From Candidatus Anoxymicrobiaceae bacterium (GTDB lineage: Bacteria; Actinomycetota; Geothermincolia; Fen-727; Anoxymicrobiaceae): DNA of 64,000 bases. Numbering within the stretch: position 1 is the stretch's first letter; every line of letters starts with the position of its first letter. Position numbers and translations under genes: made by a program. Location of the stretch: NCBI GenBank assembly GCA_036845225.1, contig DAIUEJ010000009.1:1316-65315 (forward strand). The letters run 5' to 3'. The notes beneath the pieces were generated by a model that had not been told where the DNA came from, did not search any database, and was given only the letters and a program-made list of their open reading frames with translations. This document shows, piece by piece, positions 1 through 64,000 of the stretch.

Positions 1-937
1 CCGCCAGCCTCGCGTTCTGGCCTTCCTTGCCGATGGCAAGAGAAAGCTGGTTGTCCGGGACTATCACCTCGGCGGTGAGGTTGTCCGGGTCCACGATCAC
101 CTCTTTGACCTTGGCCGGGCTTATAGCGTTGGCGACGAACTGGGCAGGGTCTTCTTTCCATTCGACGATGTCGACCTTCTCGCCGCGTAGCTCGCTCACG
201 ATCATCCGCACCCTGGACCCCTTGGCGCCCACGCAGGCGCCGACGGGGTCGACGTTGCTGTCATTTGACGCCACGGCAACCTTGGAGCGCTGTCCGCCCT
301 CCCTGGCGACCGCCTTTATCTCGACCAGCCCCTCGTAGATCTCCGGGACCTCGAGTTCGAACAGCCGCTTGAGCAAGCCCGGGTGAGTGCGGGAGACCAT
401 GATCTGCGGCCCCTTGGTGGTCCGCCTCACGTCCACTATGTAAGTCTTGATCCTCGCCCCGTGCTCGTACCTCTCTCCTCGCACCTGCTCACTCGGCGGC
501 AGCAGCGCCTCGACCTTGCCCAGGTCGACAAGCGTGTAACGCTGGTCGCTCTGCTGCACAATGCCGGTGACTATGTCGCCTTCGCGTCCGTGATACTCGT
601 CGAACATGAGCTCGCGCTCAGCCTCCCGGATGCGCTGTATGATGACCTGCTTGGCGGTCTGCGCCGCGATGCGGCCGAAGTTCTCGGGGGTCACCTCCAC
701 CTCTTCAGGCTCGCCCGCCTCGTTGGGGCGTGTCTCGAAGACGCTGATTTCGCCGCTCTCCTCGTCTATGTCTATCCTGGCGTCGATCTCTTCCTCTTCC
801 TCGCCGGCGCAGTAGTTCTTCTTGTAAGACGTCAGGAGCGCGTCCTTGAGAGCATCAAGGACCGTCTCGACGCCCAGGCCCTTCTCGCGCTCGATCTGTT
901 TCAACGCGTCCATCAATTTGAACTTCACTTCTAACAC
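1..937 (-). CDS. nusA: Transcription termination/antitermination factor NusA, N-terminal about 310 aa; the C-terminus runs off the window edge
   Basis: My own reverse translation of 1-937 gives ...LMDALKQIEREKGLGVETVLDALKDAL...GDIVTGIVQQSDQRYTLVDLGKVEALLPPSEQV...RTHPGLLKRLFELEVPEIYEGLVEIKAVAREGGQRSKVAVASND...AIGKEGQNARLA. This shows the NusA N-terminal, S1 and KH domain signatures. It lies directly downstream of rimP as in rimP-nusA-infB operons. The start is GTG at about 937 or ATG at about 913. It is absent from the ORF track because the stop is off-window. Confidence 0.85.
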   Translation of the reverse strand, partial: MLEVKFKLMDALKQIEREKGLGVETVLDALKDALLTSYKKNYCAGEEEEEIDARIDIDEESGEISVFETRPNEAGEPEEVEVTPENFGRIAAQTAKQVIIQRIREAERELMFDEYHGREGDIVTGIVQQSDQRYTLVDLGKVEALLPPSEQVRGERYEHGARIKTYIVDVRRTTKGPQIMVSRTHPGLLKRLFELEVPEIYEGLVEIKAVAREGGQRSKVAVASNDSNVDPVGACVGAKGSRVRMIVSELRGEKVDIVEWKEDPAQFVANAISPAKVKEVIVDPDNLTAEVIVPDNQLSLAIGKEGQNARLA

Positions 938-950
938 TTCCTGGTTGCCG

Positions 951-1418
951 CTACCACGGCAGCTCGGGGTCCAGGCGGGCAGACGCTATTGCCTCGTATT
1001 TGAGGTCCATCTGCTCTGCGCCGAGGTCCAGCTTGACCGATTCCTCCCCGGCATCCCTCACGATGCCCCTGAAGCTCCGGCGGCCCTCGTACGGCTGCCG
1101 CAGGTTCACCTTCACGCGCTTCCCGACGCTTCTCGCGAAATCCGCGGGCCTCTTGAGAGGCCTGTCGAGGCCGGGGCTCATGACCTCCAGTACGTACGGC
1201 CCCGGAACCACGTCCTCCCGGTCCAGCACCTGGGCGATCATATCGCTTGCCGACGCGCAGTCCTCGAGCGTCACCCCGCCTCGGGAGTCCACGGAAATCC
1301 GCAAAAAAGTGCGACCCCTATCCCTGGTGATGCCGACGTCCACGACCTCCAGCGATAAACCTCGCATCAGGTCTCCGGTCGCCTCGACCACCCTGTCGTA
1401 AAGGTCGCCGCCCTTCAC
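951..1418 (-). CDS. rimP: Ribosome maturation factor RimP
   Basis: The 155 aa product has a RimP-like N-terminal domain (LEVVDVGITRDRGRTFLRISVDSRGGVTLEDCASASDMIAQVLD...VLEVMSPGLDRPL). It lies immediately upstream of nusA. Confidence 0.8.
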   Translation of the reverse strand: MKGGDLYDRVVEATGDLMRGLSLEVVDVGITRDRGRTFLRISVDSRGGVTLEDCASASDMIAQVLDREDVVPGPYVLEVMSPGLDRPLKRPADFARSVGKRVKVNLRQPYEGRRSFRGIVRDAGEESVKLDLGAEQMDLKYEAIASARLDPELPW

Positions 1419-1461
1419 GGTGCTCCCTCCCGGAAGGCGCTACGGTAAATAAAAAGTGGGC

Positions 1462-1500
1462 AACCTCGCCCACTCAAAAAGAGCGCTTTCACAATTCATA
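1462..1500 (-). terminator. Rho-independent terminator after secG
   Basis: The minus-sense RNA reads GAGUGGGCGAGGUUGCCCACUUUUUAUUU. This is a GC stem-loop followed by a U-tract about 75 nt downstream of the secG stop. Confidence 0.6.
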
Positions 1501-1574
1501 ATTAGGTTAGCACAAAGAGGGCTTTCACGCAACGTCGCGGAGCGTGCCGCGGGACTGTTTCTGGCAGGCGGATA

Positions 1575-1883
1575 TCAGCCGAAAAGGGCTACTTTCAGCA
1601 TCAGGCTGGAGGGCGCGGTGGAGGGCGTGGTAGTGGTCGTCGTCGACGGGGCCAGCATCCAGACCAGGAGCAGTGTGGTGACGGCGAAGACGATGCCCAG
1701 TACTATCGTTATGCGGTCCAGGTTCTTCTCGACGATGGAGGACCCCGAGAACAGGCTGGCGCTCGAGCCTCCCAGCACGCTCGCGAGCCCTCCGCCTTTC
1801 CCCGAGTGCAGCAGGACAGACACTATCAGCGCGGCGGACACGGTTATGTGGATTATCAGAACGATTACCTTAAATACGCCCAT
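1575..1883 (-). CDS. secG: Preprotein translocase subunit SecG
   Basis: The 102 aa product has two TM segments and the Gly-rich loop (LLHSGKGGGLASVLGGSSASLFSGSS) typical of SecG. It is the last gene of the gap-pgk-tpi operon as in Actinobacteria. The start is ATG. Confidence 0.85.
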   Translation of the reverse strand: MGVFKVIVLIIHITVSAALIVSVLLHSGKGGGLASVLGGSSASLFSGSSIVEKNLDRITIVLGIVFAVTTLLLVWMLAPSTTTTTTPSTAPSSLMLKVALFG

Positions 1884-1900
1884 AACATGTGATTGTAGGG

Positions 1901-3433
1901 TTAAGGCCCGGCGCGCGCAACCGGAACGAACAACGAGCGGCCGGTCATCTCGCGCGGCTGCGGCAGCCCTATCTCCTCCAGCACCGTAGGCGCGATGTCC
2001 CCCAGCGAGCCCCCTGACCGCAGTGCGCGCTTCTCCGGCGTCACGTTTATGAACGGGACGGGCGAAGTGGAGTGGGCAGTGCAGACGTGGTGGTGCTCGA
2101 GCATCTGGTCCGCGTTCCCGTGGTCGGCCGTGATAAAGCCGGCGCCGCCGGCCTCGAGGACCGCGTCGAGTACTTTCCCCACGCAGGCGTCCACGGTCTC
2201 GACCGCTTTCACGGCGGCGTCCATGAAGCCGGTGTGCCCCACCATGTCGCAGTTGGCGAAATTGAGGACGATGAAGTCGTAGGCGCCGCCGCGCACGCGC
2301 CGCACCGCCTCCTCAGCGACCTCGGCCGCGCTCATCTCGGGCTTCATGTCGTAGGTCGCCACCTTCGGCGAAGGGATCAGCACCCTGTCCTCCCCCGGCT
2401 TGGGCTCCTCGATACCGCCGTTGAAAAAGTAGGTCACGTGAGCGTACTTCTCGGTTTCCGCTATGTGGAGCTGGGTCTTGTGGTTGGCGGCGAGGACGTC
2501 GGCGAGGGTCATCTTCACCTTCTCTGGCGGGAAGGCGACGACCACGCCGTACTGGTCGTCGTACTCGGTCATGGTCACCAGGTAAGGAAAGACTGCTTCC
2601 CCCCTGTCGAACCTGTCAAAGCTCTTCTCGATGAGAGCCTCCGTGAGCTGCCTCGGCCGGTCCGGCCGGAAGTTGAAGAAGATCACCGAGTCCAACGGCG
2701 CCATGGGCACACGCTCTCCGACCACCCTGGGGAGGAGGAACTCGTCGTCCTTGCCCTCGCTGTAGGAATCGTTGACGGCGTCCACCCCGGTGGCGACGGA
2801 CGTCCCCTCCGCGTGGACGATGGCATCGTAGGACAGCCTTGTGCGCTCCCACCTGTTATCGCGGTCCATCGCGTAGTAGCGCCCGGCGATGGTGCGGATC
2901 TTTCCCACCCCGTCAGTGGCGTATGCGTCCAGCTCTTCGACGTACTTGAGGGCGCTCCGGGGCGGCACGTCCCTGCCGTCCAGGAAAGCATGGGTGACCA
3001 CCCGGCTGAGCCCGGCGTCGCGCGCCATGTCGATAAGCGCGAACAGGTGCCTGATGTGACTGTGGACCCCGCCGTCGGACAGCAGGCCCAGCAGGTGGAG
3101 CGTCCCGCCTGTCTCTTTCGCGCGTTCGATGGCGCTCCGCAGTGCCTTGTTCCTGAAGAAAGAGCCGTCGTCGATCGCGTAATTGATGCGCTGGTAATCC
3201 TGGAGGACCAGCCGTCCGGCCCCGATATTGAGGTGCCCCACCTCGGAGTTGCCCATCTGTCCCGCGGGGAGCCCTACCGCCTCGCCCGACGAGCCCAGCT
3301 CGGTCGTGGGGTATTCGTGCATCAACCGGTCCATGACCGGGGTGGAGGCGAGGGCGATCGCGCTGGTGTCGTCGCGCGGCCCCACCCCCCAGCCGTCCAG
3401 GATCATGAGGATGAACGGCCGCGGGACCGTCAA
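1901..3433 (-). CDS. gpmI: 2,3-bisphosphoglycerate-independent phosphoglycerate mutase
   Basis: The 510 aa product begins ILDGWG with ...GNSEVGH... and ends ...ADHGN..., which are hallmark metal-binding and Ser-phosphotransfer motifs of iPGM. Its start overlaps the tpiA stop by 4 nt. Confidence 0.9.
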   Translation of the reverse strand: MTVPRPFILMILDGWGVGPRDDTSAIALASTPVMDRLMHEYPTTELGSSGEAVGLPAGQMGNSEVGHLNIGAGRLVLQDYQRINYAIDDGSFFRNKALRSAIERAKETGGTLHLLGLLSDGGVHSHIRHLFALIDMARDAGLSRVVTHAFLDGRDVPPRSALKYVEELDAYATDGVGKIRTIAGRYYAMDRDNRWERTRLSYDAIVHAEGTSVATGVDAVNDSYSEGKDDEFLLPRVVGERVPMAPLDSVIFFNFRPDRPRQLTEALIEKSFDRFDRGEAVFPYLVTMTEYDDQYGVVVAFPPEKVKMTLADVLAANHKTQLHIAETEKYAHVTYFFNGGIEEPKPGEDRVLIPSPKVATYDMKPEMSAAEVAEEAVRRVRGGAYDFIVLNFANCDMVGHTGFMDAAVKAVETVDACVGKVLDAVLEAGGAGFITADHGNADQMLEHHHVCTAHSTSPVPFINVTPEKRALRSGGSLGDIAPTVLEEIGLPQPREMTGRSLFVPVARAGP

Positions 3434-4200
3434 TTAAACCTCACCAGTCGCGCAAAATCGCCGGGCTTGAGGCTGGCGCCGCCGACCAGCGCGCCGTCGA
3501 TGTTGGGCATGGACATCAGCTCGTCGACATTGGACGGGCTGACGCTGCCGCCGTACTGGATGCGCAGGCCGTCGGCGAGGCCCCTGTCGTAGATGTCGGC
3601 CACTGTCTCCCTGATCAGCGAGCAGACCTCGTCGGCGTCCTCGGAGGTCGCCGCCATGCCGGTCCCGATGGCCCAGATCGGCTCGTAGGCGATGATGACG
3701 TGGGAGGCCTCGGCGTTCGGGATCTCGAAGAGCCCGCATTTGACCTGGTTGGTCACGATGTTGCCGGTCTCGCCCGCCTCGCGCTGCTTGAGGGTCTCGC
3801 CGCAGCACATGATCGGGGTGAGGCCGTGGGCGATCGCGGAAGATACCTTGCGGTTGACCCCCTGGTCCGTCTCCCCGAAAAGCTGCCTGCGCTCGGAGTG
3901 CCCTATGATCACGTACTGGACTCCGAAGTCCAGAAGCATCGTGGGCGAGACCTCGCCGGTGTATGCCCCCGACTCCTCCCAGTGCATGTTCTGGGCCCCC
4001 AGCCCGAGCTTCATGTCGCCGTCGCGTATCGCGGAGGCTACCGCCGGTATGTCAACGAACGGCGGGCAGACCACGGCATCGACCGCGTCGTAGCCGTCGA
4101 TCTCTTTGTAGAGGTCGTTCACCAGCGCGACTGCCTGGCTGCTCGTGAGGTTCATCTTCCAGTTCCCGGCGATGACAGGTTTTCTCAAGGCGGCCTCCAT
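3430..4200 (-). CDS. tpiA: Triosephosphate isomerase
   Basis: This is the C-terminal 256 codons of the 677-aa track ORF. It begins MEAALRKPVIAGNWKMN and carries the ...GHSERR..., ...AYEPIWAIGTG... and ...GGASLK... TIM signatures. ATG at 4200 was confirmed in the sequence. The upstream part of the long track ORF is out-of-frame read-through across pgk. Confidence 0.92.
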   Translation of the reverse strand: MEAALRKPVIAGNWKMNLTSSQAVALVNDLYKEIDGYDAVDAVVCPPFVDIPAVASAIRDGDMKLGLGAQNMHWEESGAYTGEVSPTMLLDFGVQYVIIGHSERRQLFGETDQGVNRKVSSAIAHGLTPIMCCGETLKQREAGETGNIVTNQVKCGLFEIPNAEASHVIIAYEPIWAIGTGMAATSEDADEVCSLIRETVADIYDRGLADGLRIQYGGSVSPSNVDELMSMPNIDGALVGGASLKPGDFARLVRFN

Positions 4201-4211
4201 TCTCGTTCCGG

Positions 4212-5402
4212 CTACTTGTCGTTGAGGGCCTCGACTGCGGGCAGCTTCTTCCCCTCCAGCAGGCGCATGGCGGCGCCGCCACCGGTGGACACGAAGTCCA
4301 TCTTGCCCTCCAGGCCGTACTGGCGCAGAGCCGCGTCCGAGTCTCCCCCTCCCACCACGGTCGTGGCACTGGCGTTGGCGATGCACTCGGCGATGCTCTT
4401 GGTGCCGTTGGCGAACGACGGCCACTCGAACACGCCCATGGGCCCGTTCCAGAAGATCGTCTTCGCCTCGTTGAGTATCACGCAGAACTTCTCGACGGTC
4501 GCCGGGCCGATGTCCAGCCCCATCCACCCCGGCGGGATGGACTCGGTGGGCACCACCTTGAAGTTGGCGTCCTTGTCGAACCGGTCGGCGACGACGAAGT
4601 CTATAGGCACCATGACCTTGACGCCCTTCTTGCGCGCCTTCTTCATGGTGTTGGAGATCTGCTGGAGCTGGTCCTCCTCTATCACAGACTGCCCGATCTC
4701 GAGGCCCATGCTCCTGATCACGGTGAAGCACATGCCTCCGCCGGTGAGTATGAAGTCCGCGATCTCCAGGAAGCTGTCGATCACGCCCAGCTTGTCGGAT
4801 ATCTTGTTGCCCCCCAGCACGACCGCGAACGGCCTGGCCGGCTCCTCGAGCAGGCCGCCGAGCGTCTCCAGCTCCTTCTCCATGAGGAGTCCCATCACGG
4901 AAGGGAGGTAGCGCGTCACGCCGACGGTTGAAGCATGCGCGCGGTGGCTGGTCCCGAACGCGTCGTTGACGTAGATGTCGGCGAGATCGGCCAGTTGCTT
5001 CGCAAAGTCCGGCAGGTTCTCCCGCTCGCCCGGATAGAAACGCAGGTTCTCCAGCAGGATTATCTTGTCGGGATTGTCCTTGATGGCCTCTTTGACCCTC
5101 GGGCCTACGCTCTCCTTCAGGCTCACCACCGGATAGTTGATGAGCTCGGCGAGCCTCTTTCCGACAGGGCCCATCCGCAGGCTCTCCACGACCTGGCCCT
5201 TGGGCCTGCCGAGGTGGGACATCAGTATGGGCCTGGCCTTGTGGTCGAGCAGGTACTGGATGGTGGGCAGCGCGCCCCGTATGCGCGTATCGTCGGCCAC
5301 GTTGCGCTCGATGTCGAGAGGTACGTTGAAGTCGACGCGCACGAGCACCTTCTTGCCCGTGACTTCGATATCCTCGAGGGTCTTCTTTGGGGGTTGGAGC
5401 AT
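4212..5402 (-). CDS. pgk: Phosphoglycerate kinase
   Basis: The 396 aa product contains ...VLVRVDFNVPL...HLGRPKG...GGGD... PGK motifs. The stop TAG at 4212-4214 was verified. Confidence 0.93.
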   Translation of the reverse strand: MLQPPKKTLEDIEVTGKKVLVRVDFNVPLDIERNVADDTRIRGALPTIQYLLDHKARPILMSHLGRPKGQVVESLRMGPVGKRLAELINYPVVSLKESVGPRVKEAIKDNPDKIILLENLRFYPGERENLPDFAKQLADLADIYVNDAFGTSHRAHASTVGVTRYLPSVMGLLMEKELETLGGLLEEPARPFAVVLGGNKISDKLGVIDSFLEIADFILTGGGMCFTVIRSMGLEIGQSVIEEDQLQQISNTMKKARKKGVKVMVPIDFVVADRFDKDANFKVVPTESIPPGWMGLDIGPATVEKFCVILNEAKTIFWNGPMGVFEWPSFANGTKSIAECIANASATTVVGGGDSDAALRQYGLEGKMDFVSTGGGAAMRLLEGKKLPAVEALNDK

Positions 5403-5411
5403 CTGAGTCCC

Positions 5412-6413
5412 CTACGCCATGATGAACTTGATCAGGTCGACGACCCTGTTCGAGTAACCCCATTCGTTGTCGTACCAGGTCATGACCTTCACCAGGTTCC
5501 CCATGACCATGGTCGATTGAGCGTCGAATATCGAGGAGTAGGGGCTGCCTACCACGTCGATGGACACGATGGGGTCCTCGGTGTAGGCGAGGATGCCCTT
5601 CATGCGCCCCTTGTCCGCCGCCGATTCCACCGCGTTGTTGACCTCGGCCACCGTGACCTCGCGGTTGAGTATCGCCACCAGGTCGACGATCGACGCGTCG
5701 AACGTCGGCACCCTCATCGCGACGCCGTCGATCTTGCCCTTCATCTCCGGGATCACCAGCGCGGTCGCGCGCGCTGCGCCGGTGGAGGTGGGGATTATCG
5801 ACATGCCGGCCGCCCTGGCGCGCCTCAGGTCCTTGTGTGGAGCGTCCAGGATGACCTGGTCGTTGGTGTAAGCGTGAATGGTGGTCATGTACGCCCGCTC
5901 GATGCCGAAGCTGTCGAGGAGCACCTTCACCAGCGGCACCAGGCCGTTGGTGGTGCAGGAGGCGTTGGAGATCACGTGGTGCTTGGCCTTGTCGTACGCG
6001 TCCTCGTTGACGCCCAGCACCATGGTGATGTCGGGTTCGGTCGCCGGAGCGGAGATGATGACCTTCTCGGCGCCGGCCGTGATGTGCTTGGCGGCCTTGT
6101 CGCGGTGGGTGAAGAGCCCTGTCGACTCCACGACCACGTCGACGTTCAGCTCTTTCCAGGGGAGCTTCTCGGGGTCTCTCTCGGAAAGGACCCGCACCTC
6201 TTTGTCATCGATGACAAGCACGCCCTCGTGTCCTGTCTCGACGCTGCCGCAATAGGTGCCGTGCACCGAGTCGTACTTGAACAGGTGCCTCATGACCTTG
6301 GCATCCGTGAGGTCGTTTATCGCGACGAACTCGATGTCCGGGTCCGAGATCCCGGCGCGTGTGACGAGCCTGCCGATCCTCCCGAAACCGTTGATTCCTA
6401 CCCTGACTGCCAT
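5412..6413 (-). CDS. gap: Glyceraldehyde-3-phosphate dehydrogenase
   Basis: The 333 aa product begins [15 protein letters not shown] and contains the ...SNASCTTN... active-site Cys motif. Confidence 0.95.
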
Positions 6414-6447
6414 CTCTTACACCCCTTTCTCCCCTGCGTCCCGTGGC

Positions 6448-6462
6448 CAACATTATATCAGT
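6448..6462 (-). promoter_or_regulatory. Extended -10 promoter (TGATATAAT) of the gap-pgk-tpiA-gpmI-secG operon
   Basis: The minus-sense sequence CTGATATAATG lies about 40 nt upstream of the gap ATG, followed by the RBS GAAAGGGG. Confidence 0.5.
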
Positions 6463-6506
6463 ACTGGCAAAGAGGTTCGCCTCTTGGGGGCCTTTTCCCG
6501 CCTCGT

Positions 6507-7445
6507 TCAGGCGTTTTCGGCTCCAAGGAGAGATTCGAGGCGGCGCATGCGCCCCTGGACCACCGCCTTCGACACCGGCGGCTCGAGGGCGCGGCCAAGT
6601 TCGGCGAGCGAAGCCTGGGGGTGGCGGAGGCGGGCCTCGGCGAGCTCCGTCAGCTCTCCGGGGGCATCCTTGAGCAGTCCCAGCGCACCCAGCCTGCCCA
6701 CGAGTTCCCTCTGCCGGAGGGAAGCCTCGGCAAGCCTGCGCGCGTTCGCGGAGTCGCAGTTCACCAGACGGTTTACCTGGTTCCGGGTCGCGTTCATGAT
6801 GGTGCGGCTCTCCCAGGAAAGGTGCGCCCCGTGCGCTCCGACGACCGCGAGGAAGTTCGATATCTGCTGGCGCTGCTTGAGGTAGAGCACCCATTGGCTG
6901 CGCCGCTCGCGCAACCCCGGATGGAGGCCGCGGCGCCTGAACAGCTCGTCGAAAGCCCTGGCCGATTCCCCCATCGCGAAGGATATCTCGAGGTCGGCCG
7001 GGCCGAACGGTTCGCTCACGTACCCGCCGCCCAGGAACGCGCCGCGCAGCGCCGACGCCGCGCAGCAGTCACTTCTGGTGAGCCGCCGCGGCACCACCTC
7101 CTCCGGCGAGAGGCTGGCGTCAAGTACTCCCAGCTCGTTGAGCACTTGATGGAACCCCGGCTGGTCCGGCAGCTCCAGGCGATAGACCGTGGCGCGCCTG
7201 GGGGAGCTGCGGGTGACTTTGACCAGCGGTGTCTCCAGGTCGAACAGCGAATGCAGGAGCGTGTAGATCTTGCGCGCGGTGTATACGCCGGACGACTCCG
7301 TCACCAGCATGTGGCCGCCGCTGCCGCGGATCGCATAGGTACCGTCCATGTGCAGGAGGGCGGAGAGCTCCGCGACCTGGCAGCAGTGCCGGCTGGCCCT
7401 GTAGTGCCCTAGCTCCTCTTTTACCGTGTGGACGCTGCTGGTCAT
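6507..7445 (-). CDS. whiA: Sporulation/cell-division transcriptional regulator WhiA
   Basis: The 312 aa product has WhiA LAGLIDADG-like N-terminal repeats and a C-terminal HTH domain. It lies immediately downstream of rapZ. Confidence 0.85.
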   Translation of the reverse strand: MTSSVHTVKEELGHYRASRHCCQVAELSALLHMDGTYAIRGSGGHMLVTESSGVYTARKIYTLLHSLFDLETPLVKVTRSSPRRATVYRLELPDQPGFHQVLNELGVLDASLSPEEVVPRRLTRSDCCAASALRGAFLGGGYVSEPFGPADLEISFAMGESARAFDELFRRRGLHPGLRERRSQWVLYLKQRQQISNFLAVVGAHGAHLSWESRTIMNATRNQVNRLVNCDSANARRLAEASLRQRELVGRLGALGLLKDAPGELTELAEARLRHPQASLAELGRALEPPVSKAVVQGRMRRLESLLGAENA

Positions 7446-8297
7446 CTACTTGTTGATGTCGCGGTGGGCCACCGAGACCGGCTGGCCTTCCTTCTTGAAC
7501 CGCCGCGCCAGTTCGTTGGCGATGACCACCGACCTGTGCCGGCCTCCGGTGCAACCGATCCCGATGGAGAGGTAAGGCCTCCGCTCGCGGAGGTAGTCCG
7601 GCAGTATGAACTCGATCAGCCCCTTGAAGCGGTCGACGAACTCCAGGGCCTCCGGCCGCTCCAGCACGAACTTCTTCACCCGCTTGTCGGTGCCCTTGCG
7701 GTCCCGCAGCTCCGGCACCCAGTAGGGGTTGGGAAGAAACCTCACGTCGAAGATGATGTCGGCGTCGAGAGGGTGGCCGTACTTGTAGCCGAACGAGAGC
7801 AGCGATATCTTGGTAGCCCTTTCGCCCTCGGCCCCCGGCAGGACGTTGAGCAGCTTGTCCCGCAGCTCGCGGACGTTCATGCCGGAGGTGTCTATCACCA
7901 CGTCCGCCCGCTCCCGGAGCGGGTCGAGCAGCTTGCGCTCCTCGGCTATCAGGCCGGCCACGCCGAGGCCCTTGCTCTCGAGCGGGTGTATGCGCCGAGT
8001 CTCAGAGAACCTGCGCAGCAACACCTCGTCTGAGGCGTTCAGGAACACAATGGTGTAAGGGATGGACTCGAGGCCCTCCAGGGCGGAGAGCACCTCGGTG
8101 AAGTTCGTGCCGCCGCGGACGTCCATCACCACCGCGATCATGGCGAACTTCTCCCCCCCGATCGGCGCGAGCTCCACCACGTTGGCGAGCAGATTCCCGG
8201 GCAGGTTGTCTATAGCGTAGTATCCCATGTCCTCGAAGTAGTTGAGCGCCTCGCTCTTGCCGGCGCCCGACATGCCCGTCACGATGACGATCTCCAA
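7446..8297 (-). CDS. rapZ: RNase adapter protein RapZ (P-loop nucleotide-binding protein YvcJ)
   Basis: The 283 aa product begins VIVTGMSGAGKSEALNYFEDMGYYAIDNLP (Walker A) and has a ...GCTGGRHRS... C-terminal motif. Confidence 0.9.
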   Translation of the reverse strand: MEIVIVTGMSGAGKSEALNYFEDMGYYAIDNLPGNLLANVVELAPIGGEKFAMIAVVMDVRGGTNFTEVLSALEGLESIPYTIVFLNASDEVLLRRFSETRRIHPLESKGLGVAGLIAEERKLLDPLRERADVVIDTSGMNVRELRDKLLNVLPGAEGERATKISLLSFGYKYGHPLDADIIFDVRFLPNPYWVPELRDRKGTDKRVKKFVLERPEALEFVDRFKGLIEFILPDYLRERRPYLSIGIGCTGGRHRSVVIANELARRFKKEGQPVSVAHRDINK

Positions 8298-8371
8298 GCG
8301 TTACCTCCACTGGTCCCTGGCCGTGAGGCAGTGCCTTCCTGCCTCAATGATAGCGCTATCGTGCTCCGAGT

Positions 8372-8902
8372 TCAGCAGCGAGGTACGGACCCCTCGAGCT
8401 CGAGCAGCCTCTCTTTCCACCCGGGGGCCCCGCTCCAGCCTCCGATTCCTCCGCCGGCCCGGACGACCCGGTGACACGGGATCACCAGGGGCACCGGATT
8501 GCGTGCGACCGCGCCGCCCGCCGCGCGCGCCGAGCCGCGGCTCCCCGCCATGGCCGCGACTTCCCCGTAGCTCGCCACGGAGCCCCAGGGTATGCGCTCC
8601 ACGGCGCCAAGGACCTTCCTCGTGAACGGCGTCACGCCCTCCAGGTCTACCGGCGGCGCATCGGCGGGCCGCTTTCCGGCGAGGAGGTCCGAGAGGAAAC
8701 CCGCGAGCGCCTCGATGTGGCGCGCGGTGCCCTCATCGACACTCGGGTCGATGAACTCGACGCGCGCCTTATCTGATGCGGTGCTCTCTCTTCCGAGTGG
8801 CGGCAGCTCGAGCCTCACGATGCCCGACGGGCACGCCCAGACTCTGAACTCGAGCCCGCCGACGTCCAGCCGGGCCGTCTCGCGCTCTCTGGCGTTCTTC
8901 AC
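8372..8902 (-). CDS. ogt: Methylated-DNA--protein-cysteine methyltransferase (Ogt/MGMT)
   Basis: The 176 aa product carries the ...VIPCHRVV... active-site PCHR motif. It also has the upstream helix-turn-helix region (TYGEVAAMAG-like). Confidence 0.85.
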   Translation of the reverse strand: MKNARERETARLDVGGLEFRVWACPSGIVRLELPPLGRESTASDKARVEFIDPSVDEGTARHIEALAGFLSDLLAGKRPADAPPVDLEGVTPFTRKVLGAVERIPWGSVASYGEVAAMAGSRGSARAAGGAVARNPVPLVIPCHRVVRAGGGIGGWSGAPGWKERLLELEGSVPRC

Positions 8903-10768
8903 TTATTTCTCCCTTGTCACCCTTGCCGCTTCGTATACTGCCTCCGCCACCTTCTCCGGCATCCCGCCGACCTCCTTCAGGTCGTCGAGGGAAGCCTCCG
9001 ATACGCGCCGCGGCGAACCGAAATGCTTCAACAGGGCTTTCTTCCTGCCGGGGCCGACGCCGGCGACCGAGTCGAGCCAGGAGCTCGAGGTCGCCCTCTC
9101 CATCAAGCTGCGGTTGAAAGAGACGGCGACCCGGTGCGCTTCATCCCTGATCCGCTGGATGAGGAACAGGGCCTCGGAGTCCCTCGGCAGGAGCACAGGT
9201 TCCTTCTTCCCCGGAAGGTAGACCTCCTCGAGCCGCTTGGCGAGCGCGACGGTCTCGATGCCGGCGATGCCGAGGACTTTCAACACGTCCAGCCCGGCGT
9301 TCAACTGCCCCTTGCCTCCGTCGAGGATTATGAGGTCCGGCCTCTTCGCCCATCCCACGGCCGCGGCCGGGACAGCTCCTCCGTCCTGCAGCTCTTTCTG
9401 GTAGCGCTTGAGGCGCCGGTAGAGCACCTCCCGCATCATGCCCACGTCGTCGACGCCGGGCGTGTACTTGATTGCGAACTTGCGGTACTCCCTTCGCGCC
9501 GGGTACCCGTCCTGGAAGACCACCATCGAGCCGACCGAGGCGGTCCCCGCGAAAGTCGAGATATCGTAGCACTCGATCCGCAGCGGGAACCTCTCCAATC
9601 CCAGCGAGGCGGCGAGCTGCGCGAGCGCGGCTTCGATGCGGCCTTTGTCGCGCGCCCTCGCCACCTTCGCCCCCTCCAATGCCAGCCGGGCGTTGGCCCC
9701 CGCGAGCCCCATCTCGTGGCGCTTCTTGCCTTTGCGGGGGACGCGTATCTCGACCCGGGCTCCCCTCTGCGCCGCCAGCCACTCCACGAGCCCGCCGTCG
9801 TCGGCCGGCATCGCGGGGACGAGGACAAGCTCCGGGATGGAGCCGGCCTGGTCATAGTATCTCTTCAGAAACTCGCCCGAGAGCTCCTCGCACTCGCGCT
9901 GCTCCTCCAGGTCCGTGAAGAAGACCAGGTTCCCCAGGTGGAAGCCGCCCCTGTTCTGCGCGACTGAAAAGCAGGCCGACATGCCGTCATCGAATATCCC
10001 GATGACGTCGTAGTCTTCCCGGGTCGCGGACAGCGCCCTGTGGTGCCTGAGGACCTGCTCCGCCGACTCGATCTGGTTTCGTATCCGGGCGGCCTGCTCG
10101 TACTCCTCGTCGCGGGCGGCGGCCCTCATCCGGGTGTCGAGGTCGGCCATGACCTCCACGTGCCTGCCCTCAAGAAAATCGCAGAACTGCTTGACGTGCC
10201 TCATGTATTCGGCTGACGGCACCGAACCCCGGCACGGCCCCAGGCACATGTTCATCTCGTAATACAGGCAGGGCGAGTGGCCTTTCTGCCCGGGCACGGC
10301 GCCCGTGCAATGCCTCAGTGGGAACACCTTCTTCAGGAGGCGGATGGTGTTGCGAGCCGCGCGGGCGTTCACGTAGGGACCGTAGTATTTGACGCCCCTT
10401 ATCCTCTTGCCCCTGACCAGGGCGACCCTCGGGAACTCCTCGCTCACGAAGACGGCGATGTATGGGTAACTCTTGTCGTCGCGAAGGATGACGTTGAACC
10501 GGGGCTTGTACCTCTTGATGAGGGTCGCCTCGAGGATGAGGGCGTCTACCTCGGTCTGGCACACGTTCACCTCGAGGTCGGCGATCTCCTCGCGCAGCGC
10601 CTCGCCCTTGTAGTCGCCGGCGGCCGGCGCCTGAAAATATGACCTGACGCGGTTCGAAAGCTCTTTTGCCTTGCCCACGTAGATCACTTTTCCGGCGCTG
10701 TTGGAAAAGACGTAGACTCCCGGCCGTGCCGGAAGCGTCTCCAGCTTCGCCCTCAGGCCCTGGTTCAC
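8903..10768 (-). CDS. uvrC: Excinuclease ABC subunit C
   Basis: The 621 aa product has an N-terminal GIY-YIG domain (PGVYVF...KVIYVGKAK), a UvrBC-interaction domain, an endonuclease domain and a C-terminal HhH domain. Confidence 0.95.
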
Positions 10769-13626
10769 CTGGCCTTCGCCGCCTTCGGCCGCCTTCGAGA
10801 GCCGCGGCCCTCGAGGACCTCGGCCAGGTACTTCCCGGTGTAAGACCGCCTGGTTGCCGCGATCTGTTCTGGCGAGCCGGTGGCGATCAGCTCCCCGCCC
10901 TTGTCGCCACCCTCGGGCCCCAGGTCGATGATATGGTCCGCCACCTTGACGACGTCCATGTTGTGCTCGACCACGACCACCGTGTTGCCGCCTTCGACCA
11001 GGCGGTCCAGCACCTCGATCAGCTTGCTGATGTCGTCGAAGTGCAGGCCGGTGGTCGGCTCGTCGAGAAGGTAGAGCGTCCTTCCGGTCGGCCTCTTGGC
11101 GAGCTCCCTCGCCAGCTTGACCCTTTGCGCTTCCCCGCCGGAGAGCGTCGGCGCCGGCTGGCCCAGCCGTACGTAGCCCAAGCCTACGTCCGACAGTATC
11201 TGGAGCTGGCGATTGATGTTCGGTATGTTTGTGAACAGGGCCATGGCCTCCTCGACCGTCAGCTCGAGTACCTCGTGGATGTTCTTGCCCTTGTAATGTA
11301 TCTCGAGCGTCTCGCGGTTGTAGCGCTTGCCCTTACACACGTCGCAGGAGACGTAGACGTCCGGCAGGAAGTGCATCTCGATCTTCACCATGCCCTCGCC
11401 TTTGCACGCCTCGCACCTGCCGCCGGCCACGTTGAAGCTGAACCTCCCCGGCTTGTAGCCGCGCACCTGCGCCTGGGGCGTGCTGGCGAAGAGCGTCCTG
11501 ACGCCGTCGAACACCTTGGTGTACGTCGCGGCGTTGGACCGCGGCGTGCGGCCGATCGGAGACTGGTCTATGTTCACGACCTTGTCTATCTCTTCGACTC
11601 CGTCTATCCCCTTGTGCCGCCCCGGAGGCGTGCGCGAGGAGGAGAGCTTGCGCCGCAGCCCGCGGTACAGCACCTCGCTCACCAGGGTGCTCTTGCCCGA
11701 CCCGCTCACGCCGGTCACGCAGGTGAAGACTCCGAGCGGGAACGAGACGTCGATGTCCTTGAGGTTGTGCTCCGTAGCTCCCCTGACCACCAGGGCCCTG
11801 TCGGTGGGGGGCCGGCGCGTCCGGGGCACAGGTATCTCCAGCTCCCCGGAGAGGTACTTGCCGGTGATAGAGCCTTTGCTGGCGATGATGTCTTCCACTG
11901 TCCCGGTGGCGACGATGTGCCCTCCATGGATGCCGGCCCCGGGGCCGATGTCCACGACGTAGTCGGCGGCGCGTATGGTGTCCTCGTCGTGCTCGACGAC
12001 TATCACGGTGTTGCCGAGGTCCCGGAGCCTCTTCAGCGTCTCTATCAGTCGTTTGTTGTCGCGCTTGTGGAGCCCCACGCTCGGCTCGTCAAGAATATAG
12101 AGGACGCCCACCAGCCCCGAGCCGATCTGTGTCGCGAGCCTGATCCTCTGAGACTCCCCGCCCGCCAGCGTGCTCGCCTGGCGCGAGAGCGTGAGGTAGT
12201 CCAGCCCCACGTCCATCAGGAACTGGAGCCTCGCCCTCACCTCCTTGAGGAGACGCCCCGCGATGGTCTTCTGCCTTGCGTCGAGCTTCAGGTCCTTGAT
12301 GAATCCGATGGCGTGCTCGACGGTCAGGTCCGACAGCTCCGAGATGTTCATGCCGCCGACCGTCACCGCGAGGCTCTCGGGGCGCAGCCGCGCTCCCCCG
12401 CAGGACGGGCAGGGCTTGACGCTCATGAACATACCTATCCTCCAGCGGGCGTACTCCGACTCGGTCTCCTTGTAGCGCCGCTCCAGGATGGGGATGACGC
12501 CTTCCCAGGTGGTGTAGTAAGTCCTCTGCCTGTTGCGGGAATCGAGGTGCCTCACCAGTATCTCGTCGTCCCCGGTGCCGAAGAGCACCATGTTCTGCGC
12601 GCGCTCGTCGAGGTCCTTGAAGGGAACCGTCAGCGGGAATCCGTATGTGTCGGCGAGCGCCTCCAGCACGCTGTAGAAGTGAGTCTGGGTCGCCGCTTCC
12701 CACGGAGCGACAGCGCCGTCGATGAGCGTCCTGTCGGGGTCCGGGACCACCAGCTCGGCATCGATCTCCAGCCGGTGACCGAGCCCGCCGCAGGTGGTGC
12801 ACGCCCCGTAGGGGTTGTTGAACGAGAACATGCGCGGGGACAGCTCGGGAAACGATATGGCGCAGTGTACACAGGAGAACTCCTCGGAAAAGATGTCGCG
12901 GCGGTCGGTTTCGTCCTGGACCGCCACCATCCCCTCCCCCAGGTGCAGCGCCGCCTCCACGGATTCGGCGACCCTGCTGCGCGCGTCCTCCTTGATGACC
13001 AGGCGGTCGACCACGGCCATTATTTCGTGTTTCTTGTTCTTGTCGAGGTCGATCTGCTCCGAGAGGTCGAACACCTCTCCGTCGACCAGCACGCGGACGT
13101 ACCCGCGGTGCCGCAGGTTCTCGAAGACCGCCGCGTGCTCGCCCTTGCGCCCCCTCACCAGCGGGGCAAGGACCATTATCTTCCTGCCCTCGCCCATCTC
13201 CATCACGAGGTCGGTTATCTGCTCGGGGGACTGCCGCGAGACAGGCCTTCCGCACTCGTAGCAGTGCGGCTCCCCGATCCGTGCGTAGAGGACGCGCAGG
13301 TAGTCGTAGATCTCGGTGACGGTGCCGACCGTGGACCGCGGGTTGGACGTCCCGGCTTTCTGGTCGATCGATATCGCTGGCGACAGGCCCTCGATGAGGT
13401 CGACGTCAGGCTTGTCCAGCTGGCCCAGGAACTGGCGCGCGTAAGACGACAGCGACTCGACGTAGCGGCGCTGGCCCTCCGCGTAGATGGTATCGAATGC
13501 GAGCGACGACTTGCCCGAGCCGCTGATGCCCGTCATCACTATCATCTTGTTCCGGGGCAGGTCGAGCTTCACGTCCTTCAGGTTATGCTCGCGCGCCCCT
13601 CTTATCTTCAGCAGTTCGTTATTCAC
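10765..13626 (-). CDS. uvrA: Excinuclease ABC subunit A
   Basis: The 953 aa product has two ABC ATPase modules ([12 protein letters not shown]..., [11 protein letters not shown]...) and zinc-finger Cys clusters. It overlaps uvrC by 4 nt. Confidence 0.97.
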
Positions 13627-15616
13627 CTGGCAGCAGTTCCTCGCTGATATGTTTGATCTCGTCCCGGAGCCTGGCCGCGTCCTCGAAGCGCAGCTCCTCC
13701 GCGAGCAGCCTCATCTCTTCCTCCATGTTCAAGAGCAGGCGCTGGAGCTGCGCGGGGGACATCCCCCTCGCCCTCTCGACGGGATCGTCGGACGGCCCCG
13801 CCCCGGCAGCCAGCGTGACCTCGAGTATGTCCCTGACCTCCTTCTGGATGGTCTGCGGGCTGATGCCGTGCTCCTCGTTGTAGAGCACCTGCTTCTCGCG
13901 CCTTCGCTGCGTCTCCTCGATGGCGCCTCTCATGGCCTCGGAAGTGTCCTGTGCGTAGAGTATCACCATGCCGCCCGCATTCCTGCTGGCCCTGCCCATC
14001 GTCTGGATCAGGCTCCGCTCGCTGCGCAGGAACCCCTGCTTGTCGGCGTCCAGGATCGCCACCAGCGAGACCTCCGGCAGGTCGAGCCCCTCGCGCAGCA
14101 GGTTTATCCCGACCAGCACGTCGAACACGCCGGCGCGCAGGTCTCGCAGGATCTCCACGCGCTCCACCGTTCCTATCTCGGAGTGGAGGTAGCGTGACTT
14201 TACCCCCATCTCGTCGAGGTACTCGGACAGCGTCTCCGACATCTTCTTGGTGAGCGTGGTCACCAGCACGCGCTCCCGCTTCACCACCCTCTCGCGTATC
14301 TCCGACATCAGGTCGTCGATCTGCCCCTCGGCGGGCCGTATCACTACGGCGGGGTCCACGAGCCCGGTGGGGCGGATCACCTGCTCCGCGACCCTCGTGC
14401 TCATCTGCATCTCGAAGTCCGCGGGCGTCGCGCTCACGAACACCACCTCGCCGACCTTGTCGAAGAACTCCTCGCGAGACAGTGGCCGGTTGTCGAGCGC
14501 GGAGGGCAGGCGGAACCCGTGCTCCACCAGGGTCTGCTTGCGCGAGCGGTCTCCGTTCAACATCCCCGAGAGCTGCGGGACGGTGATGTGCGACTCGTCG
14601 ATGAAGGTCAGCATCCCGTCGGGGAAAAAATCGATCAGGGTGTACGGCGGCTCACCCTCTTTGCGCCCCGAAAGGTGACGTGAGTAGTTCTCGATGCCGT
14701 GGCAGTAGCCGGTCTCCCGCAACATCTCGAGGTCGTACATGGTCCGCATCCTCAGCCTCTGTTCCTCGAGCAGCTTGCCCCGGGAGCGCAACAGCTCGAG
14801 GCGCGCGTCCAGCTCCTCCTCTATGCCCTTGATCGCCGCCGCCAGCTGGCTCGACGGCGTGAGAAAGTGGGTCGCCGGCCAGACCACCGTGCGGTCCAGG
14901 TCCGCCAGCACTTCACCGGTCAGGGGGTCGACCTGGGTGATGCGCTCGACGGTGTCGCCGAACATGTCCACCCTGACCGCAGCCTCGTCCCAGTATGCGG
15001 GGTAGATGTCGATCACGTCCCCGCGCACGCGGAACTTGCCGCGGTCCGGGGCGATGTCGTTCCGCTCGTACCTGATGTCGACCAGCCGTCGCAGGATGTC
15101 CTCGCGCTCGTACTCCTTGCCGACCTCGATCATCACCATCCGGTTCAGGTACTCGTCGGGCGAGCCGAGCCCGTAGATGCATGAGACAGAAGCGACGATG
15201 ATGACGTCCGGGCGGGAGAGCAGGGCGCTGGTGGCGCCGTGCCTCAGCCTGTCGATCTCGTCGTTGATGGACGAGTCCTTCTCGATGTAGGTGTCGGTGC
15301 TCGGAATGTAGGCCTCAGGCTGGTAGTAATCGTAGTAGCTCACAAAATACTCCACCGCGTTGTTCGGGAAGAAGTCCCTGAACTCCGAGTAGAGCTGCGC
15401 GGCGAGCGTCTTGTTCGGGGCAAGCACCAGCGTGGGCCTCTGCACCTCTTCGATCGCGCTCGCCATCGTGAACGTCTTCCCGGAACCCGTGACCCCGAGC
15501 AGGACCTGGTAGCGCTCGCAATCGTTCAGCCCCTCGACCAGGCTTGCTATTGCCTGCGGCTGGTCGCCCTGGGGGATGAACCGGGTCTCGAGCTTCAGTT
15601 TCGCCAAATGAGTCAC
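13619..15616 (-). CDS. uvrB: Excinuclease ABC subunit B
   Basis: The 665 aa product contains ...[10 protein letters not shown]... followed by the helicase motifs and a C-terminal UvrB/UvrC-interaction domain. Confidence 0.97.
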
Positions 15617-15827
15617 CCCGTGAAGAGTATCGCAAGAAAAGGGAGTCCCGCGCCATGCAGGACCCTGGGCGCATGATTCTAACCTTCAGGCGCGGCGCCT
15701 TCAATGACAAAGGTCAGTGCCTTCCGGGCGCCGCTCGGCGAACATGAGGGCAGGAATCAGCGTCCATTTATCTAAAACGTAAGTCAGACGGTATCCCGAC
15801 CGATCGTCACGAGAGAACGCCCACGCC

Positions 15828-16703
15828 ATGATGGAAAAAGCTTTCAGATGGGCCCTCTGCCTCCTGCTGCTGGCTGTGCTCGCGGGCGCCGGCTGCAGCG
15901 GGGGCACCGACCCTTCCGTCACCACGGTCAACGGTGTGAAGATGGTCGCGCGCGCCAACGGCCGCTATTTTCAGGTCTACAACAAGGGCGCCTGGAACTG
16001 GCACGTCGCCAAGGGCGCCAACATAGGCGCCTCGATGCCTGGGCACTGGTTCGGAGAGCTGGCGATACCGAAGAAGACCTACGCCCGATGGCTGGACCAG
16101 ATAGGAAGCATGGGCGCCAACAACATCCTCGTCTACGCGCTCATCGACCCCGGCTTCTACCAGGCGCTGGTGGAATACAACCGAGCGCACCCTGACAGAC
16201 GCATCTGGCTCATCCAGCAGGTGTGGCCCAACGATGAGAATGCGCCCGGCAACCTCTACCAGCCGGCCTACGCCAATGCTTACGAGAAGGAGATCGAGCT
16301 GGACGTCGACGCCTTGATGGGCAAGGCGAACATCGGAGAGCGGACCGGGCTGGCATGGGGCAAATATACCGTTAACGTGATGCCTTACGTCCTGGGCATG
16401 CTGATCGGCCGGGAGCTCCAGACCACCGAGGTCAAGGCTACGGACGAGCAGAACCCGCAGAAGACCACCTTCCAGGGCCGTTTTGCGCAGACCACCCCGG
16501 TCGCCAGCCCTATGGAATCATGGGTCGCGGAGATGGCCGACACCCTCGCCGCGCGCATGCGCCACTACGTGTGGGATGCCCCGACCGAGCCGCGCTTGAC
16601 GATCTCGCCGCTCGACCGGGTCTGGAACCTGAAGGTGAGTCCGGCGGCTGCCGCGCCCGGGTTCAGGACGCAAACGTACTCGTCGAAGGCGCCGCCCGTG
16701 TAG
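15828..16703 (+). CDS. Putative lipoprotein, possibly a TIM-barrel glycoside-hydrolase-like fold; function unknown
   Basis: It has a signal peptide MMEKAFRWALCLLLLAVLAGAGC with a lipobox-like Cys. The mature part (…GANNILVYALIDPGFY…IWLIQQVWPNDENAP…) loosely resembles GH5/cellulase-like families. The 3' 139 nt overlap the convergent gene on the other strand. Confidence 0.55.
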   Translation: MMEKAFRWALCLLLLAVLAGAGCSGGTDPSVTTVNGVKMVARANGRYFQVYNKGAWNWHVAKGANIGASMPGHWFGELAIPKKTYARWLDQIGSMGANNILVYALIDPGFYQALVEYNRAHPDRRIWLIQQVWPNDENAPGNLYQPAYANAYEKEIELDVDALMGKANIGERTGLAWGKYTVNVMPYVLGMLIGRELQTTEVKATDEQNPQKTTFQGRFAQTTPVASPMESWVAEMADTLAARMRHYVWDAPTEPRLTISPLDRVWNLKVSPAAAAPGFRTQTYSSKAPPV

Positions 16704-17191
16704 CCCTCGGCGAAGTACCACGTCTTCGAGGCGGCGGTCGCCGCGAACACGCAGTGGCCGCCCGGCCACCTGCCCTGGTAGTTGAAGTAGATCGGGCGCT
16801 CGACGACCAGGTCCCGCTGAAGCGACGTCAGCACGACAGACACCTCCCGGTCCTGGCCAACGGCGGCGTTGACGTCGACCGTGTACCGCGACATGGGTTT
16901 TATGGAGTAAGTCTTGAGCTGCGAGCCACCCCCCTTGAACATGAAGGTAGCGTCGATGCTGGCGGTCGTGCTCTCAGGGTTGGCGATGCACAGGTACTCC
17001 TGGAATCCGCTCCCGGTGTAGCCCTCGGCGAAGTACCAGGTGCCCGGCGCCGCTGAAGCCGTGGCCGCGATCGCCGCGCCCGGAATAAGGAGCGCCACGA
17101 TAAATGCGCAGAGGGTGCCCGCGACGACCGCCGCTGCGACGGCCGACCTCGTCCTCGGTTTCGGTAAAAGCCTGCGCTTACGCAAGGTCAC
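16565..17191 (-). CDS. Secreted/anchored protein with a tandemly duplicated TWYFAEGYTG domain; unknown function
   Basis: The N-terminus is RKRRLL + hydrophobic + AxA, a Tat- or Sec-type signal. There are two copies of a TWYFAEGYTG(S/G)(G/A)F(Q/D)EY(L/V)C(I/V)xNP module. The second copy is truncated relative to the first. The start is GTG. Confidence 0.6.
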   Translation of the reverse strand: MTLRKRRLLPKPRTRSAVAAAVVAGTLCAFIVALLIPGAAIAATASAAPGTWYFAEGYTGSGFQEYLCIANPESTTASIDATFMFKGGGSQLKTYSIKPMSRYTVDVNAAVGQDREVSVVLTSLQRDLVVERPIYFNYQGRWPGGHCVFAATAASKTWYFAEGYTGGAFDEYVCVLNPGAAAAGLTFRFQTRSSGEIVKRGSVGASHT

Positions 17192-17399
17192 AGCATACCT
17201 CGAAGCACTTTCAGGAAATTCGCGCGCGGCCGGGCCCGGACCGTTTCCCGTTATTGCGCTGACACAGAATCTGACTCTGGCACTATTTATATCGGCCGGA
17301 AGGCGGCATTCTCTTGAGCTGAGCTAGCAGAATCGGGCTCGTCAGGGGGCCGCCAGCCCCTGTTTGACCCTCACTGGCATAACTGGTAACTTGAGTGAC

Positions 17400-17663
17400 A
17401 TGACCGACTCCAAGAACTGCTGGGACATCAAGAAGTGCTCCGCCGCACAGTATCTGAACTGCAAGGCCTATCTTGAGAACAAGAACTGCTGGGAGATCTC
17501 CAACCCGCGAGGCTCGCGCAGCTTGATGCTGTGCCTTCAGATGGGCTGCCCGGTCTACGAGCTCTACATGGACGAGATCGACAAGGAGATAGAGTACAGG
17601 CTGCGCATGATGTTCCCGTTCCTCGCCAGCATCGAAGAAGGCTCCAAGCCCACTCAGGAATAG
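17400..17663 (+). CDS. Small Cys/Trp-rich protein (87 aa) with duplicated KNCW-x4-(K)C motif; unknown function
   Basis: The product begins MTDSKNCWDIKKCSAAQYLNCKAYLENKNCWEISNP...LCLQMGCPVYELY.... It has 6 Cys. Local GC is clearly lower than the surroundings. The track ORF starts at TTG 17364, and the ATG at 17400 is the more likely start. Confidence 0.5.
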   Translation: MTDSKNCWDIKKCSAAQYLNCKAYLENKNCWEISNPRGSRSLMLCLQMGCPVYELYMDEIDKEIEYRLRMMFPFLASIEEGSKPTQE

Positions 17664-18319
17664 GCGGTCGCCGCGCGCCGCGCGATCTCTTGCCAGAGCT
17701 CCTGCACCCTCAAGTGAAGGTCTTCGAGGGTCCCGTTGTTCTCGATGACGATGTCTGCCATCTCCACGCGCTTTGGATCCGGCACCTGGCTTGCGATGCG
17801 GCTGCGCGCCTCGTCCTCGATCATCTTCCGCGACTCGACGAGCCTCTTCACCCGCGCATCCTCATCGGCGGTCAGCACGACCAGGACGTCGAAGACTCCG
17901 GAGACGCCGGTGTCCACGATCAGGGCGGCGTCCAGGACCGCGGCGGGCACCTTGCCGCCTCCGAGTCCGTCAGCGTAGGAGGTGACGCGCTTCACCATCT
18001 CGGAGAAGATCGCGGGGTGCGTGATGCTGTTCAGGAGCTGGAGCCTGTCGGGCTTTCCGAAGACGAGCGCCGCGAGAGCCGCGCGGTCGATGTCTCCCCG
18101 AGAGTCGAGGATTCTGTCGCCGAACTCCTGCACGAGCTTCTGGTGGGTGGGAGTGCCGGAAAGGACCACTTCGCGCGCCACCTGATCGGCGTCGACCACG
18201 AATGCGCCGAGCCGGAGCAGCTCCCGGTCGACTTCGGTCTTCCCGGAGGCGATGCCTCCTGTCAGGCCGACGATGGTGAGCCGCTCGCCAGCGGGCCCCC
18301 ACACCTCAGGATGGCCCAA
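17654..18319 (-). CDS. coaE: Dephospho-CoA kinase
   Basis: The 221 aa product begins IVGLTGGIASGKT (P-loop) and has CoaE architecture. It lies immediately downstream of rpsA as in Actinobacteria. Confidence 0.9.
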   Translation of the reverse strand: MGHPEVWGPAGERLTIVGLTGGIASGKTEVDRELLRLGAFVVDADQVAREVVLSGTPTHQKLVQEFGDRILDSRGDIDRAALAALVFGKPDRLQLLNSITHPAIFSEMVKRVTSYADGLGGGKVPAAVLDAALIVDTGVSGVFDVLVVLTADEDARVKRLVESRKMIEDEARSRIASQVPDPKRVEMADIVIENNGTLEDLHLRVQELWQEIARRAATAYS

Positions 18320-18321
18320 AC

Positions 18322-20199
18322 CTACTCCTGCTGCCCTTTGCGCTTCATGTCGGCAAGTATGGATTCGAGCGACCCGTCTTCGCCCGCTCCTTCGCGAAGG
18401 CTCTCTTCGGCCTCGACCTCACCGGCTTCGACCGGCTCCGGCTCCTCCGATGCCTCCGCCACTTCTTCCGCCGTGGGCTCTATCGCTTCTACCGCCTCGG
18501 CAACCGCCTCGAGCTCTTCAGCCGCCTCCTCTATCGCCTCCGCTACAACGGCTTCGACGACGGCCTCCTCGACTGCTTCCTCGATAGCCTCTTCGACGAT
18601 CTCTTCAACGATAGCTTCCTCGATAGCCTCTTCGACGATCTCTTCAACGATGGCTTCCTCGATAGCCTCTTCGACGATCTCTTCAACGATGGCTTCCTCG
18701 ACGGCTTCCTCGATGGCCTCCGCCTCGGCCTCCGCGTAGGCAGCCGTAGCGCTTTCGAGCTCACCGCCCTGTTCCGCCGCAGTGACCTCCGCCTCGATGT
18801 TCTCGACCGCAGCCGCGATCTCAGCCGCCTCGGAGGCGATATCCGCCATCGCTACGGGAGGCTCGGCCGGCTCGGTGTCCGCTGCCTCCGAAATGCTCTC
18901 CTCGAACTCTTCGGCGTCCACGAGCTCGGGCTCGCCGGCAGCCTCATCCTCGTAGCGGTATTCGACCTCGCCAGGCGCGGAGAGCTGCTTGAGGCTCAGC
19001 GATATCCGACGGCGGTCGAGGTCGATGTCGATTATCTTCGCGTCCACCTCTTCGCCGACGGACACGACCTCTTCGGGGAACTCGATGTGCTCCCAGGCGA
19101 GCTCGGATATATGGACGAGCCCTTCCACGCCCGGCGCTATCTCGACGAAGGCCCCGAACGGCACCAGCTTGGTGACCTTGCCGTGTACCGTCGACCCTGC
19201 CGGCTTCTCCTTGGCGAGCTTCTCCCAAGGGTCCTCCTGCGCCTTCTTCAGCGACAGCGAGACCCGCTCGCGCTCGAGGTCCACGTCCAGTATCTCGACG
19301 GTGACCTCGTCCCCTACGGCGAGCACTTCGGAAGGATGGTCGACGTGGCTCCAGGACAGTTCCGAGATGTGGATCAGCCCGTCCACCCCGCCGAGGTCGA
19401 CGAACGCGCCGAAGTTCACGATGCTCGACACGGTGCCGGCATGCTTCGAGCCCTTCTCCAGGCTCTCCAGGAACTCCTTGCGCTCGGTCGACTTCTGCTT
19501 CTCCAGGTACGCCCGGCGCGACAGGACCACGTTGTTCCTGTTCTTGTCGAGCTCGATTATCTTGGCCTCCAGCGATTGTCCCAGGAACTGGCTGAGGTCT
19601 TTCACACGCCTCATGTCCACCAGCGACGCCGGCAGGAACCCGCGCAGGCCGATGTCCAGGATGAGGCCTCCCTTGACGACCTCGATGACCTCACCCTCCA
19701 CTATGCCGTCCTCGTCCTTGATCCGCTCGATGTTGCCCCAGGCACGCTCGTACTGGGCCCTCTTCTTGGAGAGGATGAGGCGGCCTTCCTTGTCCTCCTT
19801 CTGGAGGACGAGCGCCTCGAGTTCATCTCCGGGCTGGACTATCTCCGCCGGCTTGACGTCGTACCGGATCGACAGCTCGCGCGCCGGTATCACGCCTTCC
19901 GATTTGTATCCTATGTCGAGGAGGACCTCCTCCTTGTCGACCCTCACCACCGTCCCGTGCACGATGTCGCCTTCGTTGAATATCTTGATAGTGCCATCGT
20001 AGTCGGGCACTTTCTGGCTCTCCTCTGGCGGCAGTCCGAGGCTCGCCAGCGACTCCCTTGCCTCGGCGCCGGTCAAAAGGCTCTCTTCGTCTTCGTCCAT
20101 CTCCCTTGCGTCCGTCTCCGCAGGTTGCGCAGTCTCTTCCATCGGTGTCTCGTCGGCGTTTGCAGCGTCGTCAGTGGTGTTCAGGTCCTCGTCTGTCAT
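18322..20199 (-). CDS. rpsA: 30S ribosomal protein S1 with acidic N- and C-terminal extensions
   Basis: It has four S1 domains (…GDIVHGTVVRVDKEEVLLDIGYKSEGVIP…). The likely start is ATG 20199, preceded by the RBS GGAAGGA; the track start 20217 is TTG. The C-terminal about 150 aa are a Glu/Ala/Ile/Val low-complexity tail. Confidence 0.9.
   Translation of the reverse strand: MTDEDLNTTDDAANADETPMEETAQPAETDAREMDEDEESLLTGAEARESLASLGLPPEESQKVPDYDGTIKIFNEGDIVHGTVVRVDKEEVLLDIGYKSEGVIPARELSIRYDVKPAEIVQPGDELEALVLQKEDKEGRLILSKKRAQYERAWGNIERIKDEDGIVEGEVIEVVKGGLILDIGLRGFLPASLVDMRRVKDLSQFLGQSLEAKIIELDKNRNNVVLSRRAYLEKQKSTERKEFLESLEKGSKHAGTVSSIVNFGAFVDLGGVDGLIHISELSWSHVDHPSEVLAVGDEVTVEILDVDLERERVSLSLKKAQEDPWEKLAKEKPAGSTVHGKVTKLVPFGAFVEIAPGVEGLVHISELAWEHIEFPEEVVSVGEEVDAKIIDIDLDRRRISLSLKQLSAPGEVEYRYEDEAAGEPELVDAEEFEESISEAADTEPAEPPVAMADIASEAAEIAAAVENIEAEVTAAEQGGELESATAAYAEAEAEAIEEAVEEAIVEEIVEEAIEEAIVEEIVEEAIEEAIVEEIVEEAIEEAVEEAVVEAVVAEAIEEAAEELEAVAEAVEAIEPTAEEVAEASEEPEPVEAGEVEAEESLREGAGEDGSLESILADMKRKGQQE
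18568..18716 (-). repeat. 39-bp tandem repeat (about 3.5 copies) inside the rpsA 3' end, encoding (EAIVEEIVEEAIE)n
   Basis: The unit cgatagcctcttcgacgatctcttcaacgat(g/a)gcttcct recurs at about 18582, 18621 and 18660. Confidence 0.8.
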
Positions 20200-20350
20200 C
20201 GTTGTTTTTCCTTCCAATAGCCGGTACGTACGCTATATAGAAACACATACCTTTTGACCTCGCAAGTTGGCCGCGCGCGGCCTCTCGCGGCCGGTCGGCG
20301 GGTGGGTGCAGGGTGCGGCTCTCGGGCTCGTCACGCATGGCGTCATGGGA

Positions 20351-23059
20351 TCATTGCTTGGCCTGGCCCCAGTTCTCGTAGACGCCGATGTCGACCTTGA
20401 GCGGCACAAGCATGTCAATGGCGCCCATCATCCTTTCCCGGACGAGGCCCCTCAGTTCTTCGACTTCATCGGGGGCCGCGTCGAATATGAGCTCGTCGTG
20501 TATCTGCAGGGTCATTCGCGAGCGCAGTCCCCCCTCCGCCACCGCGGCTGCCGCGTCGACCATCGCCTTCTTGATTATGTCGGCCGCCGTGCCCTGCAGA
20601 GGCGTGTTGATCGCCAGCCGCTCGCCGAGCTCCCTGGTCTGCCTGTTGGGGCTCGCCAGCTCGGGGATGAAGCGCCTGCGGCCGAGCAGCGTCACCCCGT
20701 AGCCCCTCCTCGTGGCTTCTTCGATGCAATCGTCGCGGTATCTGGCGACCCCGCCGTATGTGGCGAAGTAGGTGTCGATGTAGGCGGTGGCGTCCTCCAT
20801 GCTTATCCCCAGACGCGACGACAGCCCGTAGTACCCCATGCCGTAGACGACCCCGAAGTTGACGACCTTGGCCATGCGCCTCATCTCGCCGGTGACCTCC
20901 TCGGCGGGCACCCCGAACACCAGGGACGCGGTCTCGCTGTGTATGTCCGCGTCCCGCTCGAAGGCTGCCAGCAGAAGCCCGTCGCGGGACATGTGCGCGA
21001 GCACGCGCAGCTCGATCTGCGAGTAGTCCGCGACCAGCATCTTCCAGCCCGGCTCCCCTGGGATGAAAGCCTCGCGGATCTTTCGCCCGACTTCGGTACG
21101 GACCGGGATGTTCTGCACGTTGGGGTTGCTGGACGAGATCCGACCGGTGGCCGTGGCGGTCTGGTTGAACAGCGAGTGCACCCTTCCTGTCGACTCGCAC
21201 ACCAGCGCCGGCAGCACGTCGAAATACGTCGACTTCAGCTTCGAGTACTCCCTGTACTCGATCACCTTGGCGGCGATCTCGTGCGAATCGCGAAGCGCCT
21301 CGAGCACCGACACGTCTGTGGAGTAGCCCGTTTTGGTCTTCTTCTGCGCAGGCAGGCCCAGCTCGTCGAACAGGACCTGGGCGAGCTGCCGCGTCGAGCC
21401 TATCTTGAACTCGTGGCCGGCCAGCGCGTAGATGTCCTGCTCCAGGCTGCCCAGGATGCCGGCGGCTTCTTCAGAGAGCGACCGCAGCGCCCCGGCGTCC
21501 AGCGCAACCCCCGTCTCTTCCATCTCTTTGAGCACGAACGCGAGCGGCAGCTCCACCTCTTCGAGAAGGCTCCTCATCCCGAGGGCGTGGAGCTTCTCTT
21601 CAAGGACCGGCTTCAGGTGATAGACCCTGCCTGCGTCGGTGGCGGCCTTCACGTCTTCCTCGTGATACCAGTCGCTGTCCGGCTCGTCCAGGAGAGACGG
21701 CTGGACACCGCGTTCGCGCCATTCCTCGTGCCCGGCCACCGTCACCGACCCGCCCAGGTTCCTCTCCCAGATGTCCCAGAGGTGGTACGTCCCGAGCGAC
21801 GGGTTCTCCAGGTAAGCCGCGAGCACCGTGTCGAAAGAGACGCTCCTTGCGACGATCGCTTCTTTGTCGAGCGCCTCGAGGGTCGCCTTCGCGTCGTGAA
21901 ACCATTTCTCGACGCCCTCCGACTCCACGAGAGCCCGTGCTGTGCCGAACGCCCCGCCGTCATCCGGCCGGGCGACCATTACGCTCTTCGCGGTGGCGAG
22001 CGCCAGGGCGACCAGCCTCACTTCGCAGAAGCCCGAACCACTGAGGATGGAGGACACCCCCACGGCCCCGGCCTCTTCCGCCTCGCGCGCGAAAGATGCC
22101 AGCGCGCTCATGTCGGACGGATCGACCATCGCATATTCGATCGACTCCCCATGGGCCTCGGCGCCCTCCGGCAACTGGGTGCCGTACATCTCCATGAAGC
22201 GCTTGGCCAGCGTCTTGAACTCCAGGGCGGAGAGGTAGTCCAGCACCTCGTGCTTATCCCAATCGGCAAACGAGACCTTCGTGATATCGAGTTCGATGGG
22301 CACGTCGGTATCGAGCCGGGAGAGCTTCCTCGAGAGGAACGCGATGTCCCGGTTCTCCTCGAGAGCGCTCTTCCTCTTCGCGCCGGTTATCTCCCCCAGG
22401 TGCTCGTAGAGCCCCTCGAGCGAACCGTACTGGCTTATCAAGGCCGAGGCCCCTTTCTCGCCGATGCCGGGGACCCCGGGGATGTTGTCGGAGGCGTCGC
22501 CCTTGAGGCCGGCCACGTCAGGAAGCTGCCCGGGGGTGACACCGTACTTCTGGACCACAGCCTCCGGGTCGAACGAGACCGTCTCGGTGATACCCTTGCC
22601 GGTCATCACCACCCTGACGCCGGGCCGGACCAACTGGAGCGTGTCGCGATCGCCGGTGACGATCACAGCCTCGTCTCCCAGCTCGGCGGCCCTGAGAGCG
22701 ATCGTCGCGAGCACGTCGTCGGCCTCGTGGCCCGTTACCGTGACGATCGGTATCCTCATGTGGCCCAGAAGGTGCTCGATCATCTCGATCTGTCCGCGCA
22801 GCTCGTCGGGCATGGTCGGCCGGTGCGCTTTGTATTCGGGGAACTCGTGGGTCCTCTTCAGTTCGGAGCGAGGGCCGTCAAGGGCGACGACGACCGCGTC
22901 GGGCTTCTCCTCGTCGAGGACTTTCAAGAGCATGCTGGTGAAGCCGTAGAGGGCATTGGTCGGTTGGCCCCCGGTCGTGGTCATGGTCGCGGGCAGCGCG
23001 AAGAAAGCCCTGTAGGCAAGGCTGTGGCCGTCCAGCAGCAGTACTTTTCTTTCAGCCAA
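20351..23059 (-). CDS. polA: DNA polymerase I
   Basis: The 902 aa product has an N-terminal 5'-3' exonuclease domain (LLLDGHSLAYRAFFAL), a 3'-5' exonuclease-like domain and a polymerase domain (…RRMAKVVNFGVVYGM…QIHDELIF…). Confidence 0.97.
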   Translation of the reverse strand: MAERKVLLLDGHSLAYRAFFALPATMTTTGGQPTNALYGFTSMLLKVLDEEKPDAVVVALDGPRSELKRTHEFPEYKAHRPTMPDELRGQIEMIEHLLGHMRIPIVTVTGHEADDVLATIALRAAELGDEAVIVTGDRDTLQLVRPGVRVVMTGKGITETVSFDPEAVVQKYGVTPGQLPDVAGLKGDASDNIPGVPGIGEKGASALISQYGSLEGLYEHLGEITGAKRKSALEENRDIAFLSRKLSRLDTDVPIELDITKVSFADWDKHEVLDYLSALEFKTLAKRFMEMYGTQLPEGAEAHGESIEYAMVDPSDMSALASFAREAEEAGAVGVSSILSGSGFCEVRLVALALATAKSVMVARPDDGGAFGTARALVESEGVEKWFHDAKATLEALDKEAIVARSVSFDTVLAAYLENPSLGTYHLWDIWERNLGGSVTVAGHEEWRERGVQPSLLDEPDSDWYHEEDVKAATDAGRVYHLKPVLEEKLHALGMRSLLEEVELPLAFVLKEMEETGVALDAGALRSLSEEAAGILGSLEQDIYALAGHEFKIGSTRQLAQVLFDELGLPAQKKTKTGYSTDVSVLEALRDSHEIAAKVIEYREYSKLKSTYFDVLPALVCESTGRVHSLFNQTATATGRISSSNPNVQNIPVRTEVGRKIREAFIPGEPGWKMLVADYSQIELRVLAHMSRDGLLLAAFERDADIHSETASLVFGVPAEEVTGEMRRMAKVVNFGVVYGMGYYGLSSRLGISMEDATAYIDTYFATYGGVARYRDDCIEEATRRGYGVTLLGRRRFIPELASPNRQTRELGERLAINTPLQGTAADIIKKAMVDAAAAVAEGGLRSRMTLQIHDELIFDAAPDEVEELRGLVRERMMGAIDMLVPLKVDIGVYENWGQAKQ

Positions 23060-23113
23060 ACCGCGCGCCTCTCTATCGCGTCCGCTTCTTCAGCTTCTGG
23101 ATTCGCCCCCGGC

Positions 23114-23851
23114 TCACACGAACCTTGATGCTCCTGACGGGCAGTGTGTCACGCACAGGCCGCATCCGTAGCACCTGCCGACCCGAGCTTTACCGTCCTC
23201 ACCGACAGTCCTCTCCTCGAACGGGCACACCTCGACACAGCGGCCGCAGCCTTCACAGCCCGCAGCATGCACATACGACCTCATCAGGCCCCTGTGAAAC
23301 GGGTAACGATCCGTGCCGTAGTGCGCCCGGGACAGCAAGGGCAGGCAGCCGTCCGAGCAGCAGTTGCAGATGACGAAGTAGCTGCCGCCGCTCCCGGTGT
23401 CGAGGTGGGCATACGCTATCTGCGCGAGCCCCTTCCGGTGGCAATCGTTACAGAGGGAGAGCGCCTCGTCCACGCCGATCTCCCGGTAATCTTCGGGAAA
23501 GAGACCGGTCCAGACCCCAAAGCCCGTCCGGATGACTATGTCGGTCTCCAGCGGATGGGAGCATCCGGCGTGGGCGAGCCTGCAGCGGCAGGGCCCGACC
23601 GCTACCCGCGAGCCTTGCTTGAGGAATCCTTCGAGCTCGACCGGCGACAGCGGCGTTCCGGCTATGCCCCACTTCGCGGACGGGTAGGCGAGCGTCCAGT
23701 AGACGAGCTCGCTCACGGCGCGATGACGCATCGCCCGGCTGGAAAGCAGCCGGTAGAGTATCGAAAGGAGTCGCACCTCGTGGCGGGCATACAGCCCCAG
23801 GATGAAGAGCCTGGTCGGGCTTTCCTCTCCGGCTGTGATGTGTGCAAGCAT
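23114..23851 (-). CDS. Cys-rich iron-sulfur protein with two C-terminal 4Fe-4S ferredoxin motifs; function unknown
   Basis: It contains CEGCGRCVEVCP and CYGCGLCVTHCP, plus an upstream CRC…C…CNDC…CNCCSDGC cluster. The track ORF (to 24019) runs antisense across a tRNA. A start at MLAHITAGEE (about 23851, with RBS GGAGCG) or at MGYY (about 23893) is more plausible. Confidence 0.6.
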   Translation of the reverse strand: MLAHITAGEESPTRLFILGLYARHEVRLLSILYRLLSSRAMRHRAVSELVYWTLAYPSAKWGIAGTPLSPVELEGFLKQGSRVAVGPCRCRLAHAGCSHPLETDIVIRTGFGVWTGLFPEDYREIGVDEALSLCNDCHRKGLAQIAYAHLDTGSGGSYFVICNCCSDGCLPLLSRAHYGTDRYPFHRGLMRSYVHAAGCEGCGRCVEVCPFEERTVGEDGKARVGRCYGCGLCVTHCPSGASRFV

Positions 23852-23897
23852 TGGCGCTCCGTGACGGGTATTCCAGTTGCTATAATATCCCATGATG

Positions 23898-23985
23898 TGC
23901 CGAAGTGGCGGAATGGTAGACGCGCTGGTCTCAAAAACCAGTGGGGTGACACCCCGTCCCGGTTCGAGTCCGGGCTTCGGCACCA
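23898..23985 (+). tRNA. tRNA-Leu (anticodon CAA)
   Basis: The sequence is GCCGAAGTGGCGGAATGGTAGACGCGCTGGTCTCAAAAACCAGTGGGGTGACACCCCGTCCCGGTTCGAGTCCGGGCTTCGGCACCA. The acceptor pairs GCCGAAG/CTTCGGC. It has a 3-bp D stem as in Leu tRNAs, the anticodon loop CTCAAAA, a long variable arm, a T-arm with TTCGAGT, and an encoded CCA. It is nearly identical to E. coli tRNA-Leu. Confidence 0.9.
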
Positions 23986-24088
23986 GCACTCGTTCAACGA
24001 CTCTGCAGCACCCTGCCACAGACGGACACTTACCGCGAGTGGGCGCAATGAAGAACGTTCACGGTTGGCGGGCCTGAGACGGGGTGGG

Positions 24089-24328
24089 CTATTTCTTCGC
24101 CGGAGCGGCAGGCTTTTCGATCGGCCTTGCGATGTAGATGGCGATGAGCCCGAAGACAGGTAAGAAGAAGCCGATGATGAACCACCACTGCATGCTCCGG
24201 CCTTTGCGGGCCGCGACGGCCCCGGCCCAGGTGCCGAAGATGATCGCAAGCACCAGCGCGCCGAACATCAAATAGGTCCAGCCGCTGGACCAGGGTATGA
24301 GCGCTTTCGCCACAAGCGACATGAGCAT
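24089..24328 (-). CDS. Small two-TM membrane protein (PLD-nuclease N-terminal-domain-like)
   Basis: The 79 aa product has two hydrophobic helices with a basic loop (ARKGRSMQWW) and a Pro/Ala/Lys tail. Confidence 0.5.
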   Translation of the reverse strand: MLMSLVAKALIPWSSGWTYLMFGALVLAIIFGTWAGAVAARKGRSMQWWFIIGFFLPVFGLIAIYIARPIEKPAAPAKK

Positions 24329-24416
24329 CTGCTCTTACCTCCATACGTACGTGTACACGACAGCCAGATGATACCAGATAACGGCTCGGCCGGACATCTT
24401 CATCCGGCCGGGATCA

Positions 24417-24860
24417 TCAGCCTTTGCGCCGCTCTTTTCTCAGTTGCCGCGCTTCCTTCTTCATGGTGCGCCGCGAGACGACGTGCTCCTCGTGCCCGTA
24501 GTCGCGCGCCAGCGGGGGCGGCTCGTGAGGATCCTGGCCGGAGCGGACACCGTACTGGCCGATGTCTACGGGAGTCGCGGCTCCCTTCGCGGGCGTGTGA
24601 GGTTCAGACATCTGCTCGCCGGTCCGCACCCCATAACTGCCGACGTCAACGGGACCTCCCGAAGGTTGCCGGGTGAACTCGTCGGGATGAATGACGGGCG
24701 CGCCCTCACCGAAGCTGGAGGGGTACTTGCTCTTGAAGCCTTCATCGAACGCGGGTGACTGCGCCGTGTACTCCGCGCACTCGAAGCCTGCCGTCGACAT
24801 GCAGAGGTTGCAGTATTCGGCGTGGTCCGGGTTCTCCGCGCCACAAGCGGGGCACTTCAT
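24417..24860 (-). CDS. Zinc-ribbon domain protein with internal PVD(V/I)GxYGVRxG repeats
   Basis: It contains MKCPACGAENPDHAEYCNLC, a CxxC…CxxC zinc ribbon, followed by two copies of the PVDVGSYGVRTGEQ/PVDIGQYGVRSGQD repeat. The track ORF extends to 24896. Confidence 0.55.
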   Translation of the reverse strand: MKCPACGAENPDHAEYCNLCMSTAGFECAEYTAQSPAFDEGFKSKYPSSFGEGAPVIHPDEFTRQPSGGPVDVGSYGVRTGEQMSEPHTPAKGAATPVDIGQYGVRSGQDPHEPPPLARDYGHEEHVVSRRTMKKEARQLRKERRKG

Positions 24861-25040
24861 CGTCAAAGCGTTCTGACCTCCTGAGCGTCCGCTCACCGCG
24901 GCTCACGACACGACCCTCTCCGGCTGCTGCCTCCCCGGGCCAGGAGCGGGCCGAAGCGCCGCTCCCCTGCAGCGCCGGTTTTCCGCGTCCCGGCCCTACG
25001 AGACATTATTCTGAAGCGCCCTGCGATTTACCTTTGCGCA

Positions 25041-26351
25041 TCAGTCCTTGAGGTTGCCCGAGACGTACTCTTCGTATCCGCCCAGGTCCAGCAGGCCGTG
25101 CCCGCTGAGGTTGAACAGGATGTTCCTGGACTCACCCGACTCCTTGCACTTCAAGGCCTCGTCGATCGCGCACTTCGCCGCATGCGCCGACTCGGGGGCG
25201 ATTATCATGCCCTCCGTCCGCGCGAAGAGCATCGCGGCCTCGAAGACCGCGGTCTGCGGGTAGGCGATAGGATCGATGTAGCCCTGGTTCACCAGCATCG
25301 ACAGTATCGGGGCGTCCCCGTGATAGCGCAGGCCCCCGGCGTGGATCGGCGATGGCACGAACTTGTGCCCCAGGGTGTACATCTTGACGATGGGGGCGAG
25401 CTCGGCCTCGTCGCCGAAGTCGTACTCGTACTTGCCCTTGGTGAGGGTCGGGCACGACACCGGCTCGACCGCCAGTATGGTGAGGTCCTTGCCATCGAAC
25501 TTGTCCTTCATGAACGGGAAAGCTATCCCCGAGGCGTTGCTCCCGCCGCCGACGCAGCCGATGATCGTGTCAGGGTACTCCCCGAGCTTCTCCATCTGCG
25601 CTTTGGCCTCCAGGCCGATCACGGTCTGGTGCATGCAGACGTGGTTGAGCACGCTGCCCAGGGAGTATCTGGCGTCGGGGTCGGTCGCCGCCAACTCCAC
25701 TGCCTCGCTGATGGCGATGCCGAGGCTGCCCGGGCAGTCCGGGTCTTCCGCGAGCACCGCCCTGCCTGAGTTGGTCAGCTCTGACGGGCTCGGGTTTACC
25801 TCCGCTCCCCACACGTGCATCATGGCGCGCCGGTATGGCTTCTGGTCGTACGAGATCCTCACCATGAACACCTTGAGGTCGAGGCCGAAGAACTTGCAGC
25901 CGAGCGCGAGCGCGCTTCCCCACTGGCCGGCACCGGTCTCCGTGTAGATCCGCTTCACGCCCTCCGCCTTGTTGTAGTAGGCCTGGGCGATCGCCGTGTT
26001 CGGCTTGTGGCTGCCCGCCATGCTCACGCTCTCGTCCTTGTAGAAGATCTTTGCGGGCGTGTCGAGCGCCTCCTCGAGCCTGTAGGCGCGGTGCAGCGGA
26101 GTGGGCCTGAAGAGCTTGTAGACCTCGATGACCTCATCGGGTATCTCGATGTAGCGTTCCTGGCTCATCTCCTGCTTGATGAGCTCCATCGGGAATAGTG
26201 GCGCGAGGTCCTCAGGGCCCAGCGGCTCCCTTGTCCCCGGGTGGAGCGGCGGCGGCAGGGGCTCGGGGAGATCCGCCTGGATGTTGTACCACGACGTCGG
26301 GATCTCGTTCTCCGCCAGAGTCACCCTATATGGACCTTCCTTGGATGGCAT
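25041..26351 (-). CDS. trpB: Tryptophan synthase beta chain, TrpB2-type (stand-alone)
   Basis: The product is about 436 aa, which is the TrpB2 length. It carries …[16 protein letters not shown]… (PLP lysine), …[11 protein letters not shown]… and …[11 protein letters not shown]…. The start is the ATG about 26351, preceded by a perfect RBS AAGGAGA. No trpA is adjacent. Confidence 0.88.
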
Positions 26352-26384
26352 CGTCGTCTCCTTTCCTTGTCGATACAATGCCTC

Positions 26385-26410
26385 TAAAAAAAACCCGGTC
26401 CGCGACCGGG
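26385..26410 (-). terminator. Intrinsic terminator (attenuator 3:4 hairpin) between trpL and trpB2
   Basis: The minus-sense sequence is CCCGGUC-GCG-GACCGGG followed by UUUUUUUU. It lies 35-60 nt upstream of the trpB2 start codon. Confidence 0.8.
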
Positions 26411-26483
26411 GATTTTCCCACTAAATAAGCCGCGGGCTCTCATGTCCCACGGCCTGTTCTTTTTTCACGGCAACGTGGAACCC

Positions 26484-26538
26484 TTTAGGAGCCCCACCAC
26501 CAGTTGTTCAGTTCGCTGCGCACTGCCTTCTTCTTCAT
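26484..26538 (-). CDS. trpL: Trp leader peptide (17 aa: MKKKAVRSELNNWWWGS) of a ribosome-mediated attenuator
   Basis: The reading frame is AUG AAG AAG AAG GCA GUG CGC AGC GAA CUG AAC AAC UGG UGG UGG GGC UCC UAA on the minus strand. It lies about 45 nt after the cmk stop and about 75 nt before the terminator hairpin. Alternative pairings 1:2 (GGGGCUC/GAGCCC) and 2:3 (CCGCGGC/GUCGCGG) are present. Confidence 0.8.
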
Positions 26539-26584
26539 AGTGAGGTGCATGTTACCCGAAATGCCCGGGGCATGCAAGCGGGTG

Positions 26585-27289
26585 TCAATGGATGATCCCC
26601 CTGTCCGCGAGCAGCCCCGTGATCTCGTCCGCGACCTCGGCGACTGTCTTGTCCGTGGTGTCTATCGCGACCGCGTCTGGAGCCGGCCTCAAGGGGCTGA
26701 CCGCCCGAGACGAATCGATCGTGTCACGCTTCCTGATCTCCGAGGCGACCTGCTCGCGGGTCACGTCGATGCCTTTTTCCCGCATCTCGGCCAGGCGGCG
26801 GCGGGCACGCTCCGCCTGAGAGGCCTCCAGGAATATCTTGAGCGGCGCGTCCGGCAGGACCGTGGTGCCTATATCCCTGCCCTCCACGACGGCGCCCCTC
26901 CCTTCTACAAGGCACCTCTGCAGCCTGACCATCTCGCAGCGCACGACTGCCGCCGCCGACACCGGCGAAACGGCGTCACCGACCTCCGGGGAGCGTATCT
27001 GTTCGGTTACCTCACGCTCATCGATGAACACGCGCAGGGTCTCCCCGTCGCGCAGCTCGAGCCTGAAAGAGGCGCCGACCTCGACGGCGACCTCCCCGAG
27101 AGCCGCCTCGTCGTCAACGGGCATGCCCCTCTCGAGAGCGAGCAGCGTGACCGCTCGATACATCGACCCGCTGTCCACCAGGGCAAGCCCAAGCTGGCGC
27201 GCAAGAACGAGTGCCACCGTGCTCTTGCCGGACGCTGCCGGCCCGTCTATTGCTATCAGTATCTGGGCTCTGCTCTCGCCGGCGCTCAT
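26585..27289 (-). CDS. cmk: Cytidylate kinase
   Basis: It contains …IAIDGPAASGKST… (P-loop) and has CMP kinase architecture. The start is ATG 27289 (MSAGESRAQ), 2 nt after the aroA stop. The longer track ORF begins inside aroA. Confidence 0.9.
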   Translation of the reverse strand: MSAGESRAQILIAIDGPAASGKSTVALVLARQLGLALVDSGSMYRAVTLLALERGMPVDDEAALGEVAVEVGASFRLELRDGETLRVFIDEREVTEQIRSPEVGDAVSPVSAAAVVRCEMVRLQRCLVEGRGAVVEGRDIGTTVLPDAPLKIFLEASQAERARRRLAEMREKGIDVTREQVASEIRKRDTIDSSRAVSPLRPAPDAVAIDTTDKTVAEVADEITGLLADRGIIH

Positions 27290-27291
27290 GG

Positions 27292-28575
27292 TCACTCTTC
27301 CGTTCCGAGGCGCTCGAGCGCCTTTTCGAAACCCGGGTACGATATCCGGGTCCACTCCCAGCCGTCGACCACGGTCTCGCCCTCGGCAGCCAGGCCGGCA
27401 ACAGCCAGCATCATGGCGATCCTGTGGTCCGAGCTGCCGGAGACGCTGGCGCCGTGCAACCGCGCCGGGCCCTGGAGAGTCATGCCGTCAGCAGTCTCCT
27501 CTGCCGCGGCCCCCATGGCGCGAAGTCCCGCCACGGCCCCGCTTATCCGGTCCGACTCTTTGTGCCTCAACTCGTCCGCGCCTGTGATCACCGTCTTTCC
27601 TTCAGCAGCGGTAGCGAGGAGCGCCAGCAGCGTCACCTCGTCGATCGCCGCCGCGACGTCGCCCGGCGAGACCTCGATTCCCCGGAGGGCGGAGTGGCGC
27701 ACATTGATGTCGCCGACCGGCTCGCCCGAATCTGACACGCCCGAGGTGACTACGTCGCCACCCATCCTCCGCACCAGTTCCAGGAACGCGGTCCGGGTAG
27801 GGTTCAGGCCAACGCCACGGAGGGTGAGCCGGGAGCCCGGGCAGATGAGCGCGGCGGTGATGAAGAAGGCAGCCGAGGAAAAGTCGCCGGGCACCTCGAT
27901 GTCAAGAGCCTCCGGGATGCCGGGCTCGAGGCGCACCGAGAGCCCCTCCGCCCTTATTACAATGCCTGCTCTGGCAAGCATCCGTTCGGTGTGGTCGCGG
28001 GTCGGCGTCGGCTCGCGCACTATCGTTGCGCCTCGCGCCCCCAGCCCCGCCAGCAGGACCGCCGACTTCACCTGGGCGCTCGCAACGGGCGTCGAGTATT
28101 CGATGCCCGTGAGTGGGCCACCCCTTACGCGAAGCGGAGGGCGCCCGCCTTCGCCGGACGCCTCGACGGTTGCCCCCATCAGCGCAAGGGGAGCTATGAT
28201 CCTCGCCATCGGGCGCCTCATGAGGCTCTCGTCGCCACGGAAGGTGACGTCCACGGGATAAGGCGCTACCGACCCCGCCAGCAGCCGCATCGTCGTGCCG
28301 GAGTTCCCACAGTCGATCTCTCCGGGCGGCTGAGCGAAGCCCCGGCCCCCGGTCCCTTCGATCCGCAGGAGTCCGGCAGCGCGCCCGATGTCGACTCCAA
28401 GCCCTGAAAGTGCCTTGAGCGTGCTCGCGCAGTCGGCCCCGTCACTGAAGTTGGAGACGGTGGTGGTGCCGGACGCGAGCGCCCCGACCACGGCCGCGCG
28501 GTGGGAGATCGATTTGTCGCCGGGGACCGTCACCTCACCCGTGAGCGCTCCCGTCCCGCCAAACCTCGCCCGCAC
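27292..28575 (-). CDS. aroA: 3-phosphoshikimate 1-carboxyvinyltransferase (EPSP synthase)
   Basis: The 427 aa product contains …GDKSISHRA… and …LRVKESDR…-like motifs and has the two-domain EPSPS fold. Confidence 0.93.
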   Translation of the reverse strand: MRARFGGTGALTGEVTVPGDKSISHRAAVVGALASGTTTVSNFSDGADCASTLKALSGLGVDIGRAAGLLRIEGTGGRGFAQPPGEIDCGNSGTTMRLLAGSVAPYPVDVTFRGDESLMRRPMARIIAPLALMGATVEASGEGGRPPLRVRGGPLTGIEYSTPVASAQVKSAVLLAGLGARGATIVREPTPTRDHTERMLARAGIVIRAEGLSVRLEPGIPEALDIEVPGDFSSAAFFITAALICPGSRLTLRGVGLNPTRTAFLELVRRMGGDVVTSGVSDSGEPVGDINVRHSALRGIEVSPGDVAAAIDEVTLLALLATAAEGKTVITGADELRHKESDRISGAVAGLRAMGAAAEETADGMTLQGPARLHGASVSGSSDHRIAMMLAVAGLAAEGETVVDGWEWTRISYPGFEKALERLGTEE

Positions 28576-28577
28576 CT

Positions 28578-29681
28578 TCAGGCCTTTCCGAGCGATGCCC
28601 GGTAACCCAGGCTCTCGAGGTGGGCCGCGGCCTCTGCCGCCCTGTCCTCGCCCAGGACGTTCAGCGTCAGGATGCCGGTCTCGCCCTCGAGCGGATGGAC
28701 GATGCCGATATCCTCGATATTGACGCCGAGCCCGCCCACCGCGGTGGTGATCCGGCTTATCACCCCGGGCTCGTCGGGCACCGGCAGTGACACGGCGAAC
28801 ATCTCCGTTATCTCCGCTCCGGCCTTCAGTGAGAGCTCCTCGCGGGCCGCCCTGGCATCCACGAAGATCTCCCGCAGAGCCTCTGTGTCGCCCCTTGCGA
28901 GGGCTTCTTTGAGTCCCTGCAGGCTCTGCTGGTAGTCCCCCAGCTTCTCGATGATAAAGGCGCGGTTCTCGGTGACGATGTCGAGCCAGACGTCGGGGTT
29001 GCTGGCCGCGATCCTGGTCATGTCCCGGAAGCCCCCCGCGGCCACGCTGTAGATGCTCTTCATCCGCTCGCGCTCGCGCGCCGCCATCTCCATGAGCAGC
29101 AGCGAGAGCAGGTGGGGCACGTGGCTCACGGTCGCCATAGCCCTGTCGTGTGACTCCGGGTCCATCGAGATCACCCTCGCGCCCATCTCCTTGAGCAGCG
29201 CGTGGATGCGCTGGTAGGCGGTGGCGTCGGTATTCTCGTTCGGGGTGAGGATGTAATAGCGGTCGCGGAAGAGGTCGGCCCGCGCGAAGTGGACGCCCGA
29301 CTGTTCCGAGCCGGTCATGGGGTGGCCGCTGACATACAGGGCGCCCGGTGGCAGGGCTTCCTGGATCGCCTGCATCACGCCCATTTTCGCGGAGGCAATG
29401 TCAGAGACGACAACACCGTCCTCCAGCGCGGGAGCGGCTGCCTCCAACGAAGAGACCATGGCGCTTATCGGGGTGGCGATGAATACGACCTGGGCGCCGG
29501 ACGCGGCCTCGGCCGCGGTCTCGGCAATGGTATCGGCGATACGCAGCTCGCGCGCGGCATCCCTGACCTCAATAGAGGCGTCGAACGCGGCCACTTCGCC
29601 GACGCCATCGTAGTCCTTGAGCGCGAGGGCCAGCGAGCCTCCCATGAGGCCGGTGCCTATCACGGCGATTTTCTTGACCAT
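28578..29681 (-). CDS. tyrA: Prephenate dehydrogenase with a C-terminal ACT domain
   Basis: It has the Rossmann motif IAVIGTGLMGGSLA and the …SHVPHLL… motif. The C-terminal ACT domain reads …VSLPVPDEPGVISRITTAVGGLGVNIEDI…. The start is ATG 29681 (MVKKIAV, RBS AAGGTG). Confidence 0.88.
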   Translation of the reverse strand: MVKKIAVIGTGLMGGSLALALKDYDGVGEVAAFDASIEVRDAARELRIADTIAETAAEAASGAQVVFIATPISAMVSSLEAAAPALEDGVVVSDIASAKMGVMQAIQEALPPGALYVSGHPMTGSEQSGVHFARADLFRDRYYILTPNENTDATAYQRIHALLKEMGARVISMDPESHDRAMATVSHVPHLLSLLLMEMAARERERMKSIYSVAAGGFRDMTRIAASNPDVWLDIVTENRAFIIEKLGDYQQSLQGLKEALARGDTEALREIFVDARAAREELSLKAGAEITEMFAVSLPVPDEPGVISRITTAVGGLGVNIEDIGIVHPLEGETGILTLNVLGEDRAAEAAAHLESLGYRASLGKA

Positions 29682-29716
29682 CGGGACACCTTGGTTCTCG
29701 ACGGGCTGTCGGCCGA

Positions 29717-30730
29717 TCACATCTTCCTGCCGAGCGCCGGCGCGAGCGCCCTCAGTTCGTCCATCAGGCGGCCGAACTCGTCGAGGGCCAGCGACTGGGG
29801 CCCGTCACAGAGCGCGGCCCCGGGGTCGGGGTGCACCTCGATCATCACGCCGTCGGCCCCCACGGCCAGGGCGCCCTTGGAGAGCGGCCCGATCAGCTCG
29901 TGCTTGCCGGTGGCGTGGCTCGGGTCGACTATTATCGGCAGGTGGCTCACGGTCTTGACGATCGGCACGGAGCTGAGGTCCAGCGTGTTGCGCGTCGCGG
30001 TCTCGAAGGTGCGTATCCCGCGCTCGCAGAGGACCACGTTCGAGTTGCCTCCCCGGACGACGTACTCTGCCGCCATCAGCATCTCCTCTATCGTGTTGGA
30101 GAGGCCCCGCTTGAGCATGACCGGCTTGTGCATCTCGCCCGCTTCCTTGAGCAGCAGGAAGTTCTGCATGTTGCGGGCGCCGATCTGGATCATGTCCGCG
30201 TATTCTGACACCAGCTCCAGGTGCCGGACGTCGACCACCTCGGTCACAACCGGCAACCCTGTCACGTCTCGCGCTTCGGCAAGCAGCTTCAGCCCTTCGG
30301 CCCCGAGCCCCTGGAAAGAGTAAGGGGAAGTCCTGGGCTTGAAGGCGCCACCCCTGAGGATCTGGGCGCCGGCGTCCCTGGCGGCGTTCGCGGCGGCGAG
30401 CAACTGGTCCTTGCTCTCGACCGCGCACGGCCCGGCGATGACCACAAATTCGTCACCGCCCAGCTCAACCGGGCCCACCTTTACGACCGTGCTTGCCGGG
30501 TGGAACTCACGGCTCACGAGCTTGTACGGCTTCATTATCGGGACGACGCTGTCCACCCCGTCGAACGCTTCGAAGGGGATCTGCGAGATCCTCTCGCGGT
30601 CGCCGATCGCCCCGATTATGGTCTTGAACTCACCGCGGGAGAGGTGGGCTTCCGCTCCGACCTCATGCAGCTTCTCGATGACGCCCTGCACCTGCGCCTC
30701 GCTTGCCCCGTCCCGCATGACGATCATCAT
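29717..30730 (-). CDS. aroF: 3-deoxy-7-phosphoheptulonate (DAHP) synthase, type I-beta with an N-terminal ferredoxin-like regulatory domain
   Basis: It contains …VIAGPCAVES… and …KRGLS…IVDPSHATG… motifs. An N-terminal regulatory domain of about 70 aa is present, as in Thermotoga-type DAHPS. Confidence 0.88.
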   Translation of the reverse strand: MMIVMRDGASEAQVQGVIEKLHEVGAEAHLSRGEFKTIIGAIGDRERISQIPFEAFDGVDSVVPIMKPYKLVSREFHPASTVVKVGPVELGGDEFVVIAGPCAVESKDQLLAAANAARDAGAQILRGGAFKPRTSPYSFQGLGAEGLKLLAEARDVTGLPVVTEVVDVRHLELVSEYADMIQIGARNMQNFLLLKEAGEMHKPVMLKRGLSNTIEEMLMAAEYVVRGGNSNVVLCERGIRTFETATRNTLDLSSVPIVKTVSHLPIIVDPSHATGKHELIGPLSKGALAVGADGVMIEVHPDPGAALCDGPQSLALDEFGRLMDELRALAPALGRKM

Positions 30731-30821
30731 CGCCGGTCACCCTCTCAAAGATCGATATTCCTTGCCCGGGCGCGTCCCGGGCCGATGCTGGTGATAAGAA
30801 AAAGAAAGGCCTCTGCTCTGC

Positions 30822-31184
30822 TCACTCCGGCAGGTCCGTGCGCAACTGACGCGCCTCTTTCAGATACACGTGCCTCAGCTGCTCCCGCGCCTTGTCGGTG
30901 TTCATCAGCATCATCGCCCTGATCGTGCGGGGCAGAGCGCCTTCCACGTCCAGCTCCCTCGCGCATATCACCGGGATGTGGGAGAGCCCGAGCTTGCGGA
31001 CGGCCGCGGCCGGGAACTCGGCTATAAGGTCCTTGGTGGAGGTGAAGAGGATGAAGACCACGTCGTCGGTGCCCACGTCGTTGCGGTCGAGCATCTCCTC
31101 CAGCAGCTCCGTCGTCACCTCGACGATCTCTTCCTTGGTGTCGGCCTCAGCCGTCACCGCGCCGCGCAATGCCCTGACCCTCAT
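30822..31184 (-). CDS. aroH: Chorismate mutase, AroH class
   Basis: The 120 aa product is MRVRALRGAVTAEADTKEEIVEVTTELLEEM…VRKLGLSHIPVICARELDVEGALPRTIRAMMLMNT…. It aligns along its full length with B. subtilis AroH. Confidence 0.88.
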   Translation of the reverse strand: MRVRALRGAVTAEADTKEEIVEVTTELLEEMLDRNDVGTDDVVFILFTSTKDLIAEFPAAAVRKLGLSHIPVICARELDVEGALPRTIRAMMLMNTDKAREQLRHVYLKEARQLRTDLPE

Positions 31185-31954
31185 TGGCCCTCCTTAACCT
31201 TTCCCCAGTCCTCGAGCCCCGTCTGCCCGTAGAGCTCGCGCACCTCCGCGCCCGTGAGCTCCCTCGACTCTCCGGGCTTCAGCCTTCCGAGCCCCAGAGA
31301 TCCTATACGCACCCTGTTCAGCGACACCACCCGATAGGAGAGGTGCTCGAACGTCCGCCTGATCTGCCTCTTCCTGCCCGCGTGTATCACCAGGTCTACC
31401 TGTGCCATGCGGCCGCTGGTCCCCACGACGGAAGCCTTTGCCGCTCCTGTTTCTCCGTCCTCGAGCCGCACTCCTTTTCGCAGCCGCGCAATATCTTCCG
31501 GGCGCGGCACCGGCTCCACCTCGACCATGTATTCACGCGGCACTCCGTACCGCGGGTGCATCAACCTGTTGGCGAGGAAGCCGTCGTTCGTTAAGAGTAT
31601 AAGTCCGGTCGAATCCATGTCCAGCCTGCCCACCGGGAACAGCCGCAGCCCTCTGCTCGCATCGAGGGGGATCTGATCGAGGACCGTCGGGCGCCCCTGC
31701 GGGTCCGTCGCGGTGCTCACGACGCCAGCGGGTTTGTTCAGCGCGAAATAGGCCAGCTCTCCCTCCGGCTCGACCGCGATCCCGTCGACTTCTATGGCGT
31801 CTCTGCCGGCGATCCCCCTGTCACCCAGGGAAGCCGTCTTCCCGTTCAGGGTCACCCTTCCCGCCAGGATCAGCGCTTCCGCCGCCCTCCTCGAGGCCAC
31901 CCCCGCCCTCGCCAGGATCTTCTGTACCCTCTCGGGCTGGTTTTCCGACGTCAC
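31181..31954 (-). CDS. rluB: 23S rRNA pseudouridine synthase, RsuA/RluB family
   Basis: It has an N-terminal S4 domain (VQKILARAGVASRRAAEALI) and the catalytic …FPVGRLDMDSTGLILLTNDG… motif. Confidence 0.9.
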   Translation of the reverse strand: MTSENQPERVQKILARAGVASRRAAEALILAGRVTLNGKTASLGDRGIAGRDAIEVDGIAVEPEGELAYFALNKPAGVVSTATDPQGRPTVLDQIPLDASRGLRLFPVGRLDMDSTGLILLTNDGFLANRLMHPRYGVPREYMVEVEPVPRPEDIARLRKGVRLEDGETGAAKASVVGTSGRMAQVDLVIHAGRKRQIRRTFEHLSYRVVSLNRVRIGSLGLGRLKPGESRELTGAEVRELYGQTGLEDWGKVKEGQ

Positions 31955-32645
31955 CCATGTCCTCCTCGAGCTCCCAGGAGAGGCTCCTCTTTATCTTCTC
32001 GATGGTCGCTTCATCAGGTGCGAACTCCTCAAGGGCGGGCATGTCGTCCAGGCTGCGGAGCCCGAACCTCTCGAGGAAGCGGTCGGTGGTGCCGTAGAGC
32101 GCGGCGTAGCCCGGGGGGCCACCCCTGCCGACGGCCTTGACCAGCCCGCGGTTCTCGAGAGTCTTCATGACTCCCTCGGACTGGACGCCACGGATCTCGG
32201 CGACAACGCCTCGCGAGACCGGCTGCAGGTAGGCGACTATCGCCATCGTCTCGAGCGCGGCCCTGGTGAGCCGCGGGTTGACCTGCGACCTGATGAGCCT
32301 CGATATGTAGGGGGCCGCATCCGGCGACGAGTAGAAGCCGAACCCGCCGGCCACCTCGCGTATCACCAGCCCGGAGTCCTGCGAGGCGTAGGAGTCGTGG
32401 AGCCTGTTCAAGATCTCTCGGACGGCGCCCTGGTCGAACCCGGTTATCTCCACGATCATCCCCGCGCTCAGCGGCTCCGGGGAGACGAAGAGCAGCGCCT
32501 CGATCACGCTCATCTTGTCCGCGTCCGAAGATGCGGGCATCGGCGCCGGGCGCTCTGCTTCCGCGCCGGCTCTCTCGACCGCGTCCTCGCCTTGCCCGTC
32601 AAGCGACATTGCTGTCCGCCTCCCGCTTGCTGACCTCGATCTCAC
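31821..32645 (-). CDS. scpB: Segregation and condensation protein B
   Basis: It has tandem winged-helix ScpB domains (…IEALLFVSPEPL…, …LETMAIVAYLQPVSRGVVAEIRGV…) and a Gly/Glu-rich tail. The likely start is the internal Met at about 32513. The tail overlaps the rluB 5' end. Confidence 0.85.
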   Translation of the reverse strand: MRSRSASGRRTAMSLDGQGEDAVERAGAEAERPAPMPASSDADKMSVIEALLFVSPEPLSAGMIVEITGFDQGAVREILNRLHDSYASQDSGLVIREVAGGFGFYSSPDAAPYISRLIRSQVNPRLTRAALETMAIVAYLQPVSRGVVAEIRGVQSEGVMKTLENRGLVKAVGRGGPPGYAALYGTTDRFLERFGLRSLDDMPALEEFAPDEATIEKIKRSLSWELEEDMGDVGKPAREGTEDPGEGGGGLEEGGGSADPGGKGDPEREDGFPG

Positions 32646-33342
32646 CGAAAATCTTCCTCTGCTTGAGGTCCACTTCGTTGCGCTTGTACAGCTCGAGCAC
32701 CGCGAGGAACGTCGCGATCACCTCCAGCTTCGATGAACACTCACTGATGAGCTCGCTGAACTTCACCTTTCCCTTCTTCGCGACCCGCGCCCGGACATCC
32801 TCGATGCGCTCGGCGACGGATATCTTGATGGGCGCTATGTACGAGGTATCGACGCGCTCGGTCGCCCTTTCTATCAGCAGGTCCATGAGCGCGCGGGCGA
32901 GGTCGGTGGTGACCACCCCGTCGAAAGGGTCGGGGTAGAGGGACGCGTAATCATCCTCGAGCTCGCGGGTCCGTGGCACGTACCACCCGTGCTCCGCGTA
33001 CTGCTCCTGGAGCCAGTCGGCCGCGCTCGCGAACTGCTTGTACTCGATGAGCCTCTCGACGAGGAACTCCCGCGCGCTCTCCGTCTCCTCGGCGGCTTCG
33101 CCCTCCTCCTCCTCGGGAGGTATCAGCGACCGCGCCTTGATGAGCAGGAGCGTAGCCGCAATCAGCATGAACTCGGTGGCGGAATCCAGGTCGAGCTTCG
33201 GCGCCGCCTCCATTTGCTCCAGGAAGGCGGAAGTTATCTGGGCGACCGGTACCTGGTGGATGTCCAGCTCCTGCCTCATGATGAGCTGGAGCAGCAGGTC
33301 GAACGGCCCCTCGAACACCTCGATCTTGACCTCGAAGCTCAA
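32599..33342 (-). CDS. scpA: Segregation and condensation protein A
   Basis: The 247 aa product begins MSFEVKIEVFEGPFDLLLQLI and has ScpA/kleisin N- and C-terminal domains. Confidence 0.9.
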   Translation of the reverse strand: MSFEVKIEVFEGPFDLLLQLIMRQELDIHQVPVAQITSAFLEQMEAAPKLDLDSATEFMLIAATLLLIKARSLIPPEEEEGEAAEETESAREFLVERLIEYKQFASAADWLQEQYAEHGWYVPRTRELEDDYASLYPDPFDGVVTTDLARALMDLLIERATERVDTSYIAPIKISVAERIEDVRARVAKKGKVKFSELISECSSKLEVIATFLAVLELYKRNEVDLKQRKIFGEIEVSKREADSNVA

Positions 33343-33351
33343 ATGCCGCTC

Positions 33352-34338
33352 CTACAGCGTTCCTATGTTCATCGCCCGCCTGGCCCGCGCCAGCGACTCG
33401 TCCACTATCGGGTTCACCTTCTCGGCGCCGGAGGCCAGGATATCGGCCACCACACCGGGCTTGCGCGCCAGCTCCTCGCGCCTCTCCCTGAACGGCCCCA
33501 GGTCCGCCGCTATCCTCTCGGCGAGCCGGTCCTTGCAGTCCGTGCAGCCCGTGAGCGCCTGCTCGCATTCGCGCGACACCCGGTCGAGCTCTTCGGGGAA
33601 ATAGACGCGGTAGAGCGTGTACACCGTGCACACCTCTGGATGCCCCTTGTCCTCGCGGCGCTTGCGTGCCGGGTCAGTAATCATCTTGCGTACTTTCTTT
33701 GAGATGGCTTGGGGCTCGTCGTCCAGGCCGACGTAGTTGTCGTACGACTTGGACATCTTGCGCCCGTCCGTGCCCGGGATCTTCGGGGCCTTCGAGAGTA
33801 TCGGCTGCGGCTCGGGGAACGTCGCACCGTACAGCGAGTTGAAGTCCCTCGCTATCTCGCGGGTCAGCTCCAGGTGCGGCAACTGGTCCTCCCCGACCGG
33901 CACCAGCTCGGCGTCCACCGCCAGGATGTCGGTCGCCATCAGCACCGGATAGCCGAGGAAGCCGTATGTGTTCACCACGCGCGAGTCCAGCTCCCGCAAC
34001 TGCTCTTTGTAGGTAGGGTTGCGCTCGAGCTCGCCCAGTGTGATGACCATCCCTAGGGACAGCACCAGCTCAGGGATCCCGTGGATGTCGGACTGCCTGT
34101 AGATAGTGCATTTGCCCGGGTCGAGGCCCGCGGCGAGCCAGTCCAGCACCATCTCGGTCGTCCAGGTGCCCAGCATGGAGGTGTCCCGGTAGCCGGTGGT
34201 AAGGGCGTGCCAGTCCGCGACGAAGAAGAAGCACTCATTCGTGTCCTGCAGGCCGATCATGTTCTTGAGGTTGCCGTGATAGTGCCCCAGGTGGAGCCTG
34301 CCGCTCGGCCGGTAACCGCTTACTACCCTGTCTTTCAA
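33352..34338 (-). CDS. trpS: Tryptophan--tRNA ligase
   Basis: It carries the class I synthetase HIGH motif (…GRLHLGHYHG…) and the KMSKS motif (…RKMSKSY…). Confidence 0.95.
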   Translation of the reverse strand: MKDRVVSGYRPSGRLHLGHYHGNLKNMIGLQDTNECFFFVADWHALTTGYRDTSMLGTWTTEMVLDWLAAGLDPGKCTIYRQSDIHGIPELVLSLGMVITLGELERNPTYKEQLRELDSRVVNTYGFLGYPVLMATDILAVDAELVPVGEDQLPHLELTREIARDFNSLYGATFPEPQPILSKAPKIPGTDGRKMSKSYDNYVGLDDEPQAISKKVRKMITDPARKRREDKGHPEVCTVYTLYRVYFPEELDRVSRECEQALTGCTDCKDRLAERIAADLGPFRERREELARKPGVVADILASGAEKVNPIVDESLARARRAMNIGTL

Positions 34339-34376
34339 ACAAGCACCTCCGTTAGACCGCCGGCTTCAAGCCGCAG

Positions 34377-35006
34377 TCAGTGTCCCATCGCCGCTGCCAC
34401 CCACCGGAACAGGGGGTTCAGCAGCCTGAAGAAAGCACCGTTGGTCCCCCACACGATCACCAGTATTATGATGAACCCGAACGGCGCGAGCCGCTCGTAA
34501 GTGTCACGCGCGCTGTCCGACAGGAAGTATTCGAGGACATGAGAGCCGTCGAGGGGTGGTATCGGCAGCAGGTTGAACACCCCGAGTACGATGTTGATCT
34601 CGACGATGGCGAACAGCAACCTGAAGACCTCTATAGCATGTACGCCCACCGCGTTTAGGATCGCCCCGATTCCCGTAAAGATAGCCGCGATCGCGAAGTT
34701 GGTGACCGGCCCGCCGAGCGCGACCAGCACCATGTCGTGCCTCTTCTTCAAAAAGTACGGGTTGACCGGCACGGGCTTCGCGTACCCGAACACCATGGCC
34801 CCACCGGTCAGCACCAGCAGCCCGAGCGGGAGCAGGATCGTCCCGAACGGGTCGATGTGCGGTATGGGGTTCAAGGTCAGCCGCCCCGCGTTGCGGGCAG
34901 TGTGGTCGCCTCTCCAGTCGGCGATGCGCCCGTGCATGTACTCGTGCAGGACCACGCCAATCAGCAAGCCTATGATCAGGTATGCGGCGTCTCGCCAGCT
35001 TGTCAC
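34377..35006 (-). CDS. Site-2 protease family zinc metallopeptidase (M50-like)
   Basis: It is a polytopic membrane protein with an HEYMH (HExxH) motif and a downstream …LNLLPIPPLDGSH… motif. Confidence 0.85.
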   Translation of the reverse strand: MTSWRDAAYLIIGLLIGVVLHEYMHGRIADWRGDHTARNAGRLTLNPIPHIDPFGTILLPLGLLVLTGGAMVFGYAKPVPVNPYFLKKRHDMVLVALGGPVTNFAIAAIFTGIGAILNAVGVHAIEVFRLLFAIVEINIVLGVFNLLPIPPLDGSHVLEYFLSDSARDTYERLAPFGFIIILVIVWGTNGAFFRLLNPLFRWVAAAMGH

Positions 35007-35112
35007 GATTCTCCAGTCGAAGGGTCCGGAACAATTCCGTTCATTCTATTTCTGCCCTTTTCAGCATACAAGCACAGTGAGCGCGCAAACATGAGCGGCG
35101 GCAATCCCGCTG

Positions 35113-36054
35113 CTAGGCTCGAGGGTGCGATCTCGCGTAGACCGCCCTCAGGTGGTCCCGCGTCACTTCGGTATAGATCTGGGTGGTGGCGATGCTGACG
35201 TGGCCCAGCAACTCCTGGACCACCAGCAGGCTCGCCCCTCCCTCGAGCATGTGGGTCGCGAAAGTGTGCCTGAGCCCGTGCGGGGTGACCAGCTCTTCGA
35301 TCCCCGCCTCGCGCGCGCGGCCCTTGATTATCTTCCAGCAACCCTGCCGCGTGAGCCTCCCGCCCCGGGCGTTGAGCACCAGGGCGGACGTGGAGGTGCG
35401 GCGCACGAGCACCGGCCTCGCGTCGCGGAGGTAGGCGGATGCCGCCTCGGAGGCGGCCGAGCCGAACGGGATGAGCCTCCACTTGTCGCCTTTACCGTGG
35501 GCGGTCACGACCCGCTCGACCATATCCAGGTCGCCGATGTCGAGCGCGGTCAGCTCCGAGACTCGCATTCCCGTGGCGTAGAGTATCTCCAGGATGAAGC
35601 GGTCGCGCACCGTGAGCTCGCTGTCCCCCTGAACGTCGAGCAGCCGCGCGACCTGGTCGCGCGTCAACGCGTGAGGCAGCCGGTGCGGTGTCCGGGGCGT
35701 CGCCAGCGAAGTGGTGGGGTCGGCGCCGGCGTAGCCTTCGACAACCAGAAAGCGGTGGAACATCCGCAGTGCGCTTGCCGCCTGCGCCATCGACCTCGGC
35801 GAAAGGGAGCCGCCTTCCCCTTCGCTGAGTGAGGCCACGAAGGCCCTGGCCTCGTCCTGGGTCACCTGGTCGGGCTCCACGATGCCCTGCCGCTGGAGGA
35901 ACTCCGCATAAGAGCGCAGCACCCGCCGGTAAGCCGCCAGGGTGTTTGCGGACGCGCCTTTCTCCACCGCCATGAAATTGAGGAACTCACCGGCGCAGGT
36001 GACGATCTGCGAAGGCGCGGCGGCTTCGGTCTGACTGGAAGCCTGCGCGCTCAA
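35113..36054 (-). CDS. xerD: Tyrosine recombinase XerD/XerC (chromosome dimer resolution)
   Basis: The 313 aa product contains the …R…HxxR…Y catalytic residues (…LRHTFATHMLEGGASLLVVQELLGHVSIATTQIYTEV…). It sits in the conserved context next to the NUDIX gene and pyrG. Confidence 0.9.
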   Translation of the reverse strand: MSAQASSQTEAAAPSQIVTCAGEFLNFMAVEKGASANTLAAYRRVLRSYAEFLQRQGIVEPDQVTQDEARAFVASLSEGEGGSLSPRSMAQAASALRMFHRFLVVEGYAGADPTTSLATPRTPHRLPHALTRDQVARLLDVQGDSELTVRDRFILEILYATGMRVSELTALDIGDLDMVERVVTAHGKGDKWRLIPFGSAASEAASAYLRDARPVLVRRTSTSALVLNARGGRLTRQGCWKIIKGRAREAGIEELVTPHGLRHTFATHMLEGGASLLVVQELLGHVSIATTQIYTEVTRDHLRAVYARSHPRA

Positions 36055-36647
36055 GGCGTTGCTCCCCCCGTGAACGGGCCCGAGTCCCCGGCCAAAAAAG
36101 AGCGGGCGAGCGTTATCCCGATGATGCTCTTGGCATCGCGGATCCGGCCGTCCGATATCAGCTCGGTCGCCCCAATCAGCGGGACCTTCACGACCTGGAG
36201 GAACTCGTCGGGCTCGGGCTCGCCGCTCCCGGGCGACAGACCGCGCGCCAGGTAGAGATAGAACTTCTCGTCCGAGTAGCCCGGGGAGTTGTAGAACTCC
36301 GCCAGTGGGATGAGCTCGGCGGCCTTCATCCCGATCTCCTCGCCGAGCTCGCGCATCGCCGTGTGCTCGGGCGCCTCATCGGGGTCCAGCTTCCCCGCCG
36401 GGATCTCGAGGAGGACGCCGCGCACAGCGTGCCTGTACTGCCTGACCATCACTATCTCGCCGTCTTCCGTGAGCGGCACCATGCCCACCGCGCCCGGATG
36501 CGCCACCCTCTCCCAGGTGGCGACCCGCCCGTCGGGAAGGCGCACCTCGTCCACGAACACTTTGACGACCCTGCCGTCGAACGCCTGCGACGTGGAGAGG
36601 ACCTCGTGCTCGTTGATGTCGAACTCAGCCACCGGGCTCACCACCAC
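36051..36647 (-). CDS. NUDIX hydrolase (ADP-ribose pyrophosphatase-like)
   Basis: It has the Nudix box …GKLDPDEAPEHTAMRELGEEIG…. Confidence 0.85.
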   Translation of the reverse strand: MVVSPVAEFDINEHEVLSTSQAFDGRVVKVFVDEVRLPDGRVATWERVAHPGAVGMVPLTEDGEIVMVRQYRHAVRGVLLEIPAGKLDPDEAPEHTAMRELGEEIGMKAAELIPLAEFYNSPGYSDEKFYLYLARGLSPGSGEPEPDEFLQVVKVPLIGATELISDGRIRDAKSIIGITLARSFLAGDSGPFTGGATP

Positions 36648-37710
36648 CGCCGGCCGCTATCAAGCCCGCAGCAGCCGCCGCCATGAAGAACTCCGGCTCC
36701 GCCTCGTAGCCTCTGCCCATCACCGTTGCCTTCAGATCGCAGCGGCCCATCAGGCCCTCTATGACGCGCGCGTCGACCGACCGTACCTCGTGCATGCTGT
36801 CAAGTCCCGATTCCCTCAACTGCTCGGACAGGCAGTCGCCCCGCCCGCTCTCGAGCTCCGGCATCGCGATGACGGCCCGGGCGCGCGCCGCGTACTTCAG
36901 GGAGGAGACCGTGTGGTGGCTCAAGCCGCGGTGCCTGTCGCGCTCGTCGGCGAAACTTATCCTCGGTATCGCTATAGCAAGGCCGCCGAGTGACGCCGCG
37001 GCATTCACGATCATCCCCTGCTCGATCCCGCTGAACCCCGCTTGAGAGCCGGTCCCAACGATCCCGGGCCCCATCAGCGCGATCACCGCGTCCGCACCCG
37101 TGATGCGCCGGGCGGCGAGGAGCGCCCCGTACACCGTGACGGCTTCCATGTCCCCCCCGAAAGCGTTGCCGCAGGTGATGACCGAGTCCAGGTAACCGTT
37201 CTCCCTCAGGAAGCGCGCCGTGTTGCTGAACGCGGCCGGGAGCGAGCCGCCATCGGTCATCACGTACGCGAGCTTTCCTTCCGGCATCGCGTGCCTGTAG
37301 GCGAGGGCCGCGGGCAGCAACTGGCTGTGCAGCGAACCCGCGACCACCGGCATCCCGCCCAGCGCGCCCGAGAGGTCTTCGCCCTCGAGGCCGTCGAGGC
37401 TCTCCTCGACCGCCTCGACGTTTAGCTGAAGAGGCGTGTACCGGAGCTTCATGATATGACCGCTGCCGTCGGTGTCGAGCTCCTGGCGCGAGAGGTTCCA
37501 GAGGACGAAGTGATACCCGCCGGATCCGAGGTCCAGGTCCACCGCGGTGGTGTTGGCGACCACCTGGTCGCCCGCCGCGACGGGGCCCACCAGCGACTCG
37601 AGGACCACCGCCGGCCCCCGGGTGCCGTCCTCGAACTCGAGGGAGGCCTCGGTTATTGAGGCCCCCCAGGGCTTCACGCCAGTCACCGTTGCGCGCCTGT
37701 AGCTGCTCAC
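36625..37710 (-). CDS. Conserved hypothetical protein (DUF3866-like)
   Basis: The 361 aa product is Gly-rich and has a Rossmann-like core (…GGYHFVLWN…TCGNAFGGDMEAVTVYGALLAAR…ALMGPGIVGTGSQ…). The family assignment is from memory only. Confidence 0.45.
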   Translation of the reverse strand: MSSYRRATVTGVKPWGASITEASLEFEDGTRGPAVVLESLVGPVAAGDQVVANTTAVDLDLGSGGYHFVLWNLSRQELDTDGSGHIMKLRYTPLQLNVEAVEESLDGLEGEDLSGALGGMPVVAGSLHSQLLPAALAYRHAMPEGKLAYVMTDGGSLPAAFSNTARFLRENGYLDSVITCGNAFGGDMEAVTVYGALLAARRITGADAVIALMGPGIVGTGSQAGFSGIEQGMIVNAAASLGGLAIAIPRISFADERDRHRGLSHHTVSSLKYAARARAVIAMPELESGRGDCLSEQLRESGLDSMHEVRSVDARVIEGLMGRCDLKATVMGRGYEAEPEFFMAAAAAGLIAAGGGGEPGG

Positions 37711-38864
37711 GTTGCCCGCTCCGCTCCCTCGTCGGCCGCGGCGTAGGCGAGCCGCGCTATCACCCTGGCGACCCCTTCCATCTGGTCCTTCTTGATGAGC
37801 TCCTGGGTGCTGTGGGCGTTGACGAGGCCTATGTTCATGACGGCCAGGCTCAGGCCGGCCCGGTTCAGGACGTTCGCGTCGCTGCCCCCGCCGCTGGAGG
37901 TGAGGCCGGGCTCGAAGCCGCAGGACTTGAGCGCCATGGCCAGCTGGTACACCGGCGTCGAGGCAACGTCCAGCTTGAAATGTTGAAACGAGTGCTCGAT
38001 CTCGGTAACCAGCTCACAGCCTGCGGCCTCCGCAGACTTCTGGAAGCTACTCACTATCCGGTCGCGCTCGGCTTCGAGTCGCTCGTCGGACATGCTCCGG
38101 ATCTCCCCTTCCACCACCGCGGTCTCAGGTACGATGTTGACCGCAACGCCTCCGGATATAAGACCGACGTTCGCGGTTGTCACCTCGTCGAGGCGGCCGA
38201 ACTCTATCTCGGATATCGCCCTGGCGGCGCAGGCGATGGCGTTGGCCCCTTTCTCGGGCTCGACTCCCGCGTGAGCGGCCCGGCCCTTGATGGTGAACTT
38301 GAAGCGGTCCTGGCTGGGCGCCTCCGTCACAATGCCCCCGACGGGCCCGCTCCCGTCCAGCACGACGCCCCACTCCCCGTCGACCAGCGACATGTCCAGG
38401 TGCCTGGCGCCGACGAGCCCGGGCTCCTCCTGCGCCGTGAAGATCAGCTCGAGCGCGCGGTAGGGGCCGCCGGCCTCGGCCAGCGATTCCACCGTTGCCA
38501 GTATTGCCGCGAGGCCCGCCTTGCAATCGGCGCCGAGGACCGTCTCGCTCATGCTGACGAAGTGGTCGCCCATGTCGAACGGTAAGATATGCGAACCCGG
38601 CTGGACGGTGTCCATGTGGGCGCAGAGGATGACCGGCGCCAGAGGAGAGAACGCCCCCGCCGGGACCCGCACCACCAGGTTTCCGCACTCGCCGCCGGTG
38701 GCGGCCGCCGAGGCGTCCTCGTGAACGGCAAAGCCCAGCCTGTTGCAGAATTCCTTGATGTAGGCACACATGGCGCCCTCAAAGCCGGAGACGCTGTCTA
38801 TCTTGACGAGCTCGAAGAATATCTCGAAGAGCCTGTTGGCCTCGGGACCCTCCGTTGGGCTCAT
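37707..38864 (-). CDS. M20/M42 family metallopeptidase (peptidase T / tripeptidase-like)
   Basis: It has the …ILCAHMDTV… metal-binding motif, …[12 protein letters not shown]… and …GRAAHAG… motifs. Confidence 0.8.
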
Positions 38865-40519
38865 TTCACTGCCTGGGCCTCGTCGCCGTCTATGACCTTG
38901 AGGTGAGAGTCGGCCATCCGCTGTCTCTTGGCCGCCGCGCCCACGAACTCCCTGAACAGCGGGTGCGGCTTGAGAGGCCTCGACTTGAACTCCGGGTGGA
39001 ACTGGGATGCTACGAACCAGGGGTGGTCAGGGTACTCGACTATCTCGACCAGCCTGTCGTCGGGGGACACGCCTGAGAAGACCAGCCCCGCCTCTTCCAT
39101 GTTGTGGCGCAGGGAGTTGTTGACCTCGTAGCGGTGGCGGTGGCGCTCGTAGATGACCTCTTCGCCGTAAGCCTGGTAGGCCCGGGTCCCCGGGGTTATC
39201 TTGCAGGGATAGAGGCCCAGGCGCATGGTGCCCCCGAGCCCGTCGATGTCCTTCTGATGGGCCATCAGGTCGATGACGGGGTACCTGGTGTTGGGATCGA
39301 ACTCGGCGGAGTTGGCGCCCTCCATCCCAGCAACGTTGCGCGCGAACTCGATGACGCAGCACTGAAGGCCCAGGCAGAGGCCCAGGAACGGGATGTCGTT
39401 TTCACGCGCGTACTGGATGGCCGCGATCTTTCCCTCGATACCGCGAATGCCGAAGCCGCCAGGTACCAGCACGCCGTGTATGTCCTTGAGGGTCTCGCCG
39501 CAGCGCCCCTCCTTCAGTGTGTCGGAGGCGACCCAGATGGGCTTCACCCTGACACCGTGCTTGATGCCCGCCGAGTTCAGGCTCTCGGCGATGCTGATGT
39601 ATGCGTCGGGCAGGTCCACGTACTTGCCGACCACCGCGACCCTCACCTCCGTCTCGAGGCCCTTGATCCTCTCGACAAGGGACTCCCACTCAGATAGGTC
39701 GGGCGGGTGCCCGGGCAGGCCGAGATGCTTGACGATGTACTCGTCCAGCCCTTCCCGGTTGAGCATCAGCGGGACCTCGTAGATGGTGGGCGCGTTAACA
39801 GCGGATACCACCGCCTCGCGGTCCGTGTCGCAGAAGAGGGCTATCTTGTCCTTCACGTCATCGTTTATCGGGCGGTCGGAGCGGCAGACGATGGCGTCCG
39901 GCTGGATACCGATGCTCTTGAGCTCCTTCACGCTGTGCTGGGTCGGCTTGGTCTTCAACTCCTGGGAGGTCTCCAGGTAAGGCACCAGGGTCACGTGGAT
40001 GTAGCAGACGTTCTCGTGGCCGAGGTCTTTCTTGAGTTGCCTGACAGCCTCCAGGAACGGGAGGCTCTCGATGTCGCCGACAGTGCCGCCTATTTCGCTG
40101 ATCGCCACGTCGACATCATCGTCCTCGACGAGAGCGAGTATGCGGCGCTTGATCTCGTCCGTGATGTGCGGGATGACCTGGACGGTCGCCCCCAGGAACT
40201 CGCCCTTGCGCTCGCGGCCGATGATGGTCCCGTAGACGACACCGGTGGTGACGTTGGACTCGCGCTTCATGTTGATGTCGACGAAACGCTCGTAGTGCCC
40301 CAGGTCGAGGTCGGTCTCGGTCCCGTCGTCGGTCACGAAGACCTCTCCGTGCTGGAACGGGTTCATCGTGCCGGGGTCAACGTTGATATAGGGGTCCATC
40401 TTCTGCATGGCGACATTGAGGCCGCGGGCCTTCAGGAGCAGCCCGAGCGACGCCGCCGTTATCCCCTTTCCCAGCGATGAGACCACTCCGCCTGTCACAA
40501 AGATGTGCTTCACGGGCAT
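38861..40519 (-). CDS. pyrG: CTP synthase
   Basis: The product begins [20 protein letters not shown]… and has a C-terminal glutamine amidotransferase domain (…GLCLGLQ…). ATG at 40519 was verified in the sequence. The track ORF start (40591) lies further upstream. Confidence 0.95.
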
Positions 40520-40547
40520 GCGTTTACCTCCGGTCGCCTTCGGACTT

Positions 40548-41501
40548 CTAGTTATTATTATCCCCGCCCGGTGCCTGTCCCTTTCTCCCAAGCGAGTCTA
40601 ACCAGTTGAGCACCCGGTTTGAAGCGATTACTTCAGAAAACGAGACCATCTCCGAGAGAATGTTCAGCGCCAGCATCAGGACCAGCACCCCCAGACGCCA
40701 CCAGAAGCTCGTCCCCAGCACGAGTCCGAGCCCGATGACCGCCCCCAGGACGTTCGAGCCGGCGTCCCCCATCATGAACTTCTCGCGGAGGTCGCCGGGG
40801 AACAGGACAAGTGCAAACGCAGCGACGGCCAACGCGGGGGTCATGTATATGTAGAGGGGCGAATAGAGCGCGAAGACGGCCCCGACTGCCTCGGATCTGA
40901 TTGTCAGCCCGGCGCAGAGCGCGAGCGCTGGAAAGAACACCTTCAGAGCACGCCCCGGGCGCAGGTCCAGCAGGTTGAAGAGGTTGGCGGTCAGTGCGAT
41001 GAGCGCCGCATCCATTACCCAGGTGCCGTAAGCATTAAAGGTAAATCGTTGAAACATCATTAGTTGCGGATGCAGTGCGACCAGCGCAACGACAAAGCCA
41101 AGGAACGCCTTGACGAGGCCTGTGGTGAACCTGCCGTGCAGCGCTTCGGAGAAATGCCCCTTGAAGCCCTTCGCTCCCGAGTCACCCGCAACGTCGTCAA
41201 GAAGACCCAGCAGGCAGAAGCCCAGGACCAGAATCAACATTGTGTTCATCCCATAGGTTAAGCCGTGGAACCTGGAGGTCATGAGCCTGCCTTCGTCAGC
41301 GTAGTGCCGGACCGCATAGTCCACGACAACAAGCCAGACCAGCAGAAAAGCCGGCGCGAAGATAACGCCGGCCGAGGTGGGCAGCTTAACTCCCCTGAAG
41401 TTGGCCCTCGAGAGCCTCTCGCTCGAGAGCAGCTTCCACATCACGGCGAGCATCAGCGCGCCTGATACCAGAGAGCCCAGGAAAACGTAGAGCGCTATCA
41501 T
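40548..41501 (-). CDS. Glycosyltransferase family 4 (MraY/WecA-type polyprenyl-phosphate sugar-1-phosphate transferase)
   Basis: It is a polytopic membrane protein with …GLLDDVAG… and …[12 protein letters not shown]… motifs diagnostic of the MraY/WecA superfamily. Confidence 0.8.
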
Positions 41502-41532
41502 CCCTCCACCCGCCTCAGGATCGAGACCCCCG

Positions 41533-42210
41533 TCAACCGTTTCCTCCCTTGAGCGCCCGCGACGCGAGCGCTTTCGCGATGTCCGCGAACTGCCTGCCCC
41601 TGTGGACGAAACCCGCGAGGTCCCTACCCGTCTCGCTGTGTGACATGCAGGTGCTGACTTCGGCGATCGTGAATCCAGCGCGGTGGGCGTCGACGGTCAT
41701 CGCAACCTCGACACCGAAGCCCTCGCGAAAAGGTGTGACCGCCTCGAAGACCTCCCGGCTCATGGCCCGCTGGCCCGATATCGGCGAGCGCATCTCCAGC
41801 CCGGTGAGCATCTTTATGCCCCTTCGGGCGAGCCCCTGCGCCGCTCCGACGCCCCCCCTCTTCGCGGGAGGCGGAAACGCGGCGATCGCCAGGTCCGCGG
41901 CCCCGCTCGCCACCGCTTCCAGGAGTGCGGCGGCCTCCGCAGCGTGCGCTCCCAGGTCGCCGTCGATGAGGAGCAGCGTCTCGAAATCCAGTTCCGGAAG
42001 GAGTCGGTTGAGCGAACCGCCCTTTCCGAGGTTGCTGCCGTTGACGACCACGGTCGCGCCGGCCGCCGAGGCCTCGAGAGAAGACCTGTCGCCCGAAGCG
42101 TCGTCGACCACCACCACCCTCTCGACGCCGTCGAGGCCCAGAAGCGACGACACCGTGCTGCCCACAAACTCCTCTTCGTTGTAGGTCGGGACTACGGCGA
42201 CGGCCCTCAA
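41533..42210 (-). CDS. Glycosyltransferase family 2 (Dpm1/GpgS-like)
   Basis: The N-terminus is AVVPTYNEE…VVVVDDASGD… (the GT-A DXD region), followed by …LLIDGD…. Confidence 0.8.
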   Translation of the reverse strand: MRAVAVVPTYNEEEFVGSTVSSLLGLDGVERVVVVDDASGDRSSLEASAAGATVVVNGSNLGKGGSLNRLLPELDFETLLLIDGDLGAHAAEAAALLEAVASGAADLAIAAFPPPAKRGGVGAAQGLARRGIKMLTGLEMRSPISGQRAMSREVFEAVTPFREGFGVEVAMTVDAHRAGFTIAEVSTCMSHSETGRDLAGFVHRGRQFADIAKALASRALKGGNG

Positions 42211-42225
42211 GGAGCAGACATCTCC

Positions 42226-43065
42226 CTACGGTGGAGGCAGCATGCGGTTCGCCGCGCCGCCGCTCCCGTAGTGGCCGGGCTTGCCGGCCAGCGACATGTC
42301 GAGCGCCACCTCGCCGGGTACGGTGTCCACGTGGTCGACGGTCGAGATGCCGTGCTTCTTGTAGAAGAGGAGCACCGACTCCTCCGCGCTGCTGCCACAG
42401 ACCCCGATCATCGGGAATGCGCTCGACACGAAGGTGTCGATCAGCGGCGCGTCGGTCTTGTCCAGGGCTCCGGTGTCCACCGGCCCGTCCAGGACAGCCC
42501 CGTCCACCGGCGCGACGAGCGTGCCACGCAGGTGGATCACGCCCAGTTGGTCCAGGGTGAGCAGGATGCTGGTGTTGCTGGCAGTGCGCAGCTGGTTCAA
42601 TACTTCCGCGAAGACCCGGTTCTCCAGGGCCTGCTGGTCGGGAGGCATGGCGAAGAGGGTTGCCAGGTTGGCCATCACCGACTGGTCGCCGAACTTGTCG
42701 TGCGTCGCGATAGTGATGGTGACCTGCACGCTGCCCCCCGCCGCGGATATGCCATCGATTATGGCGGCGAGAGTGGCTTCGTCCGGATTGTTCCCGGTGA
42801 GGATGGCGTAGGTCTTGCCCGGCAGCATGTTGGCGATCATGTACGGCCGCGACTCGTCGGCATACCGCCTGTAAGCCTGCAGGTCGTTGTTGAGCGAGGT
42901 GTTCTTGTCCCTGATCTCACCGAAAGTCGTCTTGAGCGACTTTATCTGCGCCTTCTGCTCGGCCACCAGGCCACGCTCCACCAGGGTGGTACCGAGGAGT
43001 ATGCCGATGCCGAGGGCAAGAAATACAGCCACCAGGGATATCACGTGGTAGCGCATGTCGATCAA
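42226..43065 (-). CDS. MctB/SteB-like envelope protein (copper transport/cell-division associated, DUF3186 family)
   Basis: The N-terminus MIDMRYHVISLVAVFLALGIGILLGT is very similar to M. tuberculosis MctB (Rv1698). It lies between steA-like and pyrG as in Actinobacteria. Confidence 0.7.
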   Translation of the reverse strand: MIDMRYHVISLVAVFLALGIGILLGTTLVERGLVAEQKAQIKSLKTTFGEIRDKNTSLNNDLQAYRRYADESRPYMIANMLPGKTYAILTGNNPDEATLAAIIDGISAAGGSVQVTITIATHDKFGDQSVMANLATLFAMPPDQQALENRVFAEVLNQLRTASNTSILLTLDQLGVIHLRGTLVAPVDGAVLDGPVDTGALDKTDAPLIDTFVSSAFPMIGVCGSSAEESVLLFYKKHGISTVDHVDTVPGEVALDMSLAGKPGHYGSGGAANRMLPPP

Positions 43066-43082
43066 GCGGACGCACCTCTCAT

Positions 43083-44267
43083 TCAGATAAGGTTCTGCAG
43101 CTTCATGAGCCAGACCTGGAACCGCATGGCCATCACCGAGATGAACTGCCGCGCCGGCTCGGAAAGCAGGATTATTATTACTATGACCAGCAGCGCGGCG
43201 GCCGCCATCACCGTGAGGTGCCAGCCCTTCACCCTGGCGTGATATAACTCGCTGACCCCTTTGGCGTCCACCAGCGCCGCGCCTATGCGCAGGCGCACAA
43301 GGAAGGTGCTGGCCATTCCCTTCCGGTCTTTGTCCAGGAACTCGATCAGGTTGTTGTGCCCCCCGACCAGGACGATGATCTCGGCGCCCTTTTCATAGGC
43401 GATCAGCATCGCGATGTCCTCGCTCGTCCCCGGGTAGTGGAAGACCGTGCTCTCGAGGCCCATTTCTTCGAGCCTTTCCCGCCCCGGAGCGCGGCCGTCG
43501 ACGTAGCCGTGCACCACAAGCTCGGCCTTTGAAGCCAGCGAGTCGTCCGAGACGCTGTCCATGTCGCCGACGATCATGTCCGGTTTGTACCCCATCTCGA
43601 GCAGGGCATCGGCCCCGCCGTCCACCGCGACCAGGACCGGCTTGATCTCGCGGATGTAAGAACGCAGCGCCTTGAGGTCTTTCTTGTGGTCGTGCCCGCG
43701 CACGACAACCAGCACGTGGCGGCCGTCGAATCGGGTCTTTATATGGGGCAGGTCGATGCTTTCGAGCAGGATCGCCTTCTCCGCCTCCAGGAGCTCGACG
43801 GTGTTGGCGGCGAAGTCTCCCAGGTGCTTTCCCAGCCGCTTCTTGCTGTCCTCGATGCGCAGCTCGATCTCATCGAGGGTGAGGAGATTGCCGCGCGCGA
43901 CGACCTCGCCGTCCTTGAGCAGTGCGTTCCCCTCGACCGTGACCTCGTCTCCCTCCTCCAGCAGCTCGAACACCCCTTCGCCCACCTCGTCGATGATGTT
44001 GATGCCCGAGGCCACTATCATCAGCGGGCCGAGGTTGGGGTAGTTGCCCGTGAGCGAACAGGCGGCGTTCACCACGTAGAGCGGCTTCTTCTCCACCAGG
44101 GATTCAGCGCACACGCGGTCGATGTCCATGTGGTCGATTATTGCTACGTCACCCTCGTGGAGCCGCTTGACCAGGTTCTTCGTCTTCTTGTCCAGCCTGG
44201 CTACCGTTGTGCCGTCCACACCGGCAACCGGCTCGATGGTCTGGGCCGATGTCTTCATGGCCCTCAC
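43083..44267 (-). CDS. SteA-like protein (thiamine pyrophosphokinase-like; putative cytokinetic ring protein)
   Basis: The 394 aa product carries a …DMIVGDMDSV… TPK-like motif and a C-terminal TM helix. It sits downstream of recN, equivalent to Rv1697/SteA. Confidence 0.65.
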   Translation of the reverse strand: MRAMKTSAQTIEPVAGVDGTTVARLDKKTKNLVKRLHEGDVAIIDHMDIDRVCAESLVEKKPLYVVNAACSLTGNYPNLGPLMIVASGINIIDEVGEGVFELLEEGDEVTVEGNALLKDGEVVARGNLLTLDEIELRIEDSKKRLGKHLGDFAANTVELLEAEKAILLESIDLPHIKTRFDGRHVLVVVRGHDHKKDLKALRSYIREIKPVLVAVDGGADALLEMGYKPDMIVGDMDSVSDDSLASKAELVVHGYVDGRAPGRERLEEMGLESTVFHYPGTSEDIAMLIAYEKGAEIIVLVGGHNNLIEFLDKDRKGMASTFLVRLRIGAALVDAKGVSELYHARVKGWHLTVMAAAALLVIVIIILLSEPARQFISVMAMRFQVWLMKLQNLI

Positions 44268-44290
44268 CCGCCTTTGTCGCCGACATTATC

Positions 44291-46060
44291 TCACATAGGC
44301 CCACGGTCAACCTGAGAAGGACAGCCTCCCCTGCGCGACGACTTCTTCCTTTTCTCCGCGCGCTTGAGGATGTCCCTGGCGTGCTCGGCGGTCACCTTGC
44401 GGCCGCTCGAGTCCCCCAGCATCCTGCACATCTCAGCCACGCGGTCCTCGTCATCGAGGAGCGCGATCCCTGTGTGCGCGCTTCCGTCGCCGCGCGTCTT
44501 GAAGACCCTGTACTGCCAGTCGGCGAAGCTCGCGATCTGGGGAAGGTGGGTGACGCAGAAGACCTGGTGGTAGCTTGTCAGCTCGTAGAGCTTCTCCCCC
44601 ACGGTCGCGGCCGCCTCGCCGCCGATGCCGGCGTCGACCTCGTCGAAGACCAGCACCGGAAGCCTGTCCGCTTCGGCCAGCACGATCTTGACGGCGAGCA
44701 TGACCCTCGACATCTCGCCGCCGGAAGCGATGCTCCGGAGAGGACGCAACGGCTCGTCGGGCTCCGGCCTGAAGAGGAACTCAACCTCGTCGCAACCGGT
44801 CGGCCCGAGGTTCCCGGTGCCCGGCTCCGGCCGCGCCGTCGGCTCCTTCTCGTCAACCTTTACGCCGAAGCCGGCGCCCGTGAGCTCGAGGCCTGCCATC
44901 TGTTCCATCACGTCTTTTTCGAGGGATGAGGCCGCTCGCCGCCGCTCGCTCGCGAGTTTCCTGGCGGCCGCGGCAGCCTCTTTGCCGGCCTCGGCGACCT
45001 GCTCTTCTATCGCTCTCGCTCGCTCGGCAATCCCTCCGATCTCCTCAAGCCTGGCCGACGCCCTGTCCCGGTATTCGATGACCGCATCGAGTGAGCCCCC
45101 ATACTTGCGGCACAGCTCCCGGAGCGCGCTCAACCGGGACTCCACCTGATCGAGCCTCCCCGGGTCCGTGTCGAGCCCCTCCCTGTAGCGGCCGACCTCG
45201 CCGGCGACGTCCTCCGCCTCCAGCGACAGGGACTCCAGCCGCCCGGCCAGCGCTCGCAGCGACTCGTCGCGCGAAGCCATCCTGCCGATGTCTTCGACCG
45301 CCCGCGCCAGCAGGTCCCTCACCGAGGCCGACGACTGGCTGTCGGCGCAGAGCGTTCCCTCGACGCCGGATGCCAGCTCCCACAGCTCCCTCGAGTGCCG
45401 CAGCCTGGATGCCTGCGCCTCGATGTCGTCAATCTCTCCCGCCACGGGAGCGGCCGCCTCGATCTCTTCGACCTCATGGGACAGCAACTGCGCTTCCCTG
45501 GTCGCGTCTGCGCCGCCGGCGATCTCCTTGCGCTCCAAGAGCAGCGCGCGAAGGCGCTCGTACGCCCGCGTGTAGGTCCGCAGCCGCTCAAGGTGCGCCG
45601 CGCCCGCGTAGCGGTCCAGGTATCCGATGTGGGAGGACTTCATGAGCAGGGCCTGGTGGGTGTTCTGGCCGTGGACCTCGAGGATGAGATCACCTATCGC
45701 CGCCAGCGTCGAAACGGGGCATAGGCGGCCGTTCACGGTGCAGCGGCTCTTGCCTTCACGAGGGAGCCTGCGGCCGAGAGTGAGCTCATCGTCGCCGTCC
45801 TGAAGATATCCCATCTCTTTCAGTGCCGCGAAGACCGCGGGCTCGCCCGAGATGTCGAAGGAAGCCTCGAAGACGGCCTCGGTCGCGCCGGTGCGCACCA
45901 TCTGGGCCTCCGCCCGGTCACCCAGGAGCAGCCCGATCGCCCCGATCAGCACCGTCTTCCCCGCCCCCGTTTCACCCGAGAGGACGTTCAGGCCTCCATG
46001 GAACTCGACCTCGACGCTTGAGACCAGGGCGAAGTCGGAGACCTTCAGATAAGACAGCAA
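44291..46060 (-). CDS. recN: DNA repair protein RecN
   Basis: It has the SMC-like Walker A (…LSGETGAGKT…), long coiled coils and a C-terminal signature/Walker B (…LVFDEVDAGIGG…). Confidence 0.95.
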   Translation of the reverse strand: MLSYLKVSDFALVSSVEVEFHGGLNVLSGETGAGKTVLIGAIGLLLGDRAEAQMVRTGATEAVFEASFDISGEPAVFAALKEMGYLQDGDDELTLGRRLPREGKSRCTVNGRLCPVSTLAAIGDLILEVHGQNTHQALLMKSSHIGYLDRYAGAAHLERLRTYTRAYERLRALLLERKEIAGGADATREAQLLSHEVEEIEAAAPVAGEIDDIEAQASRLRHSRELWELASGVEGTLCADSQSSASVRDLLARAVEDIGRMASRDESLRALAGRLESLSLEAEDVAGEVGRYREGLDTDPGRLDQVESRLSALRELCRKYGGSLDAVIEYRDRASARLEEIGGIAERARAIEEQVAEAGKEAAAAARKLASERRRAASSLEKDVMEQMAGLELTGAGFGVKVDEKEPTARPEPGTGNLGPTGCDEVEFLFRPEPDEPLRPLRSIASGGEMSRVMLAVKIVLAEADRLPVLVFDEVDAGIGGEAAATVGEKLYELTSYHQVFCVTHLPQIASFADWQYRVFKTRGDGSAHTGIALLDDEDRVAEMCRMLGDSSGRKVTAEHARDILKRAEKRKKSSRRGGCPSQVDRGPM

Positions 46061-46070
46061 GTCGCCTCCT

Positions 46071-46970
46071 CTAAAGCGGTTCTTCGCCGGCGGGCGGGCT
46101 CATGAACTTCCGGCGGACCGTGCCGTAGAAAGAGGTGCCCTGCAGCTCGAGTATCTTGACGGTGTCCTCCAGCGCGTGGAAATCGATGGTCGCGCCAGGC
46201 GGCACCTCGACGTCGAGCCTCCCGTCGACGCTCAGCGACAGGCGCTCCGGCTCGCCCTCCACCGACACTGTTACCCTGTCGGCCCGGTCGAGGACCATAG
46301 GCCGCGAAAACAGCACGTGAGCGCATATCGGTGTCAGCAACAGGCACCGGACGTCTGGAGTGACGATGGGGCCGCCCGCCGAGAGGGAGTAGGCTGTCGA
46401 ACCCGTGGAGCTGGCGAAGATGAGCCCGTCGCCCGAGTATCGCATGAAGAACTCGCCGTTGATGTAGGTCGCGAGGCGGATGAGCCGCTCACGCACGAGC
46501 TTACCGATAACGATCTCGTTCAGCGCGCGGTATACGCTCTCGCCGCCGTCCGCCCGCAGGGTGCACCCGACCGGCATCCTCTCGCTCACCACGTACTTCC
46601 CGGCAAAGATGTCGGCGAGTGTTTCCGAGACCTGGTGCGCCTCGGCGGCGGTCAAAAAACCCAGCTTGCCTATGTTTATCCCGACCAGCGGCACCCCTCG
46701 GCCCCACACGACGTCGACAGCGTGCAGCATGGTTCCGTCCCCGCCGAGCGCTATCGCGAGCCCGGCCTCGCCAGCCTCGTCGAGGGTCCGGGACGGAAGG
46801 TCCAGCCCCAGCGCCGCGGCGTCATCCTCCAGCAGGAAGTAGGAGACCCCCGCGCGGTCGAGCCACCTCGAGACCTCGATCACGATGTCCTTGATGCCGG
46901 ACTTGCGGATATGCGGGACTATCAGGACTTTGTCGAACCCGCTGCGTTCTTCCATTGGCCCTCCATCCAC
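46071..46970 (-). CDS. nadK: NAD kinase
   Basis: It contains …GGDGTML… (GGDG motif) and …NEIV… motifs. The start is possibly the internal Met (MEERSG…). Confidence 0.9.
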   Translation of the reverse strand: MDGGPMEERSGFDKVLIVPHIRKSGIKDIVIEVSRWLDRAGVSYFLLEDDAAALGLDLPSRTLDEAGEAGLAIALGGDGTMLHAVDVVWGRGVPLVGINIGKLGFLTAAEAHQVSETLADIFAGKYVVSERMPVGCTLRADGGESVYRALNEIVIGKLVRERLIRLATYINGEFFMRYSGDGLIFASSTGSTAYSLSAGGPIVTPDVRCLLLTPICAHVLFSRPMVLDRADRVTVSVEGEPERLSLSVDGRLDVEVPPGATIDFHALEDTVKILELQGTSFYGTVRRKFMSPPAGEEPL

Positions 46971-46985
46971 GGATCGACCGCCGCC

Positions 46986-47771
46986 TCAGGCTTCCTGCTT
47001 CGCTTTCTCCACGGCGCCGGCCAGGTCCTCTTCGGTCGCGGCCCGGCCGCGCGAGACTTTGACAAAGAACTCCACGTTGCCCTTAGGCCCTCTGATGCGC
47101 GACGGCGTGACCGCCTCCATCACCAGGTCCTTTTCCTCAAGCCACCGCTTGAGCCCCAGCAGGACTTCCAGGTGCGTCGCCGGGTCACGGACCACGCCCT
47201 TTGGAGCCATTCCGAGGCCTGCTTCGAACTGGGGCTTCACCAGCGCGAGGACTTCTGCGCCGGTCTTCAAGCATGCTATCACGGGCTCGATCACCTTCTC
47301 GAGCGAGATGAACGAGACGTCGATGGTCGCGAGCCCTGGCTGGTATGGCAGGTCCTCTGATGAGAGCTCACGCGCATTGCGGCCCTCCAGCACGGTGACG
47401 CGGGTGTCCCGCCTCAGTTTCCAGTGGAGCTGCCCTTTGCCCACGTCCAGCGCGATCACCCTGGCAGCGCCCATTGCGAGCAGGCAGTCGGTGAATCCGC
47501 CGGTCGACGCGCCGACGTCAAGCACGTCCAGGCCACCGACGTCAAAGTCAAAATCCTCGAGCGCCCCCTCGAGCTTGAGGCCTCCACGCGACACGTAACG
47601 CGATGCGGGCTCACGGACGTCGATGCTCTCCGATCCGCTCACCTGCGTGCCGGGCTTGACGTCGTCGCGGCCGTCCACCGACACCAGGCCTTCCATCACC
47701 GCCGCCCTGGCGCGCGCCCGGCTCTCGAAAAAGCCCTCGTCCGCCAGGAACTGGTCGAGCCTCCTCTTCAT
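46986..47771 (-). CDS. tlyA: TlyA family rRNA (cytidine-2'-O)-methyltransferase (hemolysin A)
   Basis: It has an N-terminal S4 domain (RLDQFLADEGFFESRARARAAVMEGLV) and the SAM-binding …VLDVGASTGGFTD… motif. Confidence 0.9.
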   Translation of the reverse strand: MKRRLDQFLADEGFFESRARARAAVMEGLVSVDGRDDVKPGTQVSGSESIDVREPASRYVSRGGLKLEGALEDFDFDVGGLDVLDVGASTGGFTDCLLAMGAARVIALDVGKGQLHWKLRRDTRVTVLEGRNARELSSEDLPYQPGLATIDVSFISLEKVIEPVIACLKTGAEVLALVKPQFEAGLGMAPKGVVRDPATHLEVLLGLKRWLEEKDLVMEAVTPSRIRGPKGNVEFFVKVSRGRAATEEDLAGAVEKAKQEA

Positions 47772-49651
47772 CAGCCTTCGAGGGCCAGCAGCACCCGGGA
47801 GGCTACCGCCCCGGCCGACAGGCCCACCTGCTCCAGTAGCTCCGGGATCGACCCGTGTTCTATGTAGCTGTCGGGCAGGCCGAGGACCAGCACCCTCGCC
47901 CCCTCCTCCGTGGCATCGACTATCGATTCGATCCCGCTGCCGTAGCCACCCGCCACGACATTGTCTTCCAGGGTGACGATGAGCTTCTTCCCGCTCGCGA
48001 CGGAACCAACGAATCCTTCATCTATCGGCTTGGCGAAACGAGCGTTGACCACTGTGGCCGCGACGCCCTGCCCGGCGAGCAGCCCTGCCGCTTCCAGCGC
48101 CACCGCGACCATGTCGCCCAGCGCGAAGAGAGCCACGTCGTCGCCCTCTTTTACGACCTCGCCCTGTCCGTTCGCGAGCGCACTGGCTCCGACGCCGTCA
48201 AGCTCCAGCGCCTCGCCGCGTGGGAAACGCACTGCCACCGGGCCGCCGGCATCCAGCGCGAACCGCAGCATCGCATCCATCTCGCCGCCCGTCGCGGGTG
48301 CCATCACGGTCATGTTGGGGAGCATGCGCATGTACGATACGTCAAAGTACCCGTGGTGCGTCGCCCCGTCCTGCCCGACGACGCCGGCGCGGTCGACCGC
48401 AAAGACAACGGGAAGGTTGCCCAGGCATACGTCATGAGATATCTGGTCGAAGGCCCTCTGGAGGAACGTCGAGTAGATCGCCACGACCGGCTGGAGCCCC
48501 CCGAGCGCCAGGCCTGCCGCCAGGTTCACGCCGACCTGTTCCGCGATTCCCACGTCGAAGAACCTCTGCGGGAACCTCTTGCTGAACTCGTCCAGCCCTG
48601 TTCCGAGCTTCATCGCGGCCGTTATTGCAACCAGCCTGGGCCTCTGGCGCCCTAGCTCCACCATCGTATCGGAGAAGACGTCCGTGTAAGCGCGCGAACC
48701 GGCCTTGCTCTTCATCCGGCCGGTCGCGACGTCGAAGGACGAGACCCCATGGAACTCTGAGGGCCGCCTCTCGGCGTGCTCGTAACCTTTTCCCTTCATG
48801 GTCACCGCGTGGATCAGCACCGGCCCCTCGATTTCGCGGGCTTCGCGCACCGTTTCTTCCACCTCGGCGATGTTGTGACCATCGATGGGGCCGACGTACT
48901 TCAGCCCGAGGGCCTCGAAGAGCATCCCCGGCACCAGCGCGTGGGTGATGCTTTCCTTCACCTGCGAAGCGAGGTTGTAGAGGCCGTCGCCCAGGCCCGG
49001 CATGGTCCGCAGCACCTCCTCGAGCTCTTTCTTGAGGTGTGTGTAACCCGGCTTGATGCGAAGCCGCGACAGGTAGGCCGCCAGCCCTCCCACATTACGC
49101 GAGATGGACATCTCATTGTCGTTGAGCACGATGATGAGGTTCGACCCCAGCTGGTGCCCGGCCTGGTTCATCGCCTCGTAGGCCACCCCTGAGGTCATGG
49201 ACCCGTCCCCGATCACCGTGCAGATTGAGTAGTCCTCGCCGAGCAGGTCTCTCGCCAGCGCCAGCCCCAGCCCGTAGCTCAAAGCAGTCCCGGCGTGACC
49301 GCTGTTCACGACGTCGTGCGGGCTCTCGGAGCGCCGCGGAAAGCCGCTGATACCGCCTGACTGCCGCAGCGTGCGGAACTCCTCGCGCCTTCCGGTGATT
49401 ATCTTGTGGGCATAGGCCTGGTGCCCCACGTCCCAGATGATGCGGTCACGTGGAGAGTCCAGAGCGCGGTGGATGGCGATGGCCAGTTCCACGGCGCCAA
49501 GGCTCGAAGCCAGGTGCCCTCCGGCGGTGCTGGTCGTCTCGATTATTAACTGGCGTATCTCCGCAGCGAGGCGCGCAAGCTCCGATTCGTCAAGGAGCCG
49601 CAGGTCGCGCGGGGAGTCCACGCAAGAGAGGACCGAAGGCTTTTCTTTCAA
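47771..49651 (-). CDS. dxs: 1-deoxy-D-xylulose-5-phosphate synthase
   Basis: The 626 aa product has the TPP-binding motif …GHQAYAHK…, …GDGSMTSG… and a transketolase-like C-terminal domain. Confidence 0.95.
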   Translation of the reverse strand: MKEKPSVLSCVDSPRDLRLLDESELARLAAEIRQLIIETTSTAGGHLASSLGAVELAIAIHRALDSPRDRIIWDVGHQAYAHKIITGRREEFRTLRQSGGISGFPRRSESPHDVVNSGHAGTALSYGLGLALARDLLGEDYSICTVIGDGSMTSGVAYEAMNQAGHQLGSNLIIVLNDNEMSISRNVGGLAAYLSRLRIKPGYTHLKKELEEVLRTMPGLGDGLYNLASQVKESITHALVPGMLFEALGLKYVGPIDGHNIAEVEETVREAREIEGPVLIHAVTMKGKGYEHAERRPSEFHGVSSFDVATGRMKSKAGSRAYTDVFSDTMVELGRQRPRLVAITAAMKLGTGLDEFSKRFPQRFFDVGIAEQVGVNLAAGLALGGLQPVVAIYSTFLQRAFDQISHDVCLGNLPVVFAVDRAGVVGQDGATHHGYFDVSYMRMLPNMTVMAPATGGEMDAMLRFALDAGGPVAVRFPRGEALELDGVGASALANGQGEVVKEGDDVALFALGDMVAVALEAAGLLAGQGVAATVVNARFAKPIDEGFVGSVASGKKLIVTLEDNVVAGGYGSGIESIVDATEEGARVLVLGLPDSYIEHGSIPELLEQVGLSAGAVASRVLLALEG

Positions 49652-49808
49652 GTCATCCTACGTTTCGCGGGCCGATCGTCCGTGCGCGGGACCGCAAACC
49701 TGCTCAGGTCCCAACCTCAATCTCATTGTACAGAACGGCCCGCCCCACGTACAGCGAAGGCGCTCTATCAAGGGCAAATGCAAACCAACCGTGTGCTAGA
49801 ATATCGCC

Positions 49809-51095
49809 ATGGACCTTCCCAGCAAGCACGTTCTCTACTTTGCCAAGCGCATTGGCGCGCGAGGCGCAGGAAGCGACGGCGAAGCGGCCGCCGCTTCTTA
49901 CGTTCTGCGCTCGTTCAAGGGCTCCGACCTCGAGGTCGAGATGGAGACTTTCTCCTCATGGAAGTCAGACCTGCACGCCCTGTTGATCCTGTACCTGCTC
50001 ACCGTTGGGGCCTTCGGGCTGTACCGTCTCACCTACGCCGTGGGCCTCGCTGTGGCCATCCTGGTGTTCCTGGTCTTCCAGATGGAGACCTACACCTGGG
50101 CCGTGGTCTCAAGGCTGCTTCCGCGCAGCAGCGCCTCCAACGTGATTGGGCGGGTGCGGCCGAAGAGCAGCGTCCGGCAGAAGGTCGTCCTGGTGGCCAA
50201 CTACGACAGCGCCAGGAGTTCGCCGCTGGGCGGGCGCAGGGCCGCCAGGCTGTTCAGGCTTATCTACATAATCTCGTTCGCCAGTATGATCGCGGTGATG
50301 CTGGTCGGCTTCTTCGGAGTCGGCGCGTCGCTCACCAAGATAAGCGCGAACACGGTGTCGCTGGTGTGGTTGTTCACGTCGCCTTTCGCCGCCTACCTCG
50401 CCATCCTTTCGATCGTGATCCTCTGGGGTGAGTCCCGCGGACGCTACACCGCAGGGGCGAACGACAACGCATCGGGCGTCGGGGCCATGCTGGCGGTGAT
50501 GTCCTCGGTGGGCGAAAAGCCCCTGGAGCAGACGGAGGTCTGGGGAGTCGCCACGGGGAGGGGATGCGCCGGGGCGCGCGGCATGATCGCATTTCTGCAC
50601 CGGCACCGGCACACCATGCGCGACGCTTACATCATCAACCTCGACCACTGCGGAGCCGGAGACACCAGGATCCTCACGCGCGAAGGCGCCATGTTCGGCT
50701 TTCGCTGCTCCTGGCGTCTCAGGCGCATGGCCATGGACGCCGCCGGGGGCGCCAATGGGATCGACCTCGGCAAAGGCAAGTGCAGGGTCAAGAAGAGCGA
50801 CGCCATGGCGGCGCGGGTCAGGGGGTTCAAGGCGATCACAATCGGCGGCACCGTCGGCGGCGCCTTCGCCGGCTGGCGCAACGCGGACGACACCCTCGAC
50901 ACCATCCAGAGGGAATCGCTCGACCGCGCGGTCAAGCTGGTGGGCCTGCTCCTCGAGGAGATCGACCGCGGCACCCGCTCCAAAAGAGCCCCTCGTGAGC
51001 GGCGGCGCGAAGAAGAGCCGGAAGCCGAAGAGGCGCCCATCGAAGGCCTGCCACCGGTGCAGGAAGAGCTCCCGCTCGGGCCGGACGACGCCTGA
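49809..51095 (+). CDS. M28 family zinc aminopeptidase with inserted transmembrane segments
   Basis: It has the …AGANDNASGVGAMLAV… M28 metal-ligand motif. Four or five hydrophobic helices lie between the N-terminal region and the catalytic region. The C-terminus is a charged tail. Confidence 0.75.
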   Translation: MDLPSKHVLYFAKRIGARGAGSDGEAAAASYVLRSFKGSDLEVEMETFSSWKSDLHALLILYLLTVGAFGLYRLTYAVGLAVAILVFLVFQMETYTWAVVSRLLPRSSASNVIGRVRPKSSVRQKVVLVANYDSARSSPLGGRRAARLFRLIYIISFASMIAVMLVGFFGVGASLTKISANTVSLVWLFTSPFAAYLAILSIVILWGESRGRYTAGANDNASGVGAMLAVMSSVGEKPLEQTEVWGVATGRGCAGARGMIAFLHRHRHTMRDAYIINLDHCGAGDTRILTREGAMFGFRCSWRLRRMAMDAAGGANGIDLGKGKCRVKKSDAMAARVRGFKAITIGGTVGGAFAGWRNADDTLDTIQRESLDRAVKLVGLLLEEIDRGTRSKRAPRERRREEEPEAEEAPIEGLPPVQEELPLGPDDA

Positions 51096-51098
51096 GGC

Positions 51099-51518
51099 CT
51101 ACTCGCCCATCACCTGGCAGACTATCTCCCTCGAGCGTGACCTGTTGTCGAAGTCCACGAGCACGATCTGCTGCCAGATGCCCAGTTCGAGCTTGCCCGC
51201 GTTGAAAGGCACGGTCAGAGAGGGGCCCTGCAGCGCGGCTCGTACGTGGGCGTGCCCGTTGCCGTCGTGCCAGCGCTTGTTGTGATGGTACTCCCGGGAC
51301 TGGGGGGCGAGTCGCTCATACATCTCGTCCATGTCCTCCACGAGGCCGGGCTCGTACTCGATGGTGGTCACCGACGCGGTCGCCCCGGGGACAAAGACCG
51401 TCACCGTCCCCGCGTCCAGGCCGGACCTGCCGACCGCCGCCGAGACCTCGGAGGTGATGTCGATGACCTCGGCGTCGCCCCGCGTGGAGAGGCTGAACGT
51501 CTCCCGGACTACGGCCAT
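51099..51518 (-). CDS. YjbQ/UPF0047 family protein (secondary thiamine-phosphate synthase enzyme)
   Basis: The 139 aa product contains …HNKRWHDGNGHAHVRAALQGPS…, which is characteristic of the YjbQ family. Confidence 0.8.
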   Translation of the reverse strand: MAVVRETFSLSTRGDAEVIDITSEVSAAVGRSGLDAGTVTVFVPGATASVTTIEYEPGLVEDMDEMYERLAPQSREYHHNKRWHDGNGHAHVRAALQGPSLTVPFNAGKLELGIWQQIVLVDFDNRSRSREIVCQVMGE

Positions 51519-51524
51519 CGAGCG

Positions 51525-51962
51525 TCACATCGCGTAGAGTTCTTCGGCCGGGATGACCCGGAAGCCCGCGGCCTTCAGCGCGCCGACGCCCTGCTCGGCC
51601 TCTTCGACCCTGATGATGACTATCGCATTGTCCGCTGCCTTCTCGAGGAAGCAGTACAGGTACTCTATGTTCATCTCCTGCTCGACGAGCGGCTTCATGA
51701 CCTCCGCGAGCCCACCCGGCCTGTCGTCCACCTCCACCGCGATGACGCTGGTCTCCTTGACCGTGAAGCCCTTCGCCTTGAGGCCGTCGTGAGCTTTATC
51801 GGGGTCGTCGACTATCAGGCGGACTACTCCGAACTCGCTGGTATCGGCGACGCAGAGAGCCCTGATGTTCGAGCCGATCTCGCCGAGGCTGCGGGTCACG
51901 TCGAGCAGCCTTCCCGACTTGTTCTCCAGAAAAACAGATATCTGCTTGACTGCCATCTGCAA
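51525..51962 (-). CDS. Tandem ACT-domain protein
   Basis: The 145 aa product has two ACT-like beta-alpha-beta-beta-alpha-beta modules. It lies immediately downstream of paaK, a common pairing in anaerobes. Confidence 0.75.
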   Translation of the reverse strand: MQMAVKQISVFLENKSGRLLDVTRSLGEIGSNIRALCVADTSEFGVVRLIVDDPDKAHDGLKAKGFTVKETSVIAVEVDDRPGGLAEVMKPLVEQEMNIEYLYCFLEKAADNAIVIIRVEEAEQGVGALKAAGFRVIPAEELYAM

Positions 51963-51966
51963 CCCC

Positions 51967-53274
51967 CTAGATGTCGCGGTTGTCTATCACGCGGACGGCC
52001 TTGCCTTCGCTCCGTGCGATGCTCCTCGGCTCCATCAGCATGACCTTCGCGCCGATGCCGAGGTAGCTCTCGATCTCCGCCTGGATGACCTCCTGCCACT
52101 CCTCGAGGCCGCGGATCCTGTCCGAGAACATCTCCTCCGAGACTTCCACCTGGACCTCGAGCATGTCGAGCCCGGCTTCCCGCTCCACTATTATCTGGTA
52201 GTGCGGCGAGATGCCCTCGATCTGCATCAGGACCGTCTCGATCTGCGATGGGAAGACGTTGACCCCCCTGATGATGAGCATGTCGTCGGACCTGCCCCTC
52301 ACCCTCTGCATCCGCACGTGTGTCCGCCCGCACGGGCAGGCGTCGTCGCTCAGGGTCGTGATGTCGCGGGTCCTGTACCTGATCAGCGGCATTCCGTGCT
52401 TGTTGATGGTCGTGAAGACGAGTTCGCCCTGCTCGCCCACCGCCGTCTTCTTCTGTGTCCCCGGGTCGATCGTCTCGGCGATGAAGGCGTCCTCGAAGAT
52501 GTGGAGCCCGTTCTTGTACTCGCACTCGATCGACACGCCCGGCCCCATCACCTCGGAGAGCCCGTATATGTCGAAGGCGGAGAGGTTGAGCAGCCGCTCT
52601 ATCTTGTCGCGCATCCTGTCGCTCCACGGCTCCGCCCCGAAGACGCCGGACTTCAGCTTCAGCTCCTTGAAGTCTATGTCCATCTCCTGCGCGGTCTCCG
52701 CCATGAAGAGGGCGTAGGACGGGGTGCAGCAGAGGACGGTGGCCCCCAGGTCGGCCATCATCCTGATCTGCCGCTTGGTGTTGCCACCCGATATCGGGAT
52801 CACCGAAGCGCCCATCTTCTCTACGCCGTAGTGCAGCCCGAGCCCGCCGGTGAAAAGGCCGTAGCCGTAAGCGACCTGGATGATGTCGGACGAGTCGGCG
52901 TTGCACGCCGAGAGGCACCTCGCTACCAGCTCGGCCCAGACATCGATGTCGCGTCGTGTGTAACCCACCACTGTCGGTATGCCTGTGGTGCCCGAAGAAG
53001 CGTGTATCCGGACTATGTCACGGGTCGGGACCGCGAACATGCCGAACGGGTAGTTCTCGCGAAGGTCGTCTTTCGTCGTGAAAGGGAGCTTCTCGATGTC
53101 ATCGAGCGACTTGATGTCCTTCCAGCTTATCTCGCGCTCGCGGAGTCTCATGCGGTAGAAGGGGACCATCTCCTCGCACCGCTTCACAGTGTCCTTGAGC
53201 CTCGTGAGTTGGAGCTCGGACAGTTGCGCCCTGTCCATGGTCTCTATCTCAGGGTTGTACACTCGTTTCACCAC
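51967..53274 (-). CDS. paaK: Phenylacetate--CoA ligase
   Basis: The 435 aa product has …[10 protein letters not shown]… (AMP-binding P-loop), …YGLSE…, and PaaK-specific N- and C-terminal domains. Confidence 0.9.
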
Positions 53275-53346
53275 CTTGGATGTCGAGAAGCCAAAACAGC
53301 AACATATTCTAACATATTGTCAAAGCGGAGCAGCCACTCCCGGAGG

Positions 53347-54150
53347 CTACTCCTCGAGGAGTGCGGCGAGGTTTTTTCTGACGTAAGTCGGACGTATACC
53401 GAGCCTGACGACATCCTCTTCAGTGGAGACCCCGCTCAGCACCAGCAGGGTGTCTACGCCAGCGGCGATGCCGGCCGCGACGTCGCTGTCCAGGCGGTCG
53501 CCGACCATCAGCGACTCGGCGGCGGAGGCGCCCAACCTCCCGAGCGCCAGCTCGACGAACAGGGGGTTCGGCTTGCCGACCACGACCGGCTCGCGCCCCG
53601 CGCCGGTGGTGACCGCGGCGACCATCGTTCCCGCGCCGGGCCAGAGGCCGTCCGGGGTCGGATAGGTCGCATCAGTGTTCGTGGCGATGTAGGTCGCGCC
53701 GTTCCGTATCGCGACGACCGCGGCCTTGAGCTTCTCGAAATCGAAGTGCCGGTCCCAGCCGACCATCACGAAATCCGCGTGAGCCGACTCTGCGGGCTCC
53801 AGCACCCGGAGCCCGACCTCCTCGAGCTCCACCAGCAGGCCTTTCTCCCCGATCACCAGCGCGGTCTTTCCGGCAGTGGAAAAGTTGCGCTCGAGGTAGA
53901 ACCGCGCGGCGTTCGCGGAGGTGACCACGTTCTCGGCGATGATGTCGACGCCGGCGCGCTGCAAGCGCTCGACGTACATGTCCGGCATAGCGACCGAGTT
54001 GTTGGTGAGAAACACGAACGGAGTGCCGGTTTCCTGCATGTGCCGTATGACCCCGGCGGAGCCGGGTATCGGGTCGTGCAGCAGATATATGACGCCGTCG
54101 AGGTCGATGATGAATGCCCGGTACTGCTCGATGAGCGGTGCCAACAGCAC
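53347..54150 (-). CDS. HAD-IIA family phosphatase (NagD-like)
   Basis: The product begins IIDLDGVIY… (the DxD nucleophile motif) and has …VGKPNP… and …MVGDRLDSD… motifs. Confidence 0.85.
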   Translation of the reverse strand: MLLAPLIEQYRAFIIDLDGVIYLLHDPIPGSAGVIRHMQETGTPFVFLTNNSVAMPDMYVERLQRAGVDIIAENVVTSANAARFYLERNFSTAGKTALVIGEKGLLVELEEVGLRVLEPAESAHADFVMVGWDRHFDFEKLKAAVVAIRNGATYIATNTDATYPTPDGLWPGAGTMVAAVTTGAGREPVVVGKPNPLFVELALGRLGASAAESLMVGDRLDSDVAAGIAAGVDTLLVLSGVSTEEDVVRLGIRPTYVRKNLAALLEE

Positions 54151-54152
54151 CC

Positions 54153-54548
54153 CTATCCCACCCCGCGCGCCGGCGTTTTGGCGGTGCCCGGCGCGCCGAA
54201 CCTGCGCGCCATATCCCGGTAAGCCTCATCAGGCTTCAAGGACCAGGCGAGCTTGAAATGCCCCGCCGCCCGCGTCTTCCTGAAGAGCTTGAGGTAACAG
54301 AGGCCGAGGCAATAGTGCGCGTAATCGTTGGTGGGGTCGACCTCCAGCGCCTCCTCGAAGCACCCCGCGGCTTCGCGATATTGACGGGAAGAGTAATCCG
54401 CCCTGCCGAGCGCTTCGAGGATCGAGCCCTTCCCGGGGGCAGCCTGGCGGGCCCTCTCCAGGAGGACCGCCGCCTGCGCCGGGTTTCCGTTATCGAGCAT
54501 CTCCAGGCCGCGCCCCAGCAGTGCGTAGGCCTTCTGTTCTTCGACCAT
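54153..54548 (-). CDS. Tetratricopeptide-repeat protein
   Basis: The 131 aa product has three TPR-like helix pairs (…YREAAGCFEEALEVDPTNDYAHYCLGLCYLKL…). Confidence 0.7.
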   Translation of the reverse strand: MVEEQKAYALLGRGLEMLDNGNPAQAAVLLERARQAAPGKGSILEALGRADYSSRQYREAAGCFEEALEVDPTNDYAHYCLGLCYLKLFRKTRAAGHFKLAWSLKPDEAYRDMARRFGAPGTAKTPARGVG

Positions 54549-54657
54549 GCATTCTTCACCATCCGTAGTTTCCGGGCCTGGCGGCTGTCGCCGGCCACGC
54601 TTATGTTAGCACCAGCGAGAAGGCAGGCGCACCACCCGGGTCTTCTCGCCCGCTCGA

Positions 54658-56412
54658 GTGCAAGGTCCCTACCCATCGAGTACTATTATTGGACTGTTCT
54701 TACAGTCAGTACAGCGCATGCCGGCAAACGGCGGAAAGGGTCCAGTGGAGGAGAAGTTCGGCAAAGGCAACGTCGAGCGTATAGGTGGGCTGTGGGTCCT
54801 GCATCTCAAGGGGACGTCCTTTGAGAGAGGGCTTCAGCACGGCACCCTGATGCGCTACCGGGTCCGCGAGACAATCAGTTTCTACCGCTCCCTGCCGGAG
54901 ACCCTGGCGAGCCGCGCCCTGAGCCCGGGTTCGTTCAAGCTGAAGGCCCTGCTGCGGCTCAAGCGATCGCTGGTCTCCCGATTCACGAAGAACCGCGACT
55001 CGGACGCTCTCGAGGAGATGCGCGGGCTCGCGGTGGGCCTGGGCCTCAAGGAAGAAGAGCTTGCGGAGGCCCTGGTGCTTGCGGACGTCTTCCAGGTCGT
55101 CTCGGCGATGGCAGAGCGCAGGCGCAGGGCCGGCCCGCCGGTGATCCCCGGCTTCGGCTGCACCAGCGCGGTCCGCCAGACACCTGAGAACCTCCTGTTT
55201 GCGCGCAACTTCGACTTCTGGGGGGCGGGTTACTGGGACGCCAACCCGGCCGTCATATTCCACCATCCCGACAAGGGAAAAGCATTCTGCTCGATCGCCA
55301 CCGCCGGCATGCCCACCGGCGGGATAACAAGCATCAACGAGGACGGGCTCGCGGTCGCGGTCCACCAGCACGCGTCCCGCGACGCCAGCGCTTCCGGCAC
55401 CCCGATCATCGACATCGCGCACGGGATAGTGAGGAATGCCGCCACAGTCGCCGAAGCGGTGGAGTTTGCATCTCGCAGCAATGCTACAGGCGGCTGGACG
55501 GTAGTGGTCGCCGGCTGCTGCGAGCCGTCCGCGGCGGCGATCGAGATGTCTGCGGCCGGTCAGAAGGTCCGCTACCTCAAAGACCACCTCCTGGTGGCAA
55601 CGAACAATTTTGTGGACGAGGAGCTCGCCCTCCGCGAGATCCAGGCCAACCTGAGCGCGACCATCGGTGACGGCGCCCGCTTCTCCCGCGCCGCCGAGCT
55701 CGCGGCTTCCTCGAGGGTGAGCGCGTCGCGCATGGCGGGCATCCTGGGAGACCACTACGACGTACTGGCCGGGCGGGAGAGGTCCGCCGGGTTCACGATA
55801 TCGCGCATCACCAACCTGTCGAGCGTGCTGTTCAGCCTCCCGGAAAAGCGGTTCTGGGTCTCTGAGTCCGGCGCGCCCGCCTCCAAAGGCGGCTTCGTGG
55901 GCTTCGACCTGGACGCCGAGCTGGGCGGGAAGCGCTCGACCATCGAGCGCCTGGAGGGGGCGCGCCCGCCGCGCGCCCGCACCACCGCGGCACAGGACCG
56001 CTACCTGGACGCTTACAAGCAGTACATCTACTCCGGCGACCTGAACCAGGTGCATGCCATCGTCGGCGAATGCGCTTCCATCGACGGCTCAGAGCCGACC
56101 TACCACCTCATGGAAGGGATACTGAGGTCCATGCTCGGGAACTTCAGGGGCGCCCTGAGCTCGGTCGAACGGTCACTCGAACTCGAGCCGGTGTCGCGCA
56201 AGTTGCCGGTCGAGCTGCTGTGGAAGGCGAGGATACTCGACCTCCTCGAGCGGCGGGAGAAGTCGGTCCCGCTCTATACGGACCTCTTCGAGGCTGAATC
56301 CAGCCCCCAGATCATCGCGCGGGCCACAAAGAGAGGCCGCCGCAGGGCCTTCAGGGAGAAGGACATCGCCGGGATCCTCCTCGACTTCACCAACGGCGAC
56401 ACCCTGGAGTAG
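54658..56412 (+). CDS. C45-family Ntn-hydrolase / acyl-CoA:6-aminopenicillanic-acid acyltransferase-like protein with a C-terminal helical extension
   Basis: It contains …VIPGFGCTSAV…, a Gly-Cys autoproteolytic/nucleophile site typical of the IAT/C45 family. The rest of the fold is consistent with Ntn hydrolases. The true start is possibly the internal Met (MPANGG…). Confidence 0.7.
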   Translation: MQGPYPSSTIIGLFLQSVQRMPANGGKGPVEEKFGKGNVERIGGLWVLHLKGTSFERGLQHGTLMRYRVRETISFYRSLPETLASRALSPGSFKLKALLRLKRSLVSRFTKNRDSDALEEMRGLAVGLGLKEEELAEALVLADVFQVVSAMAERRRRAGPPVIPGFGCTSAVRQTPENLLFARNFDFWGAGYWDANPAVIFHHPDKGKAFCSIATAGMPTGGITSINEDGLAVAVHQHASRDASASGTPIIDIAHGIVRNAATVAEAVEFASRSNATGGWTVVVAGCCEPSAAAIEMSAAGQKVRYLKDHLLVATNNFVDEELALREIQANLSATIGDGARFSRAAELAASSRVSASRMAGILGDHYDVLAGRERSAGFTISRITNLSSVLFSLPEKRFWVSESGAPASKGGFVGFDLDAELGGKRSTIERLEGARPPRARTTAAQDRYLDAYKQYIYSGDLNQVHAIVGECASIDGSEPTYHLMEGILRSMLGNFRGALSSVERSLELEPVSRKLPVELLWKARILDLLERREKSVPLYTDLFEAESSPQIIARATKRGRRRAFREKDIAGILLDFTNGDTLE

Positions 56413-56519
56413 CCCGCGGGGGCAAAGCCATTCTCAGCCGGCCGTCTGGTATCATGTTCCCTTGGACGCGAGAATGAACCGCGCCGCGCAGCGTACGGCG
56501 CGTCGAGAGGGAGGAAGAG

Positions 56520-57284
56520 ATGAAAGCCCCCAAGATGGAGACCATCACCATTGAGTTGGAGAACGGCATCGGTTACATGGTCCTGGACAGGCCCGAGAAG
56601 CTGAACGCGATGAACCCGGCGATGTTCGCGGAGCTCGGCACCGCGGCCGACTACCTCCGCGACGAGCCCGAGGTGAAAGTGATCGTCATCACCGGGCGCG
56701 GCCGCGCGTTCTGCGCGGGCATAGACACCACCAGCCTCGCGGATTTTCAGAGCACCGACCCGCATGAGTTCCGCGTCGTGGTCCGCAAGATCCAGCGCAA
56801 CTTCCGCGCTTTCGAGCTCATCGAGAAGCCGGTCATCGCGATGGTCAACGGCCACGCTCTGGGCGCCGGCACCGAGCTCTGCCTTGCGAGCGACATCATC
56901 CTCGCGAGCACGGAGGCGACATTCGGACTGCTGGAAGTCAACCTGGGACTGGTGGTGGACCTCGGCGGGACGCAGAGGCTCCCCCGCCTCATCGGGCTTC
57001 ACAAGGCGAAAGAACTCATCCTCACCGGCAAGACGATAGACGCCGCGGAAGCGGACCGCATCGGCCTCTTGAACGGGCTCTACGCGCCGGAGGAGCTCAA
57101 GCCCGCGACGCTCGCGCTAGCCAACCACCTCATGAGCCTTTCGCCCGTGGCTGTCGGCCTCTGCAAGATAGCCCTGGACCGGAGCGGAGACAGCAGCGTG
57201 GAATCAGGGCTCGAGTACGAGGCCCAGTCGCAGAGCCTGGCGTTCGCGTACGTCATGGAGAAGATGAGAAACGCCTCGGAGTAG
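56520..57284 (+). CDS. Enoyl-CoA hydratase/isomerase (crotonase) family protein
   Basis: It carries …ITGRGRAFCAGIDT… and …VNGHALGAGTELCLASD… crotonase-fold oxyanion-hole motifs. The RBS is GGGAGG. Confidence 0.9.
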   Translation: MKAPKMETITIELENGIGYMVLDRPEKLNAMNPAMFAELGTAADYLRDEPEVKVIVITGRGRAFCAGIDTTSLADFQSTDPHEFRVVVRKIQRNFRAFELIEKPVIAMVNGHALGAGTELCLASDIILASTEATFGLLEVNLGLVVDLGGTQRLPRLIGLHKAKELILTGKTIDAAEADRIGLLNGLYAPEELKPATLALANHLMSLSPVAVGLCKIALDRSGDSSVESGLEYEAQSQSLAFAYVMEKMRNASE

Positions 57285-57296
57285 ACGGGAGTCGAC

Positions 57297-58175
57297 TTGT
57301 ACGTGCGCAAGCCGGGCATAGTCATAAGGCCTCCCTCCGAGGCGGGAAGCTTCCTCCTGCAAGTGACCTACGGTTGCTCGCACAATCACTGCGCGTTCTG
57401 TGGGACCTACATGTTCACCAGGTTCGCCAGGCGGCCCTTCGACGAGATCGACGCGGAGATCGCCGCCACCGCCCGCTACAACCCCGGCGTCCGCCGGGTG
57501 TTCCTTTGCGACGGCGACGCGATGTGCCTCGAGACCGAGGAGCTGGAGGCGATACTGGACAGCCTCGCCGCGCACTTCGGCAAGCTCGAGAGGGTCGGTG
57601 TCTATTCGAACGCGCGGGACATCCTCGCAAAGACGCCCGCGCAGCTGGAGACGCTCAGCGCAAAGAAGCTCACGCTCGCCTACCTGGGACTGGAGAGCGG
57701 CAGCGACAGCATCCTCGAGAGCATGCGCAAAGGAGCCACCGCCGACGAGATGGTGGAGGCGGTTGTCAGGGCACAGGCTGCAGGCATAGCCGTCTCGGTC
57801 ATCGTACTGCTCGGCCTCGGCAGCTATGGCATGAGCCGCGAACACGCCGAGGCGTCGGCGCGGGTGGTCAGCCGGATGAACCCACGCTACCTCAGCGCCC
57901 TTACCCTGATGCTGCTTCCCAAGACGGCTCTCTACCAGCGACACAAAAAGGGACAGTTCGACCTCATGGATGCGCGGAGCATCCTCCAGGAGCTGCGCTG
58001 GTTCCTGCAGGACGTCGAGGTAGCCGGCCCGACCGTCTTCAGGACGAACCACGCTTCCAACTACCTGCCGCTCGCCGGCGACCTGCCCCGCGACAAGGAG
58101 AAGCTCCTTGCCATCATCGACCGGGGCCTTTCCGATTCATCCCTCTGGCGCCCGGAATCCCGCCGCGCGCTATAG
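57297..58175 (+). CDS. Radical SAM protein (function unknown)
   Basis: It has the CxxxCxxC cluster …YGCSHNHCAFCGT…, the downstream …FLCDGDAM… and a glycine-rich SAM motif, on a TIM-barrel scaffold. Confidence 0.85.
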   Translation: MYVRKPGIVIRPPSEAGSFLLQVTYGCSHNHCAFCGTYMFTRFARRPFDEIDAEIAATARYNPGVRRVFLCDGDAMCLETEELEAILDSLAAHFGKLERVGVYSNARDILAKTPAQLETLSAKKLTLAYLGLESGSDSILESMRKGATADEMVEAVVRAQAAGIAVSVIVLLGLGSYGMSREHAEASARVVSRMNPRYLSALTLMLLPKTALYQRHKKGQFDLMDARSILQELRWFLQDVEVAGPTVFRTNHASNYLPLAGDLPRDKEKLLAIIDRGLSDSSLWRPESRRAL

Positions 58176-58245
58176 CGCTGTAGCTGGCACTACGTCAGGG
58201 ATTTGCTGGCACGCCGCATCAGCAGCAACTTACTCTGGAAAGGAA

Positions 58246-58372
58246 GGCGAGGGGTGTCTTTCACGACCGACGTTCGAGTCAGCACTTACGATGACGAATT
58301 CCAGCAGGGCGAGGGGTGTCTTTCCCGAGCGACGTTCGAGTCCGCGAGCGGAGGGAGGGGAAGACACCCCGA
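58246..58372. repeat. Intergenic structured repeat element: two direct copies of a 35-nt motif plus an inverted partial copy
   Basis: One direct copy is ggcgaggggtgtctttcacgaccgacgttcgagtc (58246-58280) and the other is ggcgaggggtgtctttcccgagcgacgttcgagtc (58307-58341). After these, gggaagacacccc lies inverted, giving an 11-bp stem GGGGUGUCUUC/GAAGACACCCC. The element sits between the convergent radical SAM and DUF1015 genes. Confidence 0.75.
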
Positions 58373-58378
58373 GCCCCC

Positions 58379-59713
58379 TTACCACGAAGTGATCCGGTTC
58401 ATCACCACGCCCGAGCAAGGCTTCGGATAGAAGTACGTAGACTTCTGCGGCATCTTTTCGGAATGGTTCGCGACCTCGCGCACCTGTTCGACCCTGGTTG
58501 CGTTCAAAAGGAATGCGGCCGCGGCGCTGCCCGAGTCGACCAGCCGGACCGCCTCGAGCGGGTCGCGCGTGAAGACCAGGTTCGCTTCGACCGATTCCCT
58601 GTCGGCCGCGATCCCCAGCACCTTCTCGAGCACCAGCTTCTGGAATACGGTCACGTCCAGCTTCTTGTACGCGTCGGAGTAGTTTCCGTCTATCTCCTTA
58701 TCGAGGAGGAGGTTGCTCTTCCACGACAGGAGCAGGAACCTGCCGTCCTTCACAAAGGCGCCGAACACCCGCGTCGACTCGCCGGCCTTCTCCAACTGCC
58801 GCACCAGGTGGTACACCTGCCCGCTCCTCGGGCCTTTCGGCACCTCCACCTCCGCGATGGTGAACCATCGCTCGATGCCCTTGAGCATGCTGTCGATATC
58901 GACGCTGGAAGAGTCGAGCACGACGCGGTGGACGGGAAGCACCGAGAGCCCGGGGTTCTCCATCTCCACGATCATCATCATCAGGAAGTTCCGCGGGTCC
59001 TCGTCGTCCGTGATCTCGCCGGACTCGCGCCGGGACTTGCTGTACTCCAGAGCAGTCTGGTACCTGTGATGCCCGTCCGCGATGTAGAGCGGCTTCTTCT
59101 TCAAGAACGAGGACATCTTCTTGATGAAGGCTTCGTCTGAGATGCCCCATACGTCGTGTGCGACCCCGTCCGCGCTCTGGAACTGCGCCACCGGAAAGCG
59201 CTCCGTCTCTGCCAGAATCGGGTTTTTCAACTTCTCGCCGGGGTCAGAGTAGAGCGCCTGCACCACGCTCAGGTTGGTCCTGGTGTGCTCGAGCAGCTTC
59301 TTGCGGTCTGAGAGCGGTCTGGGCATTATGTCCTCATGTGGGAGGATGCCTCCCTCGGAGAACTCCTCGACCCTGACCCGCGCGATGAGCCCGGTGCACT
59401 CCTTGTAGTTGCTCTCCAGCAGGTAGCGCTGCCTGTAGAGGTACATGCTGGGCACCGAATCCTGGATGAGTATCCTCTGGGCGATCCACCTGTCCAGAAA
59501 CTGCGCGGCCCGCACGTACGGCTGCTCCGCATCCGAGTCGCTCTTCTTGGGCCGGTTGAGTATCAGCCTTATAACGTTGTAGGGATGCTTGTTGTAGAAG
59601 GCGTCGCGCTGTTCGTCGTCGATCACGTCATAGGGGGGAGCTACGACCAGCGAGAGGTCGCCGATCGCCTCACCGTTGTACCTCAAGCCCCTGAAAGGCC
59701 TTACATCCGCCAT
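58379..59713 (-). CDS. DUF1015 family protein
   Basis: The 444 aa product begins MADVRPFRGLRY…VAPPYDVI… and contains …ADGHHRY…, which are hallmark DUF1015 motifs. Confidence 0.85.
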   Translation of the reverse strand: MADVRPFRGLRYNGEAIGDLSLVVAPPYDVIDDEQRDAFYNKHPYNVIRLILNRPKKSDSDAEQPYVRAAQFLDRWIAQRILIQDSVPSMYLYRQRYLLESNYKECTGLIARVRVEEFSEGGILPHEDIMPRPLSDRKKLLEHTRTNLSVVQALYSDPGEKLKNPILAETERFPVAQFQSADGVAHDVWGISDEAFIKKMSSFLKKKPLYIADGHHRYQTALEYSKSRRESGEITDDEDPRNFLMMMIVEMENPGLSVLPVHRVVLDSSSVDIDSMLKGIERWFTIAEVEVPKGPRSGQVYHLVRQLEKAGESTRVFGAFVKDGRFLLLSWKSNLLLDKEIDGNYSDAYKKLDVTVFQKLVLEKVLGIAADRESVEANLVFTRDPLEAVRLVDSGSAAAAFLLNATRVEQVREVANHSEKMPQKSTYFYPKPCSGVVMNRITSW

Positions 59714-59777
59714 CTGTCCGCTGCCTCCCCGTCTCGTCGACCGGCGCGGGCCTCACCTCGCCGGCAATGAATGCATG

Positions 59778-59818
59778 ATAACAAAAAAGCGAAAGGCCCG
59801 GCTTTGCAGTCGGGCCTT
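59778..59818 (-). terminator. Rho-independent terminator downstream of 5S rRNA
   Basis: The minus-sense sequence is GGCCCGACUGCAAAGCCGGGCC followed by UUUCGCUUUUUUG. Confidence 0.7.
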
Positions 59819-59826
59819 TCGAAAAG

Positions 59827-59940
<114 letters not shown>

Positions 59941-59995
59941 TCTTTTTTTGTGGTGCCCTCGCACCCTCAAAGCTACACAGCGTATCAGAAGGTCG

Positions 59996-62998
<3,003 letters not shown>

Positions 62999-63004
62999 AA
63001 GACC

Positions 63005-63140
63005 TTCTATACAACACTGTGTAGCTTTCAAGGTGCGAGTGGGTCTCGCCACAAAATTTCTATCTTCGAGGCGGAAGCTCTCAAGCCTCGCCAAGTTTTC
63101 AATCAGCGTTTGCGCCAGTCAGGCGCTGCCACTCAGTCTC
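63005..63140 (-). promoter_or_regulatory. 23S-5S operon promoter/leader with processing-stem half
   Basis: It has a candidate -35/-10 (TTGAGA-16nt-TAGAAA). The leader segment CGCACCUUGAAAGCUACACAG is perfectly complementary to the 3' trailer CUGUGUAGCUUUGAGGGUGCG (59960-59985), giving an RNase III-type processing stem. Confidence 0.55.
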
Positions 63141-63578
63141 CTAGTAGCGCTGCCCCTGCCACTTCATGAAGCCGCCCACCAGTATCCCCACTCCGGCGAT
63201 GAGGCCTATGAAAGCCCCGTACCAGGGGATCTTGCTGAAACCGGAGATGCCGATCGTCCCTCCGATGGGCCGTAGCAGTATCACCAGTATCGTCAGCAAA
63301 ACCGATAGCCCGCCCGCCCCCAGGTACGCAAGCCCCGTCGGGAAAGGCAGGTCGACGTCGAAAATCGTCAGCGCCAGTACGGCTACAACAGCGAGCACGG
63401 ACAGTATCTGGATCCATCCGAAGCTGGGCCCGAAATTGAGCGATACCCCCTTCAGGCCCGCGAAGCCCCCGCTCAGCCGTAGGTGCACCCACGGGAGGAA
63501 CAGCGCGATAAACAGCAACAGGGCTGATCCGCCGGCAATCCAGTCAGGCGTCTCGACATTCGTAAGGTCTGGTTGCAC
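63141..63578 (-). CDS. Integral membrane protein (4 TM), unknown function
   Basis: The 145 aa product is hydrophobic with 4 predicted helices and has no recognisable motifs. It lies immediately upstream of the rRNA promoter. Confidence 0.5.
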   Translation of the reverse strand: MQPDLTNVETPDWIAGGSALLLFIALFLPWVHLRLSGGFAGLKGVSLNFGPSFGWIQILSVLAVVAVLALTIFDVDLPFPTGLAYLGAGGLSVLLTILVILLRPIGGTIGISGFSKIPWYGAFIGLIAGVGILVGGFMKWQGQRY

Positions 63579-63590
63579 GTTGCTCCCTTC

Positions 63591-64000
63591 CTAAAACTTC
63601 AACAGTCCGCCGACACCGATTGCCGCGCCGGCGAACAGCTCGAGTATGAGACCCGCGCTGATGGTCGCCTGAAATCCCGCGATGTTCGGCGGGACAGCAA
63701 GCCCGACGATGCACGCCATAAAAATTATCGAAGCTCCGAAGGCATACACCCACCCGGGGCTGCGAACCAGCCTGAAGTTCGGGTTGATGAACCTCCCGAC
63801 CAGGACAACAACCGCAAAGGCGAACACGCCTGCGCCAACGGCGAAGCAGATGACGCCCACCGGGTTGCTCGGATTGACACCTTTCAGGGCCTTTCCAGCA
63901 TGGCCTGCAGCAGGGCTGTACCACTTCACCGCGATGGCGAAGATCACAGCCGCAAACCCACCAACCAGGGCGATGAAGTCACCTACCGGTGATACGGCAT
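63591..64000 (-). CDS. Integral membrane protein, partial; the N-terminus runs off the window edge
   Basis: The hydrophobic ORF remains open in frame to the window edge. The track Met at 63947 is GTG and the frame continues upstream. Confidence 0.45.
   Translation of the reverse strand, partial: AVSPVGDFIALVGGFAAVIFAIAVKWYSPAAGHAGKALKGVNPSNPVGVICFAVGAGVFAFAVVVLVGRFINPNFRLVRSPGWVYAFGASIIFMACIVGLAVPPNIAGFQATISAGLILELFAGAAIGVGGLLKF

Follow-up and report, generated by a model that had tools for sequence, protein, structure and literature searches.

ORF1 and ORF2, two of the three open reading frames between uvrB and coaE in the DNA analyzed here (64,000 nucleotides, hereafter the window), are what remains of two convergent genes, their 5' stumps, after a recent deletion removed 6.2 kb from a five-gene cassette. 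ORF3 is a core gene of Candidatus Geothermincolia and is separate from that cassette. We are confident of this explanation as a whole, in which a probable surface-glucan cassette has been reduced to two deletion stumps beside a separate core gene. The three frames (15828-16703, +, 291 aa; 16565-17191, -, 208 aa; 17400-17663, +, 87 aa), the duplicated TWYFAEGYTG module and a patch of lower GC content were found where the initial annotation had placed them. Its reading of the three genes as one module did not survive, since ORF1 and ORF2 are the remnant of a five-gene cassette after an internal deletion. The features of the locus are listed in Table 1.

Table 1. Features of the uvrB-coaE interval in window coordinates
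Feature	Position	Strand	Description
uvrB	13619..15616	-	Intact housekeeping gene on the left flank; 665-aa ORF
uvrB promoter/leader	15634..15704	-	From promoter and terminator scan
ORF1 stump	15828..16583	+	Signal peptide, lipobox and first 252 residues of a 749-aa lipoprotein; putative glycoside-hydrolase-like family
ORF2 read-through tail	16565..16579	-	4 codons and stop, antisense to ORF1
Deletion junction	16580..16583	.	4-nt microhomology CCCG, common to both breakpoints; flanks read directly
ORF2 stump	16580..17191	-	Signal/anchor sequence and about 1.5 DUF5719 modules; first 204 residues of a 745-aa DUF5719-GH17 protein
ORF1 read-through tail	16584..16703	+	39 codons and stop, antisense to the ORF2 stump; non-native protein sequence
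ORF3 promoter	17364..17392	+	-35 TTGACC (17364-17369), 17-nt spacer, extended -10 TGgTAACTT with -10 at 17387-17392
ORF3	17400..17663	+	Intact conserved 87-aa protein; 3' end overlaps coaE by 10 nt
coaE	17654..18319	-	Intact housekeeping gene on the right flank; 221-aa ORF; Pfam CoaE match on identical product

The deletion was identified by comparison with close relatives. In three of them (L030, L031 and L034) the whole cassette is present between uvrB and ORF3, and the flanks show 99.0-99.9% nucleotide identity to the window. Against these strains the window falls into two colinear blocks with an overlap of 4 nt: in the alignment, window 10000-16583 corresponds to L030 4173-10756 and window 16580-20381 to L030 16955-20756. 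The close relatives thus carry an intact orthologous allele at the same locus, colinear save for one gap, and 6,202 bp of it are missing from the window. Five proteins are encoded by the intact cassette: a lipoprotein of 749 aa, a GT2 synthase, a protein with HEAT repeats, a response regulator and a DUF5719-GH17 protein of 745 aa. The GT2 synthase matches the Pfam families Glyco_tranf_2_3 and Glyco_trans_2_3 and, more weakly, Chitin_synth_2. We rejected a relocation of the missing genes within the window, as it contains no further copy of any of them.

ORF1 represents the N-terminal third of a much longer lipoprotein. The stump differs from the L031 gene, which continues to 749 aa, by 3 mismatches in 756 nt. 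Homology to the 783-aa L010 protein (P0059) stops at residue 252, and no family homology was found beyond residue 253; residues 252-291 match solely L005, in the antisense frame of its DUF5719-GH17 gene. All 150 homologues listed, mostly 700-1200 aa long, match ORF1 only to about residue 240-274. Of the 23 invariant residues of the family 8 are kept, and the other 15 lie beyond residue 252. The assignment of ORF1 as a lipoprotein proved correct. Its lipobox LLLAVLAGAGC, with Cys23 and with K4 and R7 near the N-terminus, agrees with a PROSITE PS51257-style rule (six uncharged positions before [LIVMFWSTAG](2)-[LIVMFYSTAGCQ]-[AGS]-C, the Cys at 15-35, and K/R near the N-terminus). The Cys after the hydrophobic stretch is retained in the lipoproteins of L004, L010 and L031.

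A word-indexed search for homologues of ORF1 gave one protein, and an exhaustive search revealed the family, which comprises 845 clusters, has no Pfam model and includes members fused to GT2. The family gave no Pfam match, and neither P0059 nor the family profile A2 found anything meaningful in sequence searches of the PDB. The single-sequence AF2 model of P0059 had a pLDDT of 32. Weak GH72 matches were obtained for 2 of 29 full-length members. In a profile-profile alignment the invariant family motifs 'AEFGLP' and 'WQDEWFK' fell on 'ETGWPS' and 'FEAFDEMWK' of GH17, at an hhalign probability of 2% (P=0.02). These weak sequence hints point to a GH72/GH17-like member of clan GH-A rather than to the possible GH5-like TIM-barrel of the initial annotation, and the full-length lipoprotein is probably an outward-facing, clan GH-A glycoside-hydrolase-like enzyme.

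ORF2 ends in the same manner. Its residues 1-204 are 98-99.5% identical to the proteins of L030, L031 and L034, where the gene encodes 745 aa. Residues 4-204 align with residues 22-221 of a 764-aa protein of L010, and this homology, too, ends at 204. ORF2 contains two TWYFAEGYTG...EY.C..NP copies and narrowly passes the gathering cut-off of Pfam DUF5719 (PF18986) with 27.2 bits against 26.2, while a full-length relative scores 64.8 bits. Most of the 295 homologues found are annotated PF18986. The parent protein has about four repeat modules followed by GH17; ORF2 retains about 1.5 of at least four, and 2.5 modules and the GH17 domain are missing. GH17 (PF00332) was matched by no window ORF in the Pfam search and was found in intact relatives only (35.7 bits against a cut-off of 28.2), where the alignment is confined to the C-terminal portion of the profile. 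In the Pfam and NCBIfam scan of the three ORFs, nothing was found beyond this marginal DUF5719 match of ORF2 and a sub-threshold two-CW match of ORF3. The earlier statement that no recognised enzyme family could be assigned holds only in part: it fails for ORF2, the N-terminus of a DUF5719-GH17 protein, and for ORF1, whose family of 845 clusters exists outside Pfam.

The sequence of events was as follows. Illegitimate recombination or replication slippage between two CCCG tetranucleotides removed the 6,202 bp, which begin at codon 253 in the lipoprotein gene and extend to codon 205 in that of the DUF5719-GH17 protein. The outer genes of the cassette being convergent, their promoter-proximal parts now abut, and past the junction each stump is read in antisense to its partner up to a chance stop codon. 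It is this reading into each other's antisense that gives the ORFs of 291 and 208 aa with their 139-nt overlap, which was already present in the coordinates of the initial annotation but drew no comment there.

Since the stumps are still open and their signal sequences are intact, truncated proteins may be expressed. The best surviving alternative is that one or both stumps have been kept as working short secreted proteins. The intact reading frames and signal peptides, the frequent occurrence of stand-alone DUF5719 proteins of 220-360 aa, and the independent retention of very similar N-terminal fragments in L003 and L004 are consistent with it. Selection, however, has had no time to act on so young a deletion (3 mismatches in 756 nt against the intact allele); ORF1 lacks 15 of 23 invariant residues and carries a 39-aa antisense tail, and ORF2 stops in the middle of a repeat module. 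The dN/dS values between the window and L004 (0.16 for ORF1 and 0.37 for ORF2) reflect mostly the history before the deletions; as these postdate the divergence, the values cannot settle the function of the stumps. We therefore consider retention of function improbable and take ORF1 and ORF2 to be fresh pseudogene remnants.

ORF3 adjoins coaE in all 23 Candidatus Geothermincolia lineages examined, and ORF3 with its own promoter is kept in lineages that never had the cassette. This promoter is the sole block that aligns upstream of ORF3 across more than 20 lineages. The ATG lies 7 nt past the -10 box, so that the mRNA is probably leaderless, and the TTG 'start' of a 99-aa version of ORF3 is the -35 box itself. 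The 57 homologues are all 68-100% identical except for one 48-aa fragment, the dN/dS is 0.08-0.10, and eight residues are invariant (C7, W8, C13, C21, C30, W31, C45 and C50, i.e. six Cys and two CW motifs). ORF3 had been described as secreted. It has no signal peptide and is cytoplasmic.

On the NCBIfam two-CW domain (NF045718) ORF3 scored 14-15 bits (E=0.02-0.04), short of the cut-off of 35 bits. Weak matches spanning both CW motifs were found in 49 of 53 family members, at no more than about 15 bits and with a best E-value of 0.005. The AF2 model was moderate (pLDDT 71), and a Foldseek search of it against the PDB gave no match. We found no papers in the literature on DUF5719 or the two-CW domain. 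A metal or an Fe-S cluster is the most likely ligand of the protein, an assignment of low confidence. More speculatively, the protein could be a metal or Fe-S redox sensor or regulator tied to the DNA repair or replication genes.

ORF3 has a fixed place, with the uvrABC block on one side and the coaE-rpsA-polA block on the other, and its promoter stands back-to-back with that of uvrB. The uvrB product is 75-92% identical to those of related loci, which have UvrB Pfam domains. The uvrB promoter consists of a -35 box TTGAAG (15704-15699) and a -10 box TAGAAT (15681-15676), followed in the leader downstream of the -10 by a hairpin and U-run (15665-15634). Both boxes and the hairpin are also present in most relatives. 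In the consensus fold of the hairpin, 2 of 6 pairs showed compensatory changes, in a poor alignment, and the single-sequence z-score was -0.7. An Rfam scan of 13000-21000 at E<=1 gave no matches.

The conservation of ORF3 bears directly on the proposal that the three genes form an intact, horizontally acquired module whose secreted and Cys-rich products act together. All three frames are open, ORF1 and ORF2 carry export signals, the region is missing in most relatives, and the local GC content is lower (0.55-0.56 against 0.64 for the window). On the other hand, strains 99% identical in DNA carry intact alleles of which ORF1 and ORF2 are truncated forms, and ORF3 belongs to the core, with its own promoter kept in lineages free of the cassette. 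The values of GC at third codon positions (GC3; 0.853, 0.882 and 0.875 for ORF1, ORF2 and ORF3) are within those of the neighbours (0.80-0.91; uvrB 0.907, coaE 0.860). The GC dip is due to codon positions 1 and 2 and to intergenic DNA. It cannot serve as the sign of transfer for which it had been taken, and recent horizontal transfer was rejected on the basis of the host-like GC3. We regard an intact module as very unlikely. The notion of an accessory insert is right for the DNA between uvrB and ORF3, since about 12 lineages lack the extra genes, and these genes do encode cell-surface proteins as the initial annotation had suggested. It is wrong for ORF3, which the synteny comparison found throughout the clade, a distribution that the same annotation had named as speaking against an accessory gene.

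An assembly artefact at 16580, in which two pieces of an intact cassette were wrongly joined, should also be considered, because collapse and mis-joining occur in metagenome assemblies and intact alleles coexist in related samples. The identical junction, however, was found in three assemblies made from different samples with different pipelines: that of the window, L002, which is identical to it, and L001, which carries 21 SNPs. Colinearity extends over more than 10 kb in both flanks, and the breakpoints share 4 nt only, too few for an assembler mis-join. It is very unlikely that the junction is artificial, and we take it to be a genuine deletion. The reverse direction, in which the window is ancestral and L030 and L031 gained 6.2 kb by insertion, can be dismissed almost entirely: a comparison of two alleles alone gives no direction, but with the additional DNA two genes reach exactly the length and domain content found across their families, a result that no insertion can produce, and the complete cassette occurs in distant relatives.

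These more distant relatives (L010/L005/L006, L013, L014 and the P0005 contig) carry the cassette at the same site. In about 12 Geothermincolia lineages the spacing between uvrB and ORF3 is just about 150-300 bp, and extra genes of this kind are present in one subclade only. The distribution of the cassette at this conserved site is patchy, that of ORF3 is not. In our explanation an ancestor of one Candidatus Anoxymicrobiaceae subclade gained the cassette, about 8 kb long, at the point where the uvrB and ORF3 promoters stand back-to-back. Of its five products, the GT2 synthase is a membrane protein and the DUF5719-repeat-GH17 protein is secreted. To judge from the domain families, and by analogy with GH17+GT2 beta-(1,3)-glucan synthases, the intact cassette most likely makes and remodels a cell-surface beta-glucan. 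Since the stumps lack the conserved putative catalytic half of the lipoprotein and the GH17 domain, the glucan pathway would have been lost at the window locus.

Decay of the cassette was observed in other strains as well. L003 and L004 have lost the same core through a different deletion, whose left breakpoint is 65 nt and whose right breakpoint is 250 nt away from those of the window, so that very similar N-terminal fragments are kept. The DUF5719-GH17 gene is absent from L012, and the lipoprotein gene of L030 has a nonsense codon at position 462. The range of alleles among near-identical strains, together with the independent loss at nearly identical breakpoints in a second lineage, could reflect strong selection against a surface glucan (e.g. 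by phage or grazers) or a deletion hot spot. That this explanation of the losses is right and that ORF3 also founds an undescribed family, possibly of redox regulators, is a speculative combination that we hold to be rather unlikely.

The case is one of ordinary gene decay, clearly resolved. Intact, nonsense and deletion alleles coexist among strains about 99% identical in DNA, and the locus is a clean natural example of the repeated loss of cell-surface glycan genes in an uncultured actinobacterial class. In routine annotation the interval would yield three hypothetical secreted proteins, two of which are stumps of a deleted polysaccharide cassette. New protein families should not be built on the stump sequences, the antisense tail of 39 residues included. 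The ORF3 family with its six invariant Cys and the large lipoprotein family without a Pfam model are worth characterising, while neither is surprising in kind.

GH17 and GT2 domains are combined in the beta-(1,3)-glucan synthases described previously (PMC10237404), the NdvB-type enzymes of pseudomonads and rhizobia. The intact cassette likewise pairs an extracellular GH17 with a processive-type GT2. In the cassette, however, GH17 and GT2 are encoded by separate genes, the GH17 is fused to DUF5719 repeats, and a large lipoprotein, a HEAT-repeat protein and a response regulator are added; the window has neither catalytic gene. The ORF1 family shows a weak motif likeness to the glucan-remodelling enzymes of clan GH-A (GH17 and the GH72 glucanosyltransferases), but the motifs aligned to GH17, the candidate nucleophile motif included, all lie past residue 252, beyond the start of the deletion, and are thus not in the window. 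With DUF5719, a secreted repeat family common in Actinomycetota, ORF2 shares the WYFAEGYTG...EY.C..NP module, although ORF2 is a fragment with 1.5 modules of a parent that carries about four and GH17. ORF3 shares with the two-CW domain its two CW motifs among invariant Cys, and differs from it in being an 87-aa protein that stands alone and has a conserved, helical C-terminal half.

What lies between uvrB and coaE is the scar of a recent deletion within an accessory, putative glucan cassette, next to the core gene ORF3. The initial annotation had taken the three reading frames found there (ORF1-ORF3) for an acquired module, which proved to be largely wrong. Our ORF map of the window confirmed the coordinates of all three frames (see the table), the N-terminus of ORF1 is of the lipoprotein type (LLLAVLAGAGC, Cys23), and the TWYFAEGYTG module of ORF2 is indeed present in duplicate. 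The 139-nt overlap of the convergent ORF1 and ORF2 had not been remarked on. In the profile searches proposed for the three products, Pfam returned only DUF5719 for ORF2, at 27.2 bits just above its cut-off of 26.2 bits, and NCBIfam only a sub-threshold match of ORF3 to two-CW.

Features of the window (coordinates in nt) and genes of the cassette in relatives
Feature	Position	Strand	Remark
uvrA	10765-13626	-	
uvrB	13619-15616	-	
ORF1	15828-16703	+	291 aa
ORF2	16565-17191	-	208 aa
ORF3	17400-17663	+	87 aa; 99-aa version from TTG 17364
coaE	17654-18319	-	
rpsA	18322-20217	-	
polA	20351-23059	-	
Left alignment block	10000-16583		L030 4173-10756
Right alignment block	16580-20381		L030 16955-20756
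Cassette, large protein		+	741-783 aa; no Pfam match
Cassette, GT2		-	476-483 aa
Cassette, HEAT-repeat protein		-	
Cassette, response regulator		-	
Cassette, PAS-HisKA gene		-	L010 only
Cassette, DUF5719-GH17 protein		-	737-764 aa

An exhaustive HMMER search with ORF1 returned 845 representative clusters (50% identity). In all 150 matches listed, the match stops at about ORF1 residue 240-274, and these proteins are mostly 700-1200 aa long. The best match, P0059 (783 aa), covers ORF1 residues 22-252 and has about 490 further residues after the aligned part. Since the family match ends early and P0059 runs on, ORF1 looks like the N-terminal fragment of a larger protein. Aligning 29 full-length members of the family gave 23 invariant residues, of which 15 come after residue 252 (D262, H266, G300, Y308, P312, Y336, E353, G355, G373, E377, D406, E407, W413, W428 and G439). 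The family is large, yet has no Pfam model; Pfam and PDB sequence searches gave no match apart from a weak one to GH72 in two of the 29 members. In hhalign comparison with neighbouring GH17 domains, the family-invariant AEFGLP and WQDEWFK fell on ETGWPS and FEAFDEMWK of GH17, weakly (P=0.02, probability 2%). Some members carry a fused GT2: as homologues such as P0061 and P0116 show, the domain forms one polypeptide with a processive-type GT2 synthase in some organisms and is joined to TPR or IPT/TIG domains in others.

By tblastn, ORF1 residues 1-252 correspond to the N-terminus of the large plus-strand cassette protein and ORF2 residues 4-204 to that of the DUF5719-GH17 protein, and for ORF1 residues 252-291 the sole match is to the DUF5719-GH17 gene read in antisense. 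The cassette occupies the uvrB-ORF3 gap at the related loci L010/L005/L006, L013 and L014 and on the P0005 contig; L012 has it without the DUF5719-GH17 gene. About 12 lineages have only some 150-300 bp between uvrB and ORF3. This short gap, flanked by two back-to-back promoters, seems to have taken up insertions repeatedly. The uvrB promoter (TTGAAG-17-TAGAAT) is conserved and is followed in the leader by a GC-rich hairpin and a U-run, GGGTCCTGCATGGCGCGGGACTCCCTTTTCTTGCGATA (both window 15634-15704, minus strand). Most Geothermincolia loci have the hairpin ahead of uvrB, with some changes that keep pairing, and it might serve as an attenuator or as a 5' stem-loop with a stabilising role. It has no Rfam match, nor did an Rfam search of window 13000-21000 give any. 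Other DNA was also seen in the gap: a 359-aa Zn-ribbon protein gene in L009 (6878-7957) and about 950 bp in L018 (9053-10000) and L019 (8967-9932).

A metagenome scan with ORF1 found three sister strains with the whole cassette (L030, L031 and L034), whose flanks are 99.0-99.9% identical to the window in DNA. The window lacks 6,202 bp of L030, and the two alignment blocks share 4 nt. The breakpoints in L030 read ...GATGCCCCG|GTCGG... (left) and ...GGGGCCCG|ACCGAG... (right), and the window junction reads ...GATGCCCCGACCGAG.... The junction results from a deletion mediated by microhomology. Lost with it are the codons for lipoprotein residues 253-749, the genes for the GT2, HEAT-repeat protein and response regulator, and the codons for DUF5719-GH17 residues 205-745; no further copy of the cassette genes occurs within the 64-kb window. 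Mis-assembly was ruled out because the same junction is present in an independent assembly (L001, 21 SNPs) and in L002. Only 3 of 756 nt distinguish the ORF1 stump from the intact allele of L031, so the deletion is very recent. Past the junction, each stump is read on through antisense sequence of its partner up to a chance stop, gaining 39 foreign codons in ORF1 (16584-16700) and 4 in ORF2, which explains the overlap. ORF2 breaks off midway through its second repeat module and lacks the GH17 domain.

The lineage of L003/L004 (uvrB 87-92% identical) carries a different deletion, in which L004 1-1387 corresponds to L031 6729-8110 and L004 1397-2333 to L031 14495-15407. It retains 65 nt absent from the window and lacks 250 nt present there, so that neither state can be derived from the other. 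The left breakpoints of the two independent core deletions (window 16580-16583; L004 1387-1397) are separated by 65 nt and the right ones by 250 nt, within outer genes that each measure about 2.2 kb. By a post-hoc estimate, such proximity has a chance of about 1% under a uniform breakpoint distribution; a hot spot, constraint or selection may lie behind it. In L030, codon 462 of the lipoprotein gene (11384-11386; 749 aa when intact) is an in-frame stop; L031 is intact there (Ser) and L034 has an N. The gene may have been failing in this population already before or alongside the deletion. In a rough neighbour-joining uvrB tree, drawn without support values, the cassette-bearing lineages all group together and the cassette-free L015 is nested among them, which fits a single gain followed by several losses.

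The proposal that the genes between uvrB and coaE are accessory held for the uvrB-ORF3 gap, the content of which varies, and failed for ORF3, which adjoins coaE in every locus. Its 57 homologues are 68-100% identical except for one 48-aa fragment, and include one in Candidatus Anoxymicrobium japonicum (class Candidatus Geothermincolia). Scanning a single genome for each species added 18 loci, all in Actinomycetota MAGs of the Candidatus Geothermincolia group. ORF3 is always convergent to coaE and usually overlaps its 3' end by 10 nt (17654-17663 in the window; likewise L007, L009, L010 and L030/L031); in L011 a 29-nt gap separates them. The overlap may account for the upkeep of the conserved C-terminal P-Q-E. 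The dN/dS of ORF3 (0.076 against L004, 0.105 against L010) is comparable to that of uvrB (0.065-0.068). Upstream, a single block, TTGACC-N17-TGnTAACTT, aligns in over 20 lineages, and the ATG follows its -10 box by 7 nt. This arrangement points to a promoter of the sigma-A type and to an mRNA that is probably leaderless. It also identifies the TTG at which the 99-aa form would start as the -35 box.

The GC dip, present in our composition scan, had been read as a sign of transfer. The low GC of ORF3 (0.557) arises at codon positions 1 (0.43) and 2 (0.36), with a GC3 of 0.875, so the dip is no evidence of transfer. ORF3 had also been called secreted, and it has no signal peptide. C7, W8, C13, C21, C30, W31, C45 and C50 are invariant in the family, and the C-terminal half is helical and conserved. 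Weak two-CW matches were obtained for 49 of 53 members (best E=0.005), all far under the cut-off. AF2, run on the alignment, gave an all-helical model with a moderate pLDDT of 70.9, for which Foldseek found no match in the PDB. Our best guess, held with low confidence, is a cytoplasmic protein binding metal or Fe-S. Farther along, the 3' end of rpsA (18322-18800, minus strand) encodes a long acidic C-terminal tail of imperfect EEAIEEAIVEEIVEEA-type repeats; its DNA self-aligns and varies in length among close strains (6 gaps against L031), and RpsA in relatives is 551-644 aa long.

The locus is ordinary genome decay, documented unusually well, and most of what is noteworthy rests with ORF3, a core, uncharacterised small gene beside the scar. 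As for the cassette, its gene content suggests a unit for synthesis and remodelling of a surface beta-glucan under two-component control. NdvB-type beta-(1,3)-glucan synthases combine a processive-type GT2 with an exported GH17 (PMC10237404), and the cassette has the same pairing.

Follow-up and report, generated by a model that had tools for sequence, protein, structure and literature searches.

A compact two-CW-like cysteine-rich protein encoded beside coaE in uncultured anaerobic Actinomycetota

Introduction

Among described families, the protein reported here most closely resembles the two-CW proteins of NCBIfam model NF045718 (two_CW_domain), which are small (about 100 residues), stand-alone and cytoplasmic. 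We found no Pfam family for two-CW proteins, literature searches by family name and motif strings found no relevant paper on them, and the PDB held no sequence relative either of two-CW or of the small-protein family described below.

Two other groups of small, Cys-rich proteins invite comparison. WhiB-like (Wbl) proteins are actinobacterial, 80–100 residues long, Cys-rich, highly conserved and monocistronic, and carry a partner-binding or basic/acidic tail. SCIFF/ranthipeptide precursors carry six Cys in about 45 residues.

We analyzed a 64,000-nucleotide stretch of a Candidatus Anoxymicrobiaceae contig (hereafter, the window), which contains a small gene convergent with coaE. An earlier, sequence-only reading had proposed that this gene is of foreign origin and encodes a metal-binding or precursor peptide reminiscent of two-CW domains. 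We describe the gene, its relatives and its likely role below; its features are collected in Table 1.

Results

The small gene starts at an ATG and its product is under purifying selection

The open reading frame at 17364..17663 (forward strand) has a translation that includes MTDSKNCWDIKKCSAAQYLNCKAYLENKNCWEISNPRGSRSLMLCLQMGCPVYELYMDEIDKEIEYRLRMMFPFLASIEEGSKPTQE, identical to the sequence given in the earlier reading. Both half-sites named there, KNCWDIKKC and KNCWEISN, are present in it along with the six Cys, and its C-terminus is acidic as described: the C-terminal part has a pI of 4.4, versus 8.6 for the basic N-terminal half. A homologue search returned 57 sequences of 66–100% identity, all of them from metagenomes or MAGs (for example Candidatus Anoxymicrobium japonicum). 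M1 is invariant across the 34 aligned homologues, and extensions N-terminal to it show no conservation. The earlier reading had also entertained a TTG start at 17364. Since every homologue begins at the ATG corresponding to 17400 and this TTG makes up the first three letters of a conserved -35 hexamer, the boundary of the reading frame is not the start of the gene, which lies at ATG 17400. The encoded protein has 87 residues (10.2 kDa), with two Trp, no His and six Cys spaced C-x5-C-x7-C-x8-C-x14-C-x4-C, and the stop codon lies at 17661–17663.

The interpretation of the paired motifs had been made to depend on conservation of their Cys and Trp positions, and every one of these (C7, W8, C13, C21, C30, W31, C45 and C50) is invariant in the 34 aligned homologues, as are P36, R37, G49 and Y53 and, in the C-terminal region, R67, L68, M71, P73, F74 and L75. 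The median dN/dS was 0.14 (210 pairs from 21 orthologous loci, with synonymous sites near saturation), and variable alignment columns numbered 48, 38 and 81 at codon positions 1, 2 and 3. Such purifying selection on the amino-acid sequence, together with the invariant Cys and Trp, shows that the protein itself is selected, and the dN/dS argues against a spurious reading frame. Altogether, these data show that the 87-residue protein is a real and strongly conserved gene product.

Table 1. Features of the small gene and its surroundings (positions within the window)
Feature	Position	Strand	Remarks
-35 hexamer TTGACC	17364..17369	+	the 'TTG start' of the mechanical ORF; conserved across loci
Extended -10 TGgTAACTT (TGn + TAnnnT)	17384..17392	+	TGnTAnnnT kept in 20/23 loci
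Small-protein CDS	17400..17663	+	87 aa + stop; M1 invariant, dN/dS 0.14, GC3 0.86
Compact two-CW-like Cys6 domain, residues 5–53 (KNCW..C..C..NCW....C....CPVY)	17412..17558	+	predicted from hhalign, Cys in register
First CW half-site KNCWDIKKC, residues 5–13 (C7, W8, C13)	17412..17438	+	invariant; aligns with two-CW NCWEFKKC
Second CW half-site KNCWEISN, residues 28–35 (C30, W31)	17481..17504	+	aligns with two-CW GRxCWAxxGT half
Clade-specific C-terminal helical region (predicted)	17559..17639	+	contains RLxxMFPFL 17598–17624, then acidic tail
3'-end overlap, small gene (+)/coaE (-)	17654..17663		exactly 10 nt
coaE (dephospho-CoA kinase), convergent neighbor	17654..18319	-	Pfam CoaE E 2.5e-48

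A conserved promoter probably gives rise to a leaderless mRNA

No fitting Shine-Dalgarno sequence was found upstream of ATG 17400. Alignment of the upstream regions, with a regex count, showed that 20 of 23 loci, the window included, share an architecture consisting of TTGACC, a 17-nt spacer, TGnTAnnnT, and then 6–10 nt before the ATG; in shuffled-sequence controls its rate was 0.16%. In 18 loci the distance from TTGACC to TAnnnT is 17 nt, and two more have either TTGCAA at 17 nt or TTGACC at 18 nt. In the window, seven nucleotides separate the extended -10 element from the ATG, and in the distant, 40%-identical orthologue at locus L011, TGCTAGAAT stands 7 nt ahead of the ATG. We identified this promoter by cross-species conservation in place of a generic E. 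coli-type sigma-70 scan, which called no promoter at the small gene, since TAACTT agrees with TATAAT at just three of six positions.

Leaderless mRNAs and the TANNNT -10 element are established in Actinobacteria (PMC6448022; PMC4633059). In mycobacteria, SigA prefers TANNNT as its -10 element, which is found at -6 to -13 from the transcription start site (TSS) (PMC6448022), and about a quarter of the mRNAs are leaderless (PMC6448022; PMC4633059). Leaderless mRNAs can be recognized by a TANNNT -10 element that puts the TSS at or within 5 nt of the start codon and by the lack of a Shine-Dalgarno sequence (PMC6448022). At the small gene the TAnnnT ends 6–10 nt before the ATG in 20 of the 23 loci, which would place the TSS on the AUG or no more than 3 nt from it. 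Conservation of this promoter among related loci implies a leaderless mRNA, and the transcript probably has a leader of 0–3 nt, with the TSS placed by promoter geometry.

The gene occupies a fixed chromosomal position and is native

The convergence with coaE and an overlap of about 10 nt had been described before, and the overlap proved to be exactly that long, as well as identical in four related loci (L001, L004, L006 and L007). Convergent coaE lies immediately downstream of the small gene in all 23 related loci; elsewhere the two genes are set apart by up to ~140 nt, so that the overlap is frequent but not universal. Beyond coaE, rpsA is found in 21 of the 23, that is, in every locus whose fetched flank reaches that far. 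On the other side, uvrB is the divergent upstream neighbor in 15 of 23, with a shared intergenic region of 160–210 nt. The gene order polA-rpsA-coaE, small gene, uvrB is conserved across Candidatus Anoxymicrobiaceae/Geothermincolia MAGs, and in a more distant lineage the same site between coaE and uvrB is occupied by a relative with 40% identity and seven Cys (P0060). When GTDB species representatives were scanned, orthologues turned up in MAGs only, labeled Candidatus Anoxymicrobiaceae, Candidatus Geothermincolia or Actinomycetota and, in a few further cases, Acidimicrobiales/Acidimicrobium or 'Ca. Geohydrothermomicrobium'. Within the same loci the small protein is 72–89% identical, UvrB 72–85% and CoaE 46–68%; the small protein is therefore about as conserved as UvrB and more so than CoaE.

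Insertions interrupt the adjacency of the small gene and uvrB in the window and in loci L001, L016 and L017, with the small gene retained in each. In the window, the ORF at 16565..17191 (reverse strand) encodes an N-terminal DUF5719 fragment. This is the secreted repeat protein for which co-occurrence with the small gene had been suggested as a check, and it accompanies the small gene only in the same three of the 23 related loci besides the window. In one sublineage the DUF5719 gene has been inserted next to the small gene, separating it from uvrB; it is not a partner.

The low GC content of the gene had been taken as a sign of foreign origin. The dip itself is there: the small gene has a GC content of 0.557 (local 0.55–0.58) versus 0.64 for the window. 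Its GC3 of 0.86, however, is like that of its neighbors (coaE 0.86, rpsA 0.80, uvrB 0.91, polA 0.87, uvrA 0.89), and the deficit is located in codon positions 1 (0.43) and 2 (0.36), so the low GC reflects a composition rich in Lys, Asn, Ile, Met and Tyr. A horizontally acquired or mobile-element gene is also hard to reconcile with a position that is unchanged in 23 loci, even where identity falls to 40%, and with scans of the small protein that gave nothing credible in PHROGs (best E 0.019, 13 bits) and no match in PADLOC. We regard this origin as barely credible; codon-position GC and synteny refute it.

The invariant convergence with coaE in 23 loci, the 10-nt 3' overlap and the lack of a convincing terminator between the two genes would also suit a role at the RNA level, in which convergent transcription modulates coaE/rpsA by antisense or transcriptional interference and the peptide is secondary. 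We consider this very unlikely, given that selection acts on the amino acids (dN/dS 0.14, invariant Cys and Trp), that homologues elsewhere occur in other contexts, and that the overlap gives way to the longer gap in several loci. A terminator-like hairpin on the minus strand (17504–17488) was rejected as a by-product of the palindromic CWEIS codons, within chance expectation.

The protein is a remote, compact relative of two-CW

A search against family HMMs, suggested as a check by the earlier reading, gave a mixed answer: Pfam returned no family at E<=10, and NF045718 matched the small protein below its curated cutoff of 35 bits (15.1 bits, E 0.022), over residues 5–32 only (profile positions 1–47 of 80). 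An exhaustive orthologue-profile search over 1.84 billion cluster representatives returned 27 hits. Long BspA/DUF285-like repeat proteins (P0073, P0076, P0081 and P0083) were discarded as repeat-driven false positives whose 'NSWDVSNV' resembles 'NCWEVSN'.

Through these searches we recognized a sparse, unnamed wider family (P0058–P0090) of 60–290 residues, with E-values of 2e-16 to 3e-4 against the orthologue profile. Its core reads CWEIKxC(P/S)AxxYxxCxAY-x5-6-CWE...(C)...C-x2/4-CP(V/I)Y, with C30 and W31 invariant and C7 and W8 conserved at ≥90%. Six Cys are common to nearly all members, and the majority of the distant ones have one or two extra. These are direct sequence relatives of the small protein with the same compact spacing, although they mostly have 7–8 Cys, lack the RLxxMFPFL tail and lie in differing genomic contexts. 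Several relatives carry tandem duplications (P0059, P0062, P0084, P0085 and P0087), one has an N-terminal TM helix, and in some, two copies are fused to an N-terminal region of ~135 residues. This region has a faint MarR_2 similarity (E 0.068), on which a wHTH reading would rest, and a PDB profile search with it found nothing. NF045718 was weakly matched by 14 of 24 wider-family members (best E 0.0012) and its cutoff was reached by none of the 24.

To collect true two-CW proteins, we searched with a probe peptide composed to fit the motif, which is itself no database entry. The search returned 2,818 clusters at 90% identity, mostly of 97–105 residues. NCBI labels some of these "two-CW domain-containing protein" (Methanosphaerula subterraneus, Bacillota MAGs), and unnamed ones came from Desulfobulbaceae and Bacteroidetes. 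The earlier remark that the domain was described mainly in archaea is not supported. Five retrieved proteins were verified on NF045718 at 112–119 bits. Their alignment has seven invariant Cys (C6, C12, C27, C48, C56, C71 and C74 in P0158) and invariant Gly-rich loops, C-G-R-x-P-G-G, G-x-N-G-G-R and G-T-x-C-G-G.

Profile-profile comparison (hhalign) of the wider family with the verified two-CW alignment gave a probability of 94% and E 1.4e-7 with the Cys in register; with close orthologues alone the values were 76% and 2.3e-5. The six Cys of the small protein pair with those of P0158 as C7/C6, C13/C12, C21/C27, C30/C48, C45/C71 and C50/C74, and the two Cys-Trp motifs, C7-W8 and C30-W31, fall on C6-W7 and C48-W49. 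When the domains were split, N-terminal halves aligned with N-terminal halves (E 5.6e-5) and C-terminal with C-terminal (E 9e-5), both better than the crossed pairs. Three gaps in the whole-domain alignment (7, 12 and 8 columns) coincide with the missing Gly-rich loops.

The two families share hosts that are anaerobes and a motif order of N-C-W-E-x3-C ... C-[P/K]-A ... C-W ... C-x2/4-C-x-[F/V]-Y, followed by a C-terminal helix. The small protein differs from two-CW in lacking the Gly-rich loops (GREPGG, GxNGGR and GGKVQG), and their deletion accounts for a CW-to-CW spacing of 23 residues versus 42. Its last Cys pair is C-x4-C rather than C-x2-C, and it has in addition the invariant RLxxMFPFL motif and a fixed site beside coaE. 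It has six Cys rather than seven because the equivalent of the fifth two-CW Cys, C56 of P0158, is Gly38 in this clade. Among the 34 aligned orthologues, P0053 alone departs from Gly at position 38, with Cys in its place; P0056 has a Cys at position 39, and the distant relatives P0058 and P0060 have Cys at the equivalent position. With the fifth Cys lost, the ligands may not be the same as in the parent family.

How the protein is classed therefore depends on the yardstick. It falls short of the curated NF045718 cutoff, has six of the seven two-CW Cys and none of the Gly-rich loops, yet it has the two Cys-Trp motifs in the order N-C-W-E ... C-W and, over the whole domain, profile similarity to the two-CW superfamily with the Cys in register. 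The resemblance noted in the sequence-only reading thus stands as remote homology and fails as membership in the curated family. From these comparisons, the small protein belongs to the two-CW superfamily as a compact and divergent branch that lies outside two-CW by the curated criterion, a variant in which loops were deleted, one Cys was lost and a clade-specific RLxxMFPFL tail was added.

Predicted structure and the precursor-peptide alternative

A first AF2 model, built with close orthologues only, was poor (pLDDT 63). With distant relatives added, the mean pLDDT rose to 79.8, with 83–90 over residues 11–70; structure prediction, another check that had been proposed, thus returned a predicted folded domain. 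In this model, short helices and loops make up the Cys-rich part, and further helices span residues 51–71 and 74–81. Foldseek found no PDB match to the model, and PDB sequence-profile searches with the wider family, two-CW and the N-terminal fusion region (alignments A3, A4 and A5) found nothing. The RLxxMFPFL motif was not found in the distant relatives P0058 and P0060 or in two-CW proteins. Comparison of the N-terminal with the C-terminal half was weak within the wider family (E 2e-4, probability 21%) and detected nothing in two-CW (hhalign), so the description of the domain as a duplicated module rests on motif inspection.

The predicted fold bears on the suggestion that the gene encodes a RiPP precursor, for instance of the SCIFF/ranthipeptide type, which would be modified and exported. 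The protein is small and Cys-rich, with six Cys in 44 residues, and radical SAM enzymes make up 3 of the 81 ORFs flanking true two-CW genes. Nevertheless, none of the orthologues in the 23 loci has a conserved radical SAM enzyme, protease or transporter beside it, there is no NCBIfam or Pfam precursor match, and conservation is uniform, with purifying selection along the full length and no division into leader and core. Unlike SCIFF/ranthipeptide precursors, the protein is twice as long and has a predicted folded (pLDDT ~80), helical C-terminal half. We therefore find a precursor peptide extremely improbable.

Discussion

We propose that the small gene is a native, vertically inherited gene of Candidatus Anoxymicrobiaceae/Geothermincolia, which are anaerobic, uncultured Actinomycetota, and that it would be transcribed as a leaderless mRNA from a strong, conserved SigA-type promoter to give an 87-residue cytoplasmic protein. 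Residues 5–53 would form a shortened two-CW domain with an internally duplicated 'CW...C...C' module, whose six invariant Cys probably ligate a metal center. Residues 54–80 would form a clade-specific amphipathic helix whose invariant RLxxMFPFL docks onto a conserved partner, and the whole would act as a small redox- or metal-responsive sensor or adaptor. Taken as a whole, this account of a native leaderless gene for a two-CW-like, putative metal-center sensor/adaptor is our best explanation, and we give it somewhat better than an even chance of being right.

Its parts differ in strength. Our data establish the gene itself, its start, its promoter architecture, its native origin and its remote homology to two-CW; metal binding, the kind of cofactor and a sensor or adaptor role are inferences. 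Metal binding by the conserved Cys is plausible: six invariant Cys lie in a cytoplasmic module of 50 residues with little regular secondary structure, an aromatic residue stands beside two of the putative ligands, and the last Cys carries a 'CP' signature. We weakly favor an iron-sulfur cluster over zinc as the putative cofactor, since the small protein has neither CxxC knuckles nor His, the 'CP' signature falls on its last ligand, and the named carriers (Methanosphaerula, Methanocella, Desulfobulbaceae and Anoxymicrobium) are all anaerobes. The RLxxMFPFL helix is most likely a docking element, with a conserved partner as its putative target.

The main rival reading makes the protein a zinc-stabilized small nucleic-acid-binding regulator of the divergent uvrB-uvrA-uvrC operon or of other housekeeping genes, rather than a redox sensor. 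It draws on the basic, Cys-rich N-terminal half (pI 8.6), on Cys-only sites capable of binding zinc, and on the 160–210 nt shared with divergent uvrB in 15 of the 23 related loci. However, the uvrB adjacency is broken in the window and in L001, L016 and L017 with the small gene still present, and no conserved operator-like motif was found around either promoter. The CxxC knuckles typical of zinc ribbons and fingers are missing as well, and there is no Pfam zinc-finger match. We consider such a regulator unlikely.

A sensing or adaptor role, as in our preferred metal-center reading, is a weak proposal suggested by the surroundings of distant relatives. Among the 81 ORFs flanking 50 true two-CW genes, the Pfam families seen most often were Response_reg (7), PAS (6), GAF (5) and MCPsignal (2), a modest enrichment of signaling genes that is given as raw counts with no background. 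Methanosphaerula has two two-CW paralogues, and each of them converges on a gene for a receiver-domain protein that is flanked by one for a GAF histidine kinase; another two-CW gene (P0111) lies between genes for an RR-GAF protein and PAS-MCP/PAS-HK proteins, and P0058 heads a cheW-cheW-MCP-cheA-cheB operon. The contexts of other distant relatives are unrelated, with no common partner, and the orthologues of this lineage are surrounded by housekeeping genes, with no signaling neighbor in the loci examined. The likeness to Wbl proteins is one of logic only: a small, conserved, Cys-rich actinobacterial protein with a Cys-rich half and a tail. Unlike them, the small protein has no C-x2-C-x5-C, no G[VI]WGG and no Pfam match, and it has six Cys rather than four; a sensor of this kind would be unrelated to them.

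Three annotations are corrected by this work: the start codon, the supposed foreign origin, and the DUF5719 gene, which is an insertion rather than a partner. UvrB-level conservation and a strong constitutive-type promoter suggest a core function, and the position fixed throughout the lineage and the near-consensus leaderless architecture likewise point to a core cellular component rather than an accessory peptide. Two-CW proteins form a large family, with more than 2,800 clusters (90% identity) retrieved by one probe, and are widespread in methanogens, Bacillota, Desulfobulbaceae and other anaerobes; the small protein is a divergent branch of this family that current models miss. Although its kind is unsurprising, it represents a large uncharacterized family in clean, minimal form and is evidently important, and a version of the domain reduced to ~50 residues and six Cys is a convenient target for cofactor and structure determination.

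A broader idea, which we think quite unlikely, is that the two-CW superfamily and its compact branch are unrecognized small, stand-alone iron-sulfur or metal redox/gas sensors of anaerobes, with the present member a core factor docking through RLxxMFPFL. If this is true, the small protein would be a constitutively expressed core factor of Geothermincolia/Anoxymicrobiaceae, its docking targets might be, for example, RNA polymerase/sigma or the nucleotide-excision and CoA-pathway proteins encoded alongside it, and it would be a functional analogue of WhiB-like proteins that arose independently in evolution.

A segment absent beside uvrB and flanking elements of the conserved block

Between uvrB and the two-CW-like gene, the lipoprotein-like ORF and the DUF5719 fragment are convergent and overlap by 139 nt (region 15828–17191, junction near 16584). 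When this region was compared with L001, a related locus carrying an orthologue of the small gene, positions 16250–16583 matched L001 8–341 and positions 16586–17039 matched L001 7186–7639. The window therefore lacks approximately 6.8 kb present in L001, where this segment comprises the remainder of a 783-aa gene together with coding sequence for a GT2, a HEAT-repeat and a response-regulator protein, for a PAS-HisKA kinase and for the larger part of a DUF5719-GH17 protein. Either the segment was deleted or the assembly was joined across it.

Almost directly after the uvrB promoter (TTGAAG, 17 nt, TAGAAT) come a conserved hairpin with the sequence AGGGTCCTGC-atggc-GCGGGACTCC and a folding energy of −15.2 kcal/mol, and a U-tract. 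The hairpin is kept, with compensatory changes in its stem, in about 11 of 15 related loci, and no Rfam match to it reached the gathering threshold. The hairpin with its U-tract is a terminator-like leader element of uvrB.

At the other end of the conserved block, one related genome (L007) carries a phage-type integrase just past polA, which suggests that the polA-distal flank is an integration hotspot. Within the block, the C-terminal tail of ribosomal protein S1 is long, acidic and internally repetitive (…EEAIVEEIVEEAIEEAIVEEIVEEAIEE…), which accounts for the strong GC/AT skew and the spurious long opposite-strand ORFs at 18322–18760.

Coordinates of the features (window positions unless a locus is named)
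Feature	Position	Strand	Remark
uvrB	13619..15616	−	
uvrB upstream region	~15620–15705	−	promoter and hairpin
Lipoprotein-like ORF	15828..16703	+	appears truncated
DUF5719 N-terminal fragment ORF	16565..17191	−	appears truncated
rpsA	18322..20217	−	3' part at 18322–18760
Mechanical ORF, Cys-rich protein	23114..24019	−	ferredoxin-type CxxCxxCxxxCP motifs
tRNA gene	23899–23982	+	Rfam, 60.8 bits
5S and 23S rRNA genes	59826–62994	−	Rfam; at window's end
100-aa gene	L033 3347–3649		presumed P0158 paralogue, by size
100-aa gene	L033 5001–5303		canonical two-CW protein P0158
Phage-type integrase	L007 13856–15043		just past polA

A two-CW gene and its presumed paralogue in Methanosphaerula subterraneus

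In the M. subterraneus locus (L033, CP170508.1), 1.4 kb separates the gene for the canonical two-CW protein P0158 from a second 100-aa gene, whose product we presume, from its size alone, to be a paralogue. Both 100-aa genes run convergently toward a 121-aa receiver-domain gene of their own, beside a hybrid GAF histidine kinase. A 100-aa gene and its receiver-domain gene make up a two-gene unit that is repeated here and is a candidate functional pair.

RNA genes of the window

The tRNA gene overlaps the 5' part of the ORF for the Cys-rich protein on the opposite strand, whose true start must therefore lie further downstream. The 5S and 23S rRNA genes could serve for phylogenetic placement of the organism.

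Follow-up and report, generated by a model that had tools for sequence, protein, structure and literature searches.

A predicted six-segment tryptophan leader-peptide attenuator in front of a stand-alone trpB2 gene in uncultured Actinomycetota

Based on its conservation among relatives and on constrained folding, the short minus-strand region in front of a stand-alone trpB2 gene in the DNA analysed here (a stretch of 64 kb, hereafter the window) most probably holds a ribosome-mediated (leader-peptide) transcription attenuator, which would sense the supply of charged tRNA-Trp and gate trpB2; we give this reading a probability of about 85%. The same two lines of evidence support the earlier note on this DNA, which had proposed a Trp leader-peptide transcription attenuator before the stand-alone trpB2. 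The predicted architecture is a six-segment relay resembling that of his leaders, with an additional upstream helix (P0), and not the four-segment form of trpL, so that the textbook 1:2/2:3/3:4 layout of the note gives way to six segments plus P0. The mechanism itself is a textbook one, of which this is a new and well-supported example, and no Rfam family covers the element. The features of the locus are collected in Table 1.

Table 1. Positions in the window of the leader, its promoter-like hexamers, its pairing segments and the flanking gene features.
Feature	Positions	Strand	Sequence or content	Basis or remarks
cmk stop	26587..26585	minus		
-35-like hexamer	26572..26577	minus	TTGCAT	conservation only
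-10-like hexamer	26549..26554	minus	TAACAT	conservation in alignment A1
Leader ORF, 17 codons + stop	26538..26485	minus	encodes MKKKAVRSELNNWWWGS, then stop	ATG at 26538
P0 5' strand	26522..26527	minus	GGCAGU, leader codons 4-6	partner GUUGCC, 26474..26469; covariation
Three consecutive regulatory UGG (Trp) codons	26502..26494	minus	UGGUGGUGG	invariant in 18/18 close homologues
Segment 1	26489..26497	minus	GUGGGGCUC, Trp codons 2-3 plus Gly and Ser codons	pairs with segment 2
Segment 2	26469..26483	minus	GGGUUCCACGUUGCC	pairs with segment 1 or 3; last 6 nt (GUUGCC) are the P0 3' strand
Segment 3	26444..26454	minus	GGCCGUGGGAC	pairs with segment 2 or segment 4
Segment 4	26428..26436	minus	CCCGCGGCU	partner is segment 3 or, in the antiterminator, segment 5
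Segment 5	26400..26410	minus	terminator 5' arm CCCGGUC + loop GCG	antiterminator part GGUCGCGG, 26407..26400
Segment 6	26394..26400	minus	terminator 3' arm GACCGGG	5:6 is 100% paired in 18 sequences
Intrinsic terminator	26410..26394	minus	CCCGGUC-GCG-GACCGGG	sequence and terminator scan
U8 tract of the terminator	26393..26386	minus	U8	sequence and terminator scan
trpB2 Shine-Dalgarno	26364..26358	minus	AAAGGAG	GA-AGGAG invariant in 18/18
trpB2, regulated gene	25041..26351	minus	436-aa TrpB-like PLP enzyme, ATG 26351	NF009057, TIGR01415

The trpB2 product scores 726.6 bits against NCBIfam NF009057 (cut-off 366) and 666 bits against TIGR01415 (cut-off 518.85), and 141 bits with the canonical TrpB model TIGR00263, which is under the cut-off of 392.45; the downstream gene product is TrpB2-type, not a canonical TrpB. 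Annotation bears out the upstream gene order given in the note (aroH, DAHP synthase, prephenate dehydrogenase, which is the note's tyrA, aroA and cmk), and among the annotated ORFs of the window there is neither trpA nor any other trp biosynthesis gene. Both the 17-codon ORF with its three UGG codons and the perfect terminator between it and trpB2 are present as described before, the latter as a GC-rich hairpin with a 7-bp stem (6 GC pairs) and a 3-nt loop, followed by U8. Its distance to the ribosome binding site, given earlier as about 35 nt, has to be corrected, since the end of the U-tract lies 21 nt from the trpB2 Shine-Dalgarno and 34 nt from the trpB2 ATG.

A permissive search of positions 24000-29000 against Rfam (E≤10) returned no leader family, including RF00513 (Trp_leader) and RF00230, and gave only noise (miRNA and snoRNA models with E about 2-4). 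No second copy of the leader was found in the window with R1, a covariance model of the leader; a weak R1 match at 2128-2247 was rejected as noise, being located inside a coding region. No trpE-type operon bearing the same leader was seen.

An exact-sequence look-up with the TrpB2 of the window gave no match. Ten relatives were picked by TrpB2 protein similarity alone (69-94% identity), all of them uncultured Actinomycetota of the Geothermincolia/Anoxymicrobium-like kind. An intact Trp leader with its terminator is found in eight of the ten (L081/82, L085, L086, L087, L088, L001, L183 and L185); in L083/L084, a close relative, the leader is replaced by an unrelated structured element, and L184 has no intact leader ORF. 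Further leaders came from scanning metagenomes for the peptide-end motif, which brought the total to 18 distinct close and 2 divergent ones, with each of the 18 directly upstream of trpB2 (L127 and L179 were left out of the pair counts, because their indels, some of them within trpB2, look like assembly errors). GCA_020723485.1 and GCA_936417815.1 are among the MAGs in which the element is present. The encoded peptide is M-x(8-12)-WWW-[G/S]-S-stop in every one of the 18 close homologues; the residues ahead of WWW vary, and the length changes in whole codons only. The divergent L183 and L185 have WW in place of WWW, and L185 is a four-segment version in which hairpin 3:4 itself bears the U-tract.

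The leader appears to have its own promoter, a -35/-10 pair that follows the cmk stop and precedes the leader ATG. TTGCNN or TTGACA is found 17-18 nt 5' of TAnnnT in 17 of the aligned leaders, and in the remaining one of the 18 (L170), whose extract begins within the -35 hexamer, TGCAT-17-TATCAT is visible by eye. Alignment A1 shows the first and last T of the -10 hexamer as invariant and its A as nearly so. The leader promoter was not called by a generic sigma-70 scan, so the promoter claim rests on conservation. The leader ATG follows the -10 hexamer by 7-10 nt (in the 17 leaders with a script-called -10) and no Shine-Dalgarno was found upstream of it in the homologue sequences; this promoter-ATG spacing suggests an mRNA that is leaderless, or nearly so. 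The fixed distance between ATG and -10, together with the variable residues before WWW, the whole-codon indels and the fixed WWW-[G/S]-S-stop ending, is a sign that the leader is translated.

It had been suggested that trpB2 is fed by read-through from the aroH-DAHPS-tyrA-aroA-cmk operon. Such read-through is not required, since the unit has its own conserved -35/-10 pair and also occurs away from cmk: in L085/L178 the leader-trpB2 unit adjoins an unrelated divergent P-type ATPase gene. Transcripts that do read through from upstream would carry the leader ATG without a Shine-Dalgarno and would probably default to termination.

These observations bear on another account of the locus, in which the hairpin with U8 merely terminates the aroH-DAHPS-tyrA-aroA-cmk operon constitutively, the WWW ORF is a chance or non-regulatory one and trpB2 is expressed from elsewhere. 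The hairpin with its U-tract (26410..26386) is the sole minus-strand terminator-like site detected by the scan across 24500-28000, and none was found between the cmk stop and the hairpin, so that upstream transcripts must end at the hairpin or read through it; the terminator is, moreover, present in every full-length minimum-energy fold. We nevertheless consider this account very improbable. The 18 close and 2 divergent relatives conserve, as a set, the ORF, the WWW-x-S-stop ending, the intervening segments and the promoter, the unit persists where the neighbour is not cmk, and the 21 nt between the terminator and the trpB2 Shine-Dalgarno hold no promoter-like element. Additionally, a short ORF (≤45 codons) with UGGUGGUGG is expected by chance only 0.05 times per window (200 first-order Markov randomisations of the window), against the one observed.

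In the predicted termination state the transcript forms hairpins 1:2, 3:4 and 5:6, and in the read-through state hairpins 2:3 and 4:5. Hairpin 1:2 (9 bp, -12.6 kcal/mol) is 100% paired across the 18 sequences: the Trp-codon segment GUGGRGCUC has its conserved partner right next to it, in GRGUUCCAC, and the stop codon falls inside the loop in all 18 close leaders. The pairing of GGGGCUC with GAGAGCCC, previously proposed as 1:2, is possible in the window (-13.2 kcal/mol) and ranges from -6.3 to -16.4 kcal/mol in relatives; it was dropped as the main 1:2 helix because it is not consistently conserved. The substitutions in segment 2 (in the 18 close leaders) are all transitions, wobble-compatible with both of its partners, and a relay hairpin is built from the segments GGCCGUGGGAC and CCCGCGGCY. 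The competing helices are near isoenergetic in the window, with -16.8 kcal/mol for segment 3 paired with segment 4 against -15.7 kcal/mol for its pairing with segment 2 (relay), and -12.0 kcal/mol for the 4:5 antiterminator (CCGCGGCU with GGUCGCGG, kept in the 18 sequences) against -12.5 kcal/mol for the 5:6 terminator. The antiterminator postulated in the note is conserved; in it, CCGCGGC(U) pairs with GGUCGCGG, a stretch that takes in part of the terminator 5' arm and the loop. In five leaders with an enlarged terminator loop (L087, L088, L119, L124 and L130) GUCGCGG is kept despite the enlargement, which points to selection on the 4:5 pairing.

Across the 18 sequences the helices of the termination state are paired at 99.1% and those of the read-through state at 97.1%, compared with 27-55% for slid-partner controls, a control that favours any structure derived from one of the aligned sequences. 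RNAalifold independently recovers hairpins 1:2, 3:4 and 5:6, and the segments are near invariant, whereas the spacers that separate them diverge freely. The covariation score is barely above that of shuffled alignments (11-22 of 500 shuffles reach it), the core helices being so strongly conserved that few compensatory double changes exist. Those seen comprise GCUCCACG/CGUGGAGC in 2:3 of L185, GGAU/AUCC in 3:4 of L170 and, at the outer 5:6 pair of L119, one double change from C-G to A-U. Helix P0 covaries in relatives (AGGCAG/CUGCCU, CGGCAG/CUGCCG, GGCGG/CCGCC and CGAG-GCAGC/GCUGC-CUCG).

In the mechanism that we propose, transcription would start at the dedicated promoter just past the cmk stop, the mRNA would have its 5' end at the leader AUG or a few nt from it, and a ribosome would translate the 17-codon leader after leaderless-type initiation. 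When Trp-tRNA is plentiful, the ribosome would reach the UAA stop in the 1:2 loop and cover segment 2, so that 3:4 pairs and segment 5 is left unpaired; the 5:6 terminator would then form and halt RNA polymerase at U8. When Trp-tRNA is scarce, the ribosome would stall on UGG-UGG-UGG and cover segment 1, leaving segment 2 free to capture the emerging segment 3 (8 + 3 bp); the freed segment 4 would then pair with GGUCGCGG before the 3' arm is made, no terminator would form and trpB2 would be transcribed. If the leader is not translated, P0 and hairpin 1:2 would lock segment 2 away, and termination would follow by default.

This switch was simulated by folding the nascent transcript, truncated immediately ahead of the terminator 3' arm, with the ribosome position as a constraint. 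With a ribosome on a Trp codon, 2:3 together with 4:5 is the minimum-energy fold in silico in 14 of the 18 sequences (in the other four the decision-point fold still favours 3:4), and with the ribosome on the stop codon 3:4 is formed and segment 5 is free in all 18; without a ribosome, the terminator route is taken in 17 of 18. The full-length minimum-energy fold always includes the terminator and, even with segment 1 masked, holds no antiterminator, 3:4 and the terminator staying in place, so antitermination would have to be kinetic.

The very high nucleotide conservation of the RNA segments, and the occurrence of a T-box before trpB2 in sister actinobacterial lineages, would also suit a different sensor, with UGGUGGUGG being an RNA motif and not a run of codons, read by a TRAP-like protein, by uncharged tRNA in a T-box-like manner or by a small molecule acting on a riboswitch. 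We hold this to be very unlikely. The region gave no Rfam match at the threshold used above, and no T-box motif precedes trpB2 in L001, the sole member of the clade among the 80 loci scanned. The reading frame is kept through variable residues and whole-codon indels, and the stop codon lies (in the 18 close leaders) in the 1:2 loop, precisely the place from which a ribosome at termination would mask segment 2. B. subtilis TRAP needs 9-11 spaced (G/U)AG repeats, from which three adjacent UGG triplets are far removed. That the leader acts mainly through translation or Rho-dependent polarity, as in tnaC or in the mycobacterial Cys uORFs, and not through the intrinsic terminator, is the least probable alternative: actinobacterial leaderless regulatory uORFs are reported to attenuate downstream expression (bioRxiv 10.1101/834739), but here the leaders conserve a canonical, GC-rich hairpin of 7 bp together with a U6-U8 tract, the trpB2 Shine-Dalgarno lies outside all the alternative helices and is sequestered by no conserved helix, and translational coupling is unlikely because the leader stop is more than 120 nt from the trpB2 start.

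If the leader-peptide attenuator is real, it also informs about the enzyme, as the regulator of a gene tells what the cell uses that gene for. What TrpB2 does physiologically when it is encoded outside trp operons has been uncertain since its recognition; indole salvage, O-phosphoserine-dependent Trp synthesis and serine deamination are among the proposals. A stand-alone trpB2 governed by a sensor of charged tRNA-Trp would mean that the enzyme serves tryptophan supply, and the present data suggest that it really does. The comparative data also back the note's view of TrpB2 as a Trp-regulated enzyme. At least 19 of 80 species-level TrpB2 loci have a tRNA-Trp sensor, which is a Trp leader peptide in 7 and a Trp T-box in 12, and this is direct comparative evidence for a role of the enzyme in tryptophan supply. 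The T-boxes are RF00230 matches at gathering score directly upstream of trpB2, with GAA-UGG-R at the specifier position in 12/12; they include four other Actinomycetota MAGs, and extend to Chloroflexota, Atribacterota and Firmicutes. Elsewhere, stand-alone trpB2 genes are preceded by unrelated WWW/WWWW leaders in Bacteroidota, Desulfobacterales and Marinimicrobia-like bacteria.

It is about an even bet, in our judgement, that stand-alone TrpB2 is a dedicated Trp-supply enzyme under tRNA-Trp charging control in many, mostly uncultured phyla, on which at least three independently evolved cis-regulators have converged, namely the present six-segment leader, the unrelated WWW/WWWW leader peptides and the Trp T-boxes. 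If so, there would be regulatory evidence for TrpB2 working in vivo without TrpA, in an indole-to-tryptophan salvage switched on by Trp hunger, and TrpB2 may be the main regulated entry into tryptophan in lineages like this one; induction by Trp starvation and growth on indole are the predictions of this Trp-supply reading. Attenuator models come mostly from Proteobacteria and Firmicutes, to which the present element adds a well-defined actinobacterial family, marked by a relay of six segments, a leader ORF that is apparently leaderless and a sister form of four segments. In the literature searched on control of TrpB2-family genes by leaders or attenuators, the only matches were the work of Seliverstov et al. 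(2005), where 'trpB2' denotes a paralogue, and a Geobacter genome paper; under the name 'TrpEb_2' nothing was found.

Among known systems, Trp T-boxes (RF00230) share with the element the trpB2 target and the tRNA-Trp charging signal, but they bind tRNA directly and have no leader peptide, and the element in the window is without T-box features. In mycobacteria, leaderless short ORFs with poly-Cys runs are Cys-responsive attenuators (bioRxiv 10.1101/834739). They resemble the trpB2 leader in being actinobacterial uORFs with a run of codons for the sensed amino acid, at or next to the transcript 5' end (a position that the promoter-ATG spacing suggests in our case), and differ from it in the amino acid and in that the trpB2 leader has a clear terminator/antiterminator pair. 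The trp attenuators of Corynebacterium and Streptomyces (Seliverstov et al. 2005, PMC1262725) precede trpE-type operons and have leader peptides with double or triple UGG, GC-rich terminators and poly-U, and their conserved segments are those involved in multiple interactions; what that work names 'trpB2A' in C. diphtheriae is a second trpB-trpA operon, not shown as a TrpB2-family gene. The likeness is one of description (same phylum, multi-UGG leaders, GC-rich terminators). The trpB2 leader belongs to another class of Actinomycetota and has a relay architecture that is not described there (PMC1262725).

With trpL of E. coli and Salmonella (RF00513), the element shares a short leader ORF in which adjacent Trp codons come close to the end, a stop codon that lets the terminating ribosome mask the next segment, an antiterminator and an intrinsic terminator that are mutually exclusive, and read-through at low Trp-tRNA as the predicted outcome. 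There is no homology in sequence or structure (no Rfam match), and the trpB2 leader has three Trp codons where trpL has two, and six segments with P0 where trpL has four; it has no Shine-Dalgarno and apparently a leaderless mRNA, and would control a single stand-alone gene instead of trpEDCBA. By its adjacent Trp codons, its terminator, the exclusive antiterminator and the ribosome-selected fold that the models predict, it would fit the Trp class of leader-peptide attenuators.

The hisL leader of Salmonella and E. coli has six segments, which pair as A:B, C:D and E:F or as B:C and D:E, and senses His through 7 codons. The trpB2 leader senses, in our model, Trp through 3 codons, is unrelated to hisL in sequence, has the extra P0 helix enclosing the leader ORF and has a four-segment variant in a sister lineage (L185). 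What both have in common is the set of three successive hairpins when terminating and two shifted ones when reading through, with the signal of the stalled ribosome relayed to the terminator via an intermediate hairpin; by its modelled helices (1:2, 3:4 and 5:6 against 2:3 and 4:5), the element would fit the six-segment relay of the hisL type.

Strand reading and translation confirmed a Trp-rich leader ORF with three consecutive UGG codons between the cmk stop and an intrinsic terminator, directly ahead of the stand-alone trpB2, and the earlier note, which had interpreted this region as a leader-peptide attenuator acting on trpB2, was right about both the kind of attenuator and its target. Short ORFs with three in-frame UGG codons occur once in the 64-kb window (0.05 expected in randomised sequence), and the hairpin with its U8 is the sole terminator-like site found by a terminator scan of the minus strand at 24500-28000. 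The trpB2 product is of the TrpB2 type (NF009057, 726.6 bits) and falls below the cut-off of the canonical TrpB model.

Coordinates of the leader features in the window and of Trp sensors at other trpB2 loci
Feature	Position	Strand	Basis
Leader ORF MKKKAVRSELNNWWWGS-stop	26538..26485	minus	strand reading of 26200-26800 and translation
UGGUGGUGG within leader ORF	26502..26494	minus	strand reading
cmk stop, upstream of leader ORF	26587..26585	minus	
Hairpin CCCGGUC-GCG-GACCGGG, downstream of leader ORF	26410..26394	minus	
U8 directly after hairpin	26393..26386	minus	
trpB2 Shine-Dalgarno AAAGGAG	26364..26358	minus	
trpB2 ATG	26351	minus	
WWW/WWWW leader ORFs	L018 3801-3869; L048 3788-3868; L079 2752-2829		
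WWW/WWWW leader ORFs	L072 3636-3698; L064 3592-3684; L043 3795-3887		
T-boxes at L002, L004, L005, L013, L014, L034, L035, L053, L055, L060, L067, L070	~100-500 nt upstream of trpB2		

The four-segment pairing scheme proposed earlier is wrong, the conserved pairing being 1:2, 3:4 and 5:6 versus 2:3 and 4:5. In the termination state, GUGGRGCUC (Trp codons 2-3 with the two codons that follow) forms helix 1:2 with the neighbouring GRGUUCCAC, leaving the stop codon in the loop, segment 3 (GGCCGUGGG) forms helix 3:4 with segment 4 (CCCGCGGCY), and 5:6 is the terminator. In the read-through state, segment 2 and the downstream GCC pair with GGC-CGUGGGAC of segment 3, and CCGCGGCU (segment 4) has as its partner GGUCGCGG, a stretch that spans the terminator 5' arm and loop and takes in the first base of the 3' arm. 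The window helices are nearly isoenergetic (3:4, -16.8; 2:3, -15.7; 4:5, -12.0; 5:6, -12.5 kcal/mol).

These pairings were evaluated in 18 distinct close leaders, obtained by combining sampled relatives and a metagenome scan (alignments A1 and A2). Standard pairs make up 99.1% of the termination state and 97.1% of the read-through state, against 27-55% in a control with partners slid by 1-3 columns, and RNAalifold independently recovered 1:2, 3:4 and 5:6. With two partners to satisfy, each segment is almost invariant, and double changes are few; every change seen in segment 2 of the 18 leaders is a transition compatible with both partners. Individual pairs change from G-C to A-U in helix 3:4 (locus L170), from C-G to A-U in the terminator (L119) and from U-A to C-G in helix 2:3 (the divergent L185). 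Since GUCGCGG is kept in variants with an enlarged terminator loop, selection appears to act on the 4:5 pairing. Leader codons 4-6 (GGCAG) and a CUGCC lying immediately 3' of segment 2 form an additional helix, P0, which covaries clearly (AGGCAG/CUGCCU, CGGCAG/CUGCCG, GGCGG/CCGCC). Loci L127 and L179 were left out of the pair counts; their contigs carry the same leaders as L124 and L120, respectively, plus several single-base indels, some inside trpB2, which are probably assembly or sequencing errors.

When the full RNA was folded with segment 1 masked, 3:4 and the terminator persisted, which implies that in this model the decision must be kinetic, a property of all attenuators. The transcript was also folded at the length it has when synthesis of the terminator 3' arm is about to begin. 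Placing a ribosome on any one of the UGG codons makes the antiterminator (2:3 and 4:5) the minimum-energy fold in 14 of the 18 leaders; with a ribosome on the stop codon 3:4 is formed and segment 5 is free in all 18, and with no ribosome the same terminator route is taken in 17. A ribosome at UAA would cover segment 2, and one at UGG would cover segment 1 only, a geometry that fits the classical attenuation model.

The TrpB2 homologues with 73-100% identity come from uncultured Actinomycetota (named Candidatus Geothermincolia, Anoxymicrobium or Anoxymicrobiaceae). Ten relatives were sampled on protein identity alone, and eight have an intact Trp-rich leader ORF and terminator directly before trpB2 (L081/82, L085, L086, L087, L088, L001, L183 and L185). 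Scanning metagenomes for the motif TGGTGGTGGRGCTCCTAR returned 94 stretches, and in all those that also have the downstream segments trpB2 is the next gene. In one of the other two, Ca. Anoxymicrobium japonicum (L083/84; PHEX01000037), synteny tyrA-aroA-cmk-trpB2 is kept and TrpB2 is 84% identical, the WWW leader being replaced at L084 2264-2500 by an unrelated structured element of ~165 nt, closed by a ~20-bp stem (GTGCCCCTTTCCATAAATAC...GTATTTATGGAATGGGGCAC; minimum free energy -99.8 kcal/mol, z = -4.6). Rfam gave no match to this element even at E<=1, and the fetched loci hold no second copy of it; it may have replaced the leader as a regulator or be a repeat that was inserted there. The last of the ten, L184 (2391-2465), has UGGUGGUGG, the CCGCGG element and the terminator; it has no intact ORF, no in-frame start codon (ATC where other members have ATG) and no segments 2-3, the result either of decay of the attenuator or of faulty assembly.

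Two divergent leaders extend the family. L183 (73% TrpB2 identity; peptide end GWWFP-stop) has six segments as in the close leaders and scores 63 bits with the covariance model R1. L185 (69%; SWWRPLKGLHA-stop, with the stop after segment 2) has U7 directly after the 3:4 hairpin, the classical four-segment form (2245-2390), and thus, within one family, the six-segment relay looks like an elaboration, or L185 like a simplification. L185 also carries, at 2390-2500 before the trpB2 Shine-Dalgarno, a ~35-45-nt unit (GGRATACCAA..TTCCGGGATAGAAGAGG) that is directly repeated in two imperfect copies.

All 18 close leaders encode M-x(8-12)-WWW-[G/S]-S-stop; residues preceding WWW vary, and lengths vary by whole codons only, a pattern that points to translation of the ORF. 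Every member has TTGCNN (or TTGACA), a 17-18-nt spacing and TAnnnT, with just 7-10 nt from the -10 to a leader ATG without a Shine-Dalgarno (that of trpB2 is an invariant AAGGAG), an arrangement suggestive of an mRNA that is leaderless or nearly so. The leader promoter, which a generic sigma-70 scan missed, is a putative one. Actinobacteria commonly have leaderless mRNAs. There is precedent for regulatory uORFs of this type (bioRxiv 10.1101/834739).

In L085/L178 the whole leader-trpB2 unit has a divergent P-type ATPase gene, not cmk, as its neighbour, which shows the unit to be autonomous, and the supraoperon read-through once proposed to feed trpB2 is not required. In the window, the leader is preceded by aroH, DAHP synthase, prephenate dehydrogenase, aroA and cmk, and farther upstream on the same strand by rluB, scpB, scpA and trpS, the minus-strand run reading trpS-scpA-scpB-rluB-aroH-DAHPS-tyrA-aroA-cmk-(leader)-trpB2, with trpS (tryptophanyl-tRNA synthetase; 33352-34338, minus) ~7 kb upstream. 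Downstream of trpB2 lie the gene of a Zn-ribbon/DUF7577 protein, a small ORF, the gene of a ferredoxin-like protein, and polA and rpsA; trpB2 apart, the annotated window ORFs include no trp biosynthesis gene. The set after trpB2 (window 23114-24896, minus) is conserved in nearly all relatives (L081-L088, L183-L185). It consists of the Zn-ribbon/DUF7577 gene, an ORF of 70-90 aa, in most cases a ferredoxin-like gene, then a tRNA gene (detected in L084, L085 and L087) and polA. Between trpB2 and the Zn-ribbon gene, a search down to 24500 showed no terminator-like site, so co-transcription of the two is possible.

In a wider survey of 80 species-level TrpB2 loci, leader ORFs with WWW or WWWW and a terminator after them occur at seven, with sequences unrelated to one another: L001 (the Geothermincolia leader family), Bacteroidota L018, L048 and L079, Desulfobacterales L072, and Marinimicrobia-like L043 and L064. 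The six non-actinobacterial leaders (peptides such as MKKALNIANKNWWWWRIISLLS-stop and MNKIHANRNWWWWHYYLHAG-stop) are followed by a hairpin and U-run, and neighbours, scanned at five of them (L018, L043, L048, L072, L079), are unrelated to trp biosynthesis. Rfam T-boxes (RF00230, at least at gathering score) stand directly before trpB2 at 12 of the 80 loci, in other Actinomycetota (four MAGs), Chloroflexota/Dehalococcoidales, Atribacterota and Thermoanaerobacterium, all 12 with GAA-UGG-R at the specifier position. None of the five T-box loci with neighbours scanned is near trp biosynthesis genes, bar a trpB2-trpP pair (L035, Thermoanaerobacterium, with a TrpP tryptophan transporter gene after trpB2). 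Unrelated leaders and T-boxes before trpB2 thus suggest that stand-alone trpB2 has repeatedly been brought under a sensor of tRNA-Trp charging.

In the part of the literature covered, no paper was found that describes control of TrpB2-family genes by a leader peptide or a T-box. The mechanism is classical; what it says about the physiological role of TrpB2 comes from its link to that enzyme and from the recurrence of this link across phyla. Judged by its modelled structures, the trpB2 leader would be a textbook ribosome-mediated attenuator in mechanism and a well-supported member of that class, though an Rfam search does not place it in Trp_leader. It resembles the his leader in the six-segment relay, and the actinobacterial trpE attenuators of Seliverstov et al. 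(PMC1262725) in its logic, its variant features being the relay, helix P0 and the predicted leaderless initiation.
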